This document shows, one piece after another, positions 1-64,000 of a DNA stretch of 64,000 nt. Origin of the DNA: Patescibacteria group bacterium. GTDB taxonomy: Bacteria; Patescibacteriota; Patescibacteriia; UBA9934. Location: positions 20,386-84,385 of the forward strand of contig JBAYHI010000005.1 of NCBI GenBank assembly GCA_041666205.1, written 5' to 3'. Positions within the stretch are counted from its first letter, which is position 1; the number at the start of each line of letters is the position of its first letter. Position numbers and translations under genes: made by a program. The notes beneath the pieces are model-generated. The model did not search any database. It was given only the letters and a program-made list of their open reading frames with translations, and was not told the origin of the DNA.

Positions 1-550
1 GTATTTCTTTTTTACTTTTGACGGTAAGAATAGCTTGAGCTAATTCTAAAATTGCGTCACCCTCGTTCTTCCCAACCAGTTCCTTGATCATTCCTTCAAA
101 TTCATAACCAGTTTTTTGGAAATCTCGCATTAAATGAACCCACCTCTCATCTCGAATTTTTGCTGTAAGCGTCTTGATTTGTTCAGCCGGCAATGAATTA
201 ATAATTTGAAGAAAACGATCCACGACTTCCGGATTAAAATTTGCTTGAGATATCGAAACGGAGGCAATAATCTCTGTAACTTTTTGTGGATTCTTTTCTG
301 CCATTCGAGTCAAATACTCGAGCTCAGACATACGATACGAATATCGCATTGGGTCTTCTGCTTTATTTTTTATCTCATCCAAAAATCCTTCTTGCCAAAG
401 CCAGCCAAGCCAAGACTCATCTGCTAGTGAAAAGAAAAATCGTTTAGCGTCTTCATTCACCTGTAGACTTTGTGCGACAAAAACATCAGCGCAGTCAGTA
501 CCGGCTGCGAAAAATTCGCCTATTCTTTTATGTAATTCAAGCTGGCTCAT
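1..550 (-). CDS. hypothetical helical protein; start codon (ATG) at 550, C-terminus cut by the window edge; fourth gene of the MazG/DUF2075/CHAT operon
   Basis: Open frame on minus strand from ATG at 550 to window start (MSQLELHKRIGEFFAAG...). Start lies 1 nt after the CHAT gene stop (552-554), indicating tight coupling. No recognisable motif. Not in supplied ORF track because it has no stop inside the window. Confidence 0.45.
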   Translation of the reverse strand, partial: MSQLELHKRIGEFFAAGTDCADVFVAQSLQVNEDAKRFFFSLADESWLGWLWQEGFLDEIKNKAEDPMRYSYRMSELEYLTRMAEKNPQKVTEIIASVSISQANFNPEVVDRFLQIINSLPAEQIKTLTAKIRDERWVHLMRDFQKTGYEFEGMIKELVGKNEGDAILELAQAILTVKSKKEI

Positions 551-551
551 A

Positions 552-1601
552 TTAAGCATTCATAAATAAAATCGGAACGTAATCTTTATCCGCTTGAGGA
601 TTATCATAATACCTTCTCAGTGATTCCTTATAAACTTCTTCCAACCTTTCGAAGTCTTTTCCGGACACCAAAGATTCATAAAATAATTTAGCAAAGATAC
701 CTGCAGAATCTTCTCCGACTCCATATCTGTAACCAATCGCATATCGCGCAATCCCCTTGCTGACGATTTCAAAAGCCAAACTACTCTTATTCACGGCACC
801 TCCACCAGAATAGCAGGAGGAAACAAAAAACAACAAAAATTTTTTGCCTTGAAGAATGTGGATAATCTCCCAATCTTCCAAAATATCTACTTCATTATAT
901 TGATTAATGTCGGATGCCTCTAAACAAAAACCGCCCCCCTCGTCCCCATGCATCATGATGTGGACGATATTATAATCATCCCAGGCTAAAGCGCCGAATT
1001 TTTCTATCGTTGTGTGTTTCGATATCGATATGTTACTTATATGCAATTGTTTGGGAAGCGCCTCTAAAGCATATTTAACTATATCGATGATCTCAATGAT
1101 TATTTTATTTTTGAGATCTTTCAATTTTTCCGTTCGGCGTTCATTGGAATAGGAGGCTACTAATAATAAACTATTGCTGCTGGGCGGATCTAATCTCTCT
1201 CCTGTAACAACTTTTCTCAAAACAAAAATTCTTTTTGCGGATATCTTTTCCCATGGGAGCTCTAGAAAATCACTAAAACCTGACTCGATTATCAGTTCAC
1301 TGCCATCCCCGAAATCAGAGTCACTCAAAGATATTCGTTCAGCTACAAAACTTACAACGCTTTGAAGATTTGGTCCGAGATTTTTTTCAGTAATATTTTC
1401 ATTGCTCATTCCGTTGCCAGCCCCAGGATTGGTAAGCCGTACCCCCGCAGTTCTCTTTGCCTGAGCACAGCGTCCATCGAATTCAGAAAACAATATGGGA
1501 ACTGGATCGCCTTCGTTGCAACCCACAAATAAGTATTGCCCCACAGGCAATTGTTCCCCGTTGTTTTCTTTCATGTCTTTTAGTTCACAAAAAATCTTCA
1601 T
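552..1601 (-). CDS. CHAT-domain (caspase-like Cys/His) protease
   Basis: C-terminal ~220 aa show caspase/CHAT dyad context: ...VHIMMHGDEGGG (His) and ...FFVSSCYSGGG (Cys in SxCxSG). N-terminal ~130 aa are unrelated/unknown. AT-rich coding sequence. Confidence 0.7.
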   Translation of the reverse strand: MKIFCELKDMKENNGEQLPVGQYLFVGCNEGDPVPILFSEFDGRCAQAKRTAGVRLTNPGAGNGMSNENITEKNLGPNLQSVVSFVAERISLSDSDFGDGSELIIESGFSDFLELPWEKISAKRIFVLRKVVTGERLDPPSSNSLLLVASYSNERRTEKLKDLKNKIIIEIIDIVKYALEALPKQLHISNISISKHTTIEKFGALAWDDYNIVHIMMHGDEGGGFCLEASDINQYNEVDILEDWEIIHILQGKKFLLFFVSSCYSGGGAVNKSSLAFEIVSKGIARYAIGYRYGVGEDSAGIFAKLFYESLVSGKDFERLEEVYKESLRRYYDNPQADKDYVPILFMNA

Positions 1602-1646
1602 GAAATCTGAGTCGATAGCTTATTCACTTAAGTTTTCTTTAATTAA

Positions 1647-3548
1647 TTACGATATATCTTCCTCCCACGTCCCATTCGCATCAATACGACTTCTGAAAAA
1701 CTTTTCTGTTTCTTTATTCACAAAGTACACATAACAACCTTTCATCCCCCGCGTCAATAAGATTCGATAGGTGTTTTTCAACAGCTCGACAAATTGATCT
1801 TTTGATCTCCGAACAACCGTATCAAATGAATGTTCTGGTCGTGCAATCCAATTTTGCTTCTCAAAATCGTAAACCAAATCTTCACCGATAATGACACCAA
1901 CATAATCAAACTCAAATCCCTGAGCCGTATACACGCAACCAATTTGATTTACGCCTTGCGGATCGTGTGCCCATAATGATGCTTTTGGAATTCCGGCCAC
2001 CAATCTTCTTGAATCTGTCTTTGCATTCCACGGACGTTGATAATCTCCGATAACGACATCGTCGACTAACGCGCCCTCATTCGTCGCACTAGACCAAGGC
2101 CAGCAAAACCCTGCTGTCAAACGTGCCGTGTTTCCATGTTCAGCTTTTTCTTTTATGGCTTGTTCCAGAGCCTCCGGCGTGTCGAAAATTTTAAATTCAA
2201 AACCGTCATTTTGGTCCCAAATAGGATTTGCCGTACGTTTGATTCCCAACGTGTTATTGACCCAATTGATAAAGGCGTCCGAGCCATTGCATCGAAATTG
2301 CGCCTCAAGTTCATACTCTAAAACCTCACGGCCTTTTTCTTTTGCGTATTCACGAATGTAGGAAACCGACCCGATCTCATTTGGTCGCACGATTTGATTG
2401 TCGTCGATGAAAAATACGGCAAGTTTCGATGCATCTAATAATTCTTCAATTTGGAGTTTGTTTGAGGTTTTATCTTTCCGTGTAAATCGATTATTGCTCG
2501 TTTTTCGTATTCGATGTGCTTCATCACAAATTAGCACATCAATGTCGCCGGGACCGGCCGAAGCATAACTATTGAAATATTTGAATTGTACCGAGCCACG
2601 CGTTCCAATAATTTTTCTTAGTGTCTCGGTAAATGCTTTTGACCCCGTGGCGTAATGTGCATTTTTCCCCTCAGCTAATAGATCTGCCATTAAATTTAGT
2701 GCAATAACAGATTTCCCCGTGCCAGGACCACCGCGAACAATTAATATTTTACGTCCGTCGCTCGTATCAAGTCCTCGACGTGCTAACGCCATCACCTTAT
2801 CAAAAACGATACGCTGTTCATCGAGCAAAACATATTCTGATTTTCCTTTGATAACTGAAGAGATGTGATCGAGTAATTTCCGACTTGGTTTATATTTCCC
2901 ATTATCAATTTTACTCATGACCGATTCCCCGTTTCCGCGCTCCAAACCCTGCAATAAATATGCACAAAGTTCATCTACTTTTTCTGCTGTAAAAACTGGG
3001 TATTTATCGACGAGGTTGGAGAATTTTGGTGAGAACAACTCATCATTGCTCACCGGATTATAGTTGTGCAAATAACTACACGCTTCCAGACGTACCGGCT
3101 GTGGTCCTTCATAAAAAGTCGTGTGCGTATCTGCAAGATATTCTTTGTACCCGCCAACTTGCGCTGAAGGATGAAGAACCTCGCGCTTCGCACCACCTAC
3201 CCACGTTAAGACTTCATTTTCTCCGTCGGCTTGTTCGGTTTTCTCCCACTGCTTGAGCTCGATGATCATTGCCGTATCTTGAGCGTTTGTATCGACTCCG
3301 CAGATAATGCAATCAAGACGTTTTGACGTTAAAGGCAATTGATATTCCAAAAGGATACCGTGATCAATAAGATCTGCATGCTGAAAAACTTGAGACAATG
3401 CGCGCAACGAATTTCTCCAAGATGTAACCTCAGCTGGCGAAGGATAATAACGAAAATGTGAAAAAAATGCATCGCGAAGAAGATCAGCAATGCGATTTTG
3501 AATATTATCGAGGATAAATTCTTTCGAGGTACCTGAATAGAGTCGCAT
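1647..3548 (-). CDS. DUF2075-type protein: N-terminal PD-(D/E)xK nuclease-like domain fused to SF1 helicase-like P-loop ATPase (Schlafen/Nhi-like architecture)
   Basis: N-terminus has D...ELK nuclease motif (RLDCIICGVD...IIELKQW). Walker A GGPGTGKS, Walker B/DEAH box LICDEAHRI. C-terminal LLTRGMKGCYVYF motif typical of the DUF2075/UvrD_C_2-like tail. 633 aa. Confidence 0.7.
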   Translation of the reverse strand: MRLYSGTSKEFILDNIQNRIADLLRDAFFSHFRYYPSPAEVTSWRNSLRALSQVFQHADLIDHGILLEYQLPLTSKRLDCIICGVDTNAQDTAMIIELKQWEKTEQADGENEVLTWVGGAKREVLHPSAQVGGYKEYLADTHTTFYEGPQPVRLEACSYLHNYNPVSNDELFSPKFSNLVDKYPVFTAEKVDELCAYLLQGLERGNGESVMSKIDNGKYKPSRKLLDHISSVIKGKSEYVLLDEQRIVFDKVMALARRGLDTSDGRKILIVRGGPGTGKSVIALNLMADLLAEGKNAHYATGSKAFTETLRKIIGTRGSVQFKYFNSYASAGPGDIDVLICDEAHRIRKTSNNRFTRKDKTSNKLQIEELLDASKLAVFFIDDNQIVRPNEIGSVSYIREYAKEKGREVLEYELEAQFRCNGSDAFINWVNNTLGIKRTANPIWDQNDGFEFKIFDTPEALEQAIKEKAEHGNTARLTAGFCWPWSSATNEGALVDDVVIGDYQRPWNAKTDSRRLVAGIPKASLWAHDPQGVNQIGCVYTAQGFEFDYVGVIIGEDLVYDFEKQNWIARPEHSFDTVVRRSKDQFVELLKNTYRILLTRGMKGCYVYFVNKETEKFFRSRIDANGTWEEDIS

Positions 3549-3550
3549 AA

Positions 3551-3898
3551 CTAGAGTTTATTGTATTTCGTGTGTTTCCCTTTTGCTTTTTCGATCGGGT
3601 ATTTTTCTTCGTTTTTTTTCAATTTTTTCTCTACCGCTTTCAGAAGATCAATTTTCAAATCATGGCTCATTAATAAAACCCAATACAAAACATCCGCGAG
3701 CTCATCTGCGATATGTTCTTTATCGCTTTTCACATAATCCTCAATTTCTTTTGGATTTTTCCATTGGAAATGTTCCATCACTTCTCCCGCCTCCAAAACC
3801 AAAGAAATCGACAAATCTTTTGGGTTATGAAATTGCCTCCAGTCTCTTGCATCTCGAAATGCAATGATCTTTTTTGTGATCTTTTTTATGTCATCCAT
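3551..3898 (-). CDS. MazG-like nucleotide pyrophosphohydrolase (small all-alpha NTP-PPase)
   Basis: 115 aa; EAGEVMEHFQW (E-x-x-E metal site) and ELADVLYWVLLMSHDL motifs typical of MazG/HisE-superfamily NTP pyrophosphatases. Stop is 2 nt from the DUF2075 start. Confidence 0.7.
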   Translation of the reverse strand: MDDIKKITKKIIAFRDARDWRQFHNPKDLSISLVLEAGEVMEHFQWKNPKEIEDYVKSDKEHIADELADVLYWVLLMSHDLKIDLLKAVEKKLKKNEEKYPIEKAKGKHTKYNKL

Positions 3899-3992
3899 AC
3901 CGTCCCATTCTCCCCCCTTTTCCCTCTTTCTTCAATCCCTCCCCAAAATCAAAAATCCCCCGCCGGGGCGAGGGGAAAAAAACCAGAGGAAT

Positions 3993-4007
3993 ATGCAAAT
4001 TTTGCAT
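3993..4007. promoter_or_regulatory. perfect 15-bp palindrome atgcaaattttgcat with flanking TTGCATTTT direct repeats, ~95 nt upstream of the MazG operon start; candidate operator
   Basis: Seen directly in sequence; tgcaaa/tttgca arms; ttgcatttt recurs at 4002-4010 and 4023-4031. Confidence 0.3.
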
Positions 4008-4096
4008 TTTGCTTTCCACTTGCATTTTCAGATGTCCGATTTTTTCGTACACCTGACTCCCCCAAACATTTTTACCCTTTTCCCTCTTGTTCAAAG

Positions 4097-4110
4097 GGGT
4101 CGAATTCGAC
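4097..4110. promoter_or_regulatory. perfect 14-bp palindrome ggtcgaattcgacc in the MazG-operon/RAYT intergenic region
   Basis: Seen directly in sequence. Confidence 0.25.
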
Positions 4111-4139
4111 CAGTTTGAGGCGAGAGGGATTATTCAGTG

Positions 4140-4156
4140 CGTGACAATTTGTCACG
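4140..4156. promoter_or_regulatory. perfect 17-bp palindrome cgtgacaatttgtcacg (8-bp arms) 30 nt downstream of the RAYT stop; candidate operator or transposase-end hairpin
   Basis: Seen directly in sequence. Confidence 0.3.
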
Positions 4157-4186
4157 GTTTCATTTTTAGACCGGGTCGAGGAAAAA

Positions 4187-4753
4187 TTATTCCACAAACA
4201 ATTCATCTTCTTCCCATTTTCGTGGGTTCTCCATAATATAGGTGCGGATATTGCTGAGGGATTTCTCATCACGAACAATGTGTTCATAATAATTCCGTTG
4301 CCAAACCGCGCCACCGGTATTCCCTCGAATAACATTCGCGCGTTTTGTGACCGCGGATTTGAATCCGGCAACAAACGATCCAATCGATTGCGATTTGGGA
4401 CCAGATCGATGTCCTGTAGGGGCGACCGGCCGGTCGCCCCTACGAAAACAAATATCGTCCGTACGAAAAACATCATTTCCACGGTTGATAACCGTAATCA
4501 CATGGATATGATTTGGCATAATCACCAAAGAATCCAATTCGATTTCGGATCGAATTTCGAGGGTCTTCAATAATTCATCATGAACAATATTCCCAAATTG
4601 ATTTAGACGAATAATTCCATGTTCAATTGCACCAAACAAACATTCACGATCCTTTGTGCAAATCGTGAGAAAATATGCGCCATCCTCAGAATAATCGTAT
4701 CCTTGCAGACGAATGGAACGACGGTGCAATCGTGGAAATTTATTAATCGGCAT
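4187..4753 (-). CDS. IS200/IS605-like Y1 (HUH) transposase, REP-associated tyrosine transposase (RAYT)-like
   Basis: HUH motif in VIMPNHIHVITV; C-terminal AVWQRNYYEHIVRDEKSLSNIRTYIMENPRKW with catalytic-Tyr context typical of this family; 188 aa. A REP-like GTAG palindrome is embedded in-frame (see repeat 4416-4443). Confidence 0.7.
   Translation of the reverse strand: MPINKFPRLHRRSIRLQGYDYSEDGAYFLTICTKDRECLFGAIEHGIIRLNQFGNIVHDELLKTLEIRSEIELDSLVIMPNHIHVITVINRGNDVFRTDDICFRRGDRPVAPTGHRSGPKSQSIGSFVAGFKSAVTKRANVIRGNTGGAVWQRNYYEHIVRDEKSLSNIRTYIMENPRKWEEDELFVE
4416..4443. repeat. REP-like palindrome gtaggggcgaccggccggtcgcccctac (GTAG-ended) lying inside the RAYT coding sequence
   Basis: Perfect 28-bp inverted repeat; same GTAGGGGC...GCCCCTAC design as hairpins at 5649, 5699, 5983 and 53537. 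Confidence 0.6.
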
Positions 4754-4772
4754 TTGGCAAAGGATCTATTCC

Positions 4773-5126
4773 TTACTCGTAAATCGGCGGGGACCAAGCC
4801 AACCAGATTATAAGATCTGTAATCAATAGCAATCCAACCAACGCCAGATCCCAAAATCCCACCCATTTTTTCTCTGCAATCTCTGGAAAGAATTTTCCAA
4901 AATAGATGTAGTACAAAATCCGTCGAATGAGTTGCGCGCCAAGAAGGACGCCAACGATTCTTGGAATAGCCGTGAGTGGATAATATCCCCAAAAAATAAA
5001 TCCAACGTCACGCCACGTGAATAAAAGAATAAAAACCGTGGGAACCAAAATGCACACAAAGTAAAGCACGCGCAAAAGGCGATACCATACGATTTCTTTT
5101 GCACGTAAAAGTGTTTTTGTTTGCAT
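4773..5126 (-). CDS. hypothetical small membrane protein (3 predicted TM segments)
   Basis: Hydrophobic stretches ILVPTVFILLF / VGVLLGAQLI / LALVGLLLITDLIIWLAW; no identifiable motif; chosen over overlapping alternative frames. Confidence 0.4.
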   Translation of the reverse strand: MQTKTLLRAKEIVWYRLLRVLYFVCILVPTVFILLFTWRDVGFIFWGYYPLTAIPRIVGVLLGAQLIRRILYYIYFGKFFPEIAEKKWVGFWDLALVGLLLITDLIIWLAWSPPIYE

Positions 5127-5142
5127 ACTCCTCCATGAAAAA

Positions 5143-5589
5143 TTATTTCTTCAGCAATTCCTCAATCATCTTTTTCACGCGTCCCCCATCGACCTGCCCG
5201 CGTAGCTGTTCCATTGATGCTTTCATGGCTTTGCCCATATCAGCCAAATCGCTCACACCAAGTTCGGCAAGAAGTGCTTCAATTTTTGTTTTTAATTCTT
5301 CATCACTCATTTCCGGTGGCAAGTAGGCCTTAAGAATCGCAATTTCTTTTTGCGTTTGCGCAATCAAATCTTCACGCGCAGCTTTTGTGAAATCCCCGAG
5401 TGCATCTTCGAGTTTTTTCAAATCGCTCTTAATGACCGTCATTGCATCGGCGTCTTCGAGTTCTTTTTTGACCTCAATGGCTTTATTTTTGAGAGACGAG
5501 AACGTAACACGCAAGATATTTAAGGTCTCCATGTCGTGGTTACGCATGGCGTTTTTGATGTCTTCTTGGATTTGTTGATAGAGATTCAT
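5143..5589 (-). CDS. GatB/YqeY domain protein
   Basis: MNLYQQIQEDIKNAMRNHDMETLNILRVTFSSLKNKAIE...EMSDEELKTKIEALLAELGV matches the YqeY/GatB C-terminal domain. Start placed at MNLYQQ. Confidence 0.7.
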   Translation of the reverse strand: MNLYQQIQEDIKNAMRNHDMETLNILRVTFSSLKNKAIEVKKELEDADAMTVIKSDLKKLEDALGDFTKAAREDLIAQTQKEIAILKAYLPPEMSDEELKTKIEALLAELGVSDLADMGKAMKASMEQLRGQVDGGRVKKMIEELLKK

Positions 5590-5648
5590 ATGAAGACAGA
5601 TTAGCATGGATTTTGGGATAAATCCATGGATTCTGTCTTATAGAATTT

Positions 5649-5668
5649 ACAGGGGCCTGTCAGCCCCT
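5649..5668. repeat. REP-like hairpin acaggggcctgtcagcccct
   Basis: Inverted repeat aggggc/gcccct; member of the GGGGC...GCCCC hairpin family. Confidence 0.5.
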
Positions 5669-5698
5669 TTTCTTGTTATCTCCACTTTCTTTGGATTC

Positions 5699-5717
5699 GT
5701 AGGGGCATCCTGCCCCT
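5699..5717. repeat. REP-like hairpin GTAGGGGCATCCTGCCCCT (5' GTAG)
   Basis: Inverted repeat with GTAG tetranucleotide as in canonical REP/RAYT substrates. Confidence 0.5.
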
Positions 5718-5727
5718 TGAACCCTGG

Positions 5728-5973
5728 CCCCTCTTTTCTTTGCTGGACCCAAAGAAAAGAGGGGGGAAAAGAAAGGGTCTGTTTTCTTGTAGCCCATCCC
5801 AGCCTTCGCGCTTGGCTGGCCCGGAAAAACGTATGAAGAACCAAACCACCCAGGGCAGGAACGTTTTTCCGGTCGGGCAGTGTTCTGATTGCACCGCCGC
5901 CTCGAGGTTGGTAAAGAGGAATCCGGCAAGTTTCTTTCTCTCCACTTTCTTTGCCGGAACAAAGAAAGTGGAG
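5728..5973. repeat. composite repeat element copy 1: hairpin cccctcttttctttg...caaagaaaagagggg, 87-bp core (5792-5878) identical to 53622-53708, shared aaagaggaatccggc box, terminal hairpin ctccactttctttgccggaacaaagaaagtggag
   Basis: Direct comparison with 53562-53975: core 87/87 identical; flanking hairpins conserved in design; copy 2 carries an extra ~170-bp insert. Confidence 0.65.
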
Positions 5974-5982
5974 AAAATAGGT

Positions 5983-6002
5983 TAGGGGCTGGAAGCCCCT
6001 AC
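5983..6002. repeat. REP-like hairpin taggggctggaagcccctac (GTAG on minus strand)
   Basis: Inverted repeat aggggc/gcccct ending in ...ctac. Confidence 0.5.
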
Positions 6003-6030
6003 AAAAAAGAACAGTCTTTCGACTGTTCTT
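6003..6030 (-). terminator. intrinsic terminator downstream of rpsU (hairpin aagaacagtc-gaaag-actgttctt + T-run on minus strand)
   Basis: Perfect 9-bp stem followed by tttttgt on the minus strand. Confidence 0.5.
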
Positions 6031-6038
6031 TTCTTGTT

Positions 6039-6290
6039 TTAGTTCTGTTGTTTCTTGCGGAAATCTTCTTCTTTAAGCTTTCCGGTACGGATCAAGTATT
6101 CACGCTTCTCGCCCATTTCCAATCGACGCAATGCGTTTTTGCGACGCTTATTGCGATTTGGGGTGCGGGTGAAGAATCGTCCTGCGCGAACATCGAGCGT
6201 TTTACCGCTCTGTTGCACGCGACGGGTAAAGCGACGGAACATCGCTTCAAAACTCTCGCCCTTTTTTCGTTTGATTTCAATGTCTGACAT
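6039..6290 (-). CDS. rpsU: 30S ribosomal protein bS21
   Basis: MSDIEIKRKKGESFEAMFRRFTRRVQQSG...NKRRKNALRRL; typical S21 length and basic C-terminus. Confidence 0.85.
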   Translation of the reverse strand: MSDIEIKRKKGESFEAMFRRFTRRVQQSGKTLDVRAGRFFTRTPNRNKRRKNALRRLEMGEKREYLIRTGKLKEEDFRKKQQN

Positions 6291-6335
6291 GTTGTTTTCC
6301 TACTTTTCTAGTGGCACGAGTGTATCAAAATCCCT

Positions 6336-7676
6336 TTATGCTGTCAACGCCTTCTCGTCCTTCATGCGGCGGCCAACGAGCTCCACCACACGATCGGAGT
6401 CCACAATCTCTTGTGCACCCGATTCCATATCACGAATAATAATAGTGCCGTCGAGCACTTCTTTTTGCCCCAAAATAAGGGCAATCTTTGCATTGTGCTT
6501 ATTGGCAAGATCAAGCTGGGCTTTGAGAGAACCTTTGCCAAACGCTTCGGCAACTGGCACACCCCCCTGGCGGAAACGCTCAAAAATGAGCATGCCTTTG
6601 CGACGTGCAGCTTCACCGAGCTGGCAGAAGAATACTTCTACCTTGCGATTATGTGGCACAGGAGCATTTGCTTCTTTCATGGCCGCAATCACGCGTTCGA
6701 TTCCAACTGCTGCACCCATCGCACCCGTTCCTTCGCGTCCACCCATTTGTGGAATCAAATCATCGTAGCGCCCGCCACCTGCAAGTGAACTTTGTGCGCG
6801 CTCTGGATTATCTGTGACCTGAACGATTTCAAAAACGGTTTTTCCGTAGTAATCAAGACCTCGCACCATGAACGGATCGAGCTCATAGCGCACATCCACC
6901 TCATCAAGATATTCAATCACCTTCATGAAATGCTGTTTTGAATCATCGTCGAGCCAATCCACAATTTGTGGCGCGTTTTTCTTGAGTTCTTCCATGCCCT
7001 CTTCTTTTGAATCCAATAGTCGGAGTGGATTTTTCGCCAAACGCTTCTTATCGGTTTCAGATAATTGACGACGATGTGCTTTAAAATAATTCACAAGCTC
7101 CATGATGTATTCTCGTCGACTTGCTGGTGTGCCAATGGAATTAAGTTTCACCACCACTTCAATACCGAGCTCTTTCATGAGCTGAGCGCACATAAGGATG
7201 ACTTGCGCGTCGATAATTGGTTCCTGAGACCCAAGCACTTCAACACCCCACTGCCAGAACTGACGATATCGCCCAGCTTGTGGACGATCATAGCGAAACA
7301 TCGGCTCGGCATACCAAAGCTTTACGGGCTGTGGCAAATTGAGCATGCCATGCTCGGCATAGGCGCGCGCAACTTGCGCAGTAGCTTCTGGACGGAGGGA
7401 AACGCGATCACCGCTTTGATCAACGAAGGTAAACATTTCTTTTTCCACAATGTCGGTTCCTTTCCCAACCGCACGCTCAAAGAGCGATGTTTTTTCCAAG
7501 AGTGGCAATCGAATGCGACCAAAACTATAATCATCGGAAATTTTTCGAGCCGTATCCATCACCTTGTCCCAATACGCTTGCTCTTCTGGCAAAACATCAC
7601 GGAATCCTCGCAACGTATGAGGTTGGTTGGCCGCTCCTTTTGCCTTTCCCTCCGCTTCTGCTGGTGTTGCAATCAT
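6336..7676 (-). CDS. hisS: histidine--tRNA ligase
   Basis: Class II aaRS motifs; HisRS signatures ...LRGFRDVLPEEQ..., RLPLLE, FERAVG, RPEATAQVARAY, and C-terminal anticodon-binding domain; 446 aa. Confidence 0.9.
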   Translation of the reverse strand: MIATPAEAEGKAKGAANQPHTLRGFRDVLPEEQAYWDKVMDTARKISDDYSFGRIRLPLLEKTSLFERAVGKGTDIVEKEMFTFVDQSGDRVSLRPEATAQVARAYAEHGMLNLPQPVKLWYAEPMFRYDRPQAGRYRQFWQWGVEVLGSQEPIIDAQVILMCAQLMKELGIEVVVKLNSIGTPASRREYIMELVNYFKAHRRQLSETDKKRLAKNPLRLLDSKEEGMEELKKNAPQIVDWLDDDSKQHFMKVIEYLDEVDVRYELDPFMVRGLDYYGKTVFEIVQVTDNPERAQSSLAGGGRYDDLIPQMGGREGTGAMGAAVGIERVIAAMKEANAPVPHNRKVEVFFCQLGEAARRKGMLIFERFRQGGVPVAEAFGKGSLKAQLDLANKHNAKIALILGQKEVLDGTIIIRDMESGAQEIVDSDRVVELVGRRMKDEKALTA

Positions 7677-7692
7677 AGATCGTTATTTGAAA

Positions 7693-8322
7693 TTATTGAT
7701 TTGAATACTCCGGAGACTGAATCGCTCCCATACGGTTGAACGGAAGTCCACGCACCCATGCACGACCCACAATCACCTTACTCGTAATAGGACCAAAGGA
7801 TCGAGAGTCCAAACTTTCATCGCGATTATCGCCCAGCACATAATATTCATCTTCCCCTAATACGACGCTTTCACGTCCATGGGTGTATTCGCTGATATAT
7901 TCTTCGGTGAGCGTAAAACCGTTTGGATGTTCCGCATTCTTGATGGTAATGGTGCCATCGGCAATCTCAACCGTCTCTCCAGGAAGGCCAATCACACGCT
8001 TGATATAAAACTGCGACGGACTGGTTGGCGGAGCAAAGACGACCACCTCCCCGCGATCAATGGCGCGCAAGCGATACGAGAGTTCGTCGATGATGAGATA
8101 CTCGTCGTTGTAAAAATTCGGCTCCATGGATGCGCCCAAGACCACAAATGGCTTTACCACAAAGTAACGAATTGGAATGATGATGGCCGCGGCAATCACA
8201 AGGATTTGCAAGACCTCAACCCCAAAGAGCACAATTGAGCCAAGCGTGGCTCCAAATACACGAAAGATCATGCGATCTTCCCCTTGTGGAGCATCACTTG
8301 TTTCTTTTTTAAAGAATGACAT
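7693..8322 (-). CDS. lepB: signal peptidase I
   Basis: S26 boxes GASMEPNF, YIKRVIGLPGETVEI, VLGDNRDESLDSRSFGPI. Start placed at MSFFKKE (8322) because the longer ORF would overlap the tRNA-Val gene. Confidence 0.8.
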   Translation of the reverse strand: MSFFKKETSDAPQGEDRMIFRVFGATLGSIVLFGVEVLQILVIAAAIIIPIRYFVVKPFVVLGASMEPNFYNDEYLIIDELSYRLRAIDRGEVVVFAPPTSPSQFYIKRVIGLPGETVEIADGTITIKNAEHPNGFTLTEEYISEYTHGRESVVLGEDEYYVLGDNRDESLDSRSFGPITSKVIVGRAWVRGLPFNRMGAIQSPEYSNQ

Positions 8323-8411
8323 GTGAGTTTGTTTAAAGTGCGAGCATAATACCATAAAAAAATCGCCTGTGCAATAGCAAAAAATGGCCGAAGTTAGAGA
8401 AATCCACTCCC

Positions 8412-8440
8412 TTGCCATCCGTCCATTGGTTTGATAGAGT
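8412..8440 (+). promoter_or_regulatory. sigma70-like promoter for tRNA-Val: TTGCCA-N17-TAGAGT
   Basis: -35 8412-8417, 17-nt spacer, -10 8435-8440, ~14 nt before tRNA 5' end. Confidence 0.4.
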
Positions 8441-8454
8441 AGGGATTGCAATTT

Positions 8455-8531
8455 GGACGTGTAGCTCAGCTGGTTAGAGCGCTGTCCTCACACGACAGAG
8501 GTCAGAGGTCCGAGTCCTCTCACGTCCACCA
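8455..8531 (+). tRNA. tRNA-Val (anticodon CAC), CCA encoded
   Basis: ggacgtg acceptor / D-arm gctcagctggttagagc / anticodon stem-loop ctgtc-ctCACac-gacag / T-arm ggtccgagtcc / cacgtcc-a-cca. Confidence 0.85.
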
Positions 8532-8683
8532 CCCTTCGCTCCTTCGGAGCTACGGGTGGCAGGCCATCCTTGTTCAACGAACGACGGATGACAGGCCATC
8601 CTGCCACACTCGGAATCGGCGAAGGGTGCCCTTCCGAAGCTCTGTTCATACAGAGCGAAGGAGGGCGCGAACTCGACGCAACT

Positions 8684-8929
8684 ATGTTTTTTGTGTACAT
8701 CATCCAAAGTATCAATTTTTCTGATAAACGATACACGGGTTTTACTGAATGTATCGAATCAAGGATTGATGAACATAATCGTGGCAAATCGCCACACACA
8801 AAAAAATTCAAACCATGGAAACTAATCTACTATTCAGCGTTTGCAGAAAAAAAGAAAGCATTAGACTTCGAAAAATATTTAAAGTCTGCATCAGGATCTG
8901 CATTCAGAAATAAAAGACTGCTCTCATAA
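8684..8929 (+). CDS. small GIY-YIG nuclease superfamily protein (YhbQ/UPF0213-like)
   Basis: MFFVYIIQS...KRYTGFTE fits the GIY...YIG-type motif pair, followed by R..EH and KPWKLIYYSAFAEKKKALDFEKYLKS. The supplied longer ORF (8570) includes a structured, probably non-coding leader, so start set at ATG 8684. Confidence 0.6.
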   Translation: MFFVYIIQSINFSDKRYTGFTECIESRIDEHNRGKSPHTKKFKPWKLIYYSAFAEKKKALDFEKYLKSASGSAFRNKRLLS

Positions 8930-8960
8930 TCCTCCCTGTTTTTAAAATTTATTTCCGCAT

Positions 8961-10484
8961 ATGGAAAAAATAACGATCGACCTGCATTCCAAATTTTTCC
9001 AACTTTTTTCCTTGTGCGGATTATCTCTCGCCCTTGGATTCCTTTTTGACTACCTCATCTACGATCATGCATTTGGCATTAATGTGCCAATTTTTATTTT
9101 TATTGCAATCACATTCGGGATCCTGCTCGCGCTCAGTTATCGTGTAGCGATTCCAAAACTTGCATACCTGTTTTTTGCGATCGGCCTAGGATTTGCGTTT
9201 CTCCTGTTTTTCCGAGCCAATGCACTTCTCTCATTTTGCAATTTCTGCGCCATGGGATTTTTCCTATTGCTTGGTGTTATTCAACTCACGGAAAAATTCA
9301 TTCATAAATTCCTTGCATTTGATTATTGGAAAACGCTCGCCCTCCCCCTGTTCTTTGTGCCTCCATTTTTAAAAACACTCCAAGATCTCATCACAATTCG
9401 ACATTCCGATACAAAACGCGATACAGCCATCCAAATCATTCGCGGAACAATTGTCGCCCTTGTAATCGTTGCAGTCCTTCTGGCGCTCTTTGCATCAGCG
9501 GATTTGGTGGTGCAGGACTTTTTCACACGCCTATTTTCAAACGAATTAGATGCAGAGCAAATCGCGGAATTTCTGGTGCGCACCTTCTTCGTCACCTTTA
9601 TTGCTGGAGCATTTCTTGGCCTCTATGCGTACGCCTTCCGTCATCCACGCGTGCATGCACCCACGAGTGACGCCACACCTGTGAAGTTCATTAAATCCAT
9701 TGAACTTGGGATTATTCTTATTGCCACGAACCTCATCTTCATTACGTTCCTCACCATTCAAGCCACAAACTTATTTGGCGGACACAATGCGCTCGATCGA
9801 CTAGGAATCACGTATGCAGAATATGCGCAACGCGGATTCTTTGAACTGATCGTGGCCGCACTCTTGGTGGCGCTCGTCTTGTGGATTGCCGATAAATATT
9901 CTGCGAAAAATACCGTGAACGAAAAAACGTCATTTCTCTTTTTGAGCAGCCTACTCCTCGTGCAAACAATTGTGCTCATGGCCTCGGCGTTCTATCGACT
10001 CGCCCTGTACGAAGGCGCCTACGGCTACACCACGCTCCGACTCTTCAGTCACGCGTTTATTATTTGGATTGCGCTTGCGCTCGTGTATTTCCTCGTGAAA
10101 ATTTGGTTCGCAAAAAAAGAAGAGCATTTCGCGCTTGCCACATTTGGAACCGGCGTCGTGCTTTTGCTTGCGCTCAACGCGCTCAATCCTGATGCCTTTA
10201 TGGCAACGCAGCATTTGCAACGCGCCGCTGGCACCGAAACATTTGATGCACCATTTTTATCACAACTCTCTGCCGATGCTGTTCCGGTGCTTTACGAGGC
10301 GATGCGGGCAAATACCGACGCGCGATTACCCGAGGTACTAGCCGATTGGAAAGGAGAGCGCTTTGATTATTCTGGAGAAAAAGGACCAGCGACGCTTCGC
10401 AGTCAGTACGTTGGTTGGCAGGCGTATCATTTTGCACGAACCCATGCGCTCGACGTGCTTGCGGACGTGAACGTCCAAAGATAA
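8961..10484 (+). CDS. polytopic membrane protein, DUF4173-like, function unknown
   Basis: 507 aa with ~12 hydrophobic segments; no catalytic motif recognised. Confidence 0.55.
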   Translation: MEKITIDLHSKFFQLFSLCGLSLALGFLFDYLIYDHAFGINVPIFIFIAITFGILLALSYRVAIPKLAYLFFAIGLGFAFLLFFRANALLSFCNFCAMGFFLLLGVIQLTEKFIHKFLAFDYWKTLALPLFFVPPFLKTLQDLITIRHSDTKRDTAIQIIRGTIVALVIVAVLLALFASADLVVQDFFTRLFSNELDAEQIAEFLVRTFFVTFIAGAFLGLYAYAFRHPRVHAPTSDATPVKFIKSIELGIILIATNLIFITFLTIQATNLFGGHNALDRLGITYAEYAQRGFFELIVAALLVALVLWIADKYSAKNTVNEKTSFLFLSSLLLVQTIVLMASAFYRLALYEGAYGYTTLRLFSHAFIIWIALALVYFLVKIWFAKKEEHFALATFGTGVVLLLALNALNPDAFMATQHLQRAAGTETFDAPFLSQLSADAVPVLYEAMRANTDARLPEVLADWKGERFDYSGEKGPATLRSQYVGWQAYHFARTHALDVLADVNVQR

Positions 10485-10487
10485 TTC

Positions 10488-11978
10488 GTGTATAATAACG
10501 TTGGTATGAAAGAGGAAGTCTCGGTTGATTTTTTGAAGAAAAAATATCAACTGGCCCCGGATCGTCAAAAAGAACAGAAGCGCAAAAAAACCTTCAAATG
10601 GATTGCGGGATTTTTCGTATTTGCGGCGCTTGCGGGGATTGGCGCCTCGTATAGTATTTCTGCAACTAGTAATACAACAAACGATCTTTCCGGACTCTCG
10701 ATTTTTTCAACGGTTCGCGGGCTCATGACCGCGCAAGATAAAGCGCTCTCCGGGGAAACAAGCGATCGCATTAATGTGCTCCTCATGGGCATTGGCGGCG
10801 CAGGGCACGACGGGCCAGAGCTCACCGACACGCTGATCTTTGCCAGCTTCCAACCCTCAACAGGTGAAATTGGCATGCTGTCGATTCCGCGCGATTTAGT
10901 GGTTTCGATTCCGGAGTACGGCTATCGCAAAATCAATGCAGCCAATGCATACGGCGAACTCAATGAGGCCGGCAGTGGTCCACAAGTGGCATCCGATATT
11001 GTGAGCGACATCCTTGGGCAAGAAATCAATTATTACGTGAAAGTAGATTTTGATGCATTTGCAGAACTCATCGATGCCGTTGGCGGCGTTGACGTCTACG
11101 TGGAACGCAGTTTCACTGACTCGACCTACCCCACCGAAGATGATTTGGTTCAAACCATTTCTTTCTCGCAAGGATGGGCCCATATGGACGGCGCCACGGC
11201 ATTGCAATTTGCGCGTTCGCGCCACGGCAATAATGGCGAAGGTACGGATTTCGCGCGCGCGGAGCGTCAGCAAAAAATCATTGTAGCCATGGAAAAACAA
11301 ATCCTCTCCCCTTCCATTCTCTTGAATCCTGGCAAACTTTCAAAGCTCGTAAATCTTTTTCAAGCAAACGTCACCACCAATTTGACCGTATGGGAAATCA
11401 TGCGCCTGTCGGGATATGCGAGCAATATTCAAATGGATAAGATTCGCATGACCGTTCTCGACGACAGTGCAGAGAGTCCACTGTATTCCTCCACCATCAA
11501 CGGGTCGTATGTGCTTTTGCCAAAACAAGACGATTGGGGCGAGGTGCAGGCCATTGCGCAAAATATTTTCGACCCATCACGCATTGCAGCCGAAGCAGAA
11601 ACAGCAACCACCATGGACCCCGTGAGTATCGAAATCCAAAACGGCACGGCGCTTTCCGGACTTGCATTCGAAACGTCCCAGCGATTGGCTGGCACTGGGT
11701 TTGATGTGGTAAAAATTGGCAATGCTGCATCGCGGGATTATTCCAAAACGATTATTTACGATCTGACGCAAGGCACCCATTCCGCCGCGCTTGCGGAATT
11801 GCAACAATTTTTCGGAGCCGATGTAAAGATGTCGGCATCGGGTTGGATTTTTTCTAGTGAAGTTGTGCCACGAGAGCTTACCGTGGCAACGCCGGGAGAA
11901 TCCATTTCCACAAGCGATACGCAAATTGATTTCTTAGTGATTCTTGGCGCGAATGCGGAAAATTTAGTCTTAAAATAA
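10488..11978 (+). CDS. LytR-CpsA-Psr (LCP) family cell-envelope phosphotransferase with C-terminal LytR_C domain
   Basis: N-terminal TM anchor; LCP core INVLLMGIGGAGHDGPELTDTLIFASF...LSIPRDL...YYVKVDFDAFAELIDAVGGVDVYV. Confidence 0.8.
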   Translation: MYNNVGMKEEVSVDFLKKKYQLAPDRQKEQKRKKTFKWIAGFFVFAALAGIGASYSISATSNTTNDLSGLSIFSTVRGLMTAQDKALSGETSDRINVLLMGIGGAGHDGPELTDTLIFASFQPSTGEIGMLSIPRDLVVSIPEYGYRKINAANAYGELNEAGSGPQVASDIVSDILGQEINYYVKVDFDAFAELIDAVGGVDVYVERSFTDSTYPTEDDLVQTISFSQGWAHMDGATALQFARSRHGNNGEGTDFARAERQQKIIVAMEKQILSPSILLNPGKLSKLVNLFQANVTTNLTVWEIMRLSGYASNIQMDKIRMTVLDDSAESPLYSSTINGSYVLLPKQDDWGEVQAIAQNIFDPSRIAAEAETATTMDPVSIEIQNGTALSGLAFETSQRLAGTGFDVVKIGNAASRDYSKTIIYDLTQGTHSAALAELQQFFGADVKMSASGWIFSSEVVPRELTVATPGESISTSDTQIDFLVILGANAENLVLK

Positions 11979-11979
11979 T

Positions 11980-13356
11980 ATGGCACGAACCTCCTCTCTT
12001 CCTGTTGTCGCGATTGTTGGCCGAACCAATGTGGGGAAATCCACTATTTTTAATCGACTCTTGCAGGAACAAAAATCTCTCGTCTCGAGTATGCCGGGCA
12101 CAACCCGCGATCGCTTTGAAGGCAATGTGCTGTGGCGCGGTCATTTTGTGCGGATCGTTGATACCGGTGGATTTGGCACCAAGCCCGTCGATGATTTAGA
12201 AAAAGCCATGTTTGAACAAGCGCGCCAAGCCATTCGCGAAGCCGATGCGCTCGTTTTTGTGACCGATGCGCAAGTGGGCCCGCAAGATGAAGATAAACTC
12301 ATTGCCCAAGAACTCATTCAAACAAAAAAGCCAATCATCTTTATTGCCAATAAAGCCGATAATGCCACCATTCGTGGCACGCTCGAAGACGCAGCGTGGC
12401 ACCGATTCCCGTTTGGTCTCCCGCTTGGAATTTGCGCCAATCAAAACAGTGGCTTGGGCGATTTGCTCGACCGCGTGTACGAAGAGCTTGAGCGTATTGG
12501 GAAGCAACCAGCCGATGTGCAAGACGTCATCACCACACGTGTTGCCGTCATTGGTCGACCAAATGTAGGAAAATCCACGCTCCTCAATTCCCTCTTGGGA
12601 GAAAAGCGATTTATCACGTCCGCCACCGCCCATACCACACGAGAACCAAACGACACCGATATTACGGTCAATGAAAAAGTGTATACGCTTATTGATACCG
12701 CTGGCATTCGCCGAAGCAATCGCGTTGCGCAGAAAAAAGTGGCGCTTGAAAACTTGGGCGTTGAAAAAACAATCGACGCCATGAAGCGCGCGCATGTTGT
12801 GCTATTTGTGATCGATATTTCCGAAGAAGTGAATGCGCAAGATAAGCACTTGGCCGGAGAACTCACCAAGGCCGGCGTAAGCGTCATCATGATCGCAAAT
12901 AAATGGGATCTCATTCCCGACAAAGATCCAGAAACAATCAATGCGTTTGAAACCTACCTGCGTGCGCACTTCCCTATGCTTTCTTATGCGCCGATTGTCT
13001 TTACCTCTGCCATGACCGGGCAACGCGTGCCCCATCTGTTTGAGGTGATTGATTTGGTCTTCAAGAGTCGATTCACGCAACTTTCAAAAGCGGAGTGTAA
13101 AGAATTTATCGGTCGCGCGATTTTGCGTCATCAACCAAGTCGTGGACGTGGAGTGCAGCATCCAAAAATTACCTCCTTTGAAGAAACAAGCCTGAATCCT
13201 CCAACCTTCACATTGCATATTCGCCAGTCTCGCGAAGATGCACTCAACCCATCCTACCTTCATTTCCTTAGCAATCTTTTGCGCGATCAATATGAGTTTC
13301 AAGGGACTCCAATCCGTATTGAAGTGGCTGCCCGCAAGAAACACCACACCACCTAA
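11980..13356 (+). CDS. der: ribosome-biogenesis GTPase Der (EngA), tandem GTPase domains
   Basis: Two G-domains: VAIVGRTNVGKSTIFNRL...DTGG and VAVIGRPNVGKSTLLNSL...DTAG; C-terminal KH-like domain. Confidence 0.9.
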   Translation: MARTSSLPVVAIVGRTNVGKSTIFNRLLQEQKSLVSSMPGTTRDRFEGNVLWRGHFVRIVDTGGFGTKPVDDLEKAMFEQARQAIREADALVFVTDAQVGPQDEDKLIAQELIQTKKPIIFIANKADNATIRGTLEDAAWHRFPFGLPLGICANQNSGLGDLLDRVYEELERIGKQPADVQDVITTRVAVIGRPNVGKSTLLNSLLGEKRFITSATAHTTREPNDTDITVNEKVYTLIDTAGIRRSNRVAQKKVALENLGVEKTIDAMKRAHVVLFVIDISEEVNAQDKHLAGELTKAGVSVIMIANKWDLIPDKDPETINAFETYLRAHFPMLSYAPIVFTSAMTGQRVPHLFEVIDLVFKSRFTQLSKAECKEFIGRAILRHQPSRGRGVQHPKITSFEETSLNPPTFTLHIRQSREDALNPSYLHFLSNLLRDQYEFQGTPIRIEVAARKKHHTT

Positions 13357-13924
13357 TTCGATTCTCATTGTCGGATTGGGAAACCCAGGGGGAGAATATA
13401 AAACCACTCGCCATAATATTGGATTTGAGCTCATCGACGCGATGTCGGAAAACCTCTCGCTCACATGGAAACAGCAAGCACGCTTTTCTAGCCTGATTGC
13501 CGAAGGATCCATCGACGGAAAAAAAATCATTCTCCTCAAGCCCCAGACGTTCATGAATGAGTCCGGCATTGCCGTGGCGCGCGTGGCGCATCAATTCAAA
13601 ATTCCTTCCACGCAGATCTGGGTGATTTCCGACGACGCCACCCTGCCATTTGGCATGATGCGCATTCGCACCGGAGGGTCTGCCGGCGGACACAATGGCC
13701 TCAAATCCATCATTGCACACCTCAAGACCGAAACATTCGGTCGTGTGCGTATGGGTGTGGGAACTCCCCCCGCACAGATGCCTTTAGATCGCTTTGTGCT
13801 TTCACGCCTCACCGCAAACGAACAACACGAACTCGCAGAAATGAAAAACGCCGTGGTGCAAGAACTCACGGAGTCCATTGCGCGCGGAGCGCTTTTAGTT
13901 GACACACGCAGTCTTCTTGGCTAA
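13292..13924 (+). CDS. pth: peptidyl-tRNA hydrolase (start uncertain; overlaps der 3' end)
   Basis: ILIVGLGNPGGEYKTTRHNIGF...HNGLKSI...RVRMGVG. The only in-frame ATGs (13238, 13292) are upstream of the der stop (13356), implying a 65-119 nt overlap or a non-canonical start near 13355. Confidence 0.75.
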   Translation: MSFKGLQSVLKWLPARNTTPPNSILIVGLGNPGGEYKTTRHNIGFELIDAMSENLSLTWKQQARFSSLIAEGSIDGKKIILLKPQTFMNESGIAVARVAHQFKIPSTQIWVISDDATLPFGMMRIRTGGSAGGHNGLKSIIAHLKTETFGRVRMGVGTPPAQMPLDRFVLSRLTANEQHELAEMKNAVVQELTESIARGALLVDTRSLLG

Positions 13925-13933
13925 AACAACGCC

Positions 13934-15013
13934 ATGCGAAACGATCTTCCCTATTGGTTGGCCTTGCGCGCCTATGAGAAATTCGGACCCCGCTCATTTG
14001 AGCGGCTTCTTTTGAAATTTGAAACCATGGAAGAAGCATTCCACGCCTCGCGCGAAGCGCTTCTTGACGCAGATCTCACCACCCTCGCCGTGGATAGTTT
14101 TTTACACTTGCGCGAGGACATCCATCCAGAGGCACTCGTGGCGGATTTGGAGCGTCACCACCTAACAGCGATTACAAAATGCGATGAGGAATATCCCGCA
14201 CTTCTGGGAACAATCTACGATCCGCCACCCGTTTTGTTTATTGCAGGCACGCTTCCTCCCGCAGAAATTGCTCATGTTGCCATTGTGGGGTCGCGCAAAG
14301 CCAGTCCATATGGCCTGCGTATTGCCGCGCAAATGAGCGAAGAGCTTGCAGAAGCCGGGTGCGTGATTGTGAGCGGGCTTGCCTACGGAATAGATGAAGC
14401 GGCCCATAGCGCCACCCTCAAAACAAAAGGCTTAACCGTAGCCGTGCTTGCGTGCGGACACAATCAACTCATTGGCCGCGCGCGCTATTTAGCACAAAAA
14501 ATTGTCGAGGCAGGAGGCGCTGTGATTTCAGAATTCCCCTTGCATACGCCAGCACATTCCTTTCACTTCCCCATTCGCAATCGCATCATTTCAGGCATGT
14601 CGCAAGGCACGCTCATTGTGGAGGCAACCAACGATTCTGGTTCGCTCATTACCGCGCGCAGTGCACTCGAACAAGGTCGCGATGTTTTTGCGATCCCCGG
14701 CAATATCGATTCCCCAACATCTGTTGGCACCAATGGACTCCTCAAGGTTGGCGCCTACCCGACCACCAGCAGCCAAGACATTCTGGACGTACTTCGCATT
14801 GAAAAACGCCCGGACGCCACGCGCGCTCCAATCACTCCCGATTCCGCCGATGAAGCAGCTATTCTTCCCTTCCTCTCCCAAACTCCAGTTCACATCGATG
14901 ACCTCGTGCATGCAAGTGCGCTTGGCATTGCAACGGTTGCGAGTACGCTCACGCTTATGGAAATCAAAGGCCGAGTGCGTCATGTGGGTGGGATGTTTTA
15001 TATTTTAGTATAA
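13934..15013 (+). CDS. dprA: DNA-processing protein DprA (Smf)
   Basis: Rossmann-like DprA core GSRKASPYGLRIAAQMSEELAEAGCVIVSGLAYGIDEAAH...IPGNIDSPTSVGTNGLLK. Confidence 0.85.
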   Translation: MRNDLPYWLALRAYEKFGPRSFERLLLKFETMEEAFHASREALLDADLTTLAVDSFLHLREDIHPEALVADLERHHLTAITKCDEEYPALLGTIYDPPPVLFIAGTLPPAEIAHVAIVGSRKASPYGLRIAAQMSEELAEAGCVIVSGLAYGIDEAAHSATLKTKGLTVAVLACGHNQLIGRARYLAQKIVEAGGAVISEFPLHTPAHSFHFPIRNRIISGMSQGTLIVEATNDSGSLITARSALEQGRDVFAIPGNIDSPTSVGTNGLLKVGAYPTTSSQDILDVLRIEKRPDATRAPITPDSADEAAILPFLSQTPVHIDDLVHASALGIATVASTLTLMEIKGRVRHVGGMFYILV

Positions 15014-15023
15014 TGGGAACGCT

Positions 15024-16307
15024 ATGTTTTCGGAGTTTCAACCTACCTACGATGAATTTCTCTCCCTCACCAATCTCTCCACCCAACCGATGATTCCCGG
15101 TGGCGCAGGAGATGGCGGGCGATCTATTAAGCGTACCGCGGAATTTTTAAATTATCTTGGCAATCCGGAAAAAAAGATGCGCTTCATTCACATTGCCGGC
15201 ACGAGCGGGAAAGGCACGGTTGCATTTCTCATTCACCAAATGCTGCGCAAAGATCGCCAAACCGTTGGCACCTATATTTCCCCGCACACCACGTCGTATT
15301 TGGAACGCTTCCAAGTGAACGACAAATTAATTGACCCATATGTGCTCGCGCAGTGCATGAAGGATTTGGCCACTGCCTATGAGCGGTATCTTCCAAATCG
15401 TGAACCGCTGACATTTTTTGAGCTCTCCACGTGCTTGGCACTTTACGCGTTTGCAGAACTCAAACTCACCTGGTGCATTTTGGAATCCGGCTGCGGAGGA
15501 CGCTATGATTCCACCAACGTTATTCCCGCGCCCGATATTGCCATCATCACCAACATCGACAAAGACCACATGGAACTCCTCGGGAATTCTCTTGCATCGA
15601 TTGCATCCCATAAAGCCGGAATCATGAAAGCCAAAAGCACGGTCTTTTGCGGAGAAACACGCCCAGCCCTGAAAAAAATCTTCACGCAAGAAGCGATTAA
15701 AAAATCCTGCGCGCTCTTTTTTGTGCCGCCACCGCTTGAACTAAAAATTCAACCGCAATTTGGCTTTCATATGCAACACAATGCAGCACTTGCAGAACGG
15801 GCCGGCAATGAACTCGATCTTTCTCCGCAAAGTATTTCCGCCGTCCTTTCGGATTTCCGCACTCTCCCCTGCCGGTTTGAAATGCTCTCAGAAGATCCGC
15901 TCCTCATTATTGACGGCGCGCATAATCCGGCAAAAATTCACGCCACCGTGGAACGATTGCGTGTGCTTGGGAAACCCATTCATCTCATTTTTGGATGTGG
16001 CGCCAATAAAGATGCATCGCTCATGCTAAAAGAACTCTCAAAAATCACCACCTCCATCACGACCACCCGCTACCGCACCACCTATAAAAAGGCATCGAAT
16101 CCCCTCGATCTTCAAAAATTCGTGCCAACGGCGCAGCGTGGGGGCGCGTATTTGCGCTATGAAGATGCCTGGGAGGCTGTAAAAAATCGCGCGAAAAAAA
16201 CCGATGTGATTGTGATCACAGGCTCTTTGTATTTGGCTGGTGAAATGCGCGGACTTTGGGTCCCCGAGCAAGAGATCCTAGAAAATCAATCCAGCTTTCC
16301 TCTTTGA
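15024..16307 (+). CDS. folC: Mur-ligase family folylpolyglutamate synthase/dihydrofolate synthase
   Basis: IHIAGTSGKGTVAF P-loop, ISPHTTSYLERF, C-terminal Mur ligase domain; 427 aa. Confidence 0.75.
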   Translation: MFSEFQPTYDEFLSLTNLSTQPMIPGGAGDGGRSIKRTAEFLNYLGNPEKKMRFIHIAGTSGKGTVAFLIHQMLRKDRQTVGTYISPHTTSYLERFQVNDKLIDPYVLAQCMKDLATAYERYLPNREPLTFFELSTCLALYAFAELKLTWCILESGCGGRYDSTNVIPAPDIAIITNIDKDHMELLGNSLASIASHKAGIMKAKSTVFCGETRPALKKIFTQEAIKKSCALFFVPPPLELKIQPQFGFHMQHNAALAERAGNELDLSPQSISAVLSDFRTLPCRFEMLSEDPLLIIDGAHNPAKIHATVERLRVLGKPIHLIFGCGANKDASLMLKELSKITTSITTTRYRTTYKKASNPLDLQKFVPTAQRGGAYLRYEDAWEAVKNRAKKTDVIVITGSLYLAGEMRGLWVPEQEILENQSSFPL

Positions 16308-16343
16308 CAAACATTCCAATAACCCGCATCATGGCAGGAATCT

Positions 16344-18629
16344 ATGACACGACTACTCATTGTTGAGTCTCCAACAAAAGCGAAAACGATTACAAAAATT
16401 TTAGGGCCTGCCTATAAGGTTGTTTCCTCCTTCGGGCATATCCGCGATTTGCCGGAACGCAAAATGGGCGTGGATTTCAAAAACGGATTCAAGCCAGAAT
16501 ACGTGGTGCCAACGGATAAAAAAGAAAAAGTAGCAACGCTCAAAGCCGCAGCAGAACATGCCACCGAAATCTACCTCGCAACCGACGCCGACCGCGAAGG
16601 AGAAGCGATTGCCTGGCATATTGCGGAAATTTTGCATTTGAAGCCCGAAGAGATTCACCGTATTGCCTTCCACGAAATCACCAAACACGCTATTGAAGAA
16701 GCTCTGAAGCATCCGGGGAAACTCGAGATGGATTTAGTGGATGCTCAGCAAACAAGGCGCGTGCTTGATCGCATTGTGGGCTATGAGCTCTCGCCGTTTT
16801 TGTGGAAAAAGATTCGTCGCGGACTATCTGCTGGGCGTGTGCAGTCCGTTGCCGTACGTTTAATTGTGGAACGCGAACGAGAACGTTTGGCATTCAATCA
16901 AGAAGAATACTGGTCGATCGATGGCATGTTCTCAAAAGAAGGAAAAGAATTTGACGCGCACCTCGTCGAGCATGCTGGCAAAAAAATCGATAAACTGGAT
17001 ATCAAAGATGCTGCCACGGCCAATGCCATTGTGGAAAAACTCAAGGCCTCTTCGTTTGCAGTGAAAAGCGTTGAAATGAAGGAGATGCAAAAAAAGCCAC
17101 CAACGCCACTTACCACCTCGAGCCTTCAGCAAGAATCCAACCATCGATTGCACTACACGGCAAAGCAAACCATGATGCTTGCGCAAAAACTCTATGAAAC
17201 CGGTCGCATCACCTATATGCGAACCGACTCCTTGAATTTGGCCGAAAAATTCTTGGGCGAAGCGCAGGCCTTCCTTTCGAGCGCGTATGGCCCGACGTAT
17301 GCAAAAGGAGCTGTTGCCTACAAAACAAAATCCAAAGGCGCGCAAGAAGCCCACGAAGCCATTCGCCCAACCGATGCGAGCGCAACACCAGAGAGCTTAA
17401 AAGGCGAGCTCGAAGCCGATCAGTGGAAACTCTATGATTTGGTGTGGCGACGCACGCTTGCAAGCCAAATGCCATCTGCTATTTTGGAAAAAATCACGGT
17501 TGATATGGCCGGGGGCGACGGAGTGATGCGCGCCAATGGGTCGAGCATCAAGTTTGATGGATTCATGAAAATCTATCGTGGTGCCAAGGAAACATTCCTT
17601 CCGCTCATGAAAAAAGGCGATGACGTTGAGGTCAAGGAAATTATTCCAAATCAACATTTCACCGAACCACCAGCTCGCTATTCTGATGCAACGCTCGTTA
17701 AAACCCTGGAAGAATTCGAAATCGGTCGCCCATCCACCTATGCGCCGACCATTTCAACGATTATTGATCGCGGATATATTGAACGCGACGAACATCAAAA
17801 ACTCTACCCAACCGATACAGCCATGACTGTAACGGATTTGCTCGTGAAACATTTCCCCGACATTGTGGACATGGACTTCACGGCCAATATGGAAAAAACT
17901 CTCGACAAAATCGCCGAAGGAAAAGAAGAAAGTGCACCAGCGCTTGAGAAATTCTATACGCCGTTCCACAAAAATTTGCTTGAAAAAACAAAAGAAGTTA
18001 CGCATGAAGAAGTGATGCCGACCAAAGAGTTGGGTGTGGATCCAAAAACCGGCCTCACGATTTTCTTGCGTACAGGACGGTTTGGCCCGTATTTGCAACT
18101 TGGCGAATGGAGCGAGGAAGATCGCAAAGCAAAACTCAATAAACCAAAAAGTGTTTCGATTCCAAAAACCATTTCACCTGAAGCAGTCACCCTCGATCAA
18201 GCCACCGCGCTCTTGAGCCTGCCACGCGAGGTTGGCGTCTATGAAGGCAAACCCATCACCGTGCAATATGGGCCGTATGGGGCATACTTAAAATCCGCCA
18301 AAATCAACGCAACCTTGCCAGAGCCATTTGACCCGCTTACGATTTCAAACGAAGATGCAGAACGCATTTTTGCCGAAGCCGCAAAACTCAAAAAAGCCGG
18401 TGGATCTGGTTCGATTATCAAATCATTTGAGAAAAACGAAAAAACCGGCAAAGAAATCACCGTGAAAACCGGTAAGTTCGGGCCCTATGTGACGGACGGG
18501 AAAATCAATGCATCCGTGCCTGCAGGAACTGATCCCGCAACCATTACCGAAGAGGAAGCTTTAACGCTAATCAAAGAGAAAAAACCGTTCAGAAAATTCA
18601 AAAAGAGCACCAAGAAAACCGAGGAATAG
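16344..18629 (+). CDS. topA: DNA topoisomerase I
   Basis: TOPRIM N-terminus MTRLLIVESPTKAKTITKILG...VVSSFGHIRDLP; active-site Tyr region; C-terminal repeats; 761 aa. Confidence 0.9.
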   Translation: MTRLLIVESPTKAKTITKILGPAYKVVSSFGHIRDLPERKMGVDFKNGFKPEYVVPTDKKEKVATLKAAAEHATEIYLATDADREGEAIAWHIAEILHLKPEEIHRIAFHEITKHAIEEALKHPGKLEMDLVDAQQTRRVLDRIVGYELSPFLWKKIRRGLSAGRVQSVAVRLIVERERERLAFNQEEYWSIDGMFSKEGKEFDAHLVEHAGKKIDKLDIKDAATANAIVEKLKASSFAVKSVEMKEMQKKPPTPLTTSSLQQESNHRLHYTAKQTMMLAQKLYETGRITYMRTDSLNLAEKFLGEAQAFLSSAYGPTYAKGAVAYKTKSKGAQEAHEAIRPTDASATPESLKGELEADQWKLYDLVWRRTLASQMPSAILEKITVDMAGGDGVMRANGSSIKFDGFMKIYRGAKETFLPLMKKGDDVEVKEIIPNQHFTEPPARYSDATLVKTLEEFEIGRPSTYAPTISTIIDRGYIERDEHQKLYPTDTAMTVTDLLVKHFPDIVDMDFTANMEKTLDKIAEGKEESAPALEKFYTPFHKNLLEKTKEVTHEEVMPTKELGVDPKTGLTIFLRTGRFGPYLQLGEWSEEDRKAKLNKPKSVSIPKTISPEAVTLDQATALLSLPREVGVYEGKPITVQYGPYGAYLKSAKINATLPEPFDPLTISNEDAERIFAEAAKLKKAGGSGSIIKSFEKNEKTGKEITVKTGKFGPYVTDGKINASVPAGTDPATITEEEALTLIKEKKPFRKFKKSTKKTEE

Positions 18630-18632
18630 GGC

Positions 18633-20162
18633 TTGATTTTTCCGATTTGGCGGGGTACGCTCATACGTATGACCATCGCTCCACGCGTTCATACGGATTT
18701 TTCGATCCTCCAGAGCAAACTGAAACCTGAACGTTATACCCAAGACGAAATCAGTCTTATTGAGCGTGCCTATAAATTTGCGGAAAAAGCCCATGAGGGC
18801 CAAATGCGAAATACCGGAAATACCTACTTCTCGCATGTCTTTGCAACTGCCATCACGTTGGCGGAAATGCAGCTTCCCCACGAAGTCATTATTGCCGGAC
18901 TCTTGCACGACGTCATTGAAGACGCCAATGTGCCAGCAGAAACCCTTGCCGCGGAATTCGGGGAAGACGTTGCCGACATGGTGAGCGCAGTCACAAAGCT
19001 CGGGCACCTCAAATATCGCGGACTCGATCGCTACGTGGAAAATCTGCGTAAAATGTTTATTTCCATGGCAAAAGACGTGCGCGTAATTTTCATTAAATTC
19101 GCCGACCGTCTGCACAATATGGAAACGCTCTATGTGGTCCCTGAGCATAAGCGCAAACGCATTGCCAAAGAAGTGATGGAAATTTACGCGCCCATTGCCA
19201 ATCGGTTGGGCATGGGTGAATTTCGCGGGCAATTTGAAGATTATAGCTTCAAATATTTGGAGCCAAAAGAATATAATTGGACCAAACATTTGCTCGAACA
19301 ACGCGTAAAGAAATTCGGACCTTCCATGAATAAGGCCATGAAAGATGTGGAGGCAGAACTCTTGGTGCATAAAATTACGCCCGTCAATATTCACGGACGA
19401 ATTAAATATTGCTATAGCCTCTACAATAAGCTTCAAAAATACGGAAACGATATCTCCAAAGTCTACGATATCGTGGCACTCCGCATTATTGTCGATGATG
19501 TTTCGGATTGTTATGCAGCCCTCGGGGTTTTGCACAGTCTCTATCGCCCACTCCCCGGACGCATCAAAGACTACATTGCTCAACCAAAACCCAATGGCTA
19601 TAAATCGCTTCACACCTGCGTCTTCTCTGACGACGGCGCGATTTTGGAGTTTCAAATTCGTACGCAAGAAATGCATGAAGAAGCCGAATACGGTATTGCC
19701 GCGCATTGGCGCTATAAAGAAACCGGAAATAGCGAACGTGAACGTCGCGTAAAGTGGATGGAAGAATTAGCCGAGATTCAAAAAGAGTTGAAGCAAACGG
19801 ATTTCATGCAACGCCTCGATGAAATGAAACTCGACATGTTTCAAGACCGCATTTTCGTGTTCACGCCAAATGGCGATGTGTTTGATCTTCCAAGCGGGTC
19901 CACACCGATTGATTTTGCATACATGATCCACACCGACATCGGCGATAAGGCCGTGAGCGCAAAAATCAATCACGAAATCGCAAACCTGAATTCCGAATTG
20001 CGATCTGGGGATATGTGCGAAATCACAACCGATCCACACCGCAAAGGACCAAATGCGGATTGGCTGAAATTTGTAAAAACCCAACATGCGCGCGAAAAAA
20101 TTCGCGATGCAGTAAAACGCAATAAAACCTCCCTCATGAGCCGACTCATGAAGCGCGGCTAA
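18633..20162 (+). CDS. rel: bifunctional (p)ppGpp synthetase/hydrolase of RelA/SpoT family, short form (HD + synthetase + TGS, no ACT domain)
   Basis: HD domain HEGQMRNTGNTYFSHV...LLHDVIED; synthetase RIKYCYSLYNKLQKYG...DIVALRIIV; TGS IFVFTPNGDVFDLPSGSTPIDFAY. Ends after TGS at 509 aa. Confidence 0.8.
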   Translation: MIFPIWRGTLIRMTIAPRVHTDFSILQSKLKPERYTQDEISLIERAYKFAEKAHEGQMRNTGNTYFSHVFATAITLAEMQLPHEVIIAGLLHDVIEDANVPAETLAAEFGEDVADMVSAVTKLGHLKYRGLDRYVENLRKMFISMAKDVRVIFIKFADRLHNMETLYVVPEHKRKRIAKEVMEIYAPIANRLGMGEFRGQFEDYSFKYLEPKEYNWTKHLLEQRVKKFGPSMNKAMKDVEAELLVHKITPVNIHGRIKYCYSLYNKLQKYGNDISKVYDIVALRIIVDDVSDCYAALGVLHSLYRPLPGRIKDYIAQPKPNGYKSLHTCVFSDDGAILEFQIRTQEMHEEAEYGIAAHWRYKETGNSERERRVKWMEELAEIQKELKQTDFMQRLDEMKLDMFQDRIFVFTPNGDVFDLPSGSTPIDFAYMIHTDIGDKAVSAKINHEIANLNSELRSGDMCEITTDPHRKGPNADWLKFVKTQHAREKIRDAVKRNKTSLMSRLMKRG

Positions 20163-21016
20163 GCGGTCAGCCGATTCATGAGGGTTTTGAATTCTTCTTT
20201 GGAATAAAAGTGGATGGAGATTTTTCCTGACGTCCCCTGCATACTGATTTCAACTTTGGTCCCCAAGGCTTCCCGCAATGCCGCTTCGAGCCCGGCGATA
20301 TTTGGATCTTCCACGCGTCGGCGTGGATTATTTGTTTGGGTTTTTACTTCTGCAGAACGAACCGTCACCCCGCCGCTCAAGATTTGTTCAAATAGGGCTT
20401 GGCGACGCGTGGGATCGGTTTCTGAAAGGAGGGTTCGCGCATGACTACGAGAAATCTTTTTCTGCACGAGTGCTTCAAGGATATGTGGCTCGAGTTCGAG
20501 CAAACGAATCGTATTGGTAATGGCTGGACGACTCTTGCCCATTTTTTGTGCAATCTCGTCGTGCGTTAAGGAAAATAAATCAATGAGCGATTGATAAGCG
20601 CGCGCTTCTTCCACCGCATCCAAATCTTGACGTTGGATGTTTTCAATCAGCGCAAGCTCAAGTTTTTGTTGATCGGTTGCATTACGCACAATCACGGGCA
20701 CGGTTGGCGATGCAATGCTTTTTGCCGCACGCAATCGACGTTCCCCAGCAATCAGCTCATAGGTGCCATCTGCGCGCTGCGACACCACAAGCGGCTGTAG
20801 AATGCCGTGCTCTTTAATAGACGCAGCTAAATCAGCCAATTCCTCAGGGAGGAAGGTACGTCGTGGCTGATGAGGATTTTCGACAATTGCATCAGGGGAG
20901 ATTTCCAGAATTGCTTGCTGAACGGTTTGCGAAGCTTCTGTTCCTGGTTCTGGAGCGATTTTTTGCGGGATGAGCGCGCCCAGGCCTCGGCCCAATCCTC
21001 CTTGTGTTTTCATCAT
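20159..21016 (-). CDS. parB: chromosome partitioning protein ParB/Spo0J
   Basis: GLGRGLGALI box, ParB N-terminal ...LQPLVVSQRADGTYELIAGERRLRAAK, HTH. Confidence 0.85.
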   Translation of the reverse strand: MMKTQGGLGRGLGALIPQKIAPEPGTEASQTVQQAILEISPDAIVENPHQPRRTFLPEELADLAASIKEHGILQPLVVSQRADGTYELIAGERRLRAAKSIASPTVPVIVRNATDQQKLELALIENIQRQDLDAVEEARAYQSLIDLFSLTHDEIAQKMGKSRPAITNTIRLLELEPHILEALVQKKISRSHARTLLSETDPTRRQALFEQILSGGVTVRSAEVKTQTNNPRRRVEDPNIAGLEAALREALGTKVEISMQGTSGKISIHFYSKEEFKTLMNRLTA

Positions 21017-21786
21017 ACGTTTTTCTGGTCTTCACGCGTTAAGAACTCGCGAGCCAATCGCTCGTATGCTCTGCACGCTTTTGATAATGGATCGTAATGT
21101 AAAATCGATTTTCCATAGCTTGGTGCTTCAGCCAAGCGGATACTTCGTGGAATCACCGAGCGGAAAATCTTCCCGGGAAAATAGCGATACAATTCTTCAA
21201 GAACTTGATTTGAAAGTTTTGTGCGCGCGTCAAACATGGTAATAACCGCTCCCATGATTTCAAGCTCGGGCTTAATGGATTGTTTCACCATCTCGATGGT
21301 TTGCATGAGCTGCCCTAAGCCCTCAAGCGCAAAATATTCTGCTTGCACTGGGATCAAAATGCTGTCGGCTGCAACGAGTCCATTGATGGTGAGGAGCCCA
21401 AGTGAAGGTGGATTATCGATGAGAATGTAGTCGTAATTATTGCGAACCTCCAAAAGTGCGGTATAGAGTTTGCGTTCACGGCTGAGTTCGTTTACAAGTT
21501 CAACCGAAGCACCGGCAAGGTTTGGATTACCAGGCAAAATGTGAAGGCGCTCATGGTCGGATTGCACAACGAGATCGCGAGCAGCTCGCAACCCCGACAT
21601 CGCCTCATAGGTTCCTTTAGAATTCATGACATCAATCCCCAATCCGCTTGAGGCATTCCCTTGCGGATCCAAATCAACCAAAAGCACGTGTTTTCCAAGA
21701 TGCGCCAAATATGCCGCCAAATTGACGGCCGTTGTGGTTTTCCCCACCCCACCCTTTTGATTCACGATCGAGACAATATGTGCCAT
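21013..21786 (-). CDS. parA: chromosome partitioning ATPase ParA/Soj
   Basis: Deviant Walker A VNQKGGVGKTTTAVNLAAYLA, DLDPQGN. Start set at MAHIVSIV. Confidence 0.85.
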   Translation of the reverse strand: MAHIVSIVNQKGGVGKTTTAVNLAAYLAHLGKHVLLVDLDPQGNASSGLGIDVMNSKGTYEAMSGLRAARDLVVQSDHERLHILPGNPNLAGASVELVNELSRERKLYTALLEVRNNYDYILIDNPPSLGLLTINGLVAADSILIPVQAEYFALEGLGQLMQTIEMVKQSIKPELEIMGAVITMFDARTKLSNQVLEELYRYFPGKIFRSVIPRSIRLAEAPSYGKSILHYDPLSKACRAYERLAREFLTREDQKNV

Positions 21787-21865
21787 ACGGAATGCATGCA
21801 GTATATCAGATGAGCGCCTTGAACCCAAAGAAGTTTTCAACAAAAAAGCGCCTCGCCGTTAAGTT

Positions 21866-22135
21866 TTATAGGCATTGGTAACCCAGTCGCTTCAATTCAT
21901 TCTTATTCTGTTTCTTGAACTCCCTGTGGCCTCCGCCACTTTTCAAATAGACTTCTCGAGCTTTTGCGTCCTGTCCATTGCAATAGCACTCATAATAGAT
22001 GAGCTGTAATGGTCTCCGGTGTTTTGTAGAAATCACCCTCCCTTTTTGATGCTCGTCGATACGCCGTTTCAAATCCTCAGAAAACCCAATATATAGTTTG
22101 TGATCGGCGCAAAATAAGACGTAAACATAAAACAT
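21866..22135 (-). CDS. small GIY-YIG nuclease superfamily protein (YhbQ/UPF0213-like), second copy
   Basis: MFYVYVLFCADHKLYIGFSEDLKRRIDEHQKG... GIY/YIG-type motifs; 89 aa; paralogous in design to 8684-8929. Confidence 0.6.
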   Translation of the reverse strand: MFYVYVLFCADHKLYIGFSEDLKRRIDEHQKGRVISTKHRRPLQLIYYECYCNGQDAKAREVYLKSGGGHREFKKQNKNELKRLGYQCL

Positions 22136-22234
22136 ATTGAAATCATCCTACCGTATAGCGACGTCTGACGTCGCCAATGCATGTAGATAACCAATGGACA
22201 GTCTATTCTAATGTCCCGTCAGACGGGACTAGCC

Positions 22235-22265
22235 CTGTCTATACAAAAACCCACCGATGTTTTAT
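22235..22265 (-). terminator. intrinsic terminator after initiator tRNA (hairpin ccccatcgat-aaaac-atcggtggg + TTTTT on minus strand)
   Basis: 9-bp stem with one G.U pair followed by T5. Confidence 0.45.
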
Positions 22266-22313
22266 CGATGGGGTTTTGTGGCTCCCTGAACGGGTGTGGC
22301 CCGTTCGACGGGC

Positions 22314-22390
<77 letters not shown>

Positions 22391-22430
22391 GGCACACAAT
22401 ACGAAAAATTAGCACTTCTGTCAAGGTAAG

Positions 22431-23681
22431 CTATTCAAATCGAAGTGCCTCGATTGGATCAAGCCGTGCAGCTCGACGTGCGGGATAGAGGCCAAAAACG
22501 ATTCCAACCGTTGTGGAAACAAGCACTCCAAGCACCATTGCGTCGAGTGGCACTGCCGCGCTCCATCCATCTACGAATTTACCGACAATATATCCAATAA
22601 GCAATGAAAATCCAACGCCCGAGATAATCCCGATAATCCCGCCAAACATGGTGAGAAGCACAGATTCGAGCAAAAATTGCTGCAAAATTTCTTTATAGGT
22701 GGCACCAATTGCTTTGCGAAGTCCAATCTCTTTCGTGCGTTCCGTAACGGATACAAGCATGATATTCATGATGCCGATGCCACCAACCACAAGAGAAATC
22801 GCGGCAATCGAAGCAAGTAAAATCGTGAGCACTCCCCCAACAATGCCTACAATGGCAACCGCATCACTTTGCGAAGAAACCGCAAAATCGTCAAGCGCCG
22901 GGTCAGCGGTTGGATTATCAATATTGTGACTGTCGCGCATCACCCACTGAGCCTCTTCTTTCGTGATATCAATATCGCCTGACGCTTTGGCTGCAATATA
23001 GGTCACATTGTCGAGACCCAAAATGTCTCGTTGCGCGGTGGTGATTGGAACAACAATTTGTTCATCTTGATTTTGAAAAAATCGCGTACCAAGTTCTGGG
23101 AATACTCCAATTACTTTCAGGCTGACTTTTTTGAGTTTAACGGTCTGACCAATGGGGTCTTGGTCTCCGAATAAATCCTCGGCAACGGTTTTTCCAAGCA
23201 CAACCACTTTGGCATACGACTGAATATCTGTTTGGTCCAAAAAGCGACCTGAAGCAATTTCCGCTGGGAATACTTCCAAATAATCCTCATTCACTCCAAC
23301 CACCTGCACAAATTTGCTCGTTTCCTCGCGTGTAATTGGCGTGGACGATTGAATCACACCTGTGACTGCAGAAAAATATCCGGACTTATTGAGAGCATCG
23401 ATGTCGTCGAGCGTTAGCGTTTGCTCAATATACGGGCTTGGAGGCCCAGACATGGGATCGCCCGAACTTGCCTCAACGAATACCAAATCCGATCCGAGGT
23501 TTGCCACTTGATTCAAAATGAGTCCTTCAGACGATCGGCCAATGGAGAGCATCATCATGACCGCGGCAATCCCAATCACGATCCCTAAAATCGTCAAAAT
23601 CGAGCGCGAACGATTGCGCATGAGCGAGGTAACCGAGGTTTTCAGAAGATCGGAAAGAATCATATTATTTATAGTATCCAC
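22431..23681 (-). CDS. ABC transporter permease, MacB/FtsX-like
   Basis: N-terminal TM + large periplasmic MacB_PCD-like domain + C-terminal FtsX 3-TM bundle (…GIMNIMLVSVTERTKEIGLRKAIGA…). Confidence 0.8.
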   Translation of the reverse strand: MDTINNMILSDLLKTSVTSLMRNRSRSILTILGIVIGIAAVMMMLSIGRSSEGLILNQVANLGSDLVFVEASSGDPMSGPPSPYIEQTLTLDDIDALNKSGYFSAVTGVIQSSTPITREETSKFVQVVGVNEDYLEVFPAEIASGRFLDQTDIQSYAKVVVLGKTVAEDLFGDQDPIGQTVKLKKVSLKVIGVFPELGTRFFQNQDEQIVVPITTAQRDILGLDNVTYIAAKASGDIDITKEEAQWVMRDSHNIDNPTADPALDDFAVSSQSDAVAIVGIVGGVLTILLASIAAISLVVGGIGIMNIMLVSVTERTKEIGLRKAIGATYKEILQQFLLESVLLTMFGGIIGIISGVGFSLLIGYIVGKFVDGWSAAVPLDAMVLGVLVSTTVGIVFGLYPARRAARLDPIEALRFE

Positions 23682-24384
23682 CCGTGCGTTTTACATGGTC
23701 ACGGCTGTCGGATTCAATTTTGCCATCACGGATGCGCACAATGCGATCCGCGAATTCCGCGGCTTCAAGTTCGTGAGTAACCATCACAATGGTGGTTCCA
23801 AATTTCTCGTGCAAATCCTGGAAAATCCCAAGAACAGCTTCCCCTGATTTCGTATCGAGGTTTCCAGTTGGCTCATCGGCGAAAATAACCGACGGCTTAT
23901 TCACGAGAGCGCGAGCAATGGCAACGCGTTGTTTTTCTCCGCCAGAAATAGTGTTGGATAAATAATGTGCTCGATGATCGATCCCAACTGAGCGGAGTGC
24001 TTCCATGGCTCGTTCTTCTCGTTCCGCGGGCGGAATCTTCGCATACATCATTGGAAGCATCACGTTCTCAATCACCGTGGATTTTGCGAGCAGGTTGAAT
24101 GCTTGAAACACAAACCCCACCTCGCGTGATCGCTCACCTGCCAATTCATCGTCGGTCATCTTTTGAACGTCTTTCCCATTGAATAGGTAGACTCCGTCTG
24201 TAATGCGATCCAAAAAGCCCAAAATATGCATGAGCGTGGATTTTCCCGATCCAGATGGTCCCATGAGCGCAATGAATTCGCCTTTTTCAACCGAAAGATC
24301 AATCCCGCGAAGGACTGGTGTTTCCACCTCACCAGATTTATACGTTTTGGTGAGATTTTTCAGAGTGAACAAGGGCTCTGCCAT
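23665..24384 (-). CDS. ABC transporter ATP-binding protein (MacB/LolD-type)
   Basis: Walker A GPSGSGKST, signature LSGGEKQRVAIARAL, Walker B VIFADEPTGNLD. Start set at MAEPLFTLKNL. Confidence 0.85.
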   Translation of the reverse strand: MAEPLFTLKNLTKTYKSGEVETPVLRGIDLSVEKGEFIALMGPSGSGKSTLMHILGFLDRITDGVYLFNGKDVQKMTDDELAGERSREVGFVFQAFNLLAKSTVIENVMLPMMYAKIPPAEREERAMEALRSVGIDHRAHYLSNTISGGEKQRVAIARALVNKPSVIFADEPTGNLDTKSGEAVLGIFQDLHEKFGTTIVMVTHELEAAEFADRIVRIRDGKIESDSRDHVKRTGGYYK

Positions 24385-24385
24385 A

Positions 24386-26227
24386 TTATTTTTTCGTGGA
24401 GAGAATAATCGTCTCGCCTTCGGAAAGTCCGGACAAGATCTCAATGAGCCCGCCGTCTGCGCGAAGGCCAGTTGTCACGTCCACTTCTTTATACGAATCC
24501 CCTTCTGGAACACGCACGTATTTTGTTTTATCTGCACGCTCGAGGACGGCGCGTTGAGGGATATTCAGTACCCCGTTGTATTCTTCGGTCACGATTGTGA
24601 CGTCCGCGGAAAGGCCTGAACGCAAATCAAGACTATTCGCATCGTCGCCAAGCACAACGGTTACTTCATAATACACAACGCTCTCGAGATTTTTTTCAGA
24701 ATCTGAAATTTCGCTCACTGTCCCACCCACAACCGTACCACTGCCAAATGCATCAAAGGTAATGGACGCTAAATCGCCAACCGATACTTTTGTAATATCG
24801 GATTCTGAAATATCGACGACGATTTTAAAGCGATCTGTGGCTGATTGCAGTTCAACCGCTTTTGTACCAGCCATGATCTGCTCACCAATATCCCCAGAAA
24901 GATACGTGATTTTTCCGGTGATTGGGGCAATGATTTGCGATTTTTGGAGTCTTGCAAGCGAAGCGTCTACATCGGCTTGAGCACGATCGATATCTGCGTA
25001 GTATGGTTCCAGATCAACAAATCGTGGCTGTGCTTTCACTTGATTATAGGAGGCGGTCGCTGAGGCTAAATCTGCCTCACGAAGCGCTACAATCGCCTTG
25101 GCAGACGCCACACGCGTTTCTGCATCAAGTTGCGCGTTGAGATAGGCTTGTTCTGCTAAAAGCACGGCATATTCTGACGTATGTTCATTTGTTTGCGCTG
25201 CAAAATCGGCATTCACATACGCTTGTTTCTGACCAGCATATGCATTTGACGATGCCTCGAACGAATTACGAGCTGCATCGATGGACGCTTTAAGATTTGC
25301 AAGATCGGTTAAAGAAAAACCTGCGGCTTCGAGCGTTGTCGCGTCCAGTGCTTGTCGGGTATACAAAAGCGTCAATTCCACTTCTTGGAGCAAGGATTCA
25401 AACGCGGGTTCAAGCGCCTCGATGGTCTCGATGGAATCCGTTGCACTGAGTGCGTAGATTGAATCCTCGATCGCGTCGCGTCCGTCACGCGCCTCCACGA
25501 AGGACTCATTTGCGTTCTGAAGGGCCTGATCATCCATATTGGACAGAATCCCCTCAAACGCATCGTTTACGGTGGTGCTTTCAATACCAAGAATTGCGTC
25601 CGCTGAAGTCAATGCGGACCGAATCGCAGTCATGGCTGTTTTCATGGAGGTCACCAAGTTTTCGCGTGCGTTTACAAGTGCTGTATCTGTGGTAGACCCA
25701 GAATCCAGAGCATTCTGTCGTGCTTGATTGAGACGAATCGATGCATCGTCAAGCGCCGCGGACGTTGTAAGAATCGTGTTTGAATAATCCACCTTTGCCG
25801 ATGTAAGCGCCGCATTTGAGGAATTCACTTGCGCGAGCGATACGGCAAGCGCTTCGTTTGAGACTCCCGCAAGTTTTAGATTGAGCTGTGCGGTTGCAGC
25901 TCGCATGGCTTGCTCTGCACGGCGATAATCTGCTTCCAAATCCGGTGCTTTTAGCGCGGCAAGCAGTGTTCCTTGCGCCACAATATCGCCTTCTTCAACG
26001 TAGAACGTCTTCAATAGACCGCTTGATTCAAAAGAGAGGCTGAGGTTTTCCACGGATTGCAAACTTCCAGATGCCTCAACGGTTTGGACCAAATAACCGC
26101 GTTCAACGCGATCGGTTGTATAGGCCTCTGTTTTGCCGCCACTAAAGGCGAAAATTGACCCAATGATGAGCAGAATTCCGGCCACAGAGCCGATGAGAAT
26201 CCACTGCTTTTTTGTTGGCTTTTTCAT
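24386..26227 (-). CDS. HlyD/MacA-family periplasmic adaptor with very long coiled-coil
   Basis: N-terminal TM anchor, biotinyl/lipoyl-like hairpin (…FYVEEGDIVAQGTLLAALK…), ~350-aa Ala/Gln-rich coiled coil, C-terminal beta-barrel; same operon as ABC ATPase and permease. Confidence 0.75.
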   Translation of the reverse strand: MKKPTKKQWILIGSVAGILLIIGSIFAFSGGKTEAYTTDRVERGYLVQTVEASGSLQSVENLSLSFESSGLLKTFYVEEGDIVAQGTLLAALKAPDLEADYRRAEQAMRAATAQLNLKLAGVSNEALAVSLAQVNSSNAALTSAKVDYSNTILTTSAALDDASIRLNQARQNALDSGSTTDTALVNARENLVTSMKTAMTAIRSALTSADAILGIESTTVNDAFEGILSNMDDQALQNANESFVEARDGRDAIEDSIYALSATDSIETIEALEPAFESLLQEVELTLLYTRQALDATTLEAAGFSLTDLANLKASIDAARNSFEASSNAYAGQKQAYVNADFAAQTNEHTSEYAVLLAEQAYLNAQLDAETRVASAKAIVALREADLASATASYNQVKAQPRFVDLEPYYADIDRAQADVDASLARLQKSQIIAPITGKITYLSGDIGEQIMAGTKAVELQSATDRFKIVVDISESDITKVSVGDLASITFDAFGSGTVVGGTVSEISDSEKNLESVVYYEVTVVLGDDANSLDLRSGLSADVTIVTEEYNGVLNIPQRAVLERADKTKYVRVPEGDSYKEVDVTTGLRADGGLIEILSGLSEGETIILSTKK

Positions 26228-26342
26228 AATGAATACGAGATTTATTCAAGTTCTTTACCCTAGCGTAAATTGAGTATTCTGGCAAGACTATTTTGTGTTC
26301 AAGCTCAAATCGTCATTTTCATCGAAATGATTAAAAACTTTA

Positions 26343-26371
26343 TTGACGAAAACCTCACTTTTTGATATTCT
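26343..26371 (+). promoter_or_regulatory. sigma70-like promoter for the tRNA-Leu/tRNA-Met pair: TTGACG-N17-TATTCT
   Basis: -35 26343-26348, -10 26366-26371, ~18 nt upstream of tRNA-Leu. Confidence 0.4.
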
Positions 26372-26389
26372 CTTGGCCACATACCGCAC

Positions 26390-26476
26390 GCCGCGGTGGC
26401 GGAACTGGTATACGCGACGGACTCAAAATCCGTTGTCTGCAAAGGCTTGAGGGTTCGAGTCCCTCCCGCGGCACCA
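26390..26476 (+). tRNA. tRNA-Leu (anticodon CAA), long variable arm, CCA encoded
   Basis: gccgcgg...anticodon loop ctCAAaa...variable arm tctgcaaaggcttgag...T-arm gagggttcgagtccctc...ccgcggc-a-cca. Confidence 0.85.
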
Positions 26477-26487
26477 TCAAAAAACAT

Positions 26488-26564
26488 GGCTGGGTAGCTC
26501 AATTGGCTAGAGCGTGGGACTCATAAGCCCAAGGTTGTGGGTTCGATCCCCACCCCAGCTACCA
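26488..26564 (+). tRNA. tRNA with CAU anticodon (elongator Met or Ile2-lysidine), CCA encoded
   Basis: ggctggg...D-arm gctcaattggctagagc...anticodon loop ctCATaa...T-arm gtgggttcgatccccac...cccagct-a-cca; G1.U72 wobble; not initiator-like. Confidence 0.75.
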
Positions 26565-26635
26565 AAAAATCTTCTGTAAAAGGAGATTTTTTGTTTGCTA
26601 AGTCCGTTGTTTATGCTATAATCTTGCACGGTAAC

Positions 26636-27103
26636 GCTATGACGCTTACGACCCATACAGCCATAGGAGCGGTCATTGGATTTCACATTGGAAACCCTAT
26701 TTTGGGTTTTTTGATTGGATTTTGCTTCCACTTCTTAATGGACATTATCCCTCATGGCGACAGTAAAATATCTGATTCATATCGCATTCTCAAAAAGAAA
26801 CGCTGGCCCGTTGCCTATGCAACCGTTGATGGCGTGATTGCGCTCTATTTAATGCTCTTCATCCTGGGATTCAAGAGTCACTTTGATCAAACAATTGTCA
26901 CCGCATCCATTATTGGAAGCGTGCTCCCTGATCTCATCATTGGCCTCTACGAGCTCACAAAGAGTCGTTACCTCAAATGGTTTTTCAAACTTCACTTCTG
27001 GGTCCACGACATCCTTATTAAAAAATTCGGTGACATTGATCTTCCCTACGCTCTGGCGTATCAGGCAGTAATCATCATTGCAATTCTCCAAACGATCAAT
27101 TAA
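26636..27103 (+). CDS. hypothetical membrane protein, possibly YdjM/DUF457-like membrane-bound hydrolase
   Basis: MTLTTHTAIGAVIGFHIGNPILG... four hydrophobic segments with conserved His/Asp (HFLMDIIPHGD). Supplied longer ORF overlaps the tRNA, so start moved to 26636. Confidence 0.4.
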   Translation, partial: AMTLTTHTAIGAVIGFHIGNPILGFLIGFCFHFLMDIIPHGDSKISDSYRILKKKRWPVAYATVDGVIALYLMLFILGFKSHFDQTIVTASIIGSVLPDLIIGLYELTKSRYLKWFFKLHFWVHDILIKKFGDIDLPYALAYQAVIIIAILQTIN

Positions 27104-27143
27104 AAATAGACCCTCGCGGGTCTATTTTTTGTTTGCAGATTAA

Positions 27144-28121
27144 TTAGTTTGTCGGCCATGAGAATGTTTTGAATGCCCAGGAAATTAACCCCTTTGATTC
27201 AAGTACACGCGTATCTTTAGAATCCGAGCCCATCACGACCACGTAAATCTTGTGGTCATTCTTTGCGACTGCGGTTGCAAGCACATACCCCGCTTGTGGC
27301 AAATACCCGGTTTTCCCTGCGCGAACCGAAAAAGGATCTTCATTTACAAAACTCGTCAGGAGCTCATTGGTATTTTCAATGTCAACAGAATACCCGCTGG
27401 CCTGACGGACCGTTATCTTGGCAGTCTGCATCGCCTCAACAATTTCTGGTTCTTGCTCGGCAGCACGAAGCAGCGCCACTAAATCGTACGCTGTGGACGT
27501 ATTGCCTGCGTCAATTCCGCTTGGATCAACAAAAACAGAATTACTCATGCCGAGTTCTTTGGCTTTTGAATTCATGCGAATCACAAATGCTTCGTTTGAA
27601 AGCCCGGAGAGTCGCACCAGGGACTCCATTGCAGAATTATCCGATCCAATAAGACCTGCCTGCAATAGATCGTGGAGGACAATCGGGTCTTCAAATCTCA
27701 AATAAATGCGTCCGCCTTCTATCAAATCCGCATCCGTGAGCGTGACAGAAGCATTCAAATCAGGATTGGTTTCCAAAAATACTAAGGCGGTCATGAGTTT
27801 GGTCACGCTTCCAATCGATCGAATCGCGTATGGATGCTTGGCAACCATTATCATCCCACTATCCGCATCCTCAATAAGAACACTACGGGCCGTGGTGACA
27901 ACCCCAAACGATCCTGGATCGGTTTTTACCGGATAATTCACCATACTGCGCATTCCAGCGCGTGGAAGCGACGCTTGTTCATTTTCAAATTCAACGTAAG
28001 AAATCTTTGATGCTTCTTCCCCACCAACACCAGCGCGGTATTCCAATGCCGACAAATCGGTTGGTAGAAGCTGCCACAATCCTGCGGCCATAATAAATGA
28101 ACCCAATGCTTTCAAAATCAT
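27144..28121 (-). CDS. D-alanyl-D-alanine carboxypeptidase (serine-type, peptidase S11/PBP5-like)
   Basis: SxxK SIGSVTK, SxN SGSDN, KTG GKTGY; signal peptide. Confidence 0.8.
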   Translation of the reverse strand: MILKALGSFIMAAGLWQLLPTDLSALEYRAGVGGEEASKISYVEFENEQASLPRAGMRSMVNYPVKTDPGSFGVVTTARSVLIEDADSGMIMVAKHPYAIRSIGSVTKLMTALVFLETNPDLNASVTLTDADLIEGGRIYLRFEDPIVLHDLLQAGLIGSDNSAMESLVRLSGLSNEAFVIRMNSKAKELGMSNSVFVDPSGIDAGNTSTAYDLVALLRAAEQEPEIVEAMQTAKITVRQASGYSVDIENTNELLTSFVNEDPFSVRAGKTGYLPQAGYVLATAVAKNDHKIYVVVMGSDSKDTRVLESKGLISWAFKTFSWPTN

Positions 28122-28672
28122 ACGTCTTTTTGGAAGGCCGCTTCGAGCATTTCATTAATTTTTGCGTGTTTATGCAAAGATTCGTAATCTGGGAGCTCCG
28201 CAACAGAATGAATTCCCAAATGACGAAGCATCTCCGTTGACACCGTAAAATACGACTCAATTTTTCCTTCTTCCTCACGTTCGACAATGAGACCGCGCAT
28301 GAGCAAATTACGAATGATGAGTGAGCAATTCACGCCACGAATGTATTCGACTTCGTTTTTAGTAACCGGACCGCGATACGCAATAATCGTGAGCGTTTCG
28401 AGTTGTGGGCGCGTGAGTTCTGAAGCGGTTTCCTCTTTTGTCATCGATGAGATGACTTCTGCAAACGCAGGATTGGTTCCCAGTTCAACCGCACCTTCCC
28501 CAACAATCACGTGAATTCCGCTTGTTGGAACATTGCGATAATGCACAAGCTCCTCAATTGCCTCACGTGCCTCGAGTTCTTTAATCCCAAGAATACCGGC
28601 GAGTTTATGAAAAGAAACCGGCCGAGCCGATAAAAGAAGAAGCGCTTCGATTTTTGCCGCAATCTCGCTCAT
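28118..28672 (-). CDS. scpB: segregation and condensation protein B
   Basis: Tandem winged-helix ScpB pattern MSEIAAKIEALLLLSARPVSFHKLAGILG...LETLTIIAYRGPVTKNEVEYIRG. Confidence 0.85.
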   Translation of the reverse strand: MSEIAAKIEALLLLSARPVSFHKLAGILGIKELEAREAIEELVHYRNVPTSGIHVIVGEGAVELGTNPAFAEVISSMTKEETASELTRPQLETLTIIAYRGPVTKNEVEYIRGVNCSLIIRNLLMRGLIVEREEEGKIESYFTVSTEMLRHLGIHSVAELPDYESLHKHAKINEMLEAAFQKDV

Positions 28673-29370
28673 AGACGAACAATTTCGATGTCATTATCGC
28701 CTGTTTGACTTGCTTTGACAATACGCCGACGCATGAGTTCGAGTAGGGCCATGAAGCTCACCACCACCTCTGCTCTACTTTTCGCGCCGGCCATGACGTC
28801 GCGAAATCCCATTTTTGCACGCGAAGCGATTGCGCTCGTCATTTCACGCAAGCGTTCTTCAACACTTTTCACTCGCTCCATGGAGACTTCCCGAAGCGCA
28901 AAAAATGGTTGAAGACGTTTTAGAATCCAGGTGAACGCTTCGTGGATACTATTTGTGTTCACGTTCTGCGACGCGGAAAATTGAACTTCTTGCGTTGACT
29001 TCACAATGCGTGAGAATGGCTGACGGAACGAATGCAAGGGGCCAGAGTAAACCGCAGCCAACCGATCCGCAGCATCTGCGAATAACCGATAAACTCGGAG
29101 TTGTTCTTCGAGTGAAACCGCGTCTTCTTCTGCCTCGGCTTCAAGATACGGCAAAAGCGCTCGACTCTTAAGATAAATTAGGCGCGAGGCGATCAAAAGA
29201 AAGTCAGCAAGCTCGTCGGACGGGATTTCGTGGCTATTTAAATAGTCCAAATAGGCCTCTGTAATGCTTGCAAGCGCCACTTCCGTAATCTCTAGCTTTT
29301 TCTGCTCCAAGAGCTCTAAAAGAAGGCCCAGAGGCCCGGAGAATGCGCTTTGCTCAACGGTAAACGCCAT
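28669..29370 (-). CDS. scpA: segregation and condensation protein A
   Basis: GPLGLLLELLEQKKLEITEVALASITEAYLDYL; kleisin family; overlaps scpB by 4 nt. Confidence 0.8.
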   Translation of the reverse strand: MAFTVEQSAFSGPLGLLLELLEQKKLEITEVALASITEAYLDYLNSHEIPSDELADFLLIASRLIYLKSRALLPYLEAEAEEDAVSLEEQLRVYRLFADAADRLAAVYSGPLHSFRQPFSRIVKSTQEVQFSASQNVNTNSIHEAFTWILKRLQPFFALREVSMERVKSVEERLREMTSAIASRAKMGFRDVMAGAKSRAEVVVSFMALLELMRRRIVKASQTGDNDIEIVRL

Positions 29371-29405
29371 ACCGCCCTATTTTAGCACAATTGCAGGATT
29401 TACCA

Positions 29406-29434
29406 TTGACGAAAAGGCATTTTTGGGGTAAATT
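29406..29434 (+). promoter_or_regulatory. promoter TTGACG-N17-TAAATT for small membrane protein gene 1
   Basis: -35 29406-29411, -10 29429-29434; GGAGGA RBS at 29447-29452. Confidence 0.45.
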
Positions 29435-29455
29435 ATCGCGTCCCTTGGAGGAAGC

Positions 29456-29698
29456 TTGAGACGGAATCGCGTACACTTCACCGAATGGATCCGGGAGATT
29501 CTTTTCATCCCGGCCGTAATCCTCATCGTCCTCATTCCAGGAGTCGGACTCATGATCTTCACAGCACTCGTCGACGCGCTCGTTCAGGTGGCGCCCATCC
29601 TCTGGTGGGTCAGCGTCGCAACGCTCGCGGTGCTCATCGAGACACGCCTCATGCGCCAGAGGCGGGCCGAGCTCATCCGCCAGGTCGCGGAGAAGTAA
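29456..29698 (+). CDS. small membrane protein 1 (80 aa, 2 TM), GC-rich, TTG start
   Basis: MRRNRVHFTEWIREILFIPAVILIVLIPGVGLMIFTALVDALVQVAPILWWVSVATLAVLIETRLMRQRRAELIRQVAEK; own promoter, RBS and terminator. Confidence 0.45.
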   Translation: MRRNRVHFTEWIREILFIPAVILIVLIPGVGLMIFTALVDALVQVAPILWWVSVATLAVLIETRLMRQRRAELIRQVAEK

Positions 29699-29723
29699 CC
29701 CCCGCCACCCGCGCCCCTCCGAT

Positions 29724-29756
29724 CCCCCGGCCACGCCGTGGGGGTCGCTTCTTTTT
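29724..29756 (+). terminator. intrinsic terminator module T1: cccccggccacgccgtggggg hairpin + tcgcttcttttta
   Basis: GC stem then T-run; near-identical copy at 30057-30090. Confidence 0.5.
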
Positions 29757-29762
29757 ATACGG

Positions 29763-29791
29763 TTGACAAGACGCCTGCGGAACCGCAAAAT
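29763..29791 (+). promoter_or_regulatory. promoter TTGACA-N17-CAAAAT for small protein gene 2 (duplicated module)
   Basis: -35 29763-29768; GGAGG at 29813-29817, 5 nt before ATG 29823; the same TTGACAAGACG.C.GC.GAACCGCAAAAT box recurs at 30097-30125. Confidence 0.45.
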
Positions 29792-29822
29792 ATCAGCGCC
29801 TACAATGCTCGCGGAGGCCACC

Positions 29823-30035
29823 ATGGAATATTCCTGCCCGGCAGTTCCCGATTGTTTCGAAGACGACGAAGACACGGACGAAATTGAACGTGAAGAACAG
29901 CAGGAACACGAGCAGATTCTGCGACTCATGAGGGGCATCGTCCTCGTGCTGTTCGGTGTCTCTGGCGTCATCTTCCTCTTCTCGTTCCTCCTCATCGTTT
30001 TTGGCATCTCCCTCATCGTCATGGCGATCACGTGA
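29823..30035 (+). CDS. small protein 2 (70 aa): highly acidic N-terminus + single C-terminal TM
   Basis: MEYSCPAVPDCFEDDEDTDEIEREEQQEHEQILRLMRGIVLVLFGVSGVIFLFSFLLIVFGISLIVMAIT; start chosen by RBS rather than the TTG inside the -35 box. Confidence 0.45.
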   Translation: MEYSCPAVPDCFEDDEDTDEIEREEQQEHEQILRLMRGIVLVLFGVSGVIFLFSFLLIVFGISLIVMAIT

Positions 30036-30056
30036 TGACGAGCTGTCACCTCTCGA

Positions 30057-30090
30057 TCCCCCCGGCCACGCCGTGGGGGTCGCTTCATAT
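30057..30090 (+). terminator. terminator module T2 (ccccccggccacgccgtggggg + tcgcttcatatttgg), paralogue of T1
   Basis: Same hairpin as 29724-29745 with one extra C; weaker T-run. Confidence 0.4.
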
Positions 30091-30096
30091 TTGGCG

Positions 30097-30125
30097 ATTG
30101 ACAAGACGTCCGCAGAACCGCAAAA
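30097..30125 (+). promoter_or_regulatory. promoter TTGACA-N17-CAAAAT for small protein gene 3
   Basis: -35 30097-30102; GGAGG at 30136-30140, 5 nt before ATG 30146. Confidence 0.45.
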
Positions 30126-30145
30126 TGAGCGAACTGGAGGTTTCC

Positions 30146-30403
30146 ATGTCCATCAGCAAAGTGTGGTTGCGGCTCGTCCGCCCCGTTCTCTGCATCCCTG
30201 CCGGCATCATCGCACTGTTCCTCTTCGGAGTGATGTTCACCCGTACGGTCGATGCCTTCACCGCGGCCGAGTCTTTCCTCGACCACTACTCGGTCTTGTT
30301 CGAATTCTGCGCCCCGACGCTCTTGTTCTTCGTCGCAGGAAGCACAGCTCTTTTCCTTGCATTCGAAAACAAACCAGACGCGTCGAAGAACGCGCCCTCG
30401 TGA
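30146..30403 (+). CDS. small membrane protein 3 (85 aa, 2 TM)
   Basis: MSISKVWLRLVRPVLCIPAGIIALFLFGVMFTRTVDAFTAAESFLDHYSVLFEFCAPTLLFFVAGSTALFLAFENKPDASKNAPS. Confidence 0.45.
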   Translation: MSISKVWLRLVRPVLCIPAGIIALFLFGVMFTRTVDAFTAAESFLDHYSVLFEFCAPTLLFFVAGSTALFLAFENKPDASKNAPS

Positions 30404-30440
30404 CCCCGCTCCGCGCTCGCGTGGCGGGGTCAACGCATAT

Positions 30441-30499
30441 AAAAATCCGCCCTCTGAAGCTCACATTGAGCGCAGGAGGGCGGATTTTATTTTATTTTT
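30441..30499. terminator. bidirectional intrinsic terminator between small-protein cassette (+) and aspS (-)
   Basis: aaaaat-ccgccctc...gagggcgg-attttattttattttt; the T-run overlaps the last aspS codons. Confidence 0.55.
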
Positions 30500-31895
30500 C
30501 CAATTTGATATGTGCCTCTCGGAGTGCCGTATCTGGCAGTGGACTTGGAGCACCCATCATGTGGTCGCGCGCAACGCCATCTTTTGCAAATGGAATCACC
30601 TCGCGGATATTTGGCTCGTTTTGCAAGAGCGCAATCAAACGATCCATGCCGAGCGCCAATCCCCCGTGTGGAGGCGCACCAAATTCAAATGCACGAAGCA
30701 TGTGGCCAAATTGTTGTTCAATCATCTCCGGGCTCGTTTCCATAATCTCGAGGACTGCTCGAAGCGCTTCTGGCTTATGGTTTCGAATGCTTCCACCACC
30801 GATTTCAAATCCATTAAGAACAATATCGTATTGTGCAGCCTGGATTGACCCGACATCTTCTTTCTTCATGAGCTTATCCATATCAGCTGGCTTTGGAGCC
30901 GAGAATGGATTATGTGTGAAGGTCCAACGGCTCCCATCTTTTTCAAACATCGGGAAATCCACAACCCAAAGGAACGCTAATTCGTTTGGATCTTCTTTAT
31001 TGACGCGCAAATCTGGTTTGTCAGAGCCATATTTTTCCATCACCTCTTTATACGTGAGGCGTGGGAATGGCTTATTCTGAATATGCTTTTCCGGGTAGAG
31101 TTTTTCAACAATCTCGATAAGCAACGCCTCAACCGTTGAAATGACATCTTCTTCCTCAACAAAACTCATTTCCAAATCGAGTTGGGTAAATTCCGGCTGA
31201 CGGTCGCCACGCTGATCTTCATCGCGGAAGCAACGCGCAACTTGGAAGTAACGCTCAATCCCCGCAACCATAAGAAGTTGCTTGAATTGCTGTGGCGCTT
31301 GTGGAAGCACGTAAAATTGCCCTTCATGCAAACGCGATGGAATAATAAATTCGCGCGCACCTTCTGGAGTGCCCTTGGTAAGAATTGGAGTTTCTACTTC
31401 ACAAAAACTCTTTGATAAAAGATGTGTTCGCATGCTTTGCAAAACCGCATTGCGCATCCACACGTTTTTTGCCATGCGCTCGCTTCGCAAGTCGAGGTAA
31501 CGATATTTCAATCGCGTTTCCTCGTTGATAGGCATGGTGTCTTTATCGAGTTCAAATGGCGGTGTTTTTGCTTCGTTGTGAACCAAAATTTTCTTGGCCA
31601 AAAGTTCAACCGTGCCTGTGGCAAGCTTCTCATTGATTTGCTTGGCACTTCGGGCCTGTACAACCCCTTCAATTTCCACCACCCATTCCGGACGAATGGA
31701 TTGCGCAATTGCCGTCATTTCCTCGCCCAATTCGGCTGGAACACAAACGATTTGAAGCAAGGCGTCCTTATCGCGAAGATCAAAAAAGATGACTTTTCCC
31801 ATATCGCGACGGGCATGAATCCAGCCAGCCACGGTGACGGTTTCGCCAACCAAAGGGACAGTTTCGGTCGTAAAAATTCGTTTCATAATTGTCAT
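30492..31895 (-). CDS. aspS: aspartate--tRNA ligase (short, 467 aa; possibly non-discriminating type)
   Basis: N-terminal OB anticodon-binding domain (GETVTVAGWIHARRDMGKVIFFDLRD), class II motifs (FRDEDQRGDRQPEFTQLDLE, GGGSIR). Confidence 0.9.
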   Translation of the reverse strand: MTIMKRIFTTETVPLVGETVTVAGWIHARRDMGKVIFFDLRDKDALLQIVCVPAELGEEMTAIAQSIRPEWVVEIEGVVQARSAKQINEKLATGTVELLAKKILVHNEAKTPPFELDKDTMPINEETRLKYRYLDLRSERMAKNVWMRNAVLQSMRTHLLSKSFCEVETPILTKGTPEGAREFIIPSRLHEGQFYVLPQAPQQFKQLLMVAGIERYFQVARCFRDEDQRGDRQPEFTQLDLEMSFVEEEDVISTVEALLIEIVEKLYPEKHIQNKPFPRLTYKEVMEKYGSDKPDLRVNKEDPNELAFLWVVDFPMFEKDGSRWTFTHNPFSAPKPADMDKLMKKEDVGSIQAAQYDIVLNGFEIGGGSIRNHKPEALRAVLEIMETSPEMIEQQFGHMLRAFEFGAPPHGGLALGMDRLIALLQNEPNIREVIPFAKDGVARDHMMGAPSPLPDTALREAHIKLEK

Positions 31896-31907
31896 TATGG
31901 ACTTAGT

Positions 31908-32717
31908 CTACAAGGATTTGTTGCGAGAATCAAGCCATTCACTTGCCAAGAGTCCTTTCCAGAATGGCGTATCAATATAGGTGGGAATGTGGTGGAGCAC
32001 AAGATCGTGAATCATCAAGGACGATTCCTGCACAGTTTCCTTATCGCCACGATATTCCAAAATTTCTTGCCAAGACGCACGTTTCAGGAATCGCAAAAAC
32101 TCCAACGTTTCCCTACGAATCTCACGTGCAGCAAACCAATCTTGCGAATCGCTTGATTCACAATCCCCACACACCAACCCACCTCGAGCGCTATGCCAGC
32201 GATATCGCCTATCCCCAACATCTTTGCGACACGATAAACACGTGTCTAGCTCAACCTCGTATCCTAAACGCGAAAGTAATCGAAGCACAAACCCGGCCAA
32301 AAGCATGGTGCTTTGTGCAGATGTAAGTGGGGTGTCGTCATTCAGAAATGCCAACCAATCAATGAAAAATTGATACAGCGCCGGGTCATCTAGTCCTTCA
32401 CGCGTATACAGATCCAAAAGAATTCCCGAGGTTGAGGCAAGAATACGGCGCTCCAATTGATGATCAAGAGCAGAGAAGACATGTTTGCGCTCAACCGATA
32501 TCACGGTTGTTGACCGCCTGCCTCGCACAATTTCCAAATCCACCACGGCAAACGGTTCCAAGTGTGGAGCAAGTTTTGCCAAGACTTTTTGCGCGCCTCG
32601 GCCGGTAAATTCGATCTTACCAAAAACGGGCGTCAATGCCCGGTACCAGCGATCCGCTTCACGCATGGGGTGAAGCGCAATCACAATTGCTTCTGTTTTT
32701 TGCGTAGACCAACTCAC
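31908..32717 (-). CDS. recO: DNA repair protein RecO
   Basis: N-terminal OB fold, C-terminal zinc ribbon CLSCRKDV...CGDCE; 269 aa. Confidence 0.75.
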   Translation of the reverse strand: MSWSTQKTEAIVIALHPMREADRWYRALTPVFGKIEFTGRGAQKVLAKLAPHLEPFAVVDLEIVRGRRSTTVISVERKHVFSALDHQLERRILASTSGILLDLYTREGLDDPALYQFFIDWLAFLNDDTPLTSAQSTMLLAGFVLRLLSRLGYEVELDTCLSCRKDVGDRRYRWHSARGGLVCGDCESSDSQDWFAAREIRRETLEFLRFLKRASWQEILEYRGDKETVQESSLMIHDLVLHHIPTYIDTPFWKGLLASEWLDSRNKSL

Positions 32718-32720
32718 AGT

Positions 32721-33104
32721 CTACATCTCGCTAAAATACGATTGCAAAATAAGCATTGCGGCAAGCGCATCTTCGGGAGCGTCCGCGCCATATTCATGTT
32801 GCAGACGTCGACTTTCTGCTGACGTATAGCGCTCATCGCAGGTGCGAACGTCGTATCCAGATTTTTTCAATTCGTCGATAAACGCTTCGGTGAGTTTTTG
32901 CTGTTTTTCCCCGTGAAACTCCCCTGCCGAGAGTGGCAACCCCACAACCAAAACATCGACGCCATCGTCTTTCACAATCGACGCAATCTTTTTTTCCGCG
33001 CCTTCACGAGGAATCACCTCAAGCGGACTTGCGATTTTCGTTTCATCATCGCCAAGGGAAAGTCCAATTTTTTTGAGTCCAAAATCAACTCCTAAATATC
33101 GCAT
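32721..33104 (-). CDS. ruvX: Holliday-junction resolvase-like YqgF/RuvX
   Basis: MRYLGVDFGLKKIGLSLGDDETKIASPLEVI...VDVLVVGLPLS. Confidence 0.85.
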   Translation of the reverse strand: MRYLGVDFGLKKIGLSLGDDETKIASPLEVIPREGAEKKIASIVKDDGVDVLVVGLPLSAGEFHGEKQQKLTEAFIDELKKSGYDVRTCDERYTSAESRRLQHEYGADAPEDALAAMLILQSYFSEM

Positions 33105-33105
33105 A

Positions 33106-33558
33106 TTATTCTACGGCTTCAGGAATCGCCACAAACGACGGTCGAATGACTTCCCCATTAACCATTACGGGCAAGTCCTCTTCCATCACAAACTGCTGAT
33201 CGCCGTTATCCGCATGAAGGAGGGCGACATATTTGTAGCCTGAAGACATGGGCGTATCCAAAGAGATGATGACATTTTGGTGCTCGCCTGTTTCCAAATA
33301 CCCCGATGTCCCAATCACCGCTGCGGGAGCATCCGACATGGTTTCGTGAATTGTCACAAATCCAGGCGCCACGAGCGTGGTGGAAAACGTTACCAAATCC
33401 GTTTGATTTTGATCCACAATTGTGATCGATCCCCCGCCAACATCCACCGGATGATATGCAAGCTCATCGTCTGCTACAGGCGCAAACTGAAAAAAACAAT
33501 ATAAGCCCCCTAAAACGAGGAGCATGACCGCAATCCAAATCAAATCAATTTTTCTCAT
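33106..33558 (-). CDS. hypothetical membrane-anchored/secreted protein
   Basis: N-terminal TM anchor, then beta-rich region; no motif recognised. Confidence 0.45.
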   Translation of the reverse strand: MRKIDLIWIAVMLLVLGGLYCFFQFAPVADDELAYHPVDVGGGSITIVDQNQTDLVTFSTTLVAPGFVTIHETMSDAPAAVIGTSGYLETGEHQNVIISLDTPMSSGYKYVALLHADNGDQQFVMEEDLPVMVNGEVIRPSFVAIPEAVE

Positions 33559-34337
33559 AATGCGAGTTTTGGTTCTGGAGTTAAGATTTCAAACCCGTCA
33601 TCGGTCACTGCGACCGTCACTTCAAAATGTGCAGCATCTGACCCATCGGCGGTTTCAATGGTCCATCCATCTTCCCCAGTTGCAATATCATCGCCTCCGG
33701 TTGTGAGCATGGGTTCAATTGCCAGGCACATTCCTTTTTGCATGAGGAGTTTTGGCGTGCGACGTGTACGATAATTTGGAATATTGGGTTCTTCGTGAAC
33801 CCCATGCCCAACGCCGTGACCAACCAATGCGCGGACAATCCCGAATGTATTGGTATCAACCGAATCTTCTACCGCAGCACCGATATCGGTAATGGCATTG
33901 CCCGGACGCACAGCCTCAAGCCCCGCAAACATCGACTCGCGCGTCGCGCGCACAAGCGCCAAACGTTCTTTTGTAACCGAGCCAATGGGCTTCGTAGCAG
34001 CCATATCGGTTGCCAAGCCTTTGTACCAACACCCGATGTCGAATCCAACAATATCGCCTTCTTGAAGCAAGATATCGCGCGTGCCAATGCCGTGCACGAT
34101 TTCTTGATTGCGTGAAATGCAAAGCGTTGCAGGATAGGGCGTGCTATCGCCCCCATCGTGATACCCACGAAATGACGGCGTGCCTCCACCCTCTTCAATA
34201 ATGCGCGTAGCAAGTTCGTCGAGCGTGCGCATGCTGACTCCCGGTTTTGCCGCGTCGAGCGCCGCTTGAAGTGCACGCGACAACAAGGCCCCACCTTGGC
34301 GCATGATTTCAATTTCGGCATCGGTCTTGATAAGTGC
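33555..34337 (-). CDS. map: methionine aminopeptidase type I
   Basis: Pita-bread fold metal ligands: ...GDIVGFDIGCWYKGLATDMA..., HGVGHGVHEEP, LAIEPMLT, C-terminal EVTVAVTDDGFEILT. Start set at MALIKTD. Confidence 0.85.
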   Translation of the reverse strand, partial: ALIKTDAEIEIMRQGGALLSRALQAALDAAKPGVSMRTLDELATRIIEEGGGTPSFRGYHDGGDSTPYPATLCISRNQEIVHGIGTRDILLQEGDIVGFDIGCWYKGLATDMAATKPIGSVTKERLALVRATRESMFAGLEAVRPGNAITDIGAAVEDSVDTNTFGIVRALVGHGVGHGVHEEPNIPNYRTRRTPKLLMQKGMCLAIEPMLTTGGDDIATGEDGWTIETADGSDAAHFEVTVAVTDDGFEILTPEPKLAL

Positions 34338-34341
34338 CATA

Positions 34342-34893
34342 TTAAATTTGAAGGGCGGCAGCAATACGCTGTTCTACCTCATCCATCGTGCCCATCCCAT
34401 CAATGCGATGCACAATCCCGCGCTCTGCGTACTTTTCGATCATCGGCTTTGTGCTCGTTTCGTAAATGCTCAATCGTTTTTTGATAATTTCTTCCGAATC
34501 GTCCGCACGTGCTTCAATGGCAGCTCGTTTGAGAAGACGCGTCATGGATTCTTCGTATGGCACATCAATCACCACAATGGCGGTTGGCTGATCAAACGTA
34601 TCGTACGCGTCAAACTGGGATTGATTTCGAGGATACCCATCAAGAATATAGCCATTGCTCGCATCAGGCTGCTCCAAACGGCGCTTGAGTGTAGCGAGCG
34701 CCACCATATCGGAGACCAATTCCCCACGACCGGTAATAATGGCGTCGATTTCTTTTCCAAGCTCGGAACCCGTTGCAATTTCATCGCGAAGCAAAGCGCC
34801 CATCGAAAGCGCCGGTATTCCTAATTTTGCGCTCAAACGCGTGGCTTGAGTGCCTTTTCCGCTTCCCTGTGGACCAAGAATGAGTATTTTATG
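34342..34893 (-). CDS. adk: adenylate kinase
   Basis: MHKILILGPQGSGKGTQATRLSAKLGIP; LID and NMP-binding regions; 183 aa. Confidence 0.9.
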   Translation of the reverse strand, partial: HKILILGPQGSGKGTQATRLSAKLGIPALSMGALLRDEIATGSELGKEIDAIITGRGELVSDMVALATLKRRLEQPDASNGYILDGYPRNQSQFDAYDTFDQPTAIVVIDVPYEESMTRLLKRAAIEARADDSEEIIKKRLSIYETSTKPMIEKYAERGIVHRIDGMGTMDEVEQRIAAALQI

Positions 34894-34996
34894 CATAGAT
34901 TTTGTGTTTCGAGCGTACCGCGAAATTGTGTGTTTGGCAAGATAACCTCTCAAAATCAAACACCGGCCCTTACGAGCCGGCGTTTTCTATTAAATC

Positions 34997-36271
34997 TTAG
35001 GAAATCTCGTACTTGCGCATAGTCACCTGCGACTCGATTTGCTTCAACATATCAATCACAACCGATACCACGATGATGACAGAAGAACCACCAACAATAA
35101 GGTTTTGCGTGCCCGTCATTTGTTGAGCAATCATTGGTAAGATTGCAACCGTTGAAAGGAAAATGGCACCAAGGAGCAAGACACGATTCTTTACCCAATT
35201 GAGATACGTTGAGGTTTGAATACCTGGACGAATGCCAGGAATAAAGCCACCCTGTTTTTGCAAGTTCTCCGCAATGTTTTCCGGCTTGTAAATAACCGAT
35301 GCGTAGAAGAACGTGAATGCAAACACCAAGATGAAATAGGCAGCCGCGTAGAACAACTGATTATTGAAAAGCTGAATAGTGAATGTGGCTGCCTGTTGCA
35401 ACAATTCTGTTCGTGCATTTTGGAAGTATTGTGCAATGAGTGGTGGGAATACAATAATGGCAACCGCAAAGATGATTGGAATCATGCCACCCATGTTCAA
35501 GCGCATTGGGAGAGAGGATGTCACCTTCTGGCCTGCTCCACCTCGCACGCCTCGTGCATATTGCACGGGAATATTGCGCTGTGCTTCGTTCATAATCACA
35601 ACCGCAACCACGGTGACGAGTGCCAAGATCACGAAAATGATCATATTAAGAAGAGCATCTGGCGTATAGGTTGCCACGGCATTTTGGACAAACTGAGGGA
35701 GCCCAGCAATCACACCTGCCAAAATAATGACCGATGTTCCATTCCCCACATGTCGTTCCGAAATAAGCTCCCCAAGCCACAATAGGAATACCGTTCCCGC
35801 CGTCATGGCCGTGAGCGCAATAAACATCGTGAGTGGAGACAAATCAAACGATCCAGCAAGACCCAATCCCTTTTGCGCGAAAATGGCAATAATGCCGTAT
35901 CCTTGCAAGTAAGAAAGTGGAATGGTTGCGAGTCGTGTCCAGCGATTGATTTTTTGTCGTCCTTGCTCTTCTTTTTGCATCTCTTCGATTTGTGGGAAGA
36001 TCATGCCAAGAAGCTGGAAAATAATGGAAGACGTGATGTATGGCCCAAGCCCCATGGCAACAATCGAGAAATTCTCCAAGCTACTTCCGGAGAACATATT
36101 CAAGAGTCCCAAGAATTGATTGGAGTTCAACAAATCGCCAATACCGGATGGATCAATGCCCGGAACCGTAATGTGGGCCGCGATACGAAAAATTGTAATG
36201 CTAAGAAGAATCAAGAGTAAGCTTTCACGCAACTCTTTAATCTTCCAGATGCGTCGCAGGTATTCCCACAT
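34997..36271 (-). CDS. secY: preprotein translocase subunit SecY
   Basis: 10-TM SecY pattern; LNMFSGSSLENFSIVAMGLGPYITSSII; position after rplO. Confidence 0.9.
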   Translation of the reverse strand: MWEYLRRIWKIKELRESLLLILLSITIFRIAAHITVPGIDPSGIGDLLNSNQFLGLLNMFSGSSLENFSIVAMGLGPYITSSIIFQLLGMIFPQIEEMQKEEQGRQKINRWTRLATIPLSYLQGYGIIAIFAQKGLGLAGSFDLSPLTMFIALTAMTAGTVFLLWLGELISERHVGNGTSVIILAGVIAGLPQFVQNAVATYTPDALLNMIIFVILALVTVVAVVIMNEAQRNIPVQYARGVRGGAGQKVTSSLPMRLNMGGMIPIIFAVAIIVFPPLIAQYFQNARTELLQQAATFTIQLFNNQLFYAAAYFILVFAFTFFYASVIYKPENIAENLQKQGGFIPGIRPGIQTSTYLNWVKNRVLLLGAIFLSTVAILPMIAQQMTGTQNLIVGGSSVIIVVSVVIDMLKQIESQVTMRKYEIS

Positions 36272-36283
36272 AGGAAAAAATTG

Positions 36284-36724
36284 TTAAGCGATCACGTTGC
36301 CACCGGCCTTGCTGATTTTTTCAGCGGCGGTTTTTGAAATAAGACATCCCTGAACAACAAGATTAATCGTAAGTTCCCCGTCTCCCAAAATTTTTACTCC
36401 GTGTGCAATCGATTCAACTGCGCCTTTTTCAAGCAGTGTTTTTGGATTTACGGTATTTCCGGCTTTGAAGTGTTTTTGAAGATCAGAAACATTGACCGTT
36501 GCTGGTTTTGCTCGCAACGATTTGAATCCGCGTACCTTTGGTGTTGCCAAAAGCATTTTGCGCATGCCCAAACGCTTGAGTCCGCCAACGCCAGAACGAG
36601 ATTTCTGACCTTTTTGTCCGCGACCAGCGGTTGTGCCTTTGCCGGATCCATGTCCACGGCCAACGCGCATTTTCTTTTTTGCGCGACCTTTGGACGCTGT
36701 AAGTTCATTGAGAGAAATTGTCAT
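36284..36724 (-). CDS. rplO: 50S ribosomal protein uL15
   Basis: RVGRGHGSGKGTTAGRGQKGQKSRSG. Confidence 0.9.
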   Translation of the reverse strand: MTISLNELTASKGRAKKKMRVGRGHGSGKGTTAGRGQKGQKSRSGVGGLKRLGMRKMLLATPKVRGFKSLRAKPATVNVSDLQKHFKAGNTVNPKTLLEKGAVESIAHGVKILGDGELTINLVVQGCLISKTAAEKISKAGGNVIA

Positions 36725-36733
36725 ACAAGAATA

Positions 36734-37378
36734 TTAGGCGACGGTTTCTTCCGCAACCGCAACAGATGCTTTTGCAATGGCCTTTGGAGCAGCGATGCGA
36801 GGTTTCAAAGACTTGAGGGCCAAAAAGGTTGCGCGCGCATTGTTGATTTTATTGTTTGATCCTTTGATCTTTGAGACCGCATTTGGCACCCCCGCCAATT
36901 CTAGCACGGTGCGTACCGCACCTCCACATTTGAGTCCAGTACCCAGTGGTGCTGGTTTCAAAATAATTTCTGCGGCACCAAATTTTGATGCAATATTGTG
37001 TGGGATGGTTTCTTTGGCAATTGGTACAACGATCAAATGCTTTTTCGCCTGACGGAAGGCTTTTTCAACAGCTGCCGCAACGTCTCCCCCCTTGGCAATC
37101 CCCATTCCAACCTGACCTTTGCGATCGCCAATGATAAGACAGGCACGAAAACGCATGCGTTTTCCACCTTTGGTAACGCGTGTTACGCGAGCCAAATCAA
37201 GAATCTTTTGCTCAAATTCACGAGGTTCACGCTTTTCGCCTCCACGACGATTATCACGTCGGCGATTGTCGCCACCGCGATTTCCCCCGCGATCTTGGCC
37301 TGCGCGATCTCCGTTTCGTCCGCCGCGGTCAGATCCTGGGCGTTTTGCTGGAGTGAATGTTGGTTTGATATCCGTCAT
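36734..37378 (-). CDS. rpsE: 30S ribosomal protein uS5 with RG-rich N-terminal extension
   Basis: KGGKRMRFRACLIIGDRKGQVGMGIAKGGDVAAAVEKAF; ~60-aa Arg/Gly/Asp-rich N-terminal tail. Confidence 0.9.
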   Translation of the reverse strand: MTDIKPTFTPAKRPGSDRGGRNGDRAGQDRGGNRGGDNRRRDNRRGGEKREPREFEQKILDLARVTRVTKGGKRMRFRACLIIGDRKGQVGMGIAKGGDVAAAVEKAFRQAKKHLIVVPIAKETIPHNIASKFGAAEIILKPAPLGTGLKCGGAVRTVLELAGVPNAVSKIKGSNNKINNARATFLALKSLKPRIAAPKAIAKASVAVAEETVA

Positions 37379-37380
37379 AC

Positions 37381-37737
37381 TTAGAATTGAAGACCAGATG
37401 CACGCGCGCCTTCGGCGAGCGCTTTTACTGCACCGGCATATTGATAAGAGCCTCGATCAAAGACAACGGCGTTGACGCCGGCTGCAATGGCGCGCTTCCC
37501 GAGTTCTTCTCCGATTTGACGTGCGATCTCAACAGGTTTGCCTTTGAGTTTCAATTGCATGTCAGATGCGGAGACGATGGTCTTGCCGGTTTCATCGTTA
37601 ATGAGTTGAGCTGAAATATGGCGAACCGAGCGGAAAACAGAAAGACGTGGGCGCAGAGATGTGCCTTCAATCTTGGCGCGCGTGCGATTTGCACGTCGGG
37701 TCATTTTGGCTCGTTTTTCTTTCATGGCGTCTTTCAT
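37381..37737 (-). CDS. rplR: 50S ribosomal protein uL18
   Basis: RLSVFRSVRHISAQLINDETGKTIVSAS. Confidence 0.9.
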   Translation of the reverse strand: MKDAMKEKRAKMTRRANRTRAKIEGTSLRPRLSVFRSVRHISAQLINDETGKTIVSASDMQLKLKGKPVEIARQIGEELGKRAIAAGVNAVVFDRGSYQYAGAVKALAEGARASGLQF

Positions 37738-37738
37738 A

Positions 37739-38290
37739 CTATTCGCTCTTAGCCGCTTTTCCTACCTTGCGGCGAATCACCTCATCGGTGTATTTAAATC
37801 CTTTGCCTTTATATGGCTCTGGTTTCTTGAGACTACGAATTTCCGCAGCTACATAGCCAACGGTCTCGCGATTCATCCCAGTGATTTTCATGACATTCCC
37901 CTCAATGGTCACCGTAATTCCTTCTGGAACTGGATACAAAATATCATGAGAAAACCCAAGGTTCAATTTGATATTTTTCCCAGCAAGTGCCATGCGGTAA
38001 CCAACTCCATTGAGTTCAAGGGATTTTTGCCATCCTTCGTTCACCCCAATCACCATATTGGCAAGGTGTGCACGCGTGGTTCCCCAAATCACGGAATCCA
38101 TGATTGGATCCGCTGCGGTTACTTTAAGCACGCGGCTCCCGTCTTCTTGCGTCACTTCTTCAGCTGAAATTACCGCTGGCAACGTACGCACAAGCGATCC
38201 TTTTGGTCCCTTCACCGTGATCTCTTTTCCATCCAAGGAAATCGAGACCGCGCTTGGGAGTGTAATCAATTTTTTTCCAATGCGTGACAT
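37739..38290 (-). CDS. rplF: 50S ribosomal protein uL6
   Basis: MSRIGKKLITLPSAVSISLDGKEITVKGPKG; start trimmed from ORF track. Confidence 0.9.
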   Translation of the reverse strand: MSRIGKKLITLPSAVSISLDGKEITVKGPKGSLVRTLPAVISAEEVTQEDGSRVLKVTAADPIMDSVIWGTTRAHLANMVIGVNEGWQKSLELNGVGYRMALAGKNIKLNLGFSHDILYPVPEGITVTIEGNVMKITGMNRETVGYVAAEIRSLKKPEPYKGKGFKYTDEVIRRKVGKAAKSE

Positions 38291-38294
38291 ATGC

Positions 38295-38690
38295 TTAGAA
38301 TACTTCGCAAATAATCTCTCCACCCAAACGCTGTTTTTTCGCGTCCACATTTGTCATGAGTCCGTTTGGTGTTGAAAGAATCGCTCGGCCCATGCCATAG
38401 CAGACTTGATAAATCTCGTCTGACTTCACATAGACGCGACGACTTGGTTTGGAAACACGTTTAATTCCGCGAATGATGGACGCACGCTTTTCATCGTACT
38501 TCAAATGAATGCGCATCATCGGACGATCGCCCTCTTGATATTGTTCAACTCGTCCTACAAATCCCTCTTGTTCGAGGATTTTTGCAATCCCATATTTCAT
38601 CTTCGACAGAGGAATAATAACCTCATGTCCATGAACCATGGATGCATTGCGAATGCGGGAGAGCATGTCTGAAATTGGATCTGTCATCAT
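38295..38690 (-). CDS. rpsH: 30S ribosomal protein uS8
   Basis: MMTDPISDMLSRIRNASMVHGHEV. Confidence 0.9.
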   Translation of the reverse strand: MMTDPISDMLSRIRNASMVHGHEVIIPLSKMKYGIAKILEQEGFVGRVEQYQEGDRPMMRIHLKYDEKRASIIRGIKRVSKPSRRVYVKSDEIYQVCYGMGRAILSTPNGLMTNVDAKKQRLGGEIICEVF

Positions 38691-38691
38691 A

Positions 38692-38877
38692 CTACCAACT
38701 TGCTTTTTTAATACCCGGAATAAGTCCTTTATTCGCGAGTTCACGGAAACAAATACGGCACAAGCCGAAATCACGCATATACGCGCGCTGACGCCCGCAT
38801 TTCCAGCAGCGATTCACGCGACGCGTCATATACTTTTGCGTCTTTTTGGTCTTTGCAATTTGATTTTCTGTAGCCAT
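38692..38877 (-). CDS. rpsZ: 30S ribosomal protein uS14, zinc-binding type Z
   Basis: 61 aa, [23 protein letters not shown]. Confidence 0.9.
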
Positions 38878-38879
38878 AC

Positions 38880-39416
38880 TTATTTCTTAAATGGAAATCC
38901 CAGCGCCTGGAACAAAGCCATTCCTTCTTTCTGATTTGTTGCTGTCGTGGTAATCGTGACCTGCAATCCATGCAATGCCTCGATTTCGTCGGAAGAAATT
39001 TCTGGAAACGCGGTGTGTTCTTTGAATCCTACATTGAAATTTCCATAGGAATCCACCGTGGTTGTCGTAATACCTCGGAAGTCACGAATACGTGGAAATG
39101 TGACATTCACGAGTTTCTCAATGAAGTCCCATGCACGCTCGCCTCGCAAGGTGACCATGGCACCAACCACCATATTCTCACGGACTTTGAATCCAGCGAT
39201 GGATTTTCGTGCACGCGTAAGAACCGGCTTCTGGCCCGTGATACGGCGGAGCGTGTTTTCAATCACTTCCATGGCTTTTGGATCTTTCTTGCTGCTCAAA
39301 CGCGCATTGATCGTCACCTTCTTCACGCGTGGCACTTCCAAATCATTGGAAAGACCAAGCGAAGCTTTGAGCGCCGCACGGATTTCTTTATTGTATTTTT
39401 CTTTCAACGTATTCAT
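38880..39416 (-). CDS. rplE: 50S ribosomal protein uL5
   Basis: [21 protein letters not shown]...[32 protein letters not shown]. Confidence 0.9.
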
Positions 39417-39425
39417 ACAGTGAAA

Positions 39426-39743
39426 TTAAGCAAGATCCTCAATGCCGCGTTTTGATTTGAGCACGCGAACTTTTGTCTTTTTTCCGGCAGCTTCGATCGT
39501 TTTATACCCCACGCGACCGTTTCCTTGTTTTCCAACAACGGAAACATTCGATACGTGAATTGGCGCATTGAATTCCACACGCTGACCAGGTTGAGTGCCA
39601 CGCTTGCGCAAATGCTTTGTGGATTTATTCACCCCTTCAACAACAACCGTGCCCAACTCTGGGAATACCTGAACAACCTTCCCGGTTTTGCCGCGATCTT
39701 TTCCTGTGAGGACTCGAACCATGTCTCCGCTTTTGATTTTCAT
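39426..39743 (-). CDS. rplX: 50S ribosomal protein uL24
   Basis: MKIKSGDMVRVLTGKDRGKTGKVVQV (KOW motif); start trimmed. Confidence 0.9.
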   Translation of the reverse strand: MKIKSGDMVRVLTGKDRGKTGKVVQVFPELGTVVVEGVNKSTKHLRKRGTQPGQRVEFNAPIHVSNVSVVGKQGNGRVGYKTIEAAGKKTKVRVLKSKRGIEDLA

Positions 39744-39747
39744 ATGA

Positions 39748-40119
39748 TTAGAGTACTTCTGGGGCCAAGGAAATAATTTTTGTGAACCCCTCGGCACGCA
39801 ATTCTCGGGCAACCGGCCCAAAGATACGTGTGCCTTTTGGTTCTTTTGAATCCTTATCGATAATCACAGCCGCGTTTTCATCGAAACGAATGTAGGAGCC
39901 GTTTGCGCGACGTGTTTCTTTTTTGGTGCGGACAATGACCGCATGCACCACATCGCTCTTTTTGACTGCACAATGTGGCGTTGCTTCTTTCACAACTGCG
40001 GTAATAACGTCCCCAATGCGTCCATAATGTTTTTGAAACCCACCGTGTAAGCGAACAAGCTGAAGCTTTTTGGCTCCGGTATTATCCGCGACGGCAAGCA
40101 TGGATCGATGTTGCAACAT
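39748..40119 (-). CDS. rplN: 50S ribosomal protein uL14
   Basis: [24 protein letters not shown]. Confidence 0.9.
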
Positions 40120-40120
40120 A

Positions 40121-40375
40121 TTAGACTTTGATACTTACAAGTTGCCAACGCTTCTCTTTTGAAAGCGGGCGCATTTCTTCAATCACGACCACATCTCCAA
40201 CCGATGCTTTTTCTTCTGGATCATGCACTTTGTACTTTGTGCTGACCGCAAAGCGTTTGAGATATTTTGCGTGCAATACCGTGCGATCAACGCGAACAAC
40301 AATCGTCTTTTGCATTTTATCGGAGACGACGATGCCTTCGAGCTGACGGCGGCCTTTTTGTGTTTGTTCTGTCAT
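40121..40375 (-). CDS. rpsQ: 30S ribosomal protein uS17
   Basis: [31 protein letters not shown]. Confidence 0.9.
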
Positions 40376-40378
40376 ATC

Positions 40379-40579
40379 CTATTTTACTTCTTCGCGAATC
40401 GCTTGCGCGAGACGGGTTCGCATTTGTGCGATCCCTTGCTTAATGGTTCGAATTTCTCGTACATTGCGAACTTGATTCACCGAGGTTTTCATGCGCAATC
40501 CAAACAGTTGCGCTCGTGATTCCGCAAGCATTTTTTCGAGTTCACCCGACTTCTTTGATTGTAAATCTTTATATTCCAT
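40379..40579 (-). CDS. rpmC: 50S ribosomal protein uL29
   Basis: MEYKDLQSKKSGELEKMLAESRAQLFGLRM. Confidence 0.85.
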   Translation of the reverse strand: MEYKDLQSKKSGELEKMLAESRAQLFGLRMKTSVNQVRNVREIRTIKQGIAQMRTRLAQAIREEVK

Positions 40580-40580
40580 A

Positions 40581-40994
40581 CTAGTCGCGTGTCACGAACT
40601 TTGTATTAACCGGGAGTTTATGTGCAGCCAAGCGCAAGGCTTCGCGTGCCTCCGCTTCTGTCACGCCATCCATTTCAAACAAGACGGTTCCAGGTTTCAC
40701 AGGCGTCATAAAGTAATCCACGCCACCTTTTCCTTTTCCCATTGGAACTTCTGCTCCATGGTTTGTAACTGGATGATCTGGGAAAATACGCACCCAAATT
40801 TTGCCACCGCGCTTTACGTAGTGCGTAACTGCGCGACGTGCAGCCTCGATTTGACGCGCCGTCACCCATGCCTCTGAGGTGGCTTTGAGTCCGTATTGTC
40901 CAAAATCGACAAGCGTTTTTTGTGTCGCAATGCGATCGCCGCTTGAACGGCGCTTCATTGCTTTACGGAATTTCATTTTTTTCGGCATCAACAT
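40581..40994 (-). CDS. rplP: 50S ribosomal protein uL16
   Basis: MLMPKKMKFRKAMKRRSSGDRIATQKT... Confidence 0.9.
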   Translation of the reverse strand: MLMPKKMKFRKAMKRRSSGDRIATQKTLVDFGQYGLKATSEAWVTARQIEAARRAVTHYVKRGGKIWVRIFPDHPVTNHGAEVPMGKGKGGVDYFMTPVKPGTVLFEMDGVTEAEAREALRLAAHKLPVNTKFVTRD

Positions 40995-41003
40995 ATTCCC
41001 TGA

Positions 41004-41693
41004 TTATGACACGTTGCGGCGCACAGGCTTTTCGAGTACCTGTTTTTCCGCGGTTTCAAAAACTTCTCCTTTATAAATCCACACCTTTACCCCAATGGTT
41101 CCCCAAATCGTATGTGCAGTCACGCGTGCGAAATCAATATCGGCACGAAGATTGTGGAGTGGAATACTTCCTTCTGAACGTGCTTCGCGACGTGCAATTT
41201 CTGATCCATTCAAACGACCACCAACCATGACGCGTACCCCTTTGGCACCGGATTTCATAACGCGTTCCACCGCCATTTTAAGCGATCGACGGAATGGCAT
41301 ACGCTTTTCGATTTCGCTCGCGATTTGCTGACCAACGATGCGAGCAGAAAGCGATGGATGCGCAACTTCCGAAACGTTCACCGTGAGCGCAATGCGCTTG
41401 CCACGGAAGAACTTTTTCTGAATTTTCTTTGTGAGTTCTTCGATTCCAGCGCCAGCTCGGCCAATAATAAACCCTGGTTTGCCGGAATAAATCGTCACGG
41501 AAATTTTATTGGAATTGCGATCAATCATGATGGAATCCACGCTTGCCTCCTTGAGTTCTTTCATGAGATATTCACGAATGCGAACATCATCTCGAAGAAA
41601 CCCAACGAAATTTTTTCGTGAGGCGAACCATTTCGAATCCCAACGATAAATCGTTGAAAGTCGGAAGACTTTTGGATGAATCTTTGTTCCCAT
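41004..41693 (-). CDS. rpsC: 30S ribosomal protein uS3
   Basis: MGTKIHPKVFRLSTIYRWDSKWFA; KH domain. Confidence 0.9.
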   Translation of the reverse strand: MGTKIHPKVFRLSTIYRWDSKWFASRKNFVGFLRDDVRIREYLMKELKEASVDSIMIDRNSNKISVTIYSGKPGFIIGRAGAGIEELTKKIQKKFFRGKRIALTVNVSEVAHPSLSARIVGQQIASEIEKRMPFRRSLKMAVERVMKSGAKGVRVMVGGRLNGSEIARREARSEGSIPLHNLRADIDFARVTAHTIWGTIGVKVWIYKGEVFETAEKQVLEKPVRRNVS

Positions 41694-41694
41694 A

Positions 41695-42108
41695 TTAGTT
41701 CTTCACTTCTTTAACCGCACGAGCGTTGCGAGCGCGTGGTGTTTTTGAAATTGTGGCGTCTGGCATCTTGGCGGATTCCATCTCGTCGAGCACCAAGGTG
41801 ATGTGCGACATACGCTTTCGAATTGGCGTTGCGCTTCCATGTGCCTTTGGCGTCATGCGATGAATTTTTGGCCCTTCGTTTACGAATGCCTTGGCAATTT
41901 TCATCTTAATCGGATCCAACTGATAATTATGCACCGCATTGGCTTTGGCAGATCGAAGGAGTTTCAATACAACCTTTGCGGCATCTTTATTGCTGAACAA
42001 AAGTTGATGTTCTGCATCGGTGACAGAACGACCTCGCACCAAATCAACAACCAACCGAGTTTTTCGGGGGGCGATGCGAATAAATTTTGCACTCACGGTA
42101 ATCGTCAT
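41695..42108 (-). CDS. rplV: 50S ribosomal protein uL22
   Basis: ISAKFIRIAPRKTRLVVDLVRGRSV. Confidence 0.9.
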   Translation of the reverse strand: MTITVSAKFIRIAPRKTRLVVDLVRGRSVTDAEHQLLFSNKDAAKVVLKLLRSAKANAVHNYQLDPIKMKIAKAFVNEGPKIHRMTPKAHGSATPIRKRMSHITLVLDEMESAKMPDATISKTPRARNARAVKEVKN

Positions 42109-42111
42109 ACA

Positions 42112-42441
42112 TTATTTTTTTACAGGAGCGGCAGGTGCGCCAGCAACAGGAGCTCCTGGTTTTCCGGCTTCCACAACTTCCGAAACCTTTCCGCCATGGC
42201 GGAAGAATTTACGTGTTGGAGAAAATTCCCCAAGTTTGTGGCCAACCATATTTTCCTCAATGCGAACCTGAATGAAGTTGCGCCCATTGTGTACGGCAAA
42301 TGTGAATCCAACCATTTGAGGTGCAATCGTCGAAGAACGTGCCCAGGTTTTAATGACCGTTTTGTCGCCAATGCGAAGCTTGCCCACTTTTTCCATGAGC
42401 TTTGCGTCGATGAATGGCCCTTTTTTCAAACTACGTGTCAT
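42112..42441 (-). CDS. rpsS: 30S ribosomal protein uS19 with Ala/Pro-rich C-terminal tail
   Basis: [19 protein letters not shown]...; C-terminal [17 protein letters not shown] extension. Confidence 0.9.
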
Positions 42442-42443
42442 AT

Positions 42444-43277
42444 TTATTTTTGGTAACGACGGCGAATAATCAAGAGGTCGGTTGGACCTGCCTTGCGTGT
42501 ACGAACACCAAGCGCATGTTTTCCTTGTGCCGTCTTTGGATACTTCAAACCAATGGAGTTCTTTCCTTCACCACCGCCGTGTGGGTGATCACATGGGTTC
42601 ATAACTTTTCCACGAACGGTTGGTCGAATGCTACGCATACGTGTGCGTCCAGCCTTTCCCCAACGAACAAGTCGCCAATCTGGATTTGAAACAGAACCAA
42701 CAGTTGCCATGCAGGAAGCAAGCACCATGCGCATTTCACCTGACGGCAAACGCACCGTGGCATATTCCCCTTCAATGGCCAATAGCATTGCACTGGTACC
42801 AGCACCTCGAACAATTTGTCCGCCTTTGCCAGGCTGCAATTCGATATTATAAATTGTTGCCCCTTCTGGAATATAGGCGAGTGGGAAACGTGATCCTGGA
42901 ATTGGATCGCCTTTTTCCTTGGAAGAAATAACACTCATGCCAACCGAAAGACCCTGTGGCGCGAGGATGTAGCGCTTTTCGCCATCGCGATACGTAACAA
43001 GCGCAATACGCGCACCACGATTTGGATCGTATTCAATGGTTGAAATCGTGCCTGGAATTTCAAACTTATCCTGTTTCCAGTCAATAACGCGGATGTGACG
43101 CTTCACGCCACCGCCACGATGTCGCACCGTAATTTTTCCGGTTAGACAACGGCCAGCCTGTTCTTTTTGGCTTACCAAAAGTGGACGGTACGGCGTATTG
43201 GTCGTGACGTCCGAAAAAGACTGAACGCTTGAATTGCGTCGTCCGGCGGAAGTTGGTTTGTAGATTTTAATTCCCAT
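42444..43277 (-). CDS. rplB: 50S ribosomal protein uL2
   Basis: [17 protein letters not shown]...[10 protein letters not shown]. Confidence 0.9.
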
Positions 43278-43282
43278 ACAGT

Positions 43283-43774
43283 CTATACCCCTTCAAAAAT
43301 ATCAATGTGCGTTCCTTTTGGAACAGCAATGTAAGCTTTCTTGCGATTTGACTGTTTCCCCTCAGAGCGACCGAATCGAATGTGCTTTCCACGAATATTC
43401 ACCAAGTTTACGCGAATTGGCATCACATGGTAAAGCTCCTTGAACGCCTGCTTGATGGCAATGCGATTTGCATTGACTGCAACATCAAAGACCAATACAT
43501 TCTCGTCGGCCATATGAGCGCTTTTTTCTGAAACGACCGGACGAAGAAGTGTTTTTGTGACTTTTTCTGAAAGCATGGTATATGCCGGCTTCTTTTCTGG
43601 AGCCGCTTCTTTCTTTGTTGCTTTCTTGGTAGTTTTCTTTTCCGCTACGGGTGTTTTTACATCCGAAGTCTCCGCAGGGTTTTCTGCGTCGGCTTGCACC
43701 TTATTCTGAGCTGTTACAATGCTCTTTTTTTCTGGTGCTTCTTTTTCTTTTTGAAATCGTGAAAGAATACCCAT
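43283..43774 (-). CDS. rplW: 50S ribosomal protein uL23 with ~70-aa Lys/Glu/Ala-rich N-terminal extension
   Basis: C-terminal ~95 aa (...KTLLRPVVSEKSAHMADENVLVFDVAVNANRIAIKQAFKELY...) is uL23; N-terminus is low-complexity. Start set at 43774 to abut rplD. Confidence 0.8.
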   Translation of the reverse strand: MGILSRFQKEKEAPEKKSIVTAQNKVQADAENPAETSDVKTPVAEKKTTKKATKKEAAPEKKPAYTMLSEKVTKTLLRPVVSEKSAHMADENVLVFDVAVNANRIAIKQAFKELYHVMPIRVNLVNIRGKHIRFGRSEGKQSNRKKAYIAVPKGTHIDIFEGV

Positions 43775-43775
43775 A

Positions 43776-44408
43776 TTAGCGTTGGTAACAGTTAACAAGC
43801 AATCCGATGGCCGCCTTTGAGGCGATCACGTATTGGTATTTCACCAAATCGCGAACGTTCAAACTTCCAGCGCACATCGTGCATGTTTTTGGAATATTTT
43901 TTGACGCACGCACAACTGCAACATCTTTTGGTGTGGTCAAAATAAGTGTTGATTTCCCCTGACCTGGAAGAGATTTACGCAAGGCAATCATTTGCTTTGT
44001 TTTTGCGTCTCCAGCAGTGAATTCTTCTACCGCAAGGAATTGATCTGCGGCAAGACGATCAGACAAAACCATTGCGAGCGCTTTTCGTTTTGCAACTTTG
44101 TTCATTTTTTTGCCAAAAACACGCTTCGTGGTTGGACCAAATGTTACACCACCACCGATCCAAATTGGAGATCGGGAAGAGCCGTGACGAGCACGACCTG
44201 TTCCTTTCTGTTTCCATGGCTTTTTTCCACCACCACTCACTTCGCTGCGATCAAGTGTGCTCGCCAAGCGAATGCGGCTGTTTTCATCTTGTGCAACAAT
44301 GGCCTCATGCACGAGTTCTTTATTCATGGACACGGCAAACAAAGAATCCGGTACTTCTACCGTTCCTGTTTTTTGCCCGTCTTTACTGTAAAGCGTTACA
44401 TTTGCCAT
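43776..44408 (-). CDS. rplD: 50S ribosomal protein uL4
   Basis: MANVTLYSKDGQKTGTVEVPDSLFAV...SEVSGGGKKPWKQKGTGRARHGS. Confidence 0.9.
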   Translation of the reverse strand: MANVTLYSKDGQKTGTVEVPDSLFAVSMNKELVHEAIVAQDENSRIRLASTLDRSEVSGGGKKPWKQKGTGRARHGSSRSPIWIGGGVTFGPTTKRVFGKKMNKVAKRKALAMVLSDRLAADQFLAVEEFTAGDAKTKQMIALRKSLPGQGKSTLILTTPKDVAVVRASKNIPKTCTMCAGSLNVRDLVKYQYVIASKAAIGLLVNCYQR

Positions 44409-45019
44409 ACATTTCCTTTAGTTGAAACAATCGTAATGAAAGACCCTGGAGCTCCTGGAATTGCGCCTTTCACTGCGATCGTATTGTTCTTTGAGTCAAT
44501 TTCCACCACTTCCAAATTCTTGACCGTAACGCGATCTCCTCCCATACGGCCACCCATACGCATCCCTTTAAAGACACGCTGGTTTCCGCCCGATCCAATA
44601 GAACCGGAATGACGTTCTTGGTCTTTGTGACCGTGGCTTGATGGATGCCCGTGGAATCGGTGACGTTTCACAACACCCTGAGTTCCACGACCTTTTGTGG
44701 TTCCAACGACATTGATCTTTTCCCCGATCGTAAACGAAGCAACATTAATTTCTTGGCCTCGCTCAACAACATCCCCTTCTGAAACTGGGAATTCACGTAC
44801 GAGCGCAAACATCCCAAGATCGCCCCAATCCTCTCGTTGTGGCTTTGCAATGTTTTTCTTTGATCCGTAGCCAACACTCATGGTTTTTTGACCATTTTCA
44901 TTGGTACGAATTGCGGTCACGATACAAGGACCTGCTTCCACAAGGGTAACAGGAACAATGCTTCCGTCTTCACGGAATAACTGCGTCATGACTTTCTTTC
45001 TCCCTAAGAGGACTTTCAT
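44396..45019 (-). CDS. rplC: 50S ribosomal protein uL3
   Basis: MKVLLGRKKVMTQLFREDGSIVPVTLVEAGPC; start trimmed from ORF track. Confidence 0.9.
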   Translation of the reverse strand: MKVLLGRKKVMTQLFREDGSIVPVTLVEAGPCIVTAIRTNENGQKTMSVGYGSKKNIAKPQREDWGDLGMFALVREFPVSEGDVVERGQEINVASFTIGEKINVVGTTKGRGTQGVVKRHRFHGHPSSHGHKDQERHSGSIGSGGNQRVFKGMRMGGRMGGDRVTVKNLEVVEIDSKNNTIAVKGAIPGAPGSFITIVSTKGNVWQM

Positions 45020-45230
45020 ACTGCGAAGTTCATTAGGCTCTGGTATAAAAAACCAGAAGTTGTGATGCGTGTTTTGACCACACATAACAGCTTCTAGCCC
45101 TGAAAAAACAAGAGCCGATTGATTCAGGTTTTGCGATTGTGAAACTCTCCTTTATAAATCCTTTTCCCCGAAGCACGAGAAGGTTTTCCGCAATGGATCT
45201 CTCTTCTTGGTTCGTACGAAATGGTGATTG

Positions 45231-45285
45231 AAGCTTGCAGGCTTCCGGCAGATGAGTTTTGTCATCTCTCGGCAGCCTGCAAGAG
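45231..45285 (-). promoter_or_regulatory. long imperfect stem-loop (~22 bp arms) in the 270-nt rpsJ-rplC intercistronic spacer
   Basis: gcttgcaggcttccggcagatga-gttttg-tcatctctcggcagcctgcaag; the two arms are reverse complements with 2-3 mismatches. Confidence 0.35.
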
Positions 45286-45289
45286 GCTA

Positions 45290-45622
45290 CTACATTTTAA
45301 TCTCGACGTCTACCCCCGCTGGAAGGTTGAGGGTCATGAGAGCATCAACCGTGGCTGGAGTGAAATCCACGATGTCTACAAGACGCTTGTGAATGCGCAT
45401 CTCATATTGATCGCGAGATTTTTTGTGAATGAAGGTCGAACGGTTCACAGTATAGCGTCGGCGTTCCGTTGGAAGTGGAACCGGACCTAAAACACGTGCA
45501 CCGCTTCGTTCTGCGGTTTTGATAATCGTTTCCGCAGCTGCGTCGATGATCTTGTGATCATAGGCGCGAATCTTGATGCGAATTCGCTGTTTGGCTTCCT
45601 CCGTTTGTTTCGTCTGTGCCAT
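45290..45622 (-). CDS. rpsJ: 30S ribosomal protein uS10
   Basis: [52 protein letters not shown]. Confidence 0.9.
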
Positions 45623-45687
45623 AGATAAGGTACGTTCTTTCATGAAGAAGAGAGGAAAGACGGGATGTCTTCCCTCTCTTTTCAAAT

Positions 45688-46872
45688 TTACTCAAGAATT
45701 TGTGTTACAACACCAGCGCCAACGGTTCGGCCACCCTCGCGGATCGCAAAACGCATTTTCTCTTCCATAGCAACTGGTTGAATAAGCTCGATGGTGACGG
45801 AGTGCATGGTGTCGCCTGGCATAACCATTTCGGCACCTTCTCCAAGATCGATAAGTTCACCGGTTACGTCGGTTGTACGAACGTAGAACTGTGGCTTATA
45901 GCCCTTGAAAAATGGTTTATGACGTCCGCCTTCCTCTTTTGTGAGGGCGTACAATTCGCCAACGAATTTCTTATGTGGCTTCACGGATTTTGGTGCGGAC
46001 AAAACCATGCCGCGCATGACATCTTCTTTCTTGATTCCGCGGAGCAAGACACCGGCGTTATCGCCAGCCATGCCTTCGTTCAAGGTTTTGTTGAACATTT
46101 CGATTCCTGTAACAACGGACTGTTGTGTGTCGCGAAGACCGACAATTTCAACTGCATCGTTCACATGAACCTGTCCTCGCTCAATACGACCAGTTACCAC
46201 CGTGCCTCGTCCTTCAATGGAGAAGACGTCTTCGATTGGCATGAGGAATGGTTTGTCGATTTCGCGGGCTGGAAGTGGGATGTATTCATCGAGTGTTTTT
46301 ACGAGCTCGACAATAGACTTCTGAGCTTCGGCATCGCCTTCCACAGCTTTCAAGGCTGAACCACGAATAATTGGCGTGGTGTCGCCTGGGTAATGATATT
46401 GCTTAAGCAAATCGCGGATTTCCTCTTCAACGAGGTCAATAAGTTCTGGATCATCAACCATGTCAACTTTGTTGAGGTAAACAACAATTGTTGGCACGCC
46501 AACTTGATAGGCCAAAAGAATGTGCTCACGTGTTTGTGGCATTGGACCGTCAGCTGCTGAAACGACCAAAATTGCACCATCCATTTGAGCAGCGCCCGTG
46601 ATCATGTTCTTCACATAATCGGCGTGTCCTGGACAGTCAACGTGCGCATAGTGACGTGTCTCGGATTCGTACTCAACGTGTGAGGTTGAGATGGTAATCC
46701 CACGCTCGCGCTCTTCTGGTGAGTTATCGATCTGATCGTAGGCTTTTTTCTGACTTGCTGGTGAAAAAAGCGTTGAGAGCGCTGCCGTAAGCGTCGTCTT
46801 ACCGTGGTCAACGTGACCAATGGTTCCGACGTTCACATGTGGCTTTGCTCGGTTGAAGTTTTCTGCTGCCAT
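45688..46872 (-). CDS. tuf: elongation factor Tu
   Basis: [29 protein letters not shown]; 394 aa. Confidence 0.95.
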
Positions 46873-46929
46873 AAAAAAATGTGAATTGTGGCTTGAATTG
46901 CCTTTTTTATTTAGTTTTGAGGTGCGACG

Positions 46930-46958
46930 AGTATAACAAATGCCTCTAAATAATGCAA
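46930..46958 (-). promoter_or_regulatory. sigma70-like promoter TTGCAT-N17-TATACT dedicated to tuf
   Basis: On minus strand: -35 complement of 46953-46958, -10 complement of 46930-46935; ~55-nt leader to tuf ATG. Confidence 0.5.
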
Positions 46959-47024
46959 GTCCTTGAATCTATGAGGATTTTTGTAGATAATCTCAATCGA
47001 TTCTTGGCGAATAATAGCGAGTTT

Positions 47025-47381
47025 CTAGGATTCAATTGGCTCGAGATAAAACTGCTCTTCCGAAAGTGGTAAATCGCCATTTTCTTGGTTTTTTTGCTCT
47101 TTTACATCGGGCACAATTTTTTCCGGTTCCAATACGATTTTTTCTGACGCAGGTTCAACGCGCGTTTCCAAAAAATCCTCTGGGATTTCCTCAAGCGGAA
47201 TATCCTCGAGCGGGAGCTCTTCCCCATCCCAACATTCGCATGGGTGATCCAGGATGAGTTCCTCGTATAGATCGATCCCCAGGAGGACCATGGGCTCGTG
47301 ACCCTCGGGATCGGTCACAATGAGAGGTGCTCCGGTTTTTCGCGCAAGCGCCATAAGGCGCGCAAGTTGTTCTGAATTCAT
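47025..47381 (-). CDS. Phd/YefM-antitoxin-like N-terminal domain protein with long acidic Glu/Pro-rich tail (orphan; no toxin partner adjacent)
   Basis: N-terminus SEQLARLMALARKTGAPLIVTDPEGHEPMVLLGIDLYEELI parallels YefM (...[26 protein letters not shown]); C-terminal 70 aa ~40% D/E/P. Own weak promoter (TTGACC-N17-AAGATA at 47389-47417). Confidence 0.45.
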   Translation of the reverse strand: MNSEQLARLMALARKTGAPLIVTDPEGHEPMVLLGIDLYEELILDHPCECWDGEELPLEDIPLEEIPEDFLETRVEPASEKIVLEPEKIVPDVKEQKNQENGDLPLSEEQFYLEPIES

Positions 47382-47423
47382 ACCCGGCTATCTTATCCTA
47401 TTCATCGGCAAGGTCAAGATATA

Positions 47424-47462
47424 AAAAAGACCCGCCACAAGGGCGAGTCTTTTCGTTTTTTG
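47424..47462 (-). terminator. intrinsic terminator after fusA (hairpin gactcgccc-ttgt-gggcgggtc + T6 on minus strand)
   Basis: Seen directly; decouples fusA from downstream tuf. Confidence 0.55.
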
Positions 47463-47466
47463 ATTT

Positions 47467-49557
47467 TTACTTTGCGTTGCGCTTTTCAACAATTGCTTGC
47501 GCGACGTTATTTGGCACTTCGCTATACTTATCAAATTGCATGGTATAGCTAGCGCGTCCTTGGGAAACAGATCGCACGGTTGTGGAGTAGCCAAACATTT
47601 CAGCAAGTGGCACGAGTGCGCGAACCGTTTTCACATTTCCGCGATCGCCCATTTCTTGGATTTGAGCACGCTTGGAGTTCAAATCCCCAACGATTGCGCC
47701 CATAAAATCTTCTGGTGTCACAACTTCAACGCTCATGATTGGCTCCAACAGAACTGGCTTTGCTGCTTTTGCCGCAGTTTGGAATGCCATGGATCCAGCC
47801 ATCTTAAAGGCGGATTCGTTTGAGTCAACTTCGTGGTAAGAACCATCAAATACCGTGACAAGAATTTTGATCATTGGGTACCCAGCAACCACACCACGAT
47901 CCATCGCTTCGCGTGCGCCTTTTTCAATTGGCGAAATATATTCTCGAGGAATACACCCACCTTTTGTTGCGTCAACGAATTCGAAGTTCTTTGCTTCTGG
48001 ATTTTCGTTTGGTTCAACTTTGAGCCAGCAGTGACCGTACTGACCACGACCACCGGATTGTTTGATGTACTTTCCTTCGCCTTCGGCAGCCGTGCGAATG
48101 GTTTCGCGGTAGCTAACTTGTGGGCGGCCAACGTTGACTTCCACGCCGTATTCTCGTTTCAAACGGTCAACGATAATTTCCAAGTGAAGTTCTCCCATAC
48201 CCGACACGATCGTTTGAAGGGTTTCTTCATCGGTGTGTACTTTGAAGGTTGGATCTTCTTCCGCGAGTTTTTGCAACGCGATTGCCAATTTTTCTTGATC
48301 GGCTTTTGTAAGAGGCTCAAGCGCAAGCGAGATAACCGGTTCTGGGAAGATGATGGATTCAAGCACAATTGGATGATCTGGATCACAAAGCGTGTGACCA
48401 GTGAATGTTCCTTTGAGACCGACGGCCGCGGCAATATCGCCAGCGTAAACTTCCGTTACATCTTCGCGGTGATTTGCGTGCAAGCGAACGATGCGTGAAA
48501 TGCGTTCCTTATTTCCGGTGGAGGCATTCAACACATAGGTTCCAGCTTTGAGAACGCCGGAGTACACACGGAAGAAGGCAAGCTTTCCAACGAATGGATC
48601 GGCTGCGATTTTGAATGCAAGGGCGGCAAATGGGGCTTCATCGGATGCTGTTCGTTCAATCGGTTTTTGTTCTGCATCATCTGGATCAAACCCAACCATT
48701 GGTGGCACATCGGTTGGTGCTGGAAGATAATCCACAACTGCATCAAGCAAAAGCTGGACGCCTTTGTTCTTGAGAGCGGATCCGCAAAGAATTGGGAAAA
48801 TGTCAGAGTGAATCACGGCCTTGCGAAGCACGGGCTTCAATTCTTCTGTGGTGATTTCTTGACCGGCCAAATATTTATTCATGAGGCCTTCATCGTTTTC
48901 AACAATGGCCTCTACAAGTTGTGCGCGATATTCTTTTGCTTTTTCAACGTACTCAGCTGGAATATCAATTTCTTCAATGTTTTTTCCCAAATCGTCGCTA
49001 TACATGAACGCACGCATTTTCATGAGGTCCACAAGACCAATGAATCCATCTTCAACGCCAATAGGAAGCTGCAATGGGAATGCTTTCTTTGTGAGACGGG
49101 TGTGGATGGAGGCAACGTCTTTATAGAAATCCGCTCCCGTACGATCGAGTTTATTGATAAAACAAATTCGCGGTACATGATATTTGTCCGCCTGACGCCA
49201 TACGGTTTCAGATTGTGGCTCTACACCTGCAACGCCGTCGAAAACCGTAACGCCGCCATCGAGTACGCGAAGTGATCGTTCGACTTCAACCGTGAAGTCT
49301 ACGTGCCCTGGAGTATCAATGAGGTTAATGCGATGATCTTTCCAAAAACAGGTTGTGGCAGCCGCGGTAATGGTGATTCCGCGCTCTTGCTCCTGCTCCA
49401 TCCAGTCCATTTCGGCAGCACCTTCGTGCACTTCCCCGATTTTATGTTTCTTTCCGGTGTAGAAAAGCACACGCTCGGAACACGTTGTTTTTCCAGCGTC
49501 AATATGGGCAATAATCCCAATATTGCGAGTTCGCTCAAGTGGATACTCACGGGGCAT
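47467..49557 (-). CDS. fusA: elongation factor G
   Basis: [23 protein letters not shown], five-domain EF-G length (696 aa). Confidence 0.95.
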
Positions 49558-49577
49558 AAAAAAGTTGGTAAAAGAGT

Positions 49578-50048
49578 TTAGTGACGAGCAAAGTGAGCAA
49601 AGGCACGGTTGGCTTCTGCCATGCGCTGAACATCAGCGCGCTTTTTAACAGCTTCTCCTTCATTGTTTGCAGCGGCCATGATTTCTGCAGCAAGGCGCTC
49701 TGCCATTGGTTTTCCTTTTTTGGCACGAGCTGCGGCAAGAATCCAGCGATATGCCAATGCATAGCGACGATCCCCGCGAACTGGCACTGGAACTTGATAG
49801 TTTGCACCACCAACGCGACGGGATTTTACTTCAACAGCTGGGATCGTATTTCGGAGTGCTGTTTCAAAAACCTCGTTTGGTTTCTGCTTGGTTTCTTTCT
49901 CAATGATATCAAATGCAGAATAAACCACGTATTCAGCAACGGTCTTTTTTCCGCTGAACATAACGTAGTTGATAAGTTTTGTGACGAGCACGCTTCCGTA
50001 TTTATAATCGGCTGGCAATTCTCGTTTTTGCGATTGTTTTCCACGCAT
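49578..50048 (-). CDS. rpsG: 30S ribosomal protein uS7
   Basis: [30 protein letters not shown]... Confidence 0.9.
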
Positions 50049-50121
50049 AGGGCAGGTGTTATGCTCCGTTGTCTTCCCACCGTGGCGGTGGTACTCGGAG
50101 CTGAATTATTTTAGTTGAAAT

Positions 50122-50541
50122 CTATTTCTTTGGACGCTTGACTCCGTATACAGAACGGCTGCGATGACGACCTTCCACACCGGAAGTATCATATCGACCG
50201 CGAACAATGTGATAGCGCACACCAGGAAGGTCTTTTACGCGACCGCCACGAATCATGACGATAGAGTGTTCCTGCAAGTTATGCCCTTCCCCTGGGATGT
50301 AGGCGTTAACTTCAGCGCCGTTTGAAAGTCGCACACGCGCAATCTTTCGGAGAGCGGAGTTTGGTTTCTTTGGCGTCATGGTTGTAACACGCGTACAAAC
50401 GCCACGTCGAAATGGAGCACCGGCAGAAAGCTCGGTCTTTTTTCGGTGAAGCGTATCAAGGGTGAACTGCATGGCCGGAGATTTGGACTTTTTCTTCTGG
50501 CTTGTGCGTCCTTTTCGAATCAATTGTTGGATTGTTGGCAT
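50122..50541 (-). CDS. rpsL: 30S ribosomal protein uS12
   Basis: [12 protein letters not shown]...KKPNSALRK...; start trimmed to MPTIQQL. Confidence 0.9.
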
Positions 50542-50557
50542 AAAAAATTGTGGCGCA

Positions 50558-50586
50558 ACTGTATCACGCCCAAGAAAACCGGTCAA
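50558..50586 (-). promoter_or_regulatory. candidate promoter TTGACC-N17-TACAGT for rpsL-rpsG-fusA
   Basis: Minus strand -35 (complement 50581-50586) and -10 (complement 50558-50563); short leader. Confidence 0.3.
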
Positions 50587-50598
50587 GTTGGCAATATC

Positions 50599-51273
50599 CT
50601 AGAACAGCATCCCTAAAAGATTGGTGCAGGAAACGCCCATGAGCGCATTGCATGTTGCATAGGCCGGGGCGCTTACAAAGAAGAAAACATCGAAATTTGA
50701 AATGAGGGATAAAATCACAAGGACCAAAAGCACCTGTGGCCCATAGGTGGCGATGGCGATGCGAAGTCTTGCATGCTCGGGTTTGACGAGGAGCGCGTCG
50801 ATAATTTTTGATCCATCCAAGGGGGCAATCGGGATGATATTGAAAAATACCAAGAACAAATTGATAACGATGAGAAGCACTAAAAATGCTGGCAAGAGCG
50901 AGGTAAGACTCACCACGCCCGTAAGAATGAGCGCACGGAATGCAATCGCGGCGAGCGTTGCCATGATGATATTTGCCGCAGGACCCGCGAGTGCGATAAT
51001 CACAGAATCCCAGCGAGGATTTTTCAAATTGTATGGATTGAATGGAACCGGCTTTGCCCAACCAAACCCCAGCAGCAATAATGGAAGCAACCCAAATAAA
51101 TCCACGTGAGCCAGAGGATTGAGCGTAAGTCGGCCCATGGATTCTGCGGTGTGATCGCCCAAACGCATGGCCATATACGCGTGCGCAAATTCATGCACCG
51201 TCATGGCAATGATAATTGCAAACACCCAGACCAATGCGAGGATTGGCGTTGACAAGAGAAGGTTCAAAAACAT
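50599..51273 (-). CDS. site-2 protease family (peptidase M50) membrane metalloprotease
   Basis: HEFAHAYMA (HExxH) in TM helix, second motif LNPLAHVD...; 224 aa, multi-TM. Confidence 0.75.
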   Translation of the reverse strand: MFLNLLLSTPILALVWVFAIIIAMTVHEFAHAYMAMRLGDHTAESMGRLTLNPLAHVDLFGLLPLLLLGFGWAKPVPFNPYNLKNPRWDSVIIALAGPAANIIMATLAAIAFRALILTGVVSLTSLLPAFLVLLIVINLFLVFFNIIPIAPLDGSKIIDALLVKPEHARLRIAIATYGPQVLLVLVILSLISNFDVFFFVSAPAYATCNALMGVSCTNLLGMLF

Positions 51274-51275
51274 AG

Positions 51276-52571
51276 TTATTCGGTTTCAATTTGCGCACCA
51301 ATGCTCGCGAGTTTTCCGTACAAATCTTCGTATCCGCGTTCCAAGTGTTCGACGCCATCGATTTCTGACGTCCCGTCTGCTGCGAGCGCTGCAGCCACGT
51401 AGGCCAGTCCTGCACGAATGTCAGGAACGGTCATAGAGGATGCTTTGAGTGGCGTTGGACCTTTGATGACTGCAGAATGCTTATAGTTTTGATCTTTGAA
51501 TCGACACGGAAGTTCCCCAAGACAATTGGTGAAGAGCGTGATGTCTGCACCCATTTTTACGAGCGCTTCGGTGTAAGCGAACCGATCTTGCATAACGGTT
51601 TCGTGCACAACGGACGTGCCCTCGGCTTGTGTCATCACAACCACGAATGGCTGTTGCCAGTCCGTGGAAAATCCCGGATACGTATCGGTTTCAAGTTGAA
51701 TGCCGCGATAGTGCTCGCCGCCTTTGAATAGAATTCCGTCGGGTTGCGCTTCCCATTCCCCACCGATCATACGCACCGCATTGAGGAAGGTAATCATGTC
51801 GCGGTGGCTTGCGCCCTCGCAGAAAATTTCTCCGCGCGTGGCGAGTGCGAGACACGCAAACGACGCAACCTCAAGTCGATCTGGCAAAATGAAATGCTCG
51901 CACCCGTGCAATTTTTCCACGCCAATGATTTCAATTTCTCGGCCAGCGCCGGTTTCAATAATGGCACCCATCTTTTGGAGCATCATGATGAGCTCGGTGA
52001 TTTCCGGCTCAATCGCGGCATTCTTTAAGACCGTGCGACCTTCGGCAAGGACGCTAGCAAACAAAACGGTTTCCGTGGCGCCAACGGAAGGATATGGAAG
52101 CTCAATCGAGACGCCTTTCAATCGCCCATCAACAGACAAATGATACCCATCTTTTTCTTCTGAAACGACTGCACCCATCTTTTGCAATGCTTCCAAATGA
52201 AAATCTACGGGACGCGGACCAATCTTGTCGCCACCGACTTTAATAACGACCGCCTCGTGCATGCGATGCAAAAGGGGCGCTGCAAGCAAAATCGACAACC
52301 GATTTTTTCGGGTAAGTGCCAAAGTAGACGTTTGCGAAATCGTTGGCGTTGTTGCGGTAAGCGTATGATCGGCAAGCGCGGTTTTTCCGCCAACGAGCTC
52401 CACGAGTTCACGCGCAATATCGGTTTCCTGCTGAAGCGGGACGTTTTGAAGCGTCACTTCCCCATCCGTGAGGAGCGAGGCAATAATCATTTTAGACGCC
52501 GCATTTTTTGCGCCACTGATTTTTACACGACCCTTCAGCGGTTTTCCGCCAGTGATTCGAAGTTTTTGCAT
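51276..52571 (-). CDS. murA: UDP-N-acetylglucosamine 1-carboxyvinyltransferase
   Basis: MQKLRITGGKPLKGRVKISGAKNAASKMIIASLL...; EPT fold, active-site Cys region; 431 aa. Confidence 0.9.
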   Translation of the reverse strand: MQKLRITGGKPLKGRVKISGAKNAASKMIIASLLTDGEVTLQNVPLQQETDIARELVELVGGKTALADHTLTATTPTISQTSTLALTRKNRLSILLAAPLLHRMHEAVVIKVGGDKIGPRPVDFHLEALQKMGAVVSEEKDGYHLSVDGRLKGVSIELPYPSVGATETVLFASVLAEGRTVLKNAAIEPEITELIMMLQKMGAIIETGAGREIEIIGVEKLHGCEHFILPDRLEVASFACLALATRGEIFCEGASHRDMITFLNAVRMIGGEWEAQPDGILFKGGEHYRGIQLETDTYPGFSTDWQQPFVVVMTQAEGTSVVHETVMQDRFAYTEALVKMGADITLFTNCLGELPCRFKDQNYKHSAVIKGPTPLKASSMTVPDIRAGLAYVAAALAADGTSEIDGVEHLERGYEDLYGKLASIGAQIETE

Positions 52572-52644
52572 AAGATTTGGCTATTGAGCCATAACATTCA
52601 TGGTGCCACAGAACCCAAAAGCACTCAAGTGAGCGATGCACAAA

Positions 52645-52674
52645 CAAAAAATTGCCTTACAGCAATTTTTTTGG
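52645..52674. terminator. bidirectional intrinsic terminator aaaaaattgc-cttaca-gcaatttttttgg
   Basis: 6-bp stem flanked by A6 and T7. Confidence 0.45.
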
Positions 52675-52943
52675 CGCCTCACGACGGAAGTTCGTAAGAT
52701 TGGTCCTCTGCCACATGTGGGCATCGCGTTATCTTTGCGTGCGTCCAAGCCAAGGCCCGGATGTCGCTAAAGGATAATCGCAGCAAGACCGCTGAATCCC
52801 CGCACTCAAGCCTTGAAGGCTTGAAGCTAGACTGCGCAATTTCGCAGTGATCGGTCGGATTCTTTCAAACAGTGAATAGCCAATTACGCGCTTCCGTCTG
52901 AAGCACATTTATTATCCCGCGAAAGACCCATGGGCGCAATCAC

Positions 52944-52967
52944 AAAAAAATCGGGATAAGCCCGATT
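52944..52967 (-). terminator. intrinsic terminator after ndk (atcgggc-ttat-cccgat + T7 on minus strand)
   Basis: Seen directly. Confidence 0.55.
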
Positions 52968-53009
52968 TCTTCACAGGATGCACACAATTTTTGCACAGGC
53001 TAAATTCTC

Positions 53010-53477
53010 CTAGATTCCTTCTCCGATATGGAATCGATCTGTGAGTTTCTCGTAGGCGTAGATTTCATTTTCCTTGAAAAATCGTGCGATTTCTACAGTG
53101 GCGGATTCAGCCGAATCAGATGCATGGACCATATTTGAAGGCACATTCATCGAAAGATCAGCGCGAATCGTGCCAGCATCAGCCTCGCGAGGATTTGTAG
53201 CGCCAACGATTTTACGAACTTCCGAGATAACGTCCAGGCCCTCAAGTACCATCGCAACCACAGGCGTTTGCATCATATAGCGCTTCAAATCGCCAAAAAA
53301 TGGCTTTGCGCTAAGGTGGCCGTAGTGCTCATTGAGCGTTGCTTCGTCCAAAAGCATGAACTTCATGCCAACGGTCTTTAATCCTTTTCGCTCAAAGCGG
53401 GAAATAATCTCGCCGACAAGCTCCCGTTGCAAAGCATCGGGTTTCAAAAGGACGAGGGTACGCTGTATTTCTGCCAT
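53010..53477 (-). CDS. ndk: nucleoside diphosphate kinase
   Basis: MAEIQRTLVLLKPDALQRELVGEIISRFERKGLK...NMVHASDSAESA (active-site His). Confidence 0.9.
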   Translation of the reverse strand: MAEIQRTLVLLKPDALQRELVGEIISRFERKGLKTVGMKFMLLDEATLNEHYGHLSAKPFFGDLKRYMMQTPVVAMVLEGLDVISEVRKIVGATNPREADAGTIRADLSMNVPSNMVHASDSAESATVEIARFFKENEIYAYEKLTDRFHIGEGI

Positions 53478-53536
53478 AAAATTTTATTATTGGCTGGAAT
53501 ACTAGCAGATTTTATTTGGTTCGTCAAAAATTGTTT

Positions 53537-53556
53537 ACAGGGCTTTCAGCCCCTGT
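53537..53556. repeat. REP-like hairpin acagggctttcagcccctgt
   Basis: Same GGGGC...GCCCC design as the 5649/5699/5983 hairpins. Confidence 0.45.
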
Positions 53557-53561
53557 GTTGT

Positions 53562-53975
53562 CCTCCACTTTTCTTTGCTGGCCCAAAGAAAAGTGGAGAG
53601 AAAAGAAATGGCCTGCTTACGGCCCATCCCAGCCTTCGCGCTTGGCTGGCCCGGAAAAACGTATGAAGAACCAAACCACCCAGGGCAGGAACGTTTTTCC
53701 GGTCGGGCCTTGTTCGATAGCCTGTTTTTATTTGAATCGCCGGCTCGAGCATTGTCAAAGAGGAATCCGGCGTTCGGACAGGAATTGCACGGCCACCTCC
53801 GGCACATCCAAAGTTGTACGGGCATGGCGCGCCATGCCCGTACGCGGGATCCATTGCCGGAGACTGGCCGTGCCCTGGCCGACGACGGATAAGACAACAT
53901 GCCTCTTTGACAAGCGCAGACCCGGCAGCCAGTTTCTTTCCCTCCACTTTCTTTGCTGGTCCAAAGAAAGTGGAG
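53562..53975. repeat. composite repeat element copy 2 (hairpin - 87-bp core 53622-53708 - aaagaggaatccggc - ~170-bp insert incl. 28-bp perfect palindrome 53816-53843 - hairpin ctccactttctttgctggtccaaagaaagtggag)
   Basis: 87/87 identity of core with 5792-5878; terminal hairpins conserved; insert unique to this copy. Confidence 0.65.
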
Positions 53976-53985
53976 ATAACAGGAA

Positions 53986-54843
53986 TCAAAACTCAAAACT
54001 CGCTACCTCGATTTTCTTCCCGTCTGACAAAAGCCGAATATCTCCCAACTGATCGGTACGCAAAATCTCTGCGCCAACCGACTGCAGACGGTCCACAATC
54101 GTCGGGCTTGGATGCCCGTAGTCATTCTCCCCAACCGAAATAACTGCGTACTCGGGTTTCACCATTTCCAAAAACGTGCTCGACGATGAACTAAGACTCC
54201 CATGATGCCCGACTTTGAGCACATCAACGTCAACGAGACCTGATGTCATTTGCGCTTCTTCTTCAATCCCCGCGTCGCCTGTAAAAAGAACCTCGACATC
54301 TCCGTCTTTCAGCAACAGCACAAGCGAACTGTCATTTTCGTCGTCCACATTTTCTACAAAATCCAACAATGGCCACAAAATACAAAGCGATCGATTCTCA
54401 CCCAACTCCAAACAATCTGGTGCGGACGCAATTTCATCATTCGTTTTCCCCATAAACTCTTTTCCAAGTTCCGTGCTGTACGTCGCATTCGGTCGCCAAA
54501 CTTCCCCAAACGAATACCGATCTGCCACCGCATTTAGTCCAACCAAATGATCGGCATGATCGTGTGAGGAAATCATATACTCAATATTGCGATCCCAAAA
54601 CGGCATCACAGCGGAAAGTTTCTCAATCACCTGCTGACTGGGCCCGCCGTCGATCAGAATTTGTGTAGATCCACTTTGAATGAGCGCAGAGTCTCCCTGC
54701 CCCACATCGAAAAACCACACGGCTAATTTTTCATCGCTAAAAATCGTCGGCGACGCAATCGATTGCACCGCCACGGTCACCAAACAAAACGCAACAAGAC
54801 CTACAAATGAGAAAAAAGCTTTTTTCGTTTTACGATAAGCCAT
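53986..54843 (-). CDS. ComEC/Rec2-type metallo-beta-lactamase domain protein (C-terminal module of ComEC encoded separately)
   Basis: MBL motifs ISSHDHADH, GDAG, HHGS; start set at MAYRKTKKAFF (TM anchor); overlaps upstream ComEC membrane ORF by 43 nt in another frame. Confidence 0.65.
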   Translation of the reverse strand: MAYRKTKKAFFSFVGLVAFCLVTVAVQSIASPTIFSDEKLAVWFFDVGQGDSALIQSGSTQILIDGGPSQQVIEKLSAVMPFWDRNIEYMISSHDHADHLVGLNAVADRYSFGEVWRPNATYSTELGKEFMGKTNDEIASAPDCLELGENRSLCILWPLLDFVENVDDENDSSLVLLLKDGDVEVLFTGDAGIEEEAQMTSGLVDVDVLKVGHHGSLSSSSSTFLEMVKPEYAVISVGENDYGHPSPTIVDRLQSVGAEILRTDQLGDIRLLSDGKKIEVASFEF

Positions 54844-56276
54844 ACCGCACATGCTACCGCACTGGTGAGAAGATATGCCAGCCAATCCGGAATAGAAAAC
54901 GATCCAAATGGAACTTCTGAAATCGATCGAATCACAAAAAGGACAGATGAGAGGAGCGCGGTTGCCGGTCCGCTTACAAAAATCGCCAAAGGAAGTGACG
55001 CGATCGACACAACCAAGACAAGTGCACCAAGGCCCATGATATATGGGAGCCAGGGCAAAATGAGGAGGTTCACAATAGGGGCGACAATTGAAAGTGTACC
55101 GAATCGAAAAAGCAAAACTGGAAGACACGCAACCGTTGCTGCAAGCGTTGCCGCAAGCGAAGTTTGCAAACTCAACGTCTTTGGAACAAACGACAATTTC
55201 GATTGAATGTACGGGACAAAATAAATAAGTCCGAGCGTTGCGGCCATAGAAAGTTCAAACCCGATGTCGTCGCGCAAAGCTCGAGGATGCATCAAAAGCA
55301 AAATTGTTGGCGTGAGCAAAAGCACATTTTTCATGGTCGACCGTCGACCTATCTGTTGAGATAACAAAACGAGGAAGCCCATCACGCTCGCGCGCACAAT
55401 CGCAGCTTCGGCTCCACACAAAATTGCGTACACCACGATCGCAACGGAAACGAGGAAGAACGCCTGCTGACGCTTCAAGCCAGCCCACACCAAGAATCCA
55501 AGCACGATGAATGTGACGAGTGCGACGTTGTAGCCAGACGCTGCAACAATATGTGACGTTCCAGTTTGCTGGAATCGCAAATTCCATGCATCGGAAAAAT
55601 TTGTTTCGCCAATGAGAAGTCCTGCCATGAGCGACCCTTGTGGCTCGCCAAAAATTTGCTGAATACGGCTGAGCAATTGCGATTTCATTTTGTACAAAAT
55701 CTCAAGCACGGGATTGCCAGCGCCTCGTTCCAAAACAAGCGGAGAAGAATAAACAAAACACGTTGCGAAAATATTTTTATTGGCAAGATAGCGATCGTAG
55801 GCAAACTCCTCAATCGGCTCGGGCGCAGTTGGCGTGCAACGAAAAGAAATACGGTCGCCGTATGCAAACTCCGGATAGAGTGGGGCGAATGCGAGGAGTT
55901 TGTCTTGTGTTTCTTCCCCGTCGATTTGGAGATGCGAGAGCGTGAGATGCCCTGATTTTTCCGATGCGCCTACATCGATCACAACACCTTCGACGTGAGA
56001 TTCCCTACCGATCGCGGACGTTACGGAGTTCTCCCCCGGAAACGTTCCCGCGTAAATTAGCACGCCACACAAACACCCGAGAACAATAAAACCCCAAACC
56101 CGCCACACAAGACGCCAATGCAATTGCATCGCAATCGCTGAGGCGACGATGAACACAATGCTAAGTTCAAGCATCCAGAGTTGCGGGAGAAAAAACAAAA
56201 AAGAGGCTATGGCAATACCTGCCAAAAAACCTCCGCAGACACTCTGCAATATTACGGATGGCGATGGCGCGGACAT
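54801..56276 (-). CDS. comEC: ComEC/Rec2 competence membrane channel domain protein (DUF4131 + Competence domains), lacking its own MBL domain
   Basis: Polytopic membrane protein; OB-like region (HVEGVVIDVG...) followed by Competence-domain TM core (...TGTSHIVAASGYNVALV...). Start may be 56174-56276; overlaps ugd 3' end. Confidence 0.65.
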   Translation of the reverse strand: MSAPSPSVILQSVCGGFLAGIAIASFLFFLPQLWMLELSIVFIVASAIAMQLHWRLVWRVWGFIVLGCLCGVLIYAGTFPGENSVTSAIGRESHVEGVVIDVGASEKSGHLTLSHLQIDGEETQDKLLAFAPLYPEFAYGDRISFRCTPTAPEPIEEFAYDRYLANKNIFATCFVYSSPLVLERGAGNPVLEILYKMKSQLLSRIQQIFGEPQGSLMAGLLIGETNFSDAWNLRFQQTGTSHIVAASGYNVALVTFIVLGFLVWAGLKRQQAFFLVSVAIVVYAILCGAEAAIVRASVMGFLVLLSQQIGRRSTMKNVLLLTPTILLLMHPRALRDDIGFELSMAATLGLIYFVPYIQSKLSFVPKTLSLQTSLAATLAATVACLPVLLFRFGTLSIVAPIVNLLILPWLPYIMGLGALVLVVSIASLPLAIFVSGPATALLSSVLFVIRSISEVPFGSFSIPDWLAYLLTSAVACAVWLIVKRKKLFSHL

Positions 56277-57553
56277 AGCCCCATGCCGTGCACCTCAAAT
56301 CCCATGGACTCGAGTTTTTCACGTGGTAGGAAATTTTTCCCGTCAAAAATAATCGGTGAGGCAAGTTGCGCTTTCGCGTCGTCCCAATGTGCGTCGGCAA
56401 ATGCGTCCCATTCGGTGAGGACCAAAAGCGCATCAGCAGCCGGAAGCGTTTCACTCGCCGACGAAACAAATCGCACTGAATCGCCGAGTTCGAGTTTTGC
56501 ATTCTCCATCGCTGCGGGATCATAGACGACTATGTCCGCGCCACCCGCGACGAGTTCGCCAATAATGCGAAGCGCCGGCGATTGGCGGACGTCGTCGGTA
56601 TTTTTATTGAAGGCCAACCCCCACACGGCAAGTTTTTTTCCGCGCACATCTCCAAGGCACGCCACGATCTTTTTTACAAATCGTTTAGGTTGATCGTTGT
56701 TCACCGCAATAATTGGCGCAATGAGGCGCTCCACGTATCCAAATTCTTTTGCCGTGTGCGAAAGCGCCTGCACATCTTTTGGAAAACACGATCCGCCAAA
56801 CCCAGCACCTGCGCGCAAAAACTTGGCACCTATACGCCCGTCGCTCGCGAGCACGGCTTCGATGTCTTGCACATCCGCGCCGAAAAGGTCGCATAAATTT
56901 GCGATTTCATTCATGAAAGAGAGGCGAAGTGCCAGCATGGAATTGGCCGCATATTTGCTCATCTCTGCACTCTCGGGCGACATCACAAAGATTTGAGAGT
57001 GAAGCGGTTCGTAGAGAGCGCGAAGTTTTTGCGCATCCTCAGATCGTTCAACGCCGATCACAATTCGCTCTGGCTTCATGAAATCGCCGACCGCCAGACC
57101 TTCACGCAAAAATTCCGGATTTGACGCAACCGCAACATCATCGCGTCCGATCCAAGATTTGATTTTTTTCTGCGTCCCCGGTGGCACCGTGCTCTTGGTA
57201 ACAACAAGCGTTGCACCCTGAAGTGCTGCACCGACCGATCGCGACGCGGATTCGATATAGGAAAGATTCGCTTTCCCCTCTTCATCGGACGGCGTTCCCA
57301 CTGCGAGGAAAATAATATCCGGAGTTTCCTTCAAAACTTCCTCGAGTGAGACTGAAAAGCTTAAACACTTTTTCTCTTGTGCGTCACGAACGAGCTCTGT
57401 AAGTCCTGGTTCGTAAAAAGGAATTTCTCCATGCTCTAGTTTCTGAATTTTTTCCGCGTTAATGTCAACGCATGTCACCTGGTGGCCCATGGACGCCAAA
57501 CATGCCCCCTGCACTAATCCCACGTAACCAGTTCCTAGAACGACAATTTTCAT
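56252..57553 (-). CDS. ugd: UDP-glucose/GDP-mannose dehydrogenase family protein (UDP-glucose 6-dehydrogenase-like)
   Basis: MKIVVLGTGYVGLVQGACLASMGHQVTCVD (NAD Rossmann), catalytic GGSCFPKD, C-terminal UDP-binding domain. Confidence 0.85.
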   Translation of the reverse strand: MKIVVLGTGYVGLVQGACLASMGHQVTCVDINAEKIQKLEHGEIPFYEPGLTELVRDAQEKKCLSFSVSLEEVLKETPDIIFLAVGTPSDEEGKANLSYIESASRSVGAALQGATLVVTKSTVPPGTQKKIKSWIGRDDVAVASNPEFLREGLAVGDFMKPERIVIGVERSEDAQKLRALYEPLHSQIFVMSPESAEMSKYAANSMLALRLSFMNEIANLCDLFGADVQDIEAVLASDGRIGAKFLRAGAGFGGSCFPKDVQALSHTAKEFGYVERLIAPIIAVNNDQPKRFVKKIVACLGDVRGKKLAVWGLAFNKNTDDVRQSPALRIIGELVAGGADIVVYDPAAMENAKLELGDSVRFVSSASETLPAADALLVLTEWDAFADAHWDDAKAQLASPIIFDGKNFLPREKLESMGFEVHGMGLCPRHRHP

Positions 57554-57555
57554 AA

Positions 57556-60084
57556 TCAGACAACGAAATTCACAAGACGATTCTTAACATAAATCGTCTT
57601 CTTTACGCCAGTTTCAATATATTTTACAACAACTTCTTTTGCCTTCTCAACAATCACAGATTCTTCTGCGTCTGATGCAACCGAAACAGTTCCGCGCAAC
57701 TTGCCATTGACTTGAATTGCGATCTGAAGCTCTTCATCTTTTGCTAATTCCGCATCCCAAGATGGCCATGACTTCTTCTCAAGAATTTCTTCACCACCAA
57801 TACGTTCATACAATTCATTAGCAAGATGAGGAGCAAAAGGGCACATAACAAGAAGGAATTTTTCTAATTGACTAAATGAAATTAAACGAATTGAACCGTC
57901 CGGAGCGTCAGGAGTGATACAAATTTCCATCAGTTCATTCACGCATTTCATAAGCGCAGCTACTCCGGTATTAAAATGCATGGACTCAATGTCTTCCGTA
58001 ACCTTTTTAACAGTCTTTTCAATTATTGGTAATTCCATCTCTGGAGTTTCCTTAGCTTTTAACTCAATCCATGCGTCGACATATCGAACAACCTTTTCCA
58101 AGAATCGTCGCACACCAATCACGCCATTTTCGCTCCATGGCACAGGCTCGGCAAATGGGCCCATGAACATTTCGTACACTCGCACGGTGTCAGCCCCAAA
58201 CTCAACAACGAGCTTATCGGGGTTCACAACATTGCCTTTTGACTTGGACATTTTTGACCCGTCTTCTGCAAGCACCAAGCCATGGCTTGTGCGCTTTTGA
58301 TAGGGTTCCGATGTGGGCACAAATCCACGGTCGTGCAAAAACTTATTCCAAAATCGCGAATACAAAAGGTGGAGCGTGGTATGTTCCATTCCGCCATTGT
58401 ACAGATCGACCGGCATCCAATAATCGAGTTTTGTTTTATCAGCAAACGCCTCGTCATTTTTTGGATCGATGTAGCGCAAAAAGTACCAGCTCGATCCTGC
58501 CCAGTTTGGCATGGTATCTGTCTCGCGTTTTGCATCGCCTCCGCATTGTGGACACGTGGTATTCACCCAATCGGTGATTGTTGCCAGTGGCGACTCCCCA
58601 TTTTCTGTTGGCTCGTAATGCTCAACATCGGGAAGCACAACCGGCAAGTCTGTTTCAGGAATCGCAACCCAACCGCACTTAGCACAATGCACGAGTGGAA
58701 TTGGCTCGCCCCAATAGCGCTGACGCGAAAATACCCAATCGCGCAATTTGAAATGCGTTACGGCTTTGCCAATTTTTTTCTCTTCGAGCCAAACGATCAT
58801 TTTCTTTTTTGCTTCTTCGGTTGTGAGCCCATCGAATTCGCCAGAATTCATCATCTGACCCGATTCTTTTGTATAGGCAAAATAAATTTGTTCACCTTTT
58901 CGAATTTTTTCAAAATCCATCTGCATTGCCTGTTTATCGCTTATGCCATCAAGGTGAGCAAATTCTGGAAGATAATAATCTTCGTCATAATTCTCCCCAC
59001 AATCGATAACAAATCTAATCGGGAGTCCCTTTTTCTGTGCGAACTGACAATCTCGAGTATCGTGCGCTGGCACAGCCATAATCGCGCCGGTGCCATAGCC
59101 CATCATCACGTAATCTGCGATGTAGATTGGCATCTTTTCGCCACTGCCAGGATTCACTGCATATGAGCCGGTGAAGACTCCGGTTTTTTCTTTTGTAACG
59201 TCGCCTCGTTCAATATCAGTTTTTGCAGCAGCTTTTTCAATGTAGTGCACAACTTCGTGATGACGATCACGCGCTGAGAGTTTTGGCACAAGCGGATGTT
59301 CAGGAGCGAGCACCATAAACGTGGCGCCAAAAAGCGTATCAGGTCGCGTTGTGAACACGTTAATTTTGTCGTCGATTCCGTCGACCGCAAATTCAATTTC
59401 AGCCCCTTCGCTTTTTCCAATCCAATCTTCTTGTTGCTTTTTGATTTTCTCGAGGTAATTCAAATCCTTGAGATCTTCGAGCAAGCGATCTGCATATTTT
59501 GTGATCGCAATCATCCACTGTTCTTTTTCGCGCTTCTCAACTGGATTTCCGCAACGCTCACACATGCCACCAACAACTTCTTCGTTTGCCAAACCGATTT
59601 TGCAACTTGGACACCAATTGATTGGCATCTTTTTCTTATACGCCAAACCCGCTTTCCAGAATTCCAAAAACATCCATTGCGTCCATTTGTAATATGCTGG
59701 ATCCGTTGTATTGATTTCGCGTGACCAATCAAAACTCAAGCCAAGCGCTTGGAGCTGACGCTTAAACGTGCCGACATTTTCTCGCGTCACATCTTGCGGT
59801 TTCCGACCGGTTTTGATGGCATAATTTTCCGTGGGAAGTCCAAAGGCATCCCAACCAATTGGGTACAGCACGTTTTTGCCTTCCATGCGCTTTTTTCGCG
59901 CCACAATATCGAGTGCTGTATAACTGCGCGGATGGCCAACGTGGAGTCCAGCACCCGATGGATACGGGAATTCCACAAGGCAATAAAATTTTTCTTTTTG
60001 CGAAAAATCTTCAGCGCGGAACGTTTGCTCGCGTTCCCAACGCGCTTGCCATTTATGATCAATGGATTTGTGATCGTATTGCAT
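57556..60084 (-). CDS. leuS: leucine--tRNA ligase
   Basis: HIGH (PYPSGAGLHVGHP), KMSKS, CP1 editing domain; 843 aa from MQYDHKSIDHKWQ. Confidence 0.95.
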   Translation of the reverse strand: MQYDHKSIDHKWQARWEREQTFRAEDFSQKEKFYCLVEFPYPSGAGLHVGHPRSYTALDIVARKKRMEGKNVLYPIGWDAFGLPTENYAIKTGRKPQDVTRENVGTFKRQLQALGLSFDWSREINTTDPAYYKWTQWMFLEFWKAGLAYKKKMPINWCPSCKIGLANEEVVGGMCERCGNPVEKREKEQWMIAITKYADRLLEDLKDLNYLEKIKKQQEDWIGKSEGAEIEFAVDGIDDKINVFTTRPDTLFGATFMVLAPEHPLVPKLSARDRHHEVVHYIEKAAAKTDIERGDVTKEKTGVFTGSYAVNPGSGEKMPIYIADYVMMGYGTGAIMAVPAHDTRDCQFAQKKGLPIRFVIDCGENYDEDYYLPEFAHLDGISDKQAMQMDFEKIRKGEQIYFAYTKESGQMMNSGEFDGLTTEEAKKKMIVWLEEKKIGKAVTHFKLRDWVFSRQRYWGEPIPLVHCAKCGWVAIPETDLPVVLPDVEHYEPTENGESPLATITDWVNTTCPQCGGDAKRETDTMPNWAGSSWYFLRYIDPKNDEAFADKTKLDYWMPVDLYNGGMEHTTLHLLYSRFWNKFLHDRGFVPTSEPYQKRTSHGLVLAEDGSKMSKSKGNVVNPDKLVVEFGADTVRVYEMFMGPFAEPVPWSENGVIGVRRFLEKVVRYVDAWIELKAKETPEMELPIIEKTVKKVTEDIESMHFNTGVAALMKCVNELMEICITPDAPDGSIRLISFSQLEKFLLVMCPFAPHLANELYERIGGEEILEKKSWPSWDAELAKDEELQIAIQVNGKLRGTVSVASDAEESVIVEKAKEVVVKYIETGVKKTIYVKNRLVNFVV

Positions 60085-60160
60085 AACGCACGTATCGTAG
60101 CGAAAAAATCGATTATTCGCAATTTCTCCTGAATGCAAGAACTCCCCGAACCGACCGCAG

Positions 60161-61012
60161 TCAGTTCAGGGAGTTGAGATGAGACGCCAAGTGCTTACGC
60201 CAGCCCACGAGGTCGATGGCGACCACCGACACGTCATCGTAGGGACGCTCTCGGAGGATACGGGTCCAGAACTCGCTCGCGCGTTCCTGGAATGACTTGT
60301 GTTGACCTGCGAGGAGTCGCAGTTCCGCGCCGAGTGACGGCCCGAGTGCGTACCTCACGCCATCGGACATGAGGATCAGCACCGTCGCTTCCTCTGGCCA
60401 GGCGGTCTGCCACACGGTCTCGGGATCAGCTTGCAAAGCATCCCCGTAGACGAAGTCCCCGAATGCCCGACTGAGTTGAATCGGGGGCAGCCTCATCGTC
60501 CAGGGCGGATGGAAGTAGTGCGTCTTCGGGCGATCAGGATCTGCGCGAACTTGCCAGCCCGACGACTGGAGCCTCGCACGCTCACCTGCATTGTTGGTTC
60601 CGTGCGCCGGCGTCATGGGCTGTGGTTCGCTCATGTCTGGACGCAGCAGATACGCTTCCGTATCCCCAACCGTCGCAACGCAGACAAACTCTCCCGTGAG
60701 AATCGTCCACGCCGCCGTTGTGCCCCCATAGCAGCGCGAGATCTTCAGGAACCCGCAAAGTTCCTGATCGATCCGCTGTGCAATCGCTCGCATTTTCTCA
60801 GGATCGGGGTCCTCCAGGACTTCCGGGAGAAGTCCGTGGCACAATCGCGCCGCGGTTTCGTTCGCGACAAACTCTCCCTTGTCACCGTGCCCGTCGAGGA
60901 CTTCACCGAAGATGTATTCCTCGGTTGCCTCAACGCGAGTGACGTCTTCCGAGACACAACATCCCGGACGTCCACCCTTACGCTCACCTTGAAAAAACAA
61001 TTCGCCGTTCAT
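60161..61012 (-). CDS. PP2C-family Ser/Thr protein phosphatase, GC-rich (~60%)
   Basis: PP2C motifs VLDGHGDKGEFVA, GGTTAA, GDTEAY, SRAFGD, ILMSDGV; strong RBS GAGGAGG; composition clearly above flanks. Confidence 0.75.
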   Translation of the reverse strand: MNGELFFQGERKGGRPGCCVSEDVTRVEATEEYIFGEVLDGHGDKGEFVANETAARLCHGLLPEVLEDPDPEKMRAIAQRIDQELCGFLKISRCYGGTTAAWTILTGEFVCVATVGDTEAYLLRPDMSEPQPMTPAHGTNNAGERARLQSSGWQVRADPDRPKTHYFHPPWTMRLPPIQLSRAFGDFVYGDALQADPETVWQTAWPEEATVLILMSDGVRYALGPSLGAELRLLAGQHKSFQERASEFWTRILRERPYDDVSVVAIDLVGWRKHLASHLNSLN

Positions 61013-61078
61013 GATTCCTCCTCGATTTCGTGAACCGCGCAGGATAACAAAAAATCACCTCTTCGTCAATGCGCTGTC

Positions 61079-61156
61079 CGTCATCCTGACCCCGCTGAGC
61101 GGGGGAAAGATCCCAAGAACCCATCGAGAGATTCTTCGCTAACGCTCAGAATGACG
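61079..61156. promoter_or_regulatory. 78-bp element with 11-bp terminal inverted repeats (cgtcatcctga ... tcagaatgacg) enclosing hairpin ccccgctgagcgggg, upstream of the PP2C gene
   Basis: Seen directly in sequence; one mismatch between arms. Confidence 0.3.
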
Positions 61157-61190
61157 AAAGGAGAGAAGGAGGATGCAACGTCCACAACGA

Positions 61191-61230
61191 AAAAAGACGA
61201 AGCAATCCACACGAGTAGATTGCTTCGTCG
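61191..61230 (-). terminator. intrinsic terminator after rhodanese-like gene (12-bp perfect stem gacgaagcaatc/gattgcttcgtc + T6 on minus strand)
   Basis: Seen directly. Confidence 0.55.
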
Positions 61231-61263
61231 GCAAATTACCTCCTCGCAATGACAGAACAAAAA

Positions 61264-61599
61264 TTATGATTCAACGCCACTTTCCGTGGGATACCCGGCA
61301 TTTCGCCAGGCCATGAGGCCCCCAACGATGTGGCCAACCTTGGTGTACCCCGCTGCTTCGAGGATTTCCCCAGCCTTGCTTCCCTTCCCCAATTCGTCGA
61401 ATTCTCCAGTGACCACCGTTGGTAAATCCTTATCTTTGAGAAGCGCCGGATACTCTGCTTGAAATCCATCCATCGGAATATTGATGGCGCCTGGAATGTG
61501 ATTGTGCTGATACAAACGCGCTTCTTGTAAATCCACAATCACCATGGGAGATTCTTTCTCCATTTCGCTTTTGAGTTTTTCCGGGGTGATGTCCATCAT
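61264..61599 (-). CDS. rhodanese-like domain protein lacking the catalytic cysteine
   Basis: Rhodanese fold pattern (...VIVDLQEARLYQHNHIPGAINIP...VVTGEFDELGKGSKAGEILEAAGY...); no Cys anywhere in the 111-aa protein, so the CxxGxR loop is replaced by TGEFDE. Confidence 0.65.
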   Translation of the reverse strand: MMDITPEKLKSEMEKESPMVIVDLQEARLYQHNHIPGAINIPMDGFQAEYPALLKDKDLPTVVTGEFDELGKGSKAGEILEAAGYTKVGHIVGGLMAWRNAGYPTESGVES

Positions 61600-61615
61600 A
61601 TGGACTCATGATAAC

Positions 61616-62821
61616 TTATTTTTTTGCTGCGTCCAATCGCTCCAGTGCAAGAATGAATGCTGCACGGCGAAGATCCACGCTATACTTCTCTTTGCGTGCC
61701 CAAACTTCGTTTGCGCTCTCGATCATAATTTTCTCAAGCTTCTCCCCAACTTCCGCTTCCGTCCACGTTGCACTGGTCATGTTTTGCTCCCACTCAAAGT
61801 AACTCACGGTAACGCCACCAGCGTTCACCAAAATGTCTGGCACAACCGGAATATTTTTCTGTACAAATACGTCGTCGGCCTCTGGCGTGGTTGGACCATT
61901 GGCAATTTCGAATACAACTTTTGCTTTGATGTTGCCTACATTCGCTGCCGTGAATTGATTTTCAAGCGCAGCTGGAACGAGCATATCGCACTCGAGTTCA
62001 AGAAGCGCTTCGTTGGTGATATTTGAGGCTCCTGGAAAATCCTGTACCCCGCCGGCCGTATCTTTGTGACTCTCAAGTGCGGCAATATCGAGGCCATCCG
62101 CATTAAAAATCCCGCCGCGAGAATCAGACACAGCAACAACCTTATATCCTTTCTTGTGCATGATCACGGCAAAAATTCTGCCAGCATTTCCAAATCCTTG
62201 CACAACAACTGTTTGTGGCCCGCCACCTGGGAACAAACGATCCTTGAGGGTTTCGAAAACCTGGAACGCGCCGTCAGCTGTTGCAGTTCCTCGCCCCAAA
62301 CTTCCCCCGTTTGCAATCGTTTTTCCCGTCACGACTGCTGGATGTCCAAACTCTGAAGCCACCCAGTCCATTTCTTGTGGCGTGGTATTTACGTCTGGCG
62401 CTGGCACGTCGATCTCTGGCCCGATCACGCCTTTCAAGGCTTTGGTCCAACCGCGTGTAAGACGCTCGAGTTCGCCCTCGGATAATTCTTTTGGATTCAC
62501 CGTGACGCCACCTTTTCCACCACCCATCGGAATTCCCACAACCGCTGTTTTCATGGTCATCCATGTTGCGAGCGCTTTCACTTCGTTGATATCAACGTTT
62601 TGGTGATAGCGAATTCCGCCCTTGAATGGTCCGCGCCAATTATTGTGCTGAATGCGATAGCCCTCAAACATGCGAAGCGTACCGTCGTCCATGGTGACCG
62701 GAATATTCACGCGAACTTCTCGCATGGTGTAGTGCAAACGTTCCAAGAACTCCCCCGTCATTTTTGCTGATTCTGCTGCCCGGTCGATTTGACGCAAGGC
62801 GTTTTCAAATGCATTTGCCAT
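61616..62821 (-). CDS. gdhA: glutamate dehydrogenase (Glu/Leu/Phe/Val dehydrogenase family)
   Basis: GPFKGGIRYHQNVDINEVKALATWMTMKTAVVGIPMGGGKGGV (catalytic Lys box), Rossmann GFGNAG. Confidence 0.9.
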   Translation of the reverse strand: MANAFENALRQIDRAAESAKMTGEFLERLHYTMREVRVNIPVTMDDGTLRMFEGYRIQHNNWRGPFKGGIRYHQNVDINEVKALATWMTMKTAVVGIPMGGGKGGVTVNPKELSEGELERLTRGWTKALKGVIGPEIDVPAPDVNTTPQEMDWVASEFGHPAVVTGKTIANGGSLGRGTATADGAFQVFETLKDRLFPGGGPQTVVVQGFGNAGRIFAVIMHKKGYKVVAVSDSRGGIFNADGLDIAALESHKDTAGGVQDFPGASNITNEALLELECDMLVPAALENQFTAANVGNIKAKVVFEIANGPTTPEADDVFVQKNIPVVPDILVNAGGVTVSYFEWEQNMTSATWTEAEVGEKLEKIMIESANEVWARKEKYSVDLRRAAFILALERLDAAKK

Positions 62822-62829
62822 AAGAATGA

Positions 62830-63753
62830 TTAATCATTTTTTGCTAAAAATCTCTCGCAATCAATCGCTGCCATACACCCAGTACCCGATGCCGTGATAG
62901 CTTGTCGATAGCTGTGATCTGTCACATCGCCACAGGCAAAAATTCCTGGCACCGATGTTTCCATACTCCCACATTGGTGAACAATGTACCCCACTGCATC
63001 GAGCTCAATTTTCCCCGCAAATAATTCTGTATTTGGTTTATGGCCAATTGCCACAAAACATCCTTGCGCATCGACCACGGTTTCTTCTTGCGTTTGCGAA
63101 TTCGTAAGAACAACGCGCTCAAGCGTTTGTGTGCCTTGGAATTCTTTTACTTGTGAATTCCAAATGAAAGAGATCTTTTCGTTTTTTTCAGCACGCTCAA
63201 TCATCGGCTTTGAAGCCGAGAGCACATCTTTGCGTACAACGATCGTAACTTTACTTGCATAGCGCGTGAGATACGTTGCCTCTTCGAGTGCAGCATCTCC
63301 CCCACCAACCACAACCACATGTTTATCGCGGAAGAAAAATCCGTCGCACGTGGCGCACGCGGAAATCCCGCGACCCTTGAGTTCGTTTTCTCCTGGAACC
63401 CCAAGCCAACGCGCTGAAGCGCCCGTTGCAATGATGATCGAATGTGTTTGATACGTCGTGCTCGCAGTCTTCACAGTGAATGGACGCGACGTGACATCAA
63501 CTTCCGTGACACGATCTGCCACAATTTCTGTGCCGTATTTTTTTGCCTGGCGTTCCATATTCTGCATAAGCGCTGCACCCAAAATCCCGTCGTCTTCGCC
63601 TGGCCAATTTTCGACGGTCGTGGTTGTAATGAGTTGCCCACCGGGTTCACCGCCGGCAATGAGGAGTGGAGAAAGTTGCGCGCGGCCCGTATAAATCCCT
63701 GCCGTATAGCCAGCAGGTCCCGAGCCAATGATGATAACGTTTTTGATGTCCAT
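62830..63753 (-). CDS. trxB: thioredoxin-disulfide reductase
   Basis: IIGSGPAGYTAGIY (FAD), redox CATCDG, NADPH site VVGGGDAALEEA. Confidence 0.9.
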   Translation of the reverse strand: MDIKNVIIIGSGPAGYTAGIYTGRAQLSPLLIAGGEPGGQLITTTTVENWPGEDDGILGAALMQNMERQAKKYGTEIVADRVTEVDVTSRPFTVKTASTTYQTHSIIIATGASARWLGVPGENELKGRGISACATCDGFFFRDKHVVVVGGGDAALEEATYLTRYASKVTIVVRKDVLSASKPMIERAEKNEKISFIWNSQVKEFQGTQTLERVVLTNSQTQEETVVDAQGCFVAIGHKPNTELFAGKIELDAVGYIVHQCGSMETSVPGIFACGDVTDHSYRQAITASGTGCMAAIDCERFLAKND

Positions 63754-63795
63754 ATATTTCTCACGATACTCGCCTCCCCGCCGAGTCGCAATGTG

Positions 63796-64000
63796 CTAGA
63801 GAAGTTTTGTAATTTTATCTTTCAAGGCTTCTTTGCTCATTGAGCCTGAAAATTGCTCAAGCACTTGTCCGCCTTTAAAAATCAAGAATGTTGGAATCGA
63901 CAAAATATTGAATTGACGCGCTAAATCGGGTTGCTCGTCTACGTTCACTTTCCCAAAAACCGCCTCGCTCATTTCCGCTTCAAGTTCCTCCACAAGCGGA
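63796..64000 (-). CDS. trxA: thioredoxin, C-terminal part (N-terminus incl. CGPC lies beyond window end)
   Basis: ...VNVDEQPDLARQFNILSIPTFLIFKGGQVLEQFSGSMSKEALKDKITKLL; frame is open to the window edge. Confidence 0.75.
   Translation of the reverse strand, partial: PLVEELEAEMSEAVFGKVNVDEQPDLARQFNILSIPTFLIFKGGQVLEQFSGSMSKEALKDKITKLL

Follow-up and report, generated by a model that had tools for sequence, protein, structure and literature searches.

Covarying hairpins and a minimal GIY-YIG nuclease gene form a compact module at the 3' ends of tRNA and tmRNA genes

The window analysed here is a 64,000-nucleotide stretch of a Patescibacteria group bacterium (contig JBAYHI010000005.1) in which a structured spacer and a small GIY-YIG nuclease gene come after each of two tRNA genes, on the strand of that tRNA. 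This twofold arrangement had been proposed in an initial annotation and was borne out by the tRNA calls, the fold z-scores and the matches to PF01541. The first copy comprises the following features:

8412..8440, + strand: sigma-70-like promoter candidate, TTGCCA-17-TAGAGT with TG, 5' of tRNA-Val (consensus match only)
8455..8531, + strand: tRNA-Val(CAC) with encoded CCA at 8529-8531 (ARAGORN; Rfam, 66.8 bits)
8532-8683, + strand: spacer of copy 1, 152 nt
8526..8669, + strand: conserved motif of family 1 (covariance model R1, 73.6 bits, E = 2.2e-12)
8529..8559, + strand: H_left, an inverted copy of the hairpin unit, CCA-CC-CTTCGC-[TCCTTCGGA]-GCTACG-GG-TGG
8555..8569, + strand: B hairpin, GGTGGC-AG-GCCATCC (helix 4)
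8570..8618, + strand: variable region V, with hairpin ggatgacaggccatcc (8586-8601) and a direct repeat of CAGGCCATCCT
8619..8628, + strand: block C, GCGAAG-GG-TG (helices 1-2)
8628..8666, + strand: H_right (D), a forward hairpin unit, GCCCTTC-CGAAGC-[TCTGT TCAT ACAGA]-GCGAAG-GAGGGC
8684..8929, + strand: GIY-YIG nuclease ORF of copy 1, 81 aa, assigned by sequence to the UPF0213/YhbQ-Slx1 clade (PF01541, E = 1.7e-16)

The outer stem of H_left is built with the tRNA's own CCA. The 3' strand of the B hairpin repeats the CCA-nn junction sequence and opens a degenerate middle hairpin unit, and block C is the exact complement of CA-CC-CTTCGC at 8530-8539, the CCA-proximal strand, giving a long-range stem, P1. 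H_right contains a conserved G.A / A.G internal loop and its 3' end lies 17 nt upstream of the ATG. The region 8529-8690, which contains the spacer, folds with -75.9 kcal/mol (z = -6.06), a stability that none of 200 shuffles equalled. On the + strand of the window R1 has this single match, overlapped by a weak 28-bit antisense echo. A promoter and terminator scan of the + strand from 8250 to 9050 returned 8412..8440 as the sole promoter-like site upstream of the nuclease ORF and neither a promoter-like nor a terminator-like site between tRNA-Val and the ORF, which makes co-transcription of the ORF from the tRNA promoter plausible. The second copy is located on the opposite strand:

22396..22424, - strand: promoter-like site TTGACA-17-TATTGT, 5' of initiator tRNA-Met
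22314..22390, - strand: initiator-type tRNA-Met(CAT) with encoded CCA (ARAGORN; Rfam)
22136-22313, - strand: spacer of copy 2, 178 nt (fold z = -5.14)
22299..22313, - strand: family-2 hairpin H1 (GCCCGTCGAACGGGC), which abuts the CCA directly
22250..22272, - strand: intrinsic-terminator-like hairpin and T-run, between tRNA-Met and the nuclease gene
22213..22229, - strand: family-2 hairpin H2, gtcccgtcagacgggac at 22213-22229, GTCCCGTCTGACGGGAC as read on the - strand
22158..22174, - strand: family-2 hairpin H3, gcgacgtctgacgtcgc at 22158-22174, GCGACGTCAGACGTCGC as read on the - strand, 22 nt upstream of the ATG
21866..22135, - strand: GIY-YIG nuclease ORF of copy 2, family 2, 89 aa (PF01541, E = 1.8e-13)

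All hairpins quoted at the outset are present, at 8538-8550 (gctccttcggagc, in the copy-1 spacer), 8586-8601, 22158-22174 and 22213-22229. The two proteins share 41% identity, and a tblastn search of the window found no GIY-YIG genes beyond them. Since the window contains only three tRNA loci, about 1.6% of positions are expected to have the end of a same-strand tRNA in the 500 nt upstream, and tRNA adjacency of two nuclease genes out of two is thus unlikely to have arisen by chance. The second tRNA cluster of the window (26390-26564) ends in an ordinary terminator and lacks the hairpin motif, and a loose pattern of the hairpin unit gave matches elsewhere in the window at chance level only.

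Both nucleases score far above the curated PF01541 cut-off of 22.6 bits (60.7 bits for copy 1 and 51.0 bits for copy 2). On sequence grounds they belong to the UPF0213/YhbQ-Slx1 (URI) clade and not to the Tev/Seg, UvrC or restriction-enzyme groups, so that the YhbQ/UPF0213 kinship supposed at first proved correct; among solved structures the matches are 1zg2 (E = 4.7e-14), 1ywl (5.3e-9), SLX1 (1e-8) and I-TevI (0.77). An AF2 model of the protein (pLDDT 95.6) displays the alpha/beta GIY-YIG fold, with HIGLE, Slx1 and BH0048 as its best Foldseek matches. Six residues are invariant across 32 sequences, namely Y5 (the GIY Tyr), Y17 and G19 (the YIG Tyr-x-Gly), R27, H31 and the metal-binding E63, and we take catalytic residues of the Y5/Y17/R27/E63 type to correspond to Y6/Y17/R27/E75 of I-TevI. 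The catalytic domain extends throughout the 81- and 89-aa proteins, which have neither the linker nor the C-terminal DNA-binding domain of Seg-like enzymes. From their kinship with Slx1 and HIGLE, both enzymes are predicted to cleave branched or hairpin DNA in a structure-specific manner. A role of the nuclease in tRNA 3' processing or repair, as once suggested, gained no support, the fold being that of DNA structure-specific nucleases.

A profile search collected 26,706 clusters at 50% identity, and nearly all of its best 150 representatives measure 78-170 aa. Across CPR classes the protein is about 75% identical, a sign of strong purifying selection that would fit a useful host function as well. 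GIY-YIG is the only ORF of the unit; there is no HUH (Y1) transposase, and neither copy has a tyrosine or serine recombinase ORF in the interval from the tRNA to the next host gene. The PADLOC defence library returned nothing for copy 1 and only 16-bit partial matches for copy 2, the PHROG phage-family library gave no match of any weight, and tblastn searches of phage and plasmid collections found no relatives. An exact look-up of two window proteins (P0001 and P0240) retrieved no record.

Synteny in relatives confirmed the adjacency of tRNA and GIY-YIG gene, which spans phyla and is precise to the nucleotide. Among relatives of copy 1 (family 1), a tRNA or tmRNA lies 90-300 nt upstream on the same strand in at least 64/80 loci from many phyla, a count made up of 57/80 found by ARAGORN plus, through Rfam, six tmRNAs overlooked by ARAGORN and a truncated tRNA. 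The gap to the ORF has a median of 126 nt, and all pairs are on the same strand. For family 2 the adjacency was found in 33/68 loci, collected by a metagenome scan that was queried with closer sequences rather than with the broad family-2 alignment. In family 1 the word CTTCG begins exactly 2 nt after the CCA in 47/58 loci, and in family 2 a hairpin starts within -5 to +4 of the tRNA end in 25/34. Both nuclease genes of the window belong to a widespread and apparently undescribed kind of compact module at the 3' ends of tRNA and tmRNA genes. Among open-access papers and bioRxiv, the literature searched, no description of a tRNA-hairpin-GIY-YIG module was found, and an earlier description is possible.

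The partner gene itself changes readily. Twenty-one different species of tRNA or tmRNA were found as partners, and among protein pairs at 90% identity or more, 60% have the same partner, a share that falls to 37.5% at 80-90% and to 15% at 70-80%, against a baseline of about 10.5%. The partner tRNA is thus quickly replaced as the protein diverges, which argues against a coupling that is specific to one tRNA.

The spacers had been described as alike in design and not in sequence. This holds between the two copies but not within each protein family, where the spacer is a member of a conserved, family-specific and covarying motif. The first hairpin overlaps the tRNA CCA, a point overlooked earlier. 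The family-1 spacer contains one imperfect hairpin repeated three times, GCC[A/C]-nn-CGWAGC...GCGAAG-n'n'-[T/G]GGC, with one copy inverted and carrying the tRNA CCA in its stem. Its core, CGWAGC-stem-GCGAAG, is found on both strands, with the inverted copy at the tRNA end and two forward copies preceding the ORF; over the loci, 41 cores lie on the - strand and 35 on the + strand. The C.U / U.C mismatches of the left hairpin are the exact complement of the invariant G.A / A.G mismatches of the right hairpin. Hairpin type is specific to each protein subfamily, and family 2 has simple palindromic hairpins that are quite different from those of family 1. The motif sequence is conserved across phyla along with the protein subfamily, not with the host. 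In position, the last hairpin ends 4-25 nt upstream of the ATG and can include a Shine-Dalgarno-like GGAGG. The conserved word CGWAG/CTWCG agrees with CNNNG, the cleavage motif of the I-TevI GIY-YIG domain (PMC12663268, PMC4065259).

Covariation was detected in alignment A2, which holds 32 sequences from several phyla. Overall it is 89.8% paired, and the covariation score of 0.338 compares with 0.124 after shuffling and was reached by none of 500 shuffles. The A:B pairing (H_left) is 95.8% paired, and here too its observed covariation score was attained in 0/500 shuffles; helices 1-2 (stem P1, A:C) are 97.5-100% paired and covary. The A:C and A:B pairings each covary over at least nine dinucleotides, the two junction bases after the CCA changing together with two internal complements in family 1, and several nucleotides of the motif are invariant across phyla. 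G.U pairs number 25 against 24 A.C, so there is no G.U excess; this balance, the core in both orientations, the complementary mismatches of left and right hairpin and the CNNNG-like word are signs that the motif may act as DNA. When searched over 0.5 Mb, the R1 covariance model matched about 74/80 loci, solely at tRNA or tmRNA ends or upstream of the ORF and with E values down to 3.5e-16. The Rfam scan that had been proposed for the spacers brought no credible match in them. Only tRNA or tmRNA models were matched, whether the window was scanned as a whole at the gathering threshold, the two spacers at E up to 10 or nine representative loci at E up to 0.1.

Several other accounts of the motif were considered and set aside. 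Dispersed REP-like repeats do not fit hairpin units that are restricted to the interval between the tRNA or tmRNA and the ORF. A PBS-like pairing with the tRNA body was rejected, as complementarity does not extend past the CCA and A2 has a mismatch opposite the discriminator base, and so was a long-range perfect GCTACG:CGTAGC pairing, for which A2 read by eye displays no covariation. An integrase-type att duplication was dismissed for want of a tRNA 3' repeat downstream; in 58 loci no copy of the tRNA 3' 20-mer (up to 3 mismatches) occurred within about 2.5 kb of the ORF start.

The loci also vary in ways that bear on mobility. In L161, a syntenic relative, the tRNA-Val is identical and the motif intact, with compensatory changes, but there is no ORF. 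Solo motifs follow other tRNAs in three loci (L037, L001 and L041), motifs are arrayed in tandem in L019, and in L034 the whole unit is repeated in tandem. In 16 loci the left part of the spacer is directly repeated immediately after the stop codon, and seven of these repeats are 100% identical; their right ends are variable and do not fit a simple cut-and-paste model. A third protein subgroup with a hairpin of its own follows tyrosine-recombinase genes that are truncated at the same motif. No clean empty site, that is, an orthologous tRNA without the motif, was found, nor was any instance of transposition or homing observed: two proteins traced by exact match (P0030 and P0041), present in 19-24 contigs each, always have identical neighbours, so these loci are stable in populations. 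The ORF-less L161 allele is neutral as to the direction of change and implies neither gain nor loss, and its intact motif could equally point to a host-level RNA function. Arrays of 5-6 hairpin units occur in some loci (L019).

Known systems share single traits with the module. Eukaryotic Slx1 acts with a partner, Slx4, and carries a RING/PHD domain, in both of which the module nuclease differs from it. Slx1 and HIGLE cut branched or hairpin DNA, in agreement with the hairpin or cruciform substrate proposed for the module nuclease, and UPF0213/YhbQ together with Slx1 (PDB 1zg2, 1ywl, 7cq3, 6sei, 7wme) provide the best sequence and fold matches, with the same minimal URI/GIY-YIG core. In open-access papers and bioRxiv, no report was found that connects UPF0213 proteins with tRNA genes or with a cognate hairpin motif. 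T4 SegB is a GIY-YIG homing endonuclease encoded in the tRNA gene cluster of T4, and its 27-bp site contains the conserved 11-bp tRNA T-psi-C sequence (PMC2330249), which makes tRNA genes a proven target for this nuclease class. As with SegB and the other free-standing GIY-YIG endonucleases of T4, the nuclease gene of the module sits among or beside tRNA genes and the logic of selfish inheritance would be the same. In contrast to Seg enzymes, the protein is a bare catalytic domain of 80-90 aa without linker or DNA-binding domain, belongs by sequence to the UPF0213/Slx1 clade and not to Seg/Tev (the I-TevI structure being a weak match, E about 1), and is chromosomally encoded in many bacterial phyla with no phage matches; it always accompanies a conserved imperfect hairpin array anchored at the CCA, whereas Seg genes lack any such array.

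The IS200/IS605 single-stranded DNA transposons, and REP/RAYT, are likewise very small and possess imperfect subterminal hairpins that are recognised as structure. IS200/IS605 elements, as the module may do, insert in a single orientation directly 3' of a short specific sequence that is left unduplicated, and their internal guide pairs with the flanking target, for which n'n'TGG:CCA-nn, which covaries, would be the counterpart. The module enzyme, however, is a GIY-YIG hydrolase and not an HUH/Y1 transposase forming a covalent intermediate; its hairpin units occur on both strands and all upstream of the ORF, none flanking it, and unlike REPs they are not dispersed through the genome. Integrase-mediated islands and prophages also use the 3' end of a tRNA or tmRNA as landing site and leave the tRNA gene intact, but the module has no recombinase, no duplicated tRNA 3' segment downstream and a size of about 0.4 kb rather than kilobases.

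Most likely the module acts as a tiny, selfish mobile element. The initial annotation had offered functional coupling, co-regulation or a tRNA-linked mobile cassette, and the cassette option fits best with the adjacency, the partner turnover, the ORF-less, solo and tandem copies and the direct repeats, while the partner turnover argues against coupling to one specific tRNA and co-transcription stays plausible for copy 1. With moderate confidence we go further and view the module as a miniature selfish element that targets tRNA 3' ends, its hairpins serving as the DNA substrate of a structure-specific nuclease. In about 0.4 kb the element would combine a set of conserved imperfect hairpins with a minimal GIY-YIG nuclease of 80-90 aa that lacks a DNA-binding domain, and the hairpins, acting as DNA rather than RNA, would be the cognate substrate that the nuclease recognises. 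Internal n'n'TGG segments could pair with the tRNA CCA and the two bases after it and in this way set the end of the element precisely at the tRNA terminus. The nuclease would cut at hairpin structures, and host repair or replication might then copy or re-target the module to other tRNA or tmRNA 3' ends, where the landing site would be universally conserved and insertion harmless. In copy 1 the ORF seems to lack its own promoter and probably depends on transcripts that read through from the tRNA promoter. Integration of DNA is beyond a nuclease by itself, and the unit encodes neither a recombinase nor a polymerase.

A bolder version, which we put forward only tentatively and consider doubtful as it stands, is that the module represents a new minimal class of mobile element, in which a bare 80-aa Slx1-like nuclease is targeted by nucleic-acid structure and base-pairing without any protein DNA-binding domain. 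Pairing of n'n'TGG with CCA-nn, comparable to that of the guide sequences of IS200/IS605 and of bridge and guide RNAs, would here create a branch-migratable hairpin or four-way junction, and its cleavage by the nuclease would lead to nucleotide-precise insertion at tRNA and tmRNA 3' ends in many phyla.

Much of the same evidence can be read at the level of RNA. The spacer could be a structured pre-tRNA trailer or 5' UTR within a tRNA-mRNA co-transcript that directs processing, stabilises the mRNA 5' end or gates translation, and the nuclease a host DNA-repair enzyme placed on a strong tRNA promoter. Such a role agrees with the lack of promoter-like and terminator-like sites between tRNA and ORF in copy 1, the highly stable fold of the transcribed strand, a last hairpin 4-25 nt from the ATG that may hold GGAGG, the fixed orientation relative to the tRNA and the retention of the motif, with compensatory changes, in ORF-less L161; theta ribozymes (PMC10879173) are known structured RNAs that process tRNA 3' ends. 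We judge it unlikely nevertheless, because the same hairpin core occurs in both orientations, so that the left hairpin would be a pyrimidine-mismatch version in RNA, because G.U pairs are not in excess, and because the motif tracks the protein subfamily across phyla and not the host, with a partner tRNA that is not conserved. A terminator, moreover, separates tRNA and ORF in copy 2, and Rfam has no matching family. It is improbable that the spacer works as a new RNA, either self-cleaving or directing a host RNase, that frees the correct tRNA 3' end and the downstream mRNA, so that the inserted gene spares the tRNA. The motif does start exactly at the CCA, whose CA lies inside stem P1, several of its nucleotides are invariant across phyla and HDV-like theta ribozymes beside tRNAs (PMC10879173) set a precedent; yet a search at E up to 10 still matched no known ribozyme family, the pseudo-palindromic architecture with repeated units in both orientations is unlike known ribozyme cores, and family 2 attains the same arrangement with quite different, simple palindromic hairpins.

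Repeated structured units directly 5' of a small nuclease gene, up to 5-6 of them in arrays (L019), also recall type III ToxIN, in that upstream hairpin RNAs might neutralise the nuclease or be processed by it as part of a toxin-antitoxin-like or defence module, and the copy-2 terminator between repeats and gene is ToxIN-like. This is improbable as well, given the absence of any PADLOC or PHROG match of weight, a fold that is that of an Slx1-type DNA nuclease and not of an endoribonuclease, and units in both orientations; it would also leave the strict anchoring at tRNA and tmRNA 3' ends unexplained. That the genes are chance neighbours or annotation artefacts has a practically negligible probability: the small size of the ORFs is all that speaks for it, and it is refuted by adjacency in at least 64/80 and 33/68 independent loci against about 1-2% expected, by R1 matches down to E = 3.5e-16 and by two ORFs that far exceed the Pfam cut-off.

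Small stand-alone GIY-YIG (UPF0213/YhbQ-like) genes are among the large uncharacterised families of bacterial nucleases. At least two big subfamilies can now be placed in the genome, exactly at the 3' end of a tRNA or tmRNA gene, and be given a candidate substrate, the conserved and covarying hairpin motif that Rfam lacks, and a testable role as a miniature selfish element. If the hairpins are indeed the substrate of the nuclease, the module would be the smallest known mobile unit of nuclease plus site and an example, in the GIY-YIG superfamily, of target choice by nucleic-acid structure and pairing. Genome-editing scaffolds already make use of the I-TevI domain, and this would bear on them. 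The module explains the recurrent GC-rich structured DNA found after tRNA genes in CPR and alphaproteobacterial genomes, and it may also account for assembly breaks seen after tRNA genes.

The arrangement of a tRNA gene, a hairpin-rich spacer and a small GIY-YIG gene, which the initial annotation had described at two places in the window, was borne out by coordinates, folds and Pfam, and all the hairpins it had quoted are present. The two copies consist of the following features:

8455-8531, + strand: copy 1 tRNA-Val(CAC), CCA encoded
between tRNA-Val and ORF, + strand: copy 1 spacer, GC-rich, 152 nt
8684-8929, + strand: copy 1 GIY-YIG ORF, 81 aa (Pfam GIY-YIG, E = 1.7e-16)
22314-22390, strand opposite to copy 1: copy 2 initiator-type tRNA-Met
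between tRNA-Met and ORF, same strand as copy 2: copy 2 spacer, 178 nt
21866-22135, strand opposite to copy 1: copy 2 GIY-YIG ORF, 89 aa

The fold of 8529-8690, which holds the copy 1 spacer, is far more stable than that of shuffled sequences (z = -6.06); the copy 2 spacer (z = -5.14) contains an intrinsic-terminator-like hairpin. The window stems from a Patescibacteria (CPR) genome. Each of the two proteins has 100% matches that carry the annotation 'MAG: GIY-YIG nuclease family protein [Patescibacteria group bacterium]'; they share 41% identity with each other and are encoded by the only GIY-YIG genes of the window. Behind the third tRNA locus (26390-26564) there is only an ordinary terminator. 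The GC-richest stretch of the window (29541-29720, up to 73% in 120-nt windows versus 47.7% overall) spans a small ORF's end together with a C-rich terminator-like tail, with further GC-rich islands around 53760-53830 and 60230-60540.

Among solved structures, a profile search ranked the UPF0213 proteins BH0048 (E = 4.7e-14) and EF2693 first, then Slx1, with I-TevI as a marginal match, in agreement with the YhbQ-like nature proposed initially. The AlphaFold model is confident (pLDDT 95.6), and the predicted fold best matches the nuclease domain of plant HIGLE and Slx1-Slx4, including complexes with branched DNA. Invariant positions are Tyr, Tyr-x-Gly, Arg, His and Glu. Nearly all of the 150 best representatives consist, like this protein, of the catalytic domain alone, and the family is very large, comprising 6,654 clusters at E <= 1e-10. 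Relatives were not found in phage and plasmid collections. Multiple small COG2827 genes of unknown role were merely noted in Caulobacter in 2007 (PMC1839093).

Relatives of the copy 1 protein (family 1) were retrieved with an alignment of such proteins (A1) from one-genome-per-species bacterial contigs, which yielded 80 loci from Patescibacteria, Alphaproteobacteria, Verrucomicrobia, Nitrospirales, Lentisphaerae, Deltaproteobacteria, Marinimicrobia and others. By ARAGORN, a same-strand tRNA or tmRNA ends no more than 500 nt ahead of the ORF in 57 of these loci (median gap 126 nt), Rfam added six tmRNAs missed by ARAGORN and one truncated tRNA, and several remaining loci are either too short or still display a ...CCA end ahead of the motif. 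Relatives of copy 2 (family 2) are arranged alike in 33 of the 68 metagenome loci with enough upstream sequence (median gap 110 nt), and their partners represent 17 anticodons and tmRNA. Because these counts far exceed the 1-2% or so expected by chance, the refuting condition named in the initial annotation, a lack of conserved adjacency in relatives, clearly fails; the association is real and general, and coincidence is an explanation of negligible probability.

Individual loci have peculiarities of their own. In Gracilibacteria/Peribacteria-type loci (L018, L024, L025, L028, L029, L031, L036, L078) the GIY-YIG ORFs contain in-frame TGA codons where a Gly is conserved, which fits genetic code 25, and the tmRNAs were missed by the bacterial mode of ARAGORN and found by Rfam. 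At about 2840-2890 of L061, where ARAGORN called no tRNA, an apparent 3' half of an initiator-type tRNA (ggttcaaatcctacccccgcaacca) precedes the motif and may be a truncated tRNA or one overlooked by the finder. L017 has a group II intron domain at 4059-4223 on the minus strand (RF02001, 132 bits), some 1 kb 3' of a tmRNA-linked module. In one CPR lineage (L172-L179), a conserved 78-aa ORF without a Pfam match follows 69 nt 3' of the GIY-YIG gene (L172 about 1812-2048).

Block parsing of upstream regions revealed the same structure in 33 family 1 loci and the window: ...CCA / nn / CTTCGC / variable hairpin / GCTACG / n'n' / TGGC-(2-4 nt)-GCCA-nn / a variable part / GCGAAG / n'n'T / G[CT]CC-nn-CGTAGC-loop-GCGAAG-nn-GG[GA]C / 4-25 nt / ATG. 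In a MAFFT alignment of 32 motif instances (A2), 26 columns are invariant, RNAalifold found a long-range stem of CA-nn-CUUC with GAAG-n'n'-UG, and the full proposed structure pairs 89.8% of cells. The covariation score is 0.338 versus 0.124 ± 0.010 in shuffles, of which 0/500 reach this value, and slid controls score at most 0.10. The two bases 3' of CCA take at least nine different values in A2 and have two complements, block C with its GCGAAG-n'n' (100% and 87.5% paired) and the segment ahead of TGGC (97% and 81%). Some CPR loci carry the blocks in permuted order and keep the covariation.

A unifying reading is that of one imperfect hairpin unit used three times, GCC[A/C]-nn-CGWAGC-(stem-loop)-GCGAAG-n'n'-[T/G]GGC. 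The unit at the tRNA end is inverted, with the tRNA's own CCA in its outer stem, the middle one is forward and usually degenerate, and the third is forward, just 5' of ATG. In A2, the forward unit has A.G (32/32) and G.A (28/32) mismatches in the internal loop, which is conserved as a mismatch pattern, and the inverted unit has their exact complements, C.U (32/32) and U.C (30/32). The inverted and middle units lie 2-4 nt from each other as inverted repeats and can therefore pair in two alternative ways, as three consecutive hairpins or as a long stem with a central hairpin, a branch-migratable, four-way-junction-like arrangement. The covariance model built from A2 (R1) has a single + strand match in the window (8526-8669, 73.6 bits, E = 2.2e-12), with a weak overlapping antisense echo (28 bits), and matches about 74 of the 80 family 1 loci; in the 0.5 Mb searched, all matches are located at t(m)RNA 3' ends or 5' of the ORF. 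CTTCG begins exactly 2 nt past the encoded CCA in 47 of 58 family 1 loci. In none of these 58 loci does the tRNA 3' 20-mer (up to 3 mismatches) recur within about 2.5 kb of the ORF start, which rules out attachment-site duplication of the usual integrase type.

The unit of family 2 differs and is simpler, N4-6-GTC-N1-3-GAC-N'4-6; its first copy, too, reaches into the tRNA terminus or adjoins it, as in ACCGAGTCAAACTCGGT, and 25/34 loci have a hairpin that begins within -5 to +4 of the tRNA end. Copy 2 conforms to this pattern through three hairpins (H1, H2 and H3), and in a 64% identical relative (L082/L083) the same initiator tRNA, terminator and two hairpins recur. The spacers are conserved motifs, one to each protein family, and the arrangement proved more structured than described initially; the Rfam scan yielded no family for either motif.

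The best-supported reading, to which we give about even chances, is that the modules are miniature selfish elements that would target tRNA and tmRNA 3' ends, with the hairpins as DNA substrate of their own structure-specific nuclease. A DNA form is favoured by the two orientations of the hairpin cores (41 on the minus and 35 on the plus strand), the complementary mismatches, the lack of a G.U excess (25 G.U and 24 A.C in stems), and the nearest folds, which are DNA structure-specific nucleases. As the left-unit mismatches complement those of the right unit, the two are one structure on opposite strands only if they are DNA. A further point, by resemblance, is that the conserved word CGWAG/CTWCG fits the motif CNNNG, at which the GIY-YIG domain of I-TevI cleaves (PMC12663268, PMC4065259). 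An RNA form is favoured by the fixed orientation to the tRNA, the last hairpin abutting the ribosome-binding region, the persistence of the motif without ORF, and the lack of a detectable promoter-like or terminator-like site between tRNA and ORF in copy 1, whose ORF is likely expressed by read-through from the tRNA promoter. The copy 2 terminator implies read-through or a separate start for its ORF. DNA and RNA roles are compatible with each other. That the spacer is a structured RNA which a host repair nuclease would use for co-transcription, processing or translational control appears rather unlikely; a new tRNA-releasing ribozyme or processing signal is much less probable. Slightly below it stands a type III toxin-antitoxin-like module; defence and phage-protein libraries contained no match to the small protein.

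The closest functional precedent for a selfish module is T4 SegB. This homing endonuclease of the GIY-YIG class is free-standing, lies in a tRNA cluster and recognises a site that includes the tRNA T-psi-C sequence (PMC2330249). Unlike the Seg/Tev enzymes, the present proteins have no second domain and belong to another clade. IS200/IS605 elements are the closest analogy in design (tiny, imperfect hairpins, guide-flank pairing, oriented insertion 3' of a short sequence), but chemistry and layout differ, and integrase islands have only the landing site in common. We would place the module with a known kind, selfish GIY-YIG nuclease genes that exploit tRNA genes, with a substantial chance that its mechanism, a domain-minimal nuclease selecting its target by hairpin structure and base-pairing, is categorically new. 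Full-text searches of open-access papers and preprints turned up no description of it, and one may exist elsewhere.

Several features of the sequences would argue for mobility. The partner t(m)RNA, of which 21 species were counted, turns over quickly with protein divergence, being common to 60% of protein pairs at >=90% identity, 37.5% at 80-90% and 15% at 70-80% (baseline near 10.5%). None of the closest relatives of copy 1 (70-76% identity) lies behind Val(CAC), their partners being tmRNA or the tRNAs for Ala, Glu, Ile and Val(TAC). A single close syntenic relative came up (L161: HisRS, signal peptidase, tRNA-Val(CAC), DUF4173 protein, LytR-family protein); it has an identical tRNA-Val and a complete motif (71.3 bits) without trace of the ORF, which also may speak for mobility; its post-CCA bases are TC versus CC in the window, a change compensated in both internal complements (GA versus GG, twice). 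Solo motifs behind tRNA-Gly (L037), tRNA-Ile (L001) and tmRNA (L041), five or six tandem motifs in L019, two whole tandem units in L034 and flanking direct repeats would point the same way. Such repeats of the spacer's left part occur 0-23 nt past the stop codon in 16 loci, seven being 100% identical over 27-136 nt; read by eye, their left boundary is at or <=2 nt from CTTCG in about half of the junctions and deeper in the spacer in others (L034, L049, L075, L058). A more distant GIY-YIG subgroup (L110-L147), whose different target may be a further sign, has its own hairpin, CCGCGTAAAAGGCTTCGCCTCACGCGG, and tRNAs are not its upstream neighbours. This hairpin lies directly 3' of a tyrosine-recombinase ORF (integron-integrase/XerD-like) truncated at one ...LRLRV position in many unrelated contigs (L114 640-1776, L111, L129, L131, L140-L143); the C-terminal half was not found downstream in L114.

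Counted against mobility is that a hydrolytic nuclease is by itself unable to integrate DNA. A naked orthologous tRNA end without motif was not recovered. Two exact proteins, present in 19-24 contigs each, always have identical neighbours, and the copies are therefore stable within populations. As separate observations, upstream of the tRNA-Val in L161 (3120-3400) are two copies of a direct repeat of about 130 nt that is absent from the window (...gatgcagaacgaggaa...gtacgttgaac... and ...gatgcagagcgaggaa...gtacggcgacg...). Many metagenome contigs with identical GIY-YIG proteins (L165-L171, L174-L180) stop 60-400 nt 5' of the ORF, within or near the motif or tRNA, which suggests assembly breaks at repeated sequence. 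Two exact proteins, present in 19-24 contigs each, always have identical neighbours, and the copies are therefore stable within populations.

Follow-up and report, generated by a model that had tools for sequence, protein, structure and literature searches.

A GC-rich islet of three orphan small membrane protein genes, probably acquired laterally, between aspS and scpAB of a Patescibacteria genome

In a Patescibacteria (CPR) MAG, about 1.0 kb of unusually GC-rich DNA separates the terminator of aspS from the promoter of scpAB. What is it doing there, and which of its open reading frames are genes? We studied this islet within a 64-kb window, the whole stretch of DNA that was analysed, where its neighbours were ScpA, ScpB, peptidase S11, AspRS, RecO, RuvX and a ribosomal-protein/SecY region. 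The proteins flanking it were ScpA (Pfam 1.2e-25) and a class II AspRS (4e-112), and the islet genes, referred to here as P1, P2 and P3, run opposite to the orientation of their neighbours (Table 1). Our best explanation, to which we give a probability of about 0.6, is that the islet was acquired laterally and comprises moron-like, independently transcribed genes for orphan small membrane proteins.

The same locus, including both junctions, was present and identical in the ENA, JGI and Logan assemblies, which indicated that the islet is not an assembly artefact. The available copies were all 100% identical and possibly came from one site. In the nearest relatives ScpA was only 50–54% identical and the locus was not syntenic, and no "empty site" was found there to prove insertion.

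Analyses of base and codon composition indicated that the islet is foreign. A jump to ~60% GC had been noticed in the sequence-only reading, and this was borne out: the GC content of positions 29435–30440 was 0.589 compared to 0.477 for the whole window. Relative to 1-kb segments of the window (mean 0.478, sd 0.032, max 0.588) the islet was at +3.3 sd, and equally high GC occurred in just one other stretch, at about 59.8–60.8 kb. The adjoining positions 29371–29455, in which the promoter-like site of P1 is located, were AT-rich and host-like (44.7% GC). The GC3 of P1, P2 and P3 was 0.79, 0.69 and 0.77, whereas host genes averaged 0.476 (sd 0.06, n=53). Codon adaptation of the three ORFs to the host (CAI-like) gave z values of -5.4, -2.9 and -2.0, respectively. 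Islet codons were mainly C-ending (CTC for 21/30 Leu, ATC for 18/22 Ile and TTC for 19/20 Phe), whereas the host prefers ATT and TTT. In addition, host genes nearly always lacked a Shine-Dalgarno (SD) site, whereas each islet gene had a perfect GGAGG. The GC3, the codon adaptation and the perfect GGAGG sites in an SD-poor genome together supported the horizontal acquisition that had been proposed, and genomic islands and HGT are common among Patescibacteria (PMC12455944).

The longest ORF of the region lies on the minus strand, and the ENA and Logan callers placed 155–156-aa pieces of this 359-aa ORF where P1 would be. If it were the real gene, the small + strand ORFs would be its shadows. However, its GC content by codon position (GC123) was flat at 0.63/0.51/0.60, compared to 0.64/0.37/0.79 for P1, 0.61/0.28/0.69 for P2 and 0.51/0.44/0.77 for P3. 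The proportion of T at codon position 2 was 0.41–0.47 across P1–P3, and the high-GC phase followed the three + strand ORFs, changing frame exactly at P2. The minus-strand ORF was also low-complexity (rich in R, E, D and S), crossed both copies of the terminator and promoter module described below, and had no match in Pfam, PHROG or NCBIfam; 1.84 billion representatives, searched exhaustively with HMMER, yielded only a 40-aa fragment of itself. Its frame is antisense to the codons of P1 and P3, and avoidance of TTA, CTA and TCA keeps such a frame open. Together, these data effectively refuted the minus-strand ORF, which had been considered spurious from the outset, and placed the real coding frames in the three + strand ORFs.

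All three of these ORFs were present at the lengths originally proposed, with two starts one base off the implied positions. They encode small, very hydrophobic proteins (GRAVY 0.57–0.84), and hydropathy agreed with the expected topologies of two transmembrane (TM) segments in P1 and P3 and an acidic N-terminus with one TM segment in P2. P1 is basic at the N-terminus, has two hydrophobic helices and ends in a charged tail, and P3 has two hydrophobic helices. The N-terminal tail of P2 is very acidic (net charge -11) and contains a CPAVPDC motif, and the protein has a single long hydrophobic stretch; AlphaFold2 modelled a single continuous helix at residues 28–69 (pLDDT 82–97), and the acidic tail is disordered. 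A short C-terminal hydrophobic region of P2 matched YgaP-like_TM (PF11127/DUF2892) with E 0.0066 and 17.0 bits. We rejected membership in this family as the match was below the gathering cutoff of 25.3 and the AlphaFold2 model had one helix, not a two-helix hairpin.

P1 and P3 are already listed by NCBI as hypothetical proteins of a Patescibacteria MAG. P1 is identical to MFA6522466.1 (WCT24_02680), and for P3 NCBI and JGI call a 92-aa protein (MFA6522468.1, WCT24_02690) whose start, ATG 30125, overlaps the -10 hexamer. P2 is 76 aa in the JGI call, starting at ATG 29805. Gene callers differed at this locus, and two assemblies had the antisense shadow ORF called in place of P1.

Table 1. Positions of the islet, its ORFs and the predicted expression signals in the 64-kb window
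Feature	Position	Strand	Remarks
Islet	~29436-30436	genes on +	about 1.0 kb
Probable native scpAB promoter	29379..29406	-	ATGGTA-16-TAAAAT, TG directly before -10 (relaxed promoter scan)
P1 promoter-like site	29406..29434	+	TTGACG-17-TAAATT
P1 GGAGG	29447..29451	+	4 nt to TTG start
P1	29456-29698	+	80 aa, TTG start
Module copy 1 (ahead of P2)	29716..29791	+	hairpin 29720-29747, T-run, promoter 29763-29791
P2 promoter-like site	29763-29791	+	TTGACA-17-CAAAAT
P2 GGAGG	29813..29817	+	5 nt to ATG
P2	29823-30035	+	70 aa, ATG start
Module copy 2 (ahead of P3)	30049..30126	+	hairpin 30058-30079, weaker T-run, promoter 30098-30126
P3 promoter-like site	30098-30126	+	TTGACA-17-CAAAAT
P3 GGAGG	30136..30140	+	5 nt to ATG
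P3	30146-30403	+	85 aa, ATG start
GC-rich hairpin	30399..30435	+	immediately 3' of P3 stop, without U-tract
Bidirectional intrinsic terminator	30442..30488	both	common to P3 (+) and aspS (-); A-run and T-run flank hairpin
Shadow ORF	29354..30433	-	359 aa, exact codon-antisense of P1 and P3

Each gene had the promoter, GGAGG and start codon layout that the sequence-only reading had described, and the separate promoter and terminator units were present as sequence features (Table 1). Three sigma70-like sites were found on the + strand of the islet compared to 0.5 expected from shuffles, each with a -10 hexamer ending 22–32 nt upstream of an ORF start; the CAAAAT hexamers are weak. The leaders of P1–P3 are short and unstructured. 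A stable hairpin was found 3' of each ORF, with a U-tract that was clear after P1 and P3 and weak after P2, and a half-copy of the 5' arm of the P3 hairpin followed the P1 stop (29700–29714). The suggestion of a bidirectional terminator shared with aspS agreed with the folding of the 103-nt 3' region containing this terminator and the P3 hairpin (z of -9.1 for the + strand and of -7.4 for the - strand), values that indicated it can work both ways. At the opposite end, the scpAB promoter was back to back with the P1 promoter, with 8 nt from the end of its -10 hexamer to the scpA ATG. From these signals, each gene would be transcribed separately from its own sigma70-type promoter, with P2 and P3 likely expressed together because their promoters are near-identical. 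Each message would be translated efficiently via a canonical SD site of a kind absent from the host's own genes, and the products would insert into the cytoplasmic membrane.

The near-identical ~70-bp module that had been noted before the second and third genes proved to be an ungapped direct repeat of 68 nt with 87% identity (29724–29791 and 30059–30126), which a gapped alignment extended to 78 nt with 86% identity (29716–29791 and 30049–30126). The hairpin of copy 1 has a 12-bp stem interrupted by a single bulge and precedes CUUCUUUUUAUA, and that of copy 2 has a shorter MFE stem (9 bp) and a weaker U-tract. Neither half of the module was found elsewhere within the window. Small same-strand ORFs split by a ~70-nt repeat with an inverted repeat are also the arrangement of integron cassettes and CALINs. 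However, the islet repeat carries a promoter, so the islet ORFs are not promoterless, a regular expression search for the attC cores R'' (RYYYAAC) and R' (GTTRRRY) found none on either strand of 29371–30500, and there was no integrase among the neighbours. An integron cassette array was rejected on these grounds.

Comparison of P1 with P3 indicated that they are diverged paralogues. Their Smith-Waterman score was 51, compared to 24.5 +/- 4.4 for shuffles and 27.8 +/- 5.1 for block shuffles (0/3000 in each case). The similarity peaked in the sense frame (z 6.5) and was undetectable at the nucleotide level, and this restriction to the protein level points to past selection on the protein. A V-D-A motif that follows the basic N-terminus and hydrophobic stretch was invariant in the two proteins. 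The earlier suggestion of cassette-wise amplification stood in part, in that the module is duplicated and the paralogy of P1 and P3 is old. The units do not represent simple tandem duplicates, since the module is 87% identical and the genes it flanks are unrelated or alike at the protein level only.

The paralogy of P1 and P3 was the only conservation signal for the islet ORFs. No homologue or family match for P1, P2 or P3 was found in any database searched, and they were orphans in 5.8 billion protein clusters. There is consequently no functional handle and no cross-species conservation. The sequence-only reading had itself held that a lack of conservation would count against it, and the small ORFs were not conserved outside this genome. 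These observations, along with the absence of variation among the copies and the un-ameliorated composition, which suggests a recent arrival, would also be expected of an inert foreign fragment that is being lost and whose ORFs are unexpressed or useless in the host. We consider this unlikely. All three ORFs were intact and accompanied by their own promoter, GGAGG and hairpin, the P1/P3 similarity was at the protein level only, and streamlined CPR genomes would seldom be expected to retain 1 kb of junk.

The type I toxin, holin, bacteriocin/immunity and phage exclusion roles that had been listed as candidates received no support from homology, context or family models. PADLOC defence-system models had no match at E <= 1 with both start-codon versions of the ORFs, and there was no prophage context, with no PHROG match at the locus and no phage DNA or protein match. 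The size and hydrophobicity of P1–P3 would nevertheless suit membrane-damaging proteins, type I toxin-like or class II holin-like, that depolarise or permeabilise the membrane. Type I toxins (Hok, Fst, TisB, Ldr) are usually <60 aa with one TM helix. Like P1–P3, they are small, hydrophobic, often orphan-like and often in intergenic islets, whereas the islet proteins, at 70–85 aa, exceed the typical toxin size and have two helices (P1, P3) or a long acidic tail (P2). The best toxin-model match of P1 was a very weak one to the Hok family (NF007279, E 0.19), its 11.6 bits being far under the cutoff of 73. Relaxed consensus scans, which an unusual promoter could escape, found no opposite-strand promoter-like site in the islet for an antisense antitoxin (the scpAB promoter was the sole minus-strand site in 29371–30500), and the leaders, with their perfect SD, were not SD-sequestering 5' UTRs. 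P1 resembles class II holins in its length of about 80 aa, its pair of hydrophobic helices and its highly charged C-terminal tail. However, P3 fits this topology weakly and P2 ends in a hydrophobic helix, there was no lysis cassette, endolysin, spanin or prophage gene nearby (scpAB, peptidase S11, aspS, recO, ruvX), and no holin family was matched in Pfam or PHROGs. A membrane-damaging role is, in our view, decidedly unlikely.

The features shared by the two paralogues could also be read as those of exported or processed bacteriocin-like peptides, with P2 in an accessory or immunity role. In this view the first hydrophobic segment would be a signal sequence and the invariant V-D-A a signal-peptidase site, and a tripartite HlyD-like/ABC/MacB-FtsX exporter is encoded 3–7 kb away (22431–26227). 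We regard this as very unlikely: the hydrophobic stretches (19–24 residues) resemble membrane anchors and would be long as Sec signal peptides, a double-glycine leader was lacking, as was any match to bacteriocin, immunity or processing families, and the exporter is non-adjacent and of host composition. In addition, the islet genes are in separate predicted transcription units, not an operon.

The known elements most similar to the islet are phage morons, which have been defined as having a promoter and a terminator of their own and a GC content unlike that of their neighbours (PMC3594210). A predicted promoter, a predicted terminator and deviant GC were all found at the islet, which also resembles morons in being placed between unrelated genes and in encoding small membrane proteins. 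It differs from them in its location in a housekeeping region (scpAB, aspS, recO) rather than in a phage or prophage, in the lack of similarity of its proteins to any phage protein, and in its three tandem units with a duplicated regulatory module. HK97 gp15, from the gene 15 moron, is a small inner-membrane superinfection-exclusion protein (PMC3594210). We suggest, as a guess that is less likely than not to be correct, that P1–P3 have an accessory role in the envelope, similar to that of moron or superinfection-exclusion/immunity proteins, in which membrane proteins would block the entry of something or its action on the membrane. This is our favoured guess over a membrane-damaging toxin or holin, because a cell would struggle to tolerate a toxin made from strong, constitutive-looking expression signals when neither an antitoxin nor antisense control is visible.

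If the units are expressed, an SD-poor, streamlined Patescibacteria genome has taken up foreign genes with complete expression signals. CPR surface and membrane factors, most of them uncharacterised, may mediate phage resistance or host-cell interaction, and expression would enlarge this set by three orphan small membrane proteins, two of them paralogues. At present the locus is a well-documented HGT islet and not a new mechanism.

A second GC-rich islet, encoding a PP2C phosphatase 30 kb away, had the same layout of a hairpin, about 20 nt, TTGACG-N17, GGAGG and start codon. A search for TTGAC[AG]-N16-18-nAnnnT...GGAGG-N3-8-start found four sites in the 64 kb, those of P1, P2, P3 and the PP2C islet, compared to a shuffle mean of 0.19. 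It is conceivable, and in our opinion far-fetched, that the module is a portable "expression linker" that packages single ORFs of a GC-rich donor, such that insulated, ready-to-express units recombine into foreign genomes with different translation signals; a related idea is that the products are epibiont effectors inserted in membranes at the host interface. Were the linker idea true, a non-integron cassette system would supply genes to streamlined CPR genomes. The composite pattern of promoter, GGAGG and start codon provides a cheap marker of foreign genes in this genome.

Analyses of the composition of the islet between aspS and scpA indicated that positions 29435-30440 were 58.9% GC versus 47.7% for the whole 64-kb window, in agreement with the jump in GC described by the sequence-only reading. 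The mean GC of 1-kb windows was 0.478 (sd 0.032), and the only other place equally GC-rich was at ~59.8-60.8 kb. The GC content at the third codon position (GC3) of host ORFs 150 aa or longer (n = 53) was 0.476 +/- 0.06, and that of P1, P2 and P3, the three small plus-strand ORFs of the islet predicted to encode small membrane proteins, was 3.5-5 sd higher. The islet codons were predominantly CTC (21/30 Leu), ATC (18/22 Ile), GTC (14/25 Val) and TTC (19/20 Phe) versus a host preference for ATT, TTT and GTG/GTT, and the CAI-like index of P1, P2 and P3 against host genes gave z scores of -5.4, -2.9 and -2.0, respectively. In addition, the Shine-Dalgarno (SD) motif was almost absent from the host genes in the window, and a perfect GGAGG preceded all three islet genes. 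The composite pattern TTGAC[AG]-N16-18-nAnnnT...GGAGG-N3-8-start occurred at exactly four sites when both strands of the 64-kb window were counted (shuffle mean 0.19), namely P1, P2, P3 and a gene for a PP2C phosphatase, the sole gene of the other GC-rich stretch. Together, these three independent signals (GC3, codon choice and translation signals) argue that the islet is foreign DNA, as had been proposed when it was described as horizontally acquired.

Coordinates of features at the islet locus and elsewhere in the window
Feature	Position	Strand	Details
Tripartite exporter	22431-26227	-	
ScpA	28669-29370	-	Pfam 1.2e-25
Minus-strand ORF	29354-30433	-	359 aa
P1 promoter, sigma70-like	29406	+	TTGACG-17-TAAATT
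GGAGG of P1, P2, P3	29447, 29813, 30136	+	4-5 nt upstream of start
P1	29456-29698	+	80 aa, TTG start
Half-copy of hairpin arm	29700-29714		
Module copies 1 / 2	29724-29791 / 30059-30126	+	68 nt, 87% identity ungapped
P2 and P3 promoters, sigma70-like	29763, 30098	+	TTGACA-17-CAAAAT
P2	29823-30035	+	70 aa
P3	30146-30403	+	85 aa
Strong 3' hairpin	30442-30488		
Class II aspartyl-tRNA synthetase (aspS)	30492-31895	-	Pfam 4e-112
Hairpin-dense region	53547-53986		
Perfect stems of its direct copies	53563-53598, 53942-53975		
Perfect palindrome	53816-53843		
Second GC-rich islet	60140-61080		
PP2C-type phosphatase	60161-61012	-	283 aa, Pfam PF00481, 5e-16

The organism is represented by a metagenome-assembled genome from the Patescibacteria (CPR). 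An assembly chimera as the source of the GC-rich stretch was ruled out because the islet and both of its junctions were present, 100% identical, in three independent assemblies: a 288-kb ENA contig (k141_1431597 of ERZ27249449), a JGI contig from sample 3300037810 and a Logan contig. The JGI sample was groundwater from a well at a landfill in southern Ontario, where the other samples with the locus may also have been taken. Four assemblies had all or part of the locus, with 100% identity throughout, providing no variation for dN/dS. P1 was identical to NCBI MFA6522466.1 (WCT24_02680) and a 92-aa version of P3 to MFA6522468.1 (WCT24_02690); both already have the annotation "hypothetical protein, Patescibacteria group bacterium". 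Public gene calls across the span of the minus-strand ORF disagreed in the assembly loci carrying the islet (L082, L083 and L084): P1 was called by NCBI and JGI, and ENA and Logan had a 155-156-aa antisense piece in its place. The called length was 70 or 76 aa for P2 and 85 or 92 aa for P3; in both, the start that gives the longer version had no SD, and that of the 92-aa P3 overlapped the -10 hexamer.

No target-site duplication was visible at the islet ends, only 6-7-mers at chance level. The most similar ScpA proteins in the GTDB species genomes had only 50-54% identity and different neighboring genes, and so provided no empty site for comparison. The two genomes with the closest ScpA proteins differed in composition, L002 being 61.6% GC (839-kb contig) and L003 37.9% GC; gene order around scpA was not conserved in either, and their records are labelled "uncultured Gammaproteobacteria", a label that is probably wrong. 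The C-ending, CTG-poor codon preference of the islet (CTC/ATC/GTC/TTC) resembled that of L002, on whose codon usage the islet had a CAI-like index of 0.56-0.59, as compared to 0.65 +/- 0.09 for the genes of L002 itself. We do not consider this resemblance convincing evidence of an L002-like donor because the L002 genes are also without SD sites. Horizontally transferred islands are common in Patescibacteria (PMC12455944). We read the present one as a horizontally acquired, probably recent islet of orphan small membrane-protein genes.

The codon-position GC (positions 1/2/3) of P1 (0.64/0.37/0.79), P2 (0.61/0.28/0.69) and P3 (0.51/0.44/0.77) followed the GC3 > GC1 > GC2 pattern of genes in GC-rich genomes, and T at codon position 2 was 0.41-0.47, as expected for hydrophobic proteins. 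A phase-resolved GC profile tracked the three frames, with a phase change exactly at P2, whose frame differs from that of P1 and P3. The minus-strand ORF that lies antisense over the islet had a flat profile (0.63/0.51/0.60) and a low-complexity sequence rich in R, E, D and S; it crosses both regulatory modules, and its codons lie exactly antisense to those of P1 and P3. No match to it was found in Pfam, PHROG or NCBIfam, and when 1.84 billion representative proteins were searched exhaustively with HMMER, the single match was a 40-aa fragment of itself. Homologues of this ORF, which the sequence-only reading had named as grounds for refuting its view, were thus not found. Based on its flat profile, its antisense relationship to P1 and P3 and its lack of family matches and homologues, we ruled out this ORF as a real gene, consistent with its having been called spurious from the outset. 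The sequence evidence favors the small plus-strand ORFs as the coding frames.

The N-terminus is basic in both P1 and P3. In P1 it is followed by a hydrophobic stretch of 54 residues, split into two helices by D-A-L-V-Q-V-A-P, and then by a charged tail (ETRLMRQRRAELIRQVAEK); in P3 the two hydrophobic helices are separate and the tail is short and polar. The Smith-Waterman score of P1 against P3 was 51, which none of 3000 shuffles reached (24.5 +/- 4.4), nor any of 3000 local-block shuffles (27.8 +/- 5.1), and the two proteins have in common the motif R..L.IPA.I...GV..FT..VDA. The similarity had its highest significance in the sense frame (z 6.5) and could not be seen at the nucleotide level; among codon positions, conservation was highest at position 2 and lowest at position 3. 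These comparisons indicated that P1 and P3 are paralogues, and their similarity is the only conservation-type evidence for past translation of these frames; alternatively, the islet may be inert foreign DNA. P2 has a 36-residue tail with a net charge of -14 (-11 for the whole protein) that contains a CPAVPDC motif and is followed by a single 33-residue hydrophobic stretch. AlphaFold2, run on P2 with no alignment, predicted disorder in the tail and, with confidence, one helix spanning residues 28-69. The P1 model, a single unbroken 77-residue helix (pTM 0.38), was uninformative on hairpin topology.

Each of the three ORFs had its own promoter and GGAGG among its sequence features, as the sequence-only reading had described, with three sigma70-like sites upstream of the islet ORFs versus 0.5 in dinucleotide shuffles. 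The P1 promoter is in AT-rich, host-like sequence, back to back with an apparent native scpA promoter; there were no other minus-strand promoter-like sites across the region. The extended -10 of the scpA promoter (TGcTAAAAT) ends 8 nt before the ATG at 29370, which suggests that scpA initiation is leaderless or near-leaderless.

The near-identical module of ~70 bp reported upstream of P2 and P3 was recovered, and with two gaps allowed it extended to 78 nt at 86% identity. Copy 1 has, in order, a hairpin (12-bp stem with one bulge), a good U-tract (CUUCUUUUUAUA) and the promoter; copy 2 has a shorter minimum-free-energy stem (9 bp) and a weak U-tract. No other copy of either module half was found in the 64-kb window, and a reading of the repeats as integron attC sites was rejected. 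The conserved spacer of the module, GACGyCyGCrGAACCGC, could be an operator or the mere trace of a recent copy.

P3 is followed by a GC-rich hairpin of its own and then by the strong 3' hairpin, which lies between an A-run and a T-run. The region of 103 nt with both hairpins was much more stable when folded than its shuffled versions, whichever strand was used (z -9.1 and -7.4). Based on this folding and the flanking runs, the strong hairpin is predicted to be able to terminate both P3 and the convergent aspS, in support of the bidirectional terminator that had been claimed. A half-copy of the 5' arm of the post-P3 hairpin was also present after the P1 stop, which suggests that this hairpin belonged to an ancestral P1/P3 unit and that the module either arrived by later copying or is being kept similar by conversion or constraint. 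The genes flanked by the module copies are unrelated (P2 and P3) or alike at the protein level only (P1 and P3). The earlier suggestion of cassette-wise amplification thus holds in part: the module is duplicated and P1 and P3 are paralogues, but there was no simple tandem amplification of gene-plus-module cassettes.

If these signals are used, each islet gene would be transcribed on its own, P2 and P3 would be co-expressed since their promoters are near-identical, each message would be translated via its strong SD, and each product would insert into the cytoplasmic membrane. By definition, a phage moron has a promoter and a terminator to itself and differs in GC content from its neighbors. Phage DNA is kept from entering by HK97 gp15, a small protein of the inner membrane that was the first moron product to be described (PMC3594210). 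The islet is similar to a moron in its promoter and terminator features and deviant GC; however, it lies outside any phage or prophage, the setting that defines a moron, so that it would work like a moron without being one. We consider the islet to represent moron-like insulated genes in a CPR genome, with no new mechanism. The observation made from the sequence stands, and its interpretation does in part.

Searches of 5.8 billion clusters retrieved only their own clusters for P1 and P3, and no match for P2, for which the search was weaker as its own copy was apparently absent from the database. None of the three had a match above cutoff in Pfam, PHROGs, NCBIfam or PADLOC, the best sub-cutoff matches being P2 to YgaP-like_TM (17 bits vs 25.3) and P1 to Hok (11.6 bits vs 73). 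There was no match for P1, P2 or P3 by tblastn against 50,697 phage genomes, nor for the islet DNA by blastn against phages and plasmids, and scans of IMG/VR with both module halves, the P1/P3 alignment and P2 found no relatives. A single module match in JGI metagenome contigs (L086) was attributed to chance, as it was inside a phage portal gene and reads MIDKTLTEPQR.

As to function, an accessory envelope role for P1-P3, exclusion or immunity-like, is a guess in which we have low confidence. P1-P3 may instead be toxins or holins, but we ranked the envelope role higher because no antisense promoter or antitoxin, no SD-sequestering leader and no lysis partner were seen, and the expression signals appeared strong and constitutive. 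They may also be exported bacteriocin-like peptides, with the common V-D-A as the cleavage site. A tripartite exporter of host composition, composed of a 613-aa HlyD/AprE/YknX-like adaptor, an ABC ATPase and a MacB/FtsX permease, is 3-7 kb from the islet and could conceivably have a role in peptide export or protection.

The second GC-rich islet, between leuS and a 111-aa small ORF, was ~60% GC (GC3 0.68) and was built as in P1-P3: a small CCCCGC...GCGGGG hairpin, ~20 nt, TTGACG-N17, GAGGAGG and an ATG 4 nt on. Its phosphatase had no match by tblastn against plasmids. Between ndk and a ComEC-like gene, an ORF-poor region of ~440 nt was dense with perfect hairpins; its ends are two ~60-nt direct copies, each with a 14-15-bp perfect stem, and within it are a 28-nt perfect palindrome and long-range inverted repeats. 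Folding of this region was much more stable than that of its shuffled versions for each strand (-217 and -225 kcal/mol, z about -10); it had no Rfam family match and is a candidate structured RNA or MITE-like element. The AspRS encoded beside the islet is only 467 aa, a length that presumably reflects the short archaeal/eukaryote-like type, without the large insertion domain that bacterial AspRS typically have.

Follow-up and report, generated by a model that had tools for sequence, protein, structure and literature searches.

What is encoded in the 438 non-coding bases (52572-53009) that separate ndk (53010-53477, minus strand) from murA (51276-52571, minus strand) in the 64,000-nucleotide stretch of patescibacterial DNA analyzed here, hereafter called the window? 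The two genes belong to a minus-strand series in the order ComEC-like, MBL-fold, ndk, the gap, murA, M50 peptidase, rpsL, rpsG and fusA, and the species-level genomes nearest to the window by MurA are MAGs named Candidatus Uhrbacteria or Patescibacteria, with 60-81% identity. Directly upstream of ndk lies a cassette bounded by hairpins and mobile or invertible in appearance. A preliminary description of the gap considered it to hold an independent minus-strand gene for a non-coding RNA, bracketed by two terminators and devoid of a plausible ORF. The latter point agrees with comparative evidence: no ORF is conserved in the homologues described below, the longest ATG-ORFs range from 0 to 67 aa, and peptide matches among the ORFs of the homologues are confined to short fragments in mixed frames. 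The minus strand of the region folds with z = -4.3 relative to shuffled sequences (plus strand, z = -4.8), and none of 100 shuffles folds as well as the region itself.

When 80 murA-centred genome loci were searched with the gap sequence, a conserved element of ~253 nt (52918-52667 of the window) was recovered, which after iteration was present in 18 Uhrbacteria species-level genomes (nhmmer, down to E = 1e-58). A pattern scan of metagenomes returned 70 loci, and since only 12 of them were real and 6 of those 12 duplicated genome loci, the family looks rare in that metagenome collection; the scan nevertheless added 6 further distinct sequences, one of them truncated. Its two viral matches were both due to chance, and phage and plasmid collections contained no similarity to the RNA. 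The homologues beyond the window's own copy, which is the only one that nhmmer finds in the window, thus number 24 distinct sequences, and their distribution appears narrow, being limited to one part of Uhrbacteria. They fall into three size classes: type 1 (216-275 nt) with 14 members including the window's copy, type 2 (230-265 nt) with three, and type 3 (161-178 nt) with six full-length members, to which the truncated L093 and L011, a variant of 200 nt, are added. A covariance model of 162 positions, built from the six smallest (type-3) members only, detects the type-2 copies and several type-1 members, and scores 18.8 bits (E 0.006-0.017) on the copy in the window. Because a model made from type 3 alone finds types 1 and 2, the classes share both sequence and structure. 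Three type-1 members are partly truncated in the cross-class alignment, which was excluded from the pair counts given below.

The RNA has a fixed genomic position. Every distinct member with usable flanks closely follows ndk and precedes murA (for the truncated L093 only murA is visible), and in most members the RNA stands 75-110 nt beyond the ndk stop codon, even where Ndk is just 43% identical. All but one of the distinct sequences are co-oriented with murA, or with an unknown ORF and murA; the whole neighbourhood is co-oriented regardless of the RNA. The gene directly downstream is murA in some loci, an ORF of ~415 aa, itself followed by murA, in seven and a 216-aa ORF in L057. The ~415-aa ORF matches nothing in Pfam and also occurs at loci that lack the RNA, so that it is not a dedicated partner. 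The single exception in orientation is L008, where the RNA is inverted between ndk and murA with all conserved bases intact and with a promoter and a terminator of its own predicted from the sequence; this copy points away from murA, converges on ndk and has no ORF downstream. The preliminary description had allowed that the interval might turn out to be a long 5′ UTR of murA, against which the inverted copy with its own signals argues. Of the 36 genome loci where ndk has stayed upstream of murA, 18 have the RNA, this being the only position scanned, and at the other 18 the gap is either too short or filled with unrelated sequence.

The structure of the element is conserved, covarying and strand-specific. 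A type-1 alignment of 13 sequences yielded an RNAalifold consensus of 43 pairs, 18 of which show compensatory changes. Standard pairs occupy 93.2% of the cells in this alignment, compared with 31-49% when the 3′ partners are slid by 1-3 columns, and none of 500 column shuffles came up to the real alignment in pairing, in the number of double changes or in covariation score. Read in the minus-strand orientation, the paired cells contain 61 G-U/U-G versus 10 A-C/C-A combinations, and this excess shows that the RNA is read from the minus strand. Together with the 24 homologues, the -10 box and the terminator, the compensatory changes and the G-U excess bear out the independent minus-strand gene that had been proposed, as far as sequence comparison can predict one.

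The body of the RNA, with the two ends of P1 as its limits, spans 229 nt (52676-52904, minus strand, as are all features of the RNA below). Its overall fold consists of a closing stem, P1 plus P2, that opens into a four-way junction with the arms P3 (carrying Pb and Pc inside), P4 and P5. P1 is formed by GCUUCAGACGGAAG (52891-52904) and CUUCCGUCGUGAGGC (52676-52690) and comprises 14 bp with one bulged G; its sequences are unrelated between the size classes (GCUUCAG..., ACCGACG..., UGUCCCC...), with the pairing always kept. P2 pairs CGUAAUUGGCU (52878-52888) with GGACCAAUCUUACG (52693-52706), which contains a bulged A. A compensatory change from G-C to A-U is found in P2 of L018 and L057, and the outer pairs, as read from the sequences, covary as CGUAA/UUACG, AUCG/CGAU and ACG/CGU. 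As a side observation, types 2 and 3 and four type-1 members have another GUGA(A) ahead of GAAAG that might pair with the 3′ UCAC as an alternative P2, an arrangement that is not universal.

P2 is followed by the joiner J2/3 (52862-52877), which ends in GAAAG (52866-52862); all five of these bases are invariant in 13/13 type-1 sequences, and each of the 24 members has the motif. P3 is then formed between GAAUCC (52857-52862) and GGAUUC (52794-52799), the latter lying within a conserved GCGGGGAUYCAGCGGU block. Over 24 full-length sequences of the three size classes, 143 of the 144 cells of P3 are standard pairs, and two positions alternate between A-U and G-C. Inside P3 stand two hairpins: Pb (CUGCG-AAAUUG-CGCAG, 52832-52847), which is 100% paired with compensatory changes at 2/5 pairs, and Pc (UCAAGCC-UUCAA-GGCUUGA, 52805-52825), which has them at 6/6 pairs. 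An extra hairpin, Pa, follows the 5′ strand of P3 in some members and is optional. A pseudoknot was considered in which the segment after the 5′ strand of P3 would pair with the one after its 3′ strand (GACCG with CGGUC in the window, AGGCAGC with GCUGCCU in type 3). It was dropped, as it can form in some members only; others have Pa at that place.

On the 3′ side of P3, the conserved joiner J3/4 (AGCGGUC, 52787-52793) is apparently unpaired; A, C, G, G and U of it are invariant in type 1, and its equivalents in types 2 and 3 are GGCGGC and AGCGC, respectively. P4 (52725-52782) is a long, irregular, peripheral and variable hairpin. Its tip, CCGGGC-CUUG-GCUUGG (52760-52745), shows 95% pairing with compensatory changes. 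In single-sequence folds every homologue forms a long hairpin here, with basal stems that differ in sequence; MAFFT plus RNAalifold recovered the tip of P4 only, and in most type-3 members P4 is reduced to a 4-bp hairpin. P5 (GCC-CACAUGU-GGC, 52710-52722), followed by AGAG (52709-52706), varies in stem and loop by class: CCCC-AAU-GGGG in type 2, and AUGGC/GCCAU, GAUAGC/GCUAUC or AUGACC/GGUCAU in type 3. Dimerization by loop-loop contact through the palindromic ACAUGU of the P5 loop was rejected, because this loop is not conserved across the classes. The short helices that had been picked out by eye in the gap are real, as they belong to stems that are supported by covariation or predicted individually: gcgaaattgcgc corresponds to Pb (52847-52832), caagccttcaaggcttg to Pc (52825-52805), and cccggatgtcgc together with agccaaggc to the tip of P4 (52760-52745). 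The most conserved bases of the whole RNA are those of the unpaired joiners, namely UGAAAG before P3, AGCGGU after P3 and AGAG before the 3′ strand of P2.

Both of the terminators that were said to bracket the RNA are present as hairpins, each with a U-run on the minus strand. The intrinsic terminator of ndk, GAAAUCGGGCUUAUCCCGAUUUUUUU (52967-52937, minus strand), is the hairpin that opens the MFE fold of the minus strand and consists of AAAUCGGG-CUUAU-CCCGAUUU followed by a U7 run; terminators directly after ndk were also read in three relatives (L021, L034 and L036). A -35-like box, TTGCGC (52934-52939), is found 17 nt upstream of a -10 box, GATAAT (52911-52916), which itself lies ~7 nt upstream of the first paired base. 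From the positions of GATAAT and of the weak TTGCGC, transcription is predicted to start around G52904. The -35 box of the window scores under the cut-off of a simple promoter scan; type-1 relatives have TTTGCA, TTGCG or TTGAC at a spacing of 17-18 nt. The -10 hexamer, found as GATAAT, GATACT, TACGAT, TATAGT or TAGAAT and extended by TGn in many members, ends 4-8 nt before P1 in all 24 members.

The RNA's own intrinsic terminator is AAAAAAAUUGCUGUAAGGCAAUUUUUU (52672-52646, minus strand), which reads A7-UUGC-UGUAAG-GCAA-U6, so that the predicted transcript would end near 52646 and be ~259 nt long. Most members have a terminator-like hairpin with a U-run within ~15 nt after P1; these terminators are self-contained, differ in sequence, and are separated from P1 by an A-rich spacer. 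A simple terminator scan picked up neither the ndk terminator nor that of the RNA, a failure that we think is due to A-tracts pairing with U-tracts. Further downstream, -10-like boxes were read from the sequences of several relatives between the RNA terminator and the start codon of murA. The complementarity of UUGGCUAUU, a part of the window's RNA, to AAUAGCCAA immediately ahead of the AUG of murA raised the idea of an antisense seed; since neither L003 nor L018 preserves it, it was treated as chance.

Could the RNA belong to a family that is already catalogued? Rfam 15 at gathering scores finds four tRNAs only in the whole window, and gives no meaningful match at E <= 10 on either strand of 52450-53150, at E <= 5 on nine relatives, or at E <= 10 on the smallest homologue; the junk matches were asX2 (on the ndk terminator), Xist, adapt33, Hrs1 and isrN. 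The preliminary description had counted an Rfam hit and a transcript, if both were lacking, against the gene; the lack of a hit is the Rfam half of this, and absence from a catalogue does not refute an RNA supported by covariation. A weak likeness to domain IV of SRP RNA, which had been suggested, is not supported. The SRP-like words AGCCAAGGC and CCGGAUGU, which we take to resemble words of E. coli 4.5S RNA, occur antisense to the RNA, in the plus strand, and are neighbours at the tip of P4. The tetraloop there varies (CUUG, UCCG, UAAG, UUCG, CAAG) and its stem covaries freely, unlike SRP helix 8, and the conserved GNRA-capped helix 8 (domain IV, with the internal loops that bind Ffh) is absent. 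Neither RF00169 nor RF01854 matches, whether at gathering score in the window, at E <= 10 in the region, or in the relatives.

6S RNA resembles the present RNA in being a stable stand-alone RNA of ~200 nt whose ends meet in a long closing stem, and in E. coli its gene precedes a protein gene with which it shares a transcript. Whereas 6S RNA folds into a rod whose single large central bubble imitates an open promoter, the covarying fold here is branched (P3, P4, P5, Pb, Pc), with a four-way junction and an inner three-way junction, and no RF00013 match was obtained. tmRNA is rejected, too: no Rfam match was found, ARAGORN detects none in the window, the homologues have no conserved ORF, and NCCA follows P1 in 9/14 type-1 members and in none of types 2 and 3. 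With RNase P RNA, the present RNA shares paired termini, an A-rich joiner (GAAAG) leading into a conserved helix, and variable or optional peripheral stems, some with GNRA loops. It differs in being only 161-275 nt long; RF00010 and RF00011 match neither the window, the region nor the relatives, and CR-I (GAGGAAAGUCC), CR-V (ACAGAANNCGGCUUA), the P4 pseudoknot crossing P2, and the specificity domain are all missing. The GGAUCC after GAAAG finds its partner nested 60-100 nt downstream (P3) and not between the 3′ strands of P2 and P1, an interval of ~2-11 variable bases.

A tRNA gene interrupted by a group I intron has been reported in Patescibacteria (PMC13011429). A tRNA split in this manner, with a 7-bp acceptor stem and D, anticodon and T arms around a group I core, does not fit the locus: P1 is a continuous helix of 14 bp whose 3′ strand is not preceded by a T-arm, the 161 nt of the smallest members leave too little room, and neither RF00028 nor a tRNA model matches in the region. 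The closest parallel in kind may be the raiA motif RNA, an orphan structured bacterial ncRNA found by comparative genomics. It also has ~200 nt, a multi-helix junction, conserved unpaired bases and a narrow phylogenetic range, and recurs beside one gene as an apparently independent transcript whose function is not evident from its sequence. The present RNA differs from orphans of this type in that it has no Rfam 15 match (E <= 10), its host is a member of the CPR and not of Firmicutes or Actinobacteria, its neighbour is ndk, and its fold is another one. What a generic stand-alone sRNA gene is expected to show is seen here, as judged from sequence: a predicted promoter and terminator, no conserved ORF and an inverted, intact copy. 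Nothing was found in the searchable literature on such an RNA, or on lineage-specific non-coding RNAs of Patescibacteria.

The main rival to a stand-alone gene, rated as unlikely, is a cis-acting leader of the murA operon, that is, a riboswitch or an attenuator sensing a protein or a tRNA, with a conditional terminator. The order of promoter, P1-closed domain with a conserved junction, intrinsic terminator and ORF is the classic layout of a terminating riboswitch, a conserved junction with a variable periphery is typical of aptamers, and UCGUGA occurs twice in types 2 and 3, where the two copies could compete for a single 3′ UCACG as a possible switch. The fixed place after ndk and the co-orientation with murA, or with the ~415-aa ORF and murA, in all but one distinct sequence count against the stand-alone reading, as a cis-acting leader would look alike. 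However, the domain does not compete with the terminator: no overlap or alternative pairing of the terminators with the 3′ strand of P1 or with the RNA body is visible in the 24 members, and thus no anti-terminator is seen. The variable terminators beyond their A-rich spacer, the changing identity of the downstream gene, and the -10-like boxes ahead of the murA ATG also speak against a leader, as does the L008 copy, which keeps all of its conserved bases while facing away from murA with no ORF to control. If the RNA were a structured element at the 3′ end of the ndk transcript, as a piece of the 3′ UTR or an sRNA processed from it, without a promoter of its own, this would account for the short and steady distance from the ndk stop codon, even at low Ndk identity. 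Such an origin is very unlikely, because both the window and relatives have a strong ndk terminator in between, a promoter is the best explanation for a conserved -10 box at a constant distance from P1, and the L008 copy is on the strand opposite to ndk.

Standard models may conceivably have missed a highly divergent housekeeping RNA (6S, RNase P, SRP or tmRNA), which is given a small chance. The idea is favoured by the reduced state of CPR genomes, in which unusual RNAs are common; paired ends are known from 6S, 4.5S and RNase P RNA as well, a helix preceded by the UGAAAG joiner may loosely resemble J3/4-P4 of RNase P RNA, and the 64-kb window contains no canonical copy of any of the four. 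Against it stand the Rfam searches, which yielded nothing but junk up to E = 10 on the region and on the smallest homologue, the negative ARAGORN result, the antisense orientation of the SRP-like words, and a branched junction that has neither the 6S rod, the P4 pseudoknot topology of RNase P RNA nor the SRP helix-8 motif. The RNA is also absent from its sole known position in half of the close relatives, which would be odd for an essential RNA; its absence from that one position in 18 of the 36 loci was counted against the stand-alone reading as well. Finally, the conservation could reside in the DNA, as protein-binding palindromes or the relic of a mobile element, with an incidental RNA fold. 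Several conserved motifs are palindromic as DNA (AATTGGCCAATT, GGATCC and CCACATGTGG), and the cassette just upstream of ndk has a mobile look. This is the least probable of the alternatives, with hardly any weight, since selection at the DNA level does not produce an asymmetry of G-U over A-C cells, compensatory changes keep P1 and P2 paired across more than 200 nt, and each locus has one copy, with no flanking repeats and no match to phages or plasmids.

The reading that we prefer, and hold to be probable, is therefore a new, lineage-restricted gene for a stand-alone structured small RNA that is absent from Rfam 15 and acts in trans. A sigma-70-type promoter (-35 TTGCGC, 17-nt spacer, -10 GATAAT) would start minus-strand transcription at about G52904, the first paired base, and the intrinsic terminator would stop the RNA near 52646. 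P1 and P2 would then seal its ends and open into the four-way junction, and the independent RNA of ~230-260 nt would presumably work in trans via this junction core. Judging from its anatomy, we think that the junction may bind a protein partner or a ligand, or may be catalytic, and that the RNA is not a leader switching a neighbouring gene. The junction is expected to be the working part because its unpaired joiners are conserved and peripheral stems are variable or, in the 161-nt forms, missing; a periphery that varies and shrinks around a constant junction is dispensable.

The novelty is at the level of the RNA family, and a covarying RNA that has a length of 160-275 nt and a conserved core at its junction is probably not idle in so small a genome. 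A bolder and doubtful extension is that this RNA forms the core of a CPR-specific machine unlike any in the bacteria studied so far, as a new trans-acting ribozyme or the scaffold of a new RNP, or serves as a trans sensor of a cell-wall or nucleotide precursor. If it were such a machine, its retention in ~1-Mb genomes would reflect a role tied to the reduced, host-dependent lifestyle. The locus also provides a clean example of predicted CPR expression signals, with an extended -10 at the first paired base and terminators made of A-tracts and U-tracts. Patescibacteria (CPR) make up a large share of bacterial diversity, and the RNA offers a concrete target in them for metatranscriptomics, structure work and the hunt for partners.

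The predicted structured RNA between ndk and murA carries, directly 3′ of P1 (the long stem that pairs its two ends), an N-CCA sequence (GCCA or ACCA) in 9/14 members of type 1, the size class that includes the window (52673-52676), and in these members it resembles the 3′ end of a tRNA. As this sequence is missing from the other five type-1 members and from types 2 and 3, it is probably merely the start of the A-tract of the terminator. Types 2 and 3 show a different peculiarity in the 5′ part of the RNA, where UCGUGA occurs twice, before UUUGCC and before AAG (related loci L021, L023, L034, L016, L038, L113, L085, L098, L083 and L011). Its complement UCACG is present only once in these RNAs, near the 3′ end, and the first UCGUGA copy can also form an alternative local hairpin, GUGAUU...AAUCAC; the arrangement is a possible two-state fold.

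Immediately 3′ of the RNA, a long hairpin of ~120 nt is found in L113 (1570-1712, minus strand), L085 (2855-2995, minus strand), L017 (1040-1170) and L083, all of which share the hairpin ACGUAC-N6-GUACGU at its centre. This hairpin could represent either a small repeat element that has inserted here or an elaborate terminator. Further downstream, the 5′ leader of murA in the window contains a small hairpin, UGGCU-CAA-UAGCCA (52577-52593), which occupies the position expected for the ribosome-binding site, and this segment shows 9/10 complementarity to UUGGCUAUU of the RNA; this is not conserved in the relatives L003 and L018. In many Uhrbacteria, murA is separated from the RNA, or from ndk, by a conserved ORF of ~412-434 aa (L005:1585-2877, L017:1196-2440, L021:1375-2646, L023:1581-2885, L016:1680-2918 and L034:726-1970). 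This ORF has no Pfam match, is absent from the window and is present also at loci without the RNA.

On the other side of ndk, a non-coding cassette of ~440 nt (window 53547-53990) separates this gene from the MBL-fold gene. Two copies of a perfect 34-36-nt hairpin, CTCCACTTT(T)CTTTG-CTGGYC-CAAAGAAA(A)GTGGAG, lie at its edges (53563-53598 and 53942-53975), and a perfect 28-nt palindrome lies inside it (53816-53843). In L003, the homologous segment is reversed relative to the window, with the flanking gene order unchanged. The cassette resembles either an invertible element or a MITE, and the long ORFs that overlap on both of its strands are probably artefacts.

Many of the closest relatives (L006-L009, L011, L016-L018, L020 and others) are MAGs deposited as 'uncultured Gammaproteobacteria bacterium'. 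Their MurA proteins are 70-76% identical to those of named Uhrbacteria, with which they also share a CPR-type gene order, and the deposited labels look wrong.
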